DNA from: a bacterium
GTDB lineage: Bacteria; Sysuimicrobiota; Sysuimicrobiia; Sysuimicrobiales; Humicultoraceae
Assembly (NCBI GenBank): GCA_041497675.1
Contig: JBGQGY010000149.1
Coordinates: 1-7,526 of the forward strand
Direction of reading: 5' to 3'
Length of the DNA: 7,526 nt
Part shown: positions 1-7,526 of the stretch, piece by piece
Layout of the letters: each line of letters opens with the position of its first letter
Position numbering within the stretch: position 1 is the first letter of the stretch
Notes under the pieces: model-generated
Databases searched by the model: none
The model's input: only the letters and a program-made list of their open reading frames with translations
Told to the model about the DNA's origin: nothing
Position numbers and translations under genes: made by a program

Positions 1-3
1 TCA

Positions 4-771
4 TCAAACGGCCATCAGCTTCGACCGTAGCACGAACAGCCCGATGGTGTGCGTGACGATCGCACCGAGAGTTGCCGCGCCAAACGCCGGGGCCAGACCC
101 CACGAGAACAGAGTCCCGGACAGGATCGCGAAGAACAGCGCAAACGAAAACAATCCTATCATGACCCCTCGAAGCAGCCGGGTCGCCGCCGAAGCGCCTT
201 CGAATTGATGCGTGAATGCGGCCAGCACCGTCGCATAGACGGGAAACGGCGACAGCAGCCCGCTCAACCGCGGCCCCAACGACGCCGCCGTACCAGTGAT
301 CAACAGTACGATCGCGAGCGCCGCCACCATCCGCAGCGGGATTTCCCACCAGGGCGATGGACGCCGAACTTCCGCGGGCCCCCCCTCAGGCAGCACTACC
401 ACGACGGCGGCAAGCACCGCGAGGGTCCCAACGAACGCACCACCGAGCGACACCATGAAGCCGTTGAGCACGGACGTGACCACCAGAAACGACGCCCACC
501 CGACCAGCATGCTCGCCGTCCAGCCCCGACGCTTGGCCGTGACGCTGTAGGCCATGCAGAACCCCGCGACAGCGACCAGCCCCATGAGCGTGCCCTGGGC
601 GGCGTTCGACGCAAAGACGGTCCCTTGTTCCAACGCAAGGAACAGTGCGACCGGCCCCGACGTCCACGGGAGACCTGCGAGCCACCCGCCCACGGCCGGG
701 CCCCACCGCCGGCCCGCAAGGCTCAACACCCAGATCAGCACCGGGACAAGGATGAGTTTGAAGAGCAGCAT
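4..771 (-). CDS. Uncharacterised polytopic membrane protein (255 aa) with an internal two-fold repeat, possible transporter
   Basis: ORF with many hydrophobic segments. The halves carry similar motifs (GPAVGGWLAGLPWTS / GPRLSGLLSPFPVYA). An in-frame TAG two codons upstream fixes the ATG at 771. Ends in tandem TGA TGA (6-1). Confidence 0.85.
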   Translation of the reverse strand: MLLFKLILVPVLIWVLSLAGRRWGPAVGGWLAGLPWTSGPVALFLALEQGTVFASNAAQGTLMGLVAVAGFCMAYSVTAKRRGWTASMLVGWASFLVVTSVLNGFMVSLGGAFVGTLAVLAAVVVVLPEGGPAEVRRPSPWWEIPLRMVAALAIVLLITGTAASLGPRLSGLLSPFPVYATVLAAFTHQFEGASAATRLLRGVMIGLFSFALFFAILSGTLFSWGLAPAFGAATLGAIVTHTIGLFVLRSKLMAV

Positions 772-778
772 CGTCTAC

Positions 779-808
779 AGGATAGTCGCTCGGCGACCGC
801 GTAACCAA
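779..808 (-). promoter_or_regulatory. Putative sigma70-type promoter for the membrane protein, probably giving a leaderless mRNA
   Basis: Minus strand TTGGTT (808-803), 18 nt, TATCCT (784-779), then 7 nt to ATG 771. No Shine-Dalgarno sequence next to the ATG. Confidence 0.45.
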
Positions 809-826
809 TCCTCCGCGTACCAATCC
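797..826. repeat. Imperfect tandem direct repeat in a divergent intergenic region
   Basis: ccgcgtaaccaatcc (797-811) and ccgcgtaccaatcc (813-826), differing by a 1-nt indel. Confidence 0.7.
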
Positions 827-843
827 CGCCGGCGGAGGCGACC

Positions 844-1773
844 GTGGCGCTGCATCCCGAGGCGAAGGCCTTTCTCGATCAACGTGAGGCGATGGGCGTC
901 AAGTCCGCCACCGAACTGTCGGTTGAGGCGGCGCGCGAGCAGGCGGTGCGTGTTGCGCTTGCGGCGGGCCCCGGCGAACGCGTGGCCCACGTCGAAGACC
1001 GCTCCACACCGGGTCCGCACGGTCCGATCCCAATCCGTATCTACAGACCCGACGGCACGGGTCCCTTCCCCGTGCTCGTCTATTTCCACGGCGGCGGGTG
1101 GGTAGTAGGCAATCTCGAGACCGCCGATGTCTTTTGCCGGGCGATGACCTCCGGCACCGGCCATGTCGTGGTGTCCGTGAACTACCGTCACGCGCCTGAG
1201 CACAAGTTCCCGATCGCCGCCGACGACTCGTTTGCGGCGACACAGTGGGTTGCCACCCACGCGGCGACGTTCCACGGCGACGCCGCGCGCCTGATCGTCA
1301 GCGGGACGAGTGCGGGCGGCAACCTGGCCGCGGTCGTCGGCTTGATGGCGCGGGACCGCGGCGGCCCCGCGCTCATGTCTCAACTGTTGATCGTTCCGGT
1401 GATCGACTACAACTTCGAGACGTCATCATATCGCAAGAATGCCGACGGGTACGGCCTGACGGCCGACGCAATGCGCTGGTATTGGAAACAATATCTCCGC
1501 GGCGATGATGATGGCCGTCACCCCTACGCGTCACCGTTGCGCGCGCAGAGCCTGCGCGGTCTCCCGCCGGCGCTGGTCGTGACGGCGGAATTCGATCCGC
1601 TGCACGATGAAGGGGAGGCCTACGCGACGCGGCTGCGCGCCGAAGGCGTGCCCACGACCCTGTGGCGCCGCGAGGGGATGATCCACGGCTTTCTCGGTCC
1701 ACAGGCGAACGCGGAGATTGCGCGGGCCCTTAGGGAACAACCCCTATGGGCGCGGGATCGATCGGCGACCTGA
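844..1773 (+). CDS. Alpha/beta hydrolase, hormone-sensitive-lipase family (family IV) esterase, 309 aa
   Basis: YFHGGGW oxyanion motif, NYRHAPEHKFP, nucleophile GTSAGG, EFDPLHDEG (Asp) and IHGF (His). GTG start with GGAGG at 834-838. Confidence 0.95.
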   Translation: MALHPEAKAFLDQREAMGVKSATELSVEAAREQAVRVALAAGPGERVAHVEDRSTPGPHGPIPIRIYRPDGTGPFPVLVYFHGGGWVVGNLETADVFCRAMTSGTGHVVVSVNYRHAPEHKFPIAADDSFAATQWVATHAATFHGDAARLIVSGTSAGGNLAAVVGLMARDRGGPALMSQLLIVPVIDYNFETSSYRKNADGYGLTADAMRWYWKQYLRGDDDGRHPYASPLRAQSLRGLPPALVVTAEFDPLHDEGEAYATRLRAEGVPTTLWRREGMIHGFLGPQANAEIARALREQPLWARDRSAT

Positions 1774-1802
1774 TTGGCACACGTGGTCCGAGCCCCTATC
1801 CT
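1774..1802 (+). promoter_or_regulatory. Putative sigma70-type promoter for the beta-propeller lipoprotein
   Basis: TTGGCA (1774-1779), 17 nt, TATCCT (1797-1802). An in-frame GTG at 1809 lies 6 nt downstream. Confidence 0.55.
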
Positions 1803-1820
1803 GGACGGGTGAACGCATCC

Positions 1821-2957
1821 ATGCAGAACTCCCGACGTCAGGTCGCCGTCCTCTGCGTAATCGTCGCACTCTGCGCCGTCGCCGCAGGATGCTCGATGAA
1901 TCGCGTGGGACAGCCTGCGCCCGTCCCGGTCGCGAGCCCCGCCCCCCAGGCAGTCGCACCCACCCCACCCGCTGAACCCAACGTCTACGGCGCGCTGATG
2001 ACCGACAAGCTCGACCCTCGTCTGGCCGGGATCACGCCGCGGGTCTACGTGCCAAACGCGGGCTCGGGCACAGTCGATGTGATCGACCCCACGACCTACA
2101 AGATCGTCGACCACTTCAAGGTCGACAAGATCCCGCACCACATCACGCCGTCGTGGGACATGACGCGTCTGTACGTCAACAACACCGAATCGAACACGCT
2201 GACGGAGATCGACCCGAGAAGCGGCAAGCCCACCCGAACCATCCCGGTCGAAGACCCCTACAACCTCTACTACACGGCCGACGGCTCGAAGGCCATCGTC
2301 GTGGCCGAACGATTCCTGCGTCTGGACTTCAGGGATCCCCGCACGTGGGAACTCATCCGCAGCGTCCCGATCCCGTATCCGGGCGTCGACCACCTCGACT
2401 TCTCTGCGGATGGTCGCTTCCTGGTCGCCAGCACCGAGTATTCGGGGTACGTGGCCAAAGTCGATGTCGTCGAGATGGAACTCACAGGCCAGACAAAGGT
2501 GGGTGGTCTGCCCATCGACGTACGGCTGTCGCCCGACGGATCGGTCTTCTACGTGGCGAACCAGGGCCGCCACGGCGTCTCGGTGCTCGACGCGACCACG
2601 CTTCGCGAGATCGACTTCTTGCCCACGGGCAAAGGCGCCCACGGTTTCCACATCAGCCGGGATACGAAGTCGATGTACGTCAGCAACCGGCTGGAAGGCA
2701 CCATCTCGGTGATCGACACGGCCACGCGCAGCGTCCGCGCGACCTGGCGTATCGGCGGCAGCCCAGACATGATGCAGGTCTCACCCGACGGGCGGCAGTT
2801 GTGGGTCTCGAATCGGTTCCACAGCAGCGTCACAGTTGTTGACACCAGCACGGGTGACGTCGTGAAGAGGATCAAGGTCGGCAACAACCCGCACGGTCTC
2901 ACGTACTTCCCTCAACCGGGCAGGTTCAGCCTCGGGCACAACGGCGTGTATCGCTAA
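1821..2957 (+). CDS. YVTN/YncE-like beta-propeller repeat lipoprotein (start ATG 1821 or GTG 1809, rather than 1746)
   Basis: Signal peptide MQNSRRQVAVLCVIVALCAVAAG-C with lipobox, Pro-rich linker, then about seven repeats such as VYVPNAGSGTVDVID, LYVNNTESNTLTEID, FYVANQGRHGVSVLD, MYVSNRLEGTISVID and LWVSNRFHSSVTVVD. Confidence 0.9.
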   Translation: MQNSRRQVAVLCVIVALCAVAAGCSMNRVGQPAPVPVASPAPQAVAPTPPAEPNVYGALMTDKLDPRLAGITPRVYVPNAGSGTVDVIDPTTYKIVDHFKVDKIPHHITPSWDMTRLYVNNTESNTLTEIDPRSGKPTRTIPVEDPYNLYYTADGSKAIVVAERFLRLDFRDPRTWELIRSVPIPYPGVDHLDFSADGRFLVASTEYSGYVAKVDVVEMELTGQTKVGGLPIDVRLSPDGSVFYVANQGRHGVSVLDATTLREIDFLPTGKGAHGFHISRDTKSMYVSNRLEGTISVIDTATRSVRATWRIGGSPDMMQVSPDGRQLWVSNRFHSSVTVVDTSTGDVVKRIKVGNNPHGLTYFPQPGRFSLGHNGVYR

Positions 2958-2961
2958 CCGT

Positions 2962-4497
2962 TCAGCGGGCTGATCCGCCGCCTGACGTCAACTCCAGCCA
3001 CGCCTGCCAGCCGCCTTCCAACGCCCGGACGTTTCGAAACCCCCGGTGTCGGAGTTCCCGCGCCACACGGGCGCTGGTGGCTTCGTGTGTTCAGGCGCAG
3101 TACAGCACGATCGGCCCCGCGGGAGCCAGCTCCGCGACGCGTGCTGCGGCTTCGTCCGGCGCAAGGTGGACTGCCGTCGGAATGCGCCTCGGATCGCGGT
3201 CGAGGTCGCCCGGCTTGCGGACATCCACCACCAGGACCGGTTCTTGGCGTTCCAGCATCGCAGCCAGCTCGCGGACGGAGAGACGCGGGATCTCGTCCGC
3301 CTCGCGCCCGGGCACCAGCTCCACGTCGGGAGCGCGTGAGGCCCAGGCCACCAGCGGCGTTCCGGTCACACCGTGCAGCACCACCGATACCAGCACGACG
3401 ATCCCGGTCACAGCAAAGACCTGCGGGCCGCCCGCAGCACCGGACACCAGCACCAGCAGAGCCAGCAGGATGGAGTTCAGCCCGCGTGGACCGTGCCAGG
3501 CGGCAAACAACTTGTCCTGGATCGGGATGCGAAACCGGCTCAGGACGAGCATCAACACCACCGGCCGGCACACGAACAGCACGACCGCTGTAAACGCCAC
3601 AGTCCGCCAGTCGACCGCGGCCAGCGCGGGTCGGACCAGCGACGAGCCGAAGATCACGAACGTCAGCAACATCAGCAGTTCGGCGGTTGTCTCACCGTAT
3701 TCGAGGAAGCACTCGCAGAGATCGAGATCGCTGATCGCGATCGTCAGTCCCGCGACGAAGGCCGCCAGCAGACCGCTGGCGCCCAGCGCGTCGGCGGTCG
3801 CGTAGGCGATGAACGCCACGCCAAGCGAGTACAGCGACTGGTAGTCACGGCGCACGCCGATGCGCCGATCGACCCAGGTCAGACCCCGCATGCCCACCCA
3901 GGCGACCGCGACGCCGACTAGCGGACTCAGCACAAACACCGGAAGCGCGAACCCAACCCAGCTGGTCGCTGAGTGCAGGCGACCGCCCGCGACGGCAATG
4001 AGAATCAGGATCGCGGGCAGCGCCACCGCGTCGTTCATGCCGGACTCGACAGAGAGAATCTGCCTGACGGCCTGTGGGGTGCGCCGATCGCGCAAGACGT
4101 CGCGCAGCAACACCGGATCGGTCGACGCCAGAACGGCCCCCAACAGCAGCGAGGGGATGATCTCGAAGCTCAGAAGCCATCGGGCCGTTGCCGCGATGCT
4201 GAGGGCTGTCAGAATCGTGCCGGGTCCCAAGACGGCGATCGACGCAGGCCAGTCCTGCTTGAGCTGCTCGGTCTGCATCTTCAGCGCGTCCGTAAAGAGC
4301 GTGAGCGTCAAGGTGAGGATGCCGATCAAGACCACTTGTTCTGAATCCACAGGGAGCCGCATCAGACCCGTCTGGCCGAGCGCGAGCCCGATCGCCACAA
4401 AGAAGATCGCGCTGGAGAAGGGCCCGCGCTCCATGGCGCGTGACAGCAGCGCAGAGAGCACGATCACCAGGCCAACGATGCCGAGCATGACCGTCAA
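2962..4497 (-). CDS. CPA1/NhaP-type cation:proton antiporter fused to a C-terminal rhodanese-like domain, predicted selenoprotein (511 aa, Sec469 from TGA 3093-3091)
   Basis: TTG start with AGGAGG at 4509-4504. CPA1 motifs LASTDPV, ESGMND and GPRG. The rhodanese domain begins at LSVRELAAML..VLVVDVRK..RIPTAV..IVLYCA. Past the TGA the frame reads THEATSARVARELRHRGFRNVRALEGGWQAWLELTSGGGSAR*, which completes the domain, and stops at 2964-2962, 4 bp from the convergent gene. Confidence 0.88.
3058..3093 (-). promoter_or_regulatory. Sec UGA codon plus putative bacterial SECIS hairpin (antiporter-rhodanese)
   Basis: UGA, then 16 nt, then GCGCC-CGUGU-GGCGC (3074-3060). The stem extends by CC/GG across a bulged A. 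G sits at loop position 2, 23 nt after the UGA. Confidence 0.7.
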
Positions 4498-4562
4498 CGC
4501 CGTCCTCCTGAGACCATCCTCGGGGACCTGCTGTTTCTCGCCTGCGGAGTGCTTCCCCTCTG

Positions 4563-4591
4563 AAAAACACCGCGAGGGGCGGGGCGATGTT
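4563..4591 (-). terminator. Possible weak intrinsic terminator or attenuator hairpin between the two predicted selenoprotein genes
   Basis: Minus strand AACAUCGC-(10 nt)-GCGGUGUU (8 bp, one G-U pair) running into a 5-U tract, starting about 15 nt after the TAG at 4609-4607. Confidence 0.3.
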
Positions 4592-4606
4592 AAGAATTCG
4601 TGAATG

Positions 4607-5113
4607 CTAGCGGGCCAGCAGCGACTTGATGGTGGCGATCAGCTCGTCTTCCGTGTTTGGGCCGTGCCTCGCGAACCGCAGGTTGCCGTCCTTGGCGACC
4701 ACGGCCCAGTACGGCTGATAGGAGAATCCGTATGCCTTGGCAATCCTTCCATCACCGTCCCACCCGTTGGGAAACGTGAGCTTGTGCCGGTCCACAAAGG
4801 CCTTGCTCTTGTCGCGCGAATCCAACAGGCCGATGCCGACAAATTCCACACCCTTACCCTTCCAGTCCCGGTACGCACGCTCCCACACGGGGGCGTCGGC
4901 GTTGCAGGTAGGTCACCACTGTGTCCAGAATAGCAGGACTACCGCCGCGCCTTTTAGATCAGCCAGGGTCAGGGTTTTACCAGTGAACAATTCGAGGGTG
5001 AAGGGCGAAGCAAGGCCGCCCGGACCGCCGAGCGCCACAGGGGCGAGGATGATTCCGGTGCATAGCGCGACACACACCACGAGCACAATCTTCCGGCGGA
5101 TGTCCCAAGACAT
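4607..5113 (-). CDS. Exported TlpA/ResA-like (redoxin) thioredoxin-fold protein with a UxxC active site, predicted selenoprotein (168 aa, Sec67 from TGA 4915-4913)
   Basis: ORFs 4913..5200 and 4607..4888 share one frame and join through the TGA: FTLELFTGKTLTLADLKGAAVVLLFWTQW-U-PTCNADAPVWERAYRDWKGKGVEFVGI...IAKAYGFSYQPYWAVVAKDG. This matches the TlpA pattern FWAxWCxxC plus a cis-Pro loop. ATG 5113 lies 7 nt from AGGAGG (5126-5121). The N-terminus is basic then hydrophobic (signal or anchor). Confidence 0.92.
4873..4915 (-). promoter_or_regulatory. Sec UGA codon plus putative bacterial SECIS hairpin (thioredoxin-fold gene)
   Basis: UGA, then 10 nt, then ACGC-CG-ACGC-CCC-[CGUGU]-GGG-A-GCGU-GCGU (4902-4873). 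This is an 11-bp stem with two bulges and G at loop position 2, 25 nt after the UGA. Confidence 0.75.
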
Positions 5114-5189
5114 TGGCATCCCTCCTGCTAAGTAGTATCCACCCCGCGGAGTAACGAAAGTATAAAGATAGAAACCAGGAGGGGTTTGA
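5114..5189. promoter_or_regulatory. Compact 76-bp divergent promoter region with two Shine-Dalgarno sites
   Basis: Locally AT-rich. Minus-strand TATACT at 5164-5159. Plus-strand TTGGCA (5113-5118), 17 nt, TATCCA (5136-5141). AGGAGG on minus (5126-5121) and on plus (5177-5182). Confidence 0.5.
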
Positions 5190-6125
5190 ATGACCGACAT
5201 GCGGCAGTACGTCGTCGAAGAGTGGGCCGAAGATTACCACGCGGGACGTCTGGACCGGCGTGAATTCCTCCGCCGCATGACGATCATGGCCGGTGGCGCC
5301 GCGTTGGCGATTCCGCTGCTCTCTGCGCTGGGGCTCGCGGCTACTCCGGCGGAGTTGGACGCAGCGGCGGCGGCATCCCCGGCGATGGTCGCCGCGGCCG
5401 CTCCGGGAGTGACCGTACCGCCGGACGATCCGTCACTGACCGCCGGGATGATCACGTTCCCCATGGGGTCGGTTCAGGTGATCGCATACCTCGCGCAGCC
5501 CAGGGCCGTCGGACCACACCCTGCGGTGCTGGTCATCCACGAAAATCGCGGTCTGCTCGAGCACTTCAAAGATATCTCACGGCGGTTCGCTAAGGCCGGT
5601 TTCGTCGGCATCGCCGTCGATCTGGTCTCTCAGGAGGGCGGCACGGAGCGGTTTTCTGACTCAGCGCAGGTATCGTCGATCCTGGCGCAGGCTCCGCCGG
5701 AGCGACACGTCGAGACCATGAGCGCGGCCGTGCGACACCTCCAGGGATTGCCGAGCGTCCGGCGCGACCGTGTCGGTGCGATGGGTTTCTGCTTCGGCGG
5801 CGGGATGGTGTGGCGGCTGGCTACCGCCAACGCTGATCTGAGGGCCGCAGCGCCGTTCTATGGTTCGAATCCGCCGATGGCCGATGTCGCGAAGATCAAG
5901 GCGTCGATCCTGGCCGTCTATGGCGAGCTCGACACTCGCCTCAACGCCGGGATTCCGGCGATCCGCGAGGCGCTGCAGCGGGCCAACGTTGTCAGCGACT
6001 TTGTGATCTATCCCGGCGCCGACCACGCCTTCTTCAACGATACGACCGACCGCTACGTCCAGGGCGCCGCGCAGCAGGCCTGGACACGGGTCATGGCCTG
6101 GTTCGACAGGTACCTGAAAGCCTAG
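5190..6125 (+). CDS. Dienelactone hydrolase family protein (YghX-like) with a twin-arginine-like N-terminus, 311 aa
   Basis: VIHENRGL, nucleophile GFCFGG, GELD and YPGADHAFFND. N-terminal DYHAGRLDRREFLRR followed by a hydrophobic stretch. AGGAGG 7 nt upstream of the ATG. Confidence 0.95.
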   Translation: MTDMRQYVVEEWAEDYHAGRLDRREFLRRMTIMAGGAALAIPLLSALGLAATPAELDAAAAASPAMVAAAAPGVTVPPDDPSLTAGMITFPMGSVQVIAYLAQPRAVGPHPAVLVIHENRGLLEHFKDISRRFAKAGFVGIAVDLVSQEGGTERFSDSAQVSSILAQAPPERHVETMSAAVRHLQGLPSVRRDRVGAMGFCFGGGMVWRLATANADLRAAAPFYGSNPPMADVAKIKASILAVYGELDTRLNAGIPAIREALQRANVVSDFVIYPGADHAFFNDTTDRYVQGAAQQAWTRVMAWFDRYLKA

Positions 6126-6137
6126 CCGGCAGGACAC

Positions 6138-7526
6138 ATGCCCCCGACAGACATCTGTTACATGCCCGCCACCGAGATGGCGGAGGCGATCCGGCGTAAG
6201 ACGCTCTCGCCCGTGGAAGTCGTCGATGCCGTCTTCAAGCGTATTCACGCTCTGAACCCTATCCTCAACGCGTACTGCACCCTCACCGAAGAACGCGCGC
6301 GCGCCGATGCCCGGGCTGCCGAGACCGCGGTCATGCGCGGCGACACGCTGGGGCCGCTGCACGGTGTGCCCGTGTCGATCAAGGACCTGGTCCTTACGAA
6401 GGGCGTGCGCACGATGCGCGGCTCGAAGATCTACGAGCATTTCGTGCCCGACGAAGATGCACCGGTCGTGGAGCGCCTGCGGCAGGCGGGTGCGATCATG
6501 CTCGGCAAGACGACGACGCCGGAGTTCGGGTTCAAAGGCATGACCGACTCCCCGGTGACGGGGATCAGCCGCAACCCGTGGAACCCCACGCGCACGCCCG
6601 GCGGGTCATCGGGTGGCGCCGGGGCGGCCGTGGCGACCGGTATGGGGCCGCTGGCCGTGGGGTCCGACGGCGGCGGGTCGATTCGCATCCCCTCGTCGTT
6701 TTGCGGCATCTTCGGTATGAAGGCGTCGTTTGGGCGCGTCCCCGCCTATCCGCCGAGCGCCGTCGCGTTACTCTCCCATACGGGGCCGATGACGCGCACG
6801 ATCCGCGACGCGGCGTTGATGCTGAACGCGATAGTCGGGCCGGATGATCGCGACATCCACTCGCTGCCGAGCGACGGCACGGACTATCTCGCCGCGTGCG
6901 ATGGTGATCTCCGGGGGCTGCGTATCGCGTGGAGCGCAACACTTGGCTATGCGCCGGTCGAACCCGAGGTCGCACGGGTTGCCGAGGCGGCCGCGCGAGT
7001 GTTCGCCAGTGATTTGGGATGCCGTCTCGATGCCGCCGACCCCGGCTTCGAGAATCCGGCCTCCATTTTCAACGTGCTGTGGGTGGGCGGGCTGGGCACA
7101 TACCTGCAGCCGTACCTCGCCGAGTGGAAGAGTCGCCTGGATCCTGATCTCGCAAAGATGATCGACGGCCTGCCGCGCCTAACGGCGGCGGACTATGCCG
7201 GCGCGTTGATGCAAAAATCACTTGTCTGGGACAAGGCGCGAACGTTCTTCGAGCGCTATGACTTGCTCCTCACGCCGACAATGCCAACCGTCGCCTGGGA
7301 GGCCGGTAAGCCGGCGCCGGCGCACATCGCGGGCCGGCCCATCGCCGACTTCGGGTACACGCCGTTCACTTTTCCCTTCAACCTGACGGGCCAGCCGGCC
7401 GCGACGGTGCCCTGCGGGTTTTCATCCGACGGCCTGCCGATCGGCCTCCAAATCGTCGGGCGGCGCCTGGACGACGCGACAGTGCTGCGCGCCTGTGCGG
7501 CCTTCGAGGCCGCCAGGCCGTGGACA
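6138..7526 (+). CDS. Amidase-signature family amidase (GatA-like fold), 3'-partial
   Basis: Manual translation from ATG 6138: MPPTDICYMPATEMAEAIRRKTLSPVEVV..GPLHGVPVSIKDL..GKTTTPEFG..NPWNPTRTPGGSSGG..GSDGGGSIRIPSSFCG..FNLTGQPAATVPCG..GLPIGLQIVG. No stop before the window end. It starts 12 bp after the upstream gene, so likely co-transcribed. Confidence 0.95.
   Translation, partial: MPPTDICYMPATEMAEAIRRKTLSPVEVVDAVFKRIHALNPILNAYCTLTEERARADARAAETAVMRGDTLGPLHGVPVSIKDLVLTKGVRTMRGSKIYEHFVPDEDAPVVERLRQAGAIMLGKTTTPEFGFKGMTDSPVTGISRNPWNPTRTPGGSSGGAGAAVATGMGPLAVGSDGGGSIRIPSSFCGIFGMKASFGRVPAYPPSAVALLSHTGPMTRTIRDAALMLNAIVGPDDRDIHSLPSDGTDYLAACDGDLRGLRIAWSATLGYAPVEPEVARVAEAAARVFASDLGCRLDAADPGFENPASIFNVLWVGGLGTYLQPYLAEWKSRLDPDLAKMIDGLPRLTAADYAGALMQKSLVWDKARTFFERYDLLLTPTMPTVAWEAGKPAPAHIAGRPIADFGYTPFTFPFNLTGQPAATVPCGFSSDGLPIGLQIVGRRLDDATVLRACAAFEAARPWT

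Follow-up and report, generated by a model that had tools for sequence, protein, structure and literature searches.

The minus-strand gene at 2962..4497 of the 7,526-nucleotide stretch analysed here (the window) very probably encodes a single 511-residue selenoprotein, in which a CPA1 cation:proton antiporter of the NhaP type is extended by a rhodanese domain. On comparative sequence evidence, UGA codon 469 (3091..3093, minus strand), in the motif LYCAU, would be read as selenocysteine (Sec) by SelB and tRNA-Sec, aided by a hairpin located within the coding sequence. The account as a whole, that is, an NhaP-type antiporter carrying a Sec-rhodanese domain together with the function proposed below, also appears likely.

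The predicted open reading frame starts with TTG (4495-4497), runs from 4497 to 3091 on the minus strand and encodes 468 aa, ending at an in-frame TGA (3093..3091) after ...PIVLYCA. Past this codon the frame stays open for another 42 codons, THEATSARVARELRHRGFRNVRALEGGWQAWLELTSGGGSAR, before a second TGA (2964..2962) closes it; 4 bp lie between that stop and the convergent ORF 1746..2957, which ends at 2957. The complete gene has 511 codons followed by this stop. A preliminary description of the window had reported a frame halted in mid-domain at IVLYCA-TGA and running on for 42 codons; the frame, the 511-aa read-through product and the position of the first TGA at codon 469 were all confirmed. 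A Shine-Dalgarno sequence, AGGAGG (4504..4509, minus strand; read from the sequence), lies 6 nt before the start codon, and the use of TTG is consistent with homologues that open with MT.ML.G. The product includes a Na_H_Exchanger membrane domain (residues 14-385; 3343..4458, minus strand; Pfam PF00999, 165.7 bits, 1.9e-48) and a rhodanese domain (residues 408-502; 2992..3276, minus strand; Pfam PF00581, 1.1e-13, 51.9 bits against a gathering threshold of 22.2). The latter is a single unbroken match covering positions 2-101 of the 102 in the profile and extending across the TGA, which goes well beyond chance and agrees with the earlier proposal that the downstream codons specify the C-terminal half of a rhodanese.

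One alternative is that translation really ends at the TGA, be it a genuine stop or a lesion in a pseudogene, so that the antiporter would have 468 residues and only half of its rhodanese domain, or that this codon is subject to readthrough or recoding to another amino acid. Gene callers do terminate at this codon and the downstream RNA matches no Rfam family, but this is very improbable in view of a single TGA column shared by orthologues 66-90% identical over the aligned C-terminal domain, of purifying selection downstream and of a covarying hairpin. A search for relatives in 61 genomes identified 7 further orthologues with one in-frame TGA each; the TGA occupies the same column in 8/8 orthologues and in 4 more distant rhodanese genes (12/12 related loci). 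The dN/dS ratio, calculated from 21 pairs of 7 sequences (L022 was excluded, its contig stopping 15 codons past the TGA), is 0.31 after the TGA and 0.25 past the hairpin, the upstream values being 0.19 and 0.135, and dS is lowered to 0.37 in the hairpin region. These ratios indicate that the frame downstream of the TGA is under purifying selection. Since TGA also terminates the same gene at 2964..2962, it is not reassigned genome-wide.

A sequencing or assembly error at this position, for which the metagenomic origin of the 272-contig assembly could be invoked, is hardly conceivable: the TGA is present in 7 other genomes, in at least 120 metagenome contigs of the wider family and in contigs from other sequencing runs. 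Indeed, Logan contigs from 4/4 other runs, one of which may be the source sample, carry TGA at 3091-3093 with no alternative letter listed. No RNA run was listed as containing the stretch in the sequencing-run search. Neither of two weaknesses foreseen in the preliminary description, a TGA unique to this assembly and a downstream frame not kept by homologues, has materialized.

Other homologues carry Cys (TGY) in place of the TGA. These include the DedA-type proteins P0029 and P0031, the database proteins P0036, P0038, P0046, P0050 and P0063, and 31 Cys-form loci, among them the CPA1 fusion L066; as one of the two locus-search patterns finds TGY only, the counts of Sec and Cys forms give no Sec:Cys ratio. 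The comparison of TGA and TGY at codon 469 suggested earlier thus yields TGA in all eight orthologues and Cys in other homologues, and the expectation that DedA-fused rhodaneses of the YCxCPxE type have Cys at this position is borne out by P0029, P0031 and 29 DedA-type Cys forms.

The putative SECIS-like hairpin, GCGCC-CGUGU-GGCGC (3060..3074, minus strand), has its stem starting 16 nt and its loop 21 nt past the UGA; bSECISearch uses a distance window of 16-37 nt from the UGA. Its general form is GCGCC-CGKGU-GGCGC, with a G in the apical loop. The corresponding alignment columns (26-30/36-40) are paired in 85/85 Sec forms (425/425 pair cells), although the hairpin is only 5 bp long and the search pattern fixed or restricted 3 of the 10 stem columns in 75/85 sequences. 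Seven double changes are compensatory (CG to UA six times, GC to CG once), which was matched in 0/500 shuffles, and RNAalifold predicts identical pairs. All 5 pairs are retained in just 7/31 Cys forms. In 84/85 Sec forms the stem-closing base is a C; the residues specified by its codon vary (R, H, L and Q among them), but the codon always begins with C. When 81 nt of the window are folded as a single sequence, the result is not significant by itself (z = -1.73), and an Rfam scan of 2900-5300 (E up to 10) returned three chance-level matches, none at the hairpin.

The source genome, a metagenome assembly of 272 contigs, possesses the machinery for Sec insertion. Contig C24 clusters SelA (1.1e-138), the winged-helix domain of SelB (1.2e-18) and tRNA-Sec (62.8 bits, anticodon TCA), and selD, which itself includes an in-frame TGA, is also present in the genome (7.2e-118). 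All four components named in the preliminary description, selA, selB, selC and selD, have therefore been located, and SelA was found in 4/5 orthologue genomes. The reading of UGA as Sec advanced there is supported by the TGA column, the downstream selection, the hairpin and the sel genes.

The rhodanese domain belongs to a type which is already known. It matches the NCBIfam equivalog model NF041203, rhodanese_LYCAU, a 'rhodanese-related (seleno)protein' (6.9e-26, profile positions 16-118 of 126), and shares its LYCAU or CxU motif (here IVLYCAU) with Sec in the same place, although the 90.4 bits obtained (86.3 bits in the genome search) do not reach the curated cut-off of 115 bits. While the family model is built for proteins that stand alone and have about 126 residues, the domain here forms the C-terminus of a 13-helix antiporter. 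CxU Sec-rhodaneses are also listed as 'form 3' in a selenoprotein review (PMC13188914). A literature search with the motif name LYCAU returned unrelated words only. The earlier statement that Sec-containing rhodanese-like proteins are known and an antiporter fusion is not stands in this sense, but the CxU domain itself cannot be counted as novel: since it is already curated and reviewed, only its fusion to an antiporter would be new.

Which residue occupies the catalytic position depends on the structure used for comparison. Gapless alignment to both domains of PDB 6mxv places Sec469, not Cys467, on the Cys of YFYCGGGFRS and YLYCGSGFRS, whereas an alignment to 6pfz with a 2-residue gap places Cys467, not Sec469, on the catalytic Cys. 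The predicted model, with pLDDT of 80-90 in ten 10-residue blocks covering 401-500, has a strand at 463-466 and a helix from 470, an arrangement compatible with either residue. Classical thiosulfate sulfurtransferases are marked by a CRxGxR loop; here the active-site loop reads U-T-H-E-A-T, without the Arg residues of that motif. The GlpE model gives 26.9 bits (cut-off 102), and there is a weak NCBIfam match to the chromate-resistance rhodanese ChrE (3.5e-8).

The membrane domain resembles the CPA1 antiporters of known structure, PaNhaP (4cz8; E 2.5e-13) and MjNhaP1 (4czb), to which residues 13-379 can be aligned with conservation of the TD, ND and GPRG motifs and of an acidic residue in helix 3. 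These motifs, which would mark the ion site of CPA1 antiporters, are intact here and conserved across 15 fused forms, save that the Arg of GPRG is replaced by Lys or Ser in 3. All NCBIfam antiporter equivalogs fell under their cut-offs (185.9 bits versus 355 for the K+/H+ model NF003716). A C-terminal rhodanese is absent from the proteins of known structure. In the present protein the loop LCECF (Cys261 and Cys263; 3706..3720, minus strand) opens helix 258-294, four membrane helices ahead of the C-terminal domain; the aligned loop of PaNhaP, between helices 9 and 10, contains no CxC.

Cys261 is invariant in the fused forms and Cys263 is present in 14/15 of them. The exception is L066 from a Chloroflexi metagenome-assembled genome (532 aa, YCTCRNEATSA), which has Ser in place of Cys263. 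Like P0036, P0038, P0046, P0050 and P0063, L066 combines Na_H_Exchanger and Rhodanese domains in the same way and retains the Cys loop, as LCDSF (LCDCF in the database proteins); these forms differ in having Cys (TGY) in place of the TGA and, in general, no conserved hairpin. LCxCF, or LCDSF in this one case, occurs in every rhodanese-fused relative seen and, with helices taken from the predicted model, the rhodanese domain and the loop would share one side of the membrane. The motif is found in 18/18 Sec-truncated relatives versus 4/86 relatives without a C-terminal domain, an association confounded by phylogeny as LCxCF marks the clade nearest to the query; another CxC is present in ten non-fused relatives. 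Prediction of a complex between the membrane and rhodanese domains of the Cys homologue P0036 scored 0.01, with the verdict 'no answer'.

The rhodanese module is not confined to antiporters. Among 79 Sec-module read-through ORFs, 45 are fused to DedA, 7 to CPA1 and 3 to Trypsin_2 (a membrane-anchored protease); with DUF4760 as a further partner, there are four unrelated fusion partners in all. Stand-alone members also exist, some with signal peptides. The DedA (VTT domain) fusions, both CxC and CxU, are the commonest carriers and, although their membrane partner is different, share the rhodanese subtype and the hairpin. They also include a Cys pair in the partner itself (conserved in 41/42), and a basic stretch past the last helix suggests that their rhodanese domain would be C-terminal and juxtamembrane. 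In two antiporter relatives an AhpC/TSA (peroxiredoxin-like) domain replaces the rhodanese and is cut at its redox residue. In a FastTree analysis of 115 rhodanese domains, the domains fused to CPA1 are spread over more than one clade, and Sec forms are intermixed with Cys forms; as the domain is short, support values are lacking and L064 is mislabelled, this tree is no guide to the number of fusion events. The domain search for L030, which used a one-frame translation of the whole locus, informs on domain location only.

We propose, as a plausible but far from assured role, that the rhodanese domain is a redox or sulfane-sulfur sensor which gates the antiporter. Oxidation, persulfidation or electrophile attack would strike the Cys467-x-Sec469 pair, from which the signal could be relayed to Cys261 and Cys263, and the modified pair would switch cation/H+ exchange in the way that glutathione adducts gate KefC. 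The analogy is purely functional and implies no homology between the regulatory domains: KefC and KefB are CPA2 proteins with glutathione-gated K+ efflux, in which a cytoplasmic C-terminal domain senses thiol chemistry, but that domain is of the KTN/RCK type and glutathione is a non-covalent ligand. Gating of this kind would couple ion and pH homeostasis to the sulfur and redox state of the cell. The sensor role is suggested by the intact ion motifs, the four fusion partners, the LCxCF motif that tracks redox fusions, the AhpC/TSA swaps and the Cys pairs of DedA proteins. More speculatively, this CPA1 subfamily might consist of selenium-dependent redox-gated exchangers, recognizable by an LCxCF loop that is invariant and would lie on the C-terminus side of the membrane, and by a swappable C-terminal chalcogen module (a Sec or Cys rhodanese or the cut peroxiredoxin-like domain). 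The Sec-rhodanese would then act as a transferable sensor, with DedA proteins and the membrane-anchored protease likewise under its control through thiol-selenol exchange with partner Cys pairs.

It is also conceivable, if rather doubtful, that the domain is catalytic. Tethered to the membrane, it would use Sec to transfer or reduce sulfur or selenium species (persulfide, polysulfide, thiosulfate or selenite); Cys467 would be the resolving residue, and the antiporter an anchor or a local supply of protons or ions. Consistent with this are the position of Sec on the catalytic Cys of 6mxv, the stand-alone members, some of which have signal peptides, and sulfide oxidation via SQR in relatives of the source organism (PMC11604079). 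A Sec-containing TlpA/ResA-like gene lies directly upstream and also fits a catalytic function. However, one module on four unrelated partners is easier to explain as a sensor than as an enzyme with a specific substrate. The partners bear conserved Cys pairs of their own, and the domain has no classical CRxGxR loop.

An unlikely third possibility is that soft metals or metalloids (Hg, Cd, Cu(I), As or the like) are sensed by the domain and gate the antiporter when bound at a site with four ligands, namely Cys467, Sec469, Cys261 and Cys263. The four ligands are conserved and would lie on one membrane side, the weak ChrE match points in this direction, and most transporter-type selenoproteins are tied to metal or metalloid resistance (PMC13188914). 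Against this, Ser replaces Cys263 in the Chloroflexi Cys form, the window has no metal-resistance genes and the gene neighbourhood is not conserved: the regions flanking 10 orthologue loci contain no match (E up to 1e-5) to any ORF of the window, so that no conserved operon partner emerges.

The selenoprotein review PMC13188914 names as transport-related a mercuric transport protein, an E1-E2 ATPase, YeeE/YedE, SaoP/SaoB/SaoX and the SO_0444 Cu/Zn efflux transporter. Like the present protein they carry Sec in a membrane transport protein, but none is a cation:proton antiporter and the word 'antiporter' does not occur in that review. A Sec fusion of a CPA1 antiporter and a rhodanese seems to be undescribed and was found in no paper.

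As the preliminary description had anticipated, standard gene calling truncates such genes. In a database of 5.8 billion proteins, all 27 antiporter matches are cut at the UGA (the longest has at most 478 aa and 9/9 of those fetched terminate in YCA), as are 19 of the best 150 cluster representatives, whose C-terminal end is [YF]C[ATW]. Because the family is cut in public annotation, selenoproteome counts and domain architectures are understated. A simple set of mutants for testing follows from the co-conserved Cys loop and from the Sec and Cys variants that occur in nature. To our knowledge, selenoproteins are nearly all soluble redox enzymes; a Sec-bearing cation:proton antiporter would place ion and pH homeostasis in direct connection with the redox chemistry of chalcogens.

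The antiporter ORF occupies 4497..3091 on the minus strand of a window with 66% G+C. It comprises 468 codons from a TTG start, with a Shine-Dalgarno sequence AGGAGG (4509..4504, minus) 6 nt 5′ of it, and ends in an in-frame TGA (3093..3091, minus) directly after ...PIVLYCA. The same frame continues for 42 extra codons, THEATSARVARELRHRGFRNVRALEGGWQAWLELTSGGGSAR, up to a second TGA (2964..2962), which leaves a gap of 4 bp to an oppositely oriented, convergent ORF (1746..2957) that reads as a YNCE-like beta-propeller. The preliminary description of this arrangement (a stop after IVLYCA, 42 more codons, an end 4 bp from the convergent gene) proved right in each detail, and so did its reading of the post-TGA frame as a rhodanese half: Pfam finds Na_H_Exchanger (1.9e-48) in the read-through product together with a single Rhodanese match (1.1e-13, profile positions 2-101 of 102) which bridges the TGA. 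Gene calling thus truncates the product at 3093..3091, as had been stated. Since TGA also terminates this same gene, the code is not reassigned.

Orthologues, full or contig-limited, were found in seven other genomes (G002, G011, G016, G022, G027, G029 and G043) in a search of 61 related genomes that included the gene's own and some unpublished ones. They share 71-96% identity and carry one TGA apiece inside the match; this TGA falls in a single alignment column in all eight orthologues. That of G043 has an extra TAA, probably one codon 5′ of its start, given that the match extends 3 nt beyond the 5′ end of the ORF. The same TGA occurs in four more distant rhodanese genes, L027 (from the unpublished genome G019), L028, L030 and L032. 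L030 (G038:C399, about 1543-1608, minus) includes two TGAs, FY-U-T-U-TAEASAA, so that, as its frame reads, the first Cys of the pair is also replaced by Sec.

The post-TGA frame, for which a selection test had been suggested, is under purifying selection. The Nei-Gojobori method applied to the 21 pairs of seven orthologues (L022 was omitted because its contig ends 15 codons past the TGA) gave dN/dS values of 0.19 for the antiporter, 0.135 for the rhodanese half 5′ of the TGA, 0.31 3′ of it and 0.25 past a hairpin located downstream. Over this hairpin dS is 0.37, compared to 0.9-1.2 elsewhere. Positions 3084-3113 are covered by contigs from four other public runs, one of which may be the source sample, with no alternative letter at 3091-3093; given also its presence in seven other genomes, the TGA is not peculiar to this assembly. 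In all four runs, 31-letter contigs stack exactly on 3060-3086 (the hairpin and its 5′ flank), where the summed depth peaks, and these 27 bases are probably common to many genes or organisms in the samples.

The hairpin stem (3074..3070 paired with 3064..3060, minus) starts 16 nt past the UGA. The sequence AGCGCCCGTGTGGCGC is identical in 10 of 12 loci, with one loop base changed in L026 and more changes in L030, whose hairpin is a shifted variant. Metagenome contigs were scanned with an amino-acid pattern alone, Y-C-[AT]-TGA-x-x-E-A-[ST]-S-A-R, which matched in at least 120 contigs, and 80 loci were taken for analysis. The gap-free alignment contained 85 distinct 66-nt windows (10 genomic and 75 metagenomic; it excludes L027, L022 and L164, which is broken). 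All 425 pair cells of the GCGCC-CGKGU-GGCGC hairpin are paired in these Sec-form windows, although the stem is short and three 5′-arm columns are fixed or restricted by the pattern, the 3′ arm being unconstrained. Six CG>UA and four U-G changes occur, along with a single GC>CG. Such pairing was reached in 0 of 500 shuffles, slid controls were 20-66% paired, and RNAalifold independently returned precisely the same five pairs. The stem-closing base of the 3′ arm is C in 84 of 85 windows; its codon specifies various residues, R, H, L and Q included, in each case by a C-initial codon. Among Cys forms, all five pairs are kept in just 7 of 31 and synonymous sites drift.

The host genome, a 272-contig assembly estimated as 98.6% complete, contains selA, selB, selC and selD, the presence of which had been proposed as a check. 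One contig (G000:C24:23937-29603) encodes, within about 6 kb, SelA (1.1e-138), SelB, recognised by its winged-helix domain (1.2e-18), and tRNA-Sec (62.8 bits; ARAGORN anticodon TCA). The selD gene (7.2e-118) is located elsewhere (G000:C39:15011-15934) and carries one in-frame TGA, and its product is therefore probably a Sec-containing selenophosphate synthetase. SelA was found in four of five orthologue genomes tested; the remaining one, G027, is 84% complete. Taken together, the machinery, conservation, selection, recoding signal and artefact checks leave Sec at the UGA as the only reasonable reading of these sequences, and it is nearly certain that this is a real selenoprotein gene cut by gene callers.

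The rhodanese domain type itself is already a known Sec family. The read-through product matches the NCBIfam equivalog NF041203, "rhodanese_LYCAU, rhodanese-related (seleno)protein" (6.9e-26, 90.4 bits, cut-off 115), and a 2022 review (PMC9312934) names the domain "COG0607 form 2, CxU". The word "antiporter" occurs neither in that review nor in the selenoprotein review PMC13188914. A full-text literature search, viewed as titles and abstract openings, yielded no selenoprotein antiporter-rhodanese fusion, and a search for rhodanese-antiporter fusions returned only an unrelated preprint. Within the reach of these searches, what is new is the fusion to an antiporter, together with the cysteine loop and the variety of partners. 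Close homologues are labelled "Armatimonadota bacterium" at NCBI. In the paper on this bacterial group, Sysuimicrobiota/CSP1-3 (PMC11604079), "seleno", "antiporter" and "rhodanese" do not occur; it places Candidatus Fervidifonticultor as a genus within Sysuimicrobiota and reports sulfide:quinone oxidoreductase in most members.

Against PaNhaP (4cz8; E 2.5e-13), the membrane domain matches at TD (T126-D127), ND (N155-D156), GPRG (R338) and the helix-3 acidic residue D70, among which we take the ion-binding residues to lie. In an AlphaFold2 model based on 15 fused sequences (mean pLDDT 83.3, pTM 0.71), a disordered linker (388-400) connects 13 long helices to a confidently modelled rhodanese domain. 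In this domain, strand 463-466 leads into the turn Cys467-Ala468-Sec469 and a helix from 470. Both domains of rhodanese 6mxv align without gaps and place the catalytic cysteine in the column of Sec469 and not of Cys467, whereas one other alignment, to 6pfz and containing a gap, favours Cys467. The arginine typical of classical sulfurtransferases is missing from the loop, U-T-H-E-A-T. That the rhodanese domain has a tethered catalytic role is in our view unlikely, and that it forms a soft-metal site more doubtful still.

A second cysteine pair, in the motif LC[DE]CF, lies at the beginning of model helix 258-294: of the 15 fused forms in the alignment, which are 36-75% identical to the window protein, all retain Cys261 and 14 retain Cys263. 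Four membrane helices separate the motif from the C-terminus, which would place it on the side of the rhodanese domain, presumably the cytoplasmic side, given the topology of NhaP. Among the best 150 of 9605 cluster representatives, LCxCF is present in all 18 Sec-truncated rhodanese forms and in all Cys-type ones (four script-flagged, plus P0046 and P0050), and in 4 of 86 proteins with tails below 45 residues (10 have another CxC, 72 none), an association which is not phylogenetically independent because the motif is a marker of the query's closest clade. The 150 also held 26 fragments and 16 other tails, many frameshift-like. P0049, counted with the Cys-type fused forms, has Thr at the Sec/Cys position (VVYCATPREATS). 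In P0037 and P0039, from the same LCDCF clade, the first 37 profile positions of AhpC/TSA replace rhodanese and the proteins end in ...F[YF]RGHW, right before the AhpC/TSA redox Cys position; this tail probably represents another Sec domain attached to this antiporter, cut by gene calling.

The next gene upstream, likewise on the minus strand (5200..4607), encodes a membrane-anchored ResA/TlpA-like thiol-disulfide oxidoreductase, and gene callers split it into two ORFs at an in-frame TGA (4915..4913, minus; FWTQW-U-PTC). Thiol-disulfide oxidoreductases with a UxxC motif are an established class of selenoproteins. Across 41 genomes, including the unpublished G019 and G010, the TGA is present in each of the 18 best-scoring matches (45-85% identity) that span the active site and come from genomes other than its own, and more distant paralogues are without it. 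The gene pair is also adjacent in G002, and in G001, G022 and the unpublished G019 a TlpA-like copy and a Sec-rhodanese gene are 2.5-6 kb apart; no other neighbours are conserved around the orthologue loci. The main conclusions are independent of claims involving unpublished genomes.

The Sec-rhodanese module is found on several membrane proteins. Among 79 read-through ORFs obtained from metagenomes (L164, with a broken frame, was dropped), Pfam identified 45 VTT (DedA) fusions, 7 Na_H_Exchanger fusions (5 of them complete and 2 truncated at contig ends), 3 Trypsin_2 proteins with a membrane helix, and 24 with Rhodanese only, a group that includes fragments as well as small proteins, several of which have signal peptides. 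The Trypsin_2 loci (L092, L128, L148) encode a secreted trypsin-like protease, one membrane helix and a Sec-rhodanese on the opposite membrane side; in L128 the contig ends within the rhodanese part, for which Pfam gives no match. A DUF4760 fusion also occurs (L052). Cys versions of the DedA fusion exist, as the preliminary description had held, and those of the antiporter fusion are L066 (a Chloroflexi MAG), P0036, P0038, P0046, P0050 and P0063. The DedA part has its own pair, C-[RK]-x-S-x-x-P-[DE]-[ST]-C, in 41 of 42 script-recognised fused forms (among L093-L169), the 42nd being a C-x8-C variant; the genome's lone non-fused DedA (L216; n=1) has no cysteine at the pair position.

The gene is thus a single unit with a conserved UGA and hairpin, Sec machinery in its genome and intact antiporter motifs. 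Cys467-x-Sec469 could act as a redox, sulfane-sulfur or electrophile switch controlling cation/H+ exchange, possibly relayed through exchange with Cys261/Cys263, a proposal we hold tentatively, at somewhat below an even chance. That the module is attached to membrane proteins with no relation to one another, every one of which has a conserved cysteine pair of its own, favours such a switch role and suggests that the module behaves as a sensor or regulator rather than as a dedicated enzyme.
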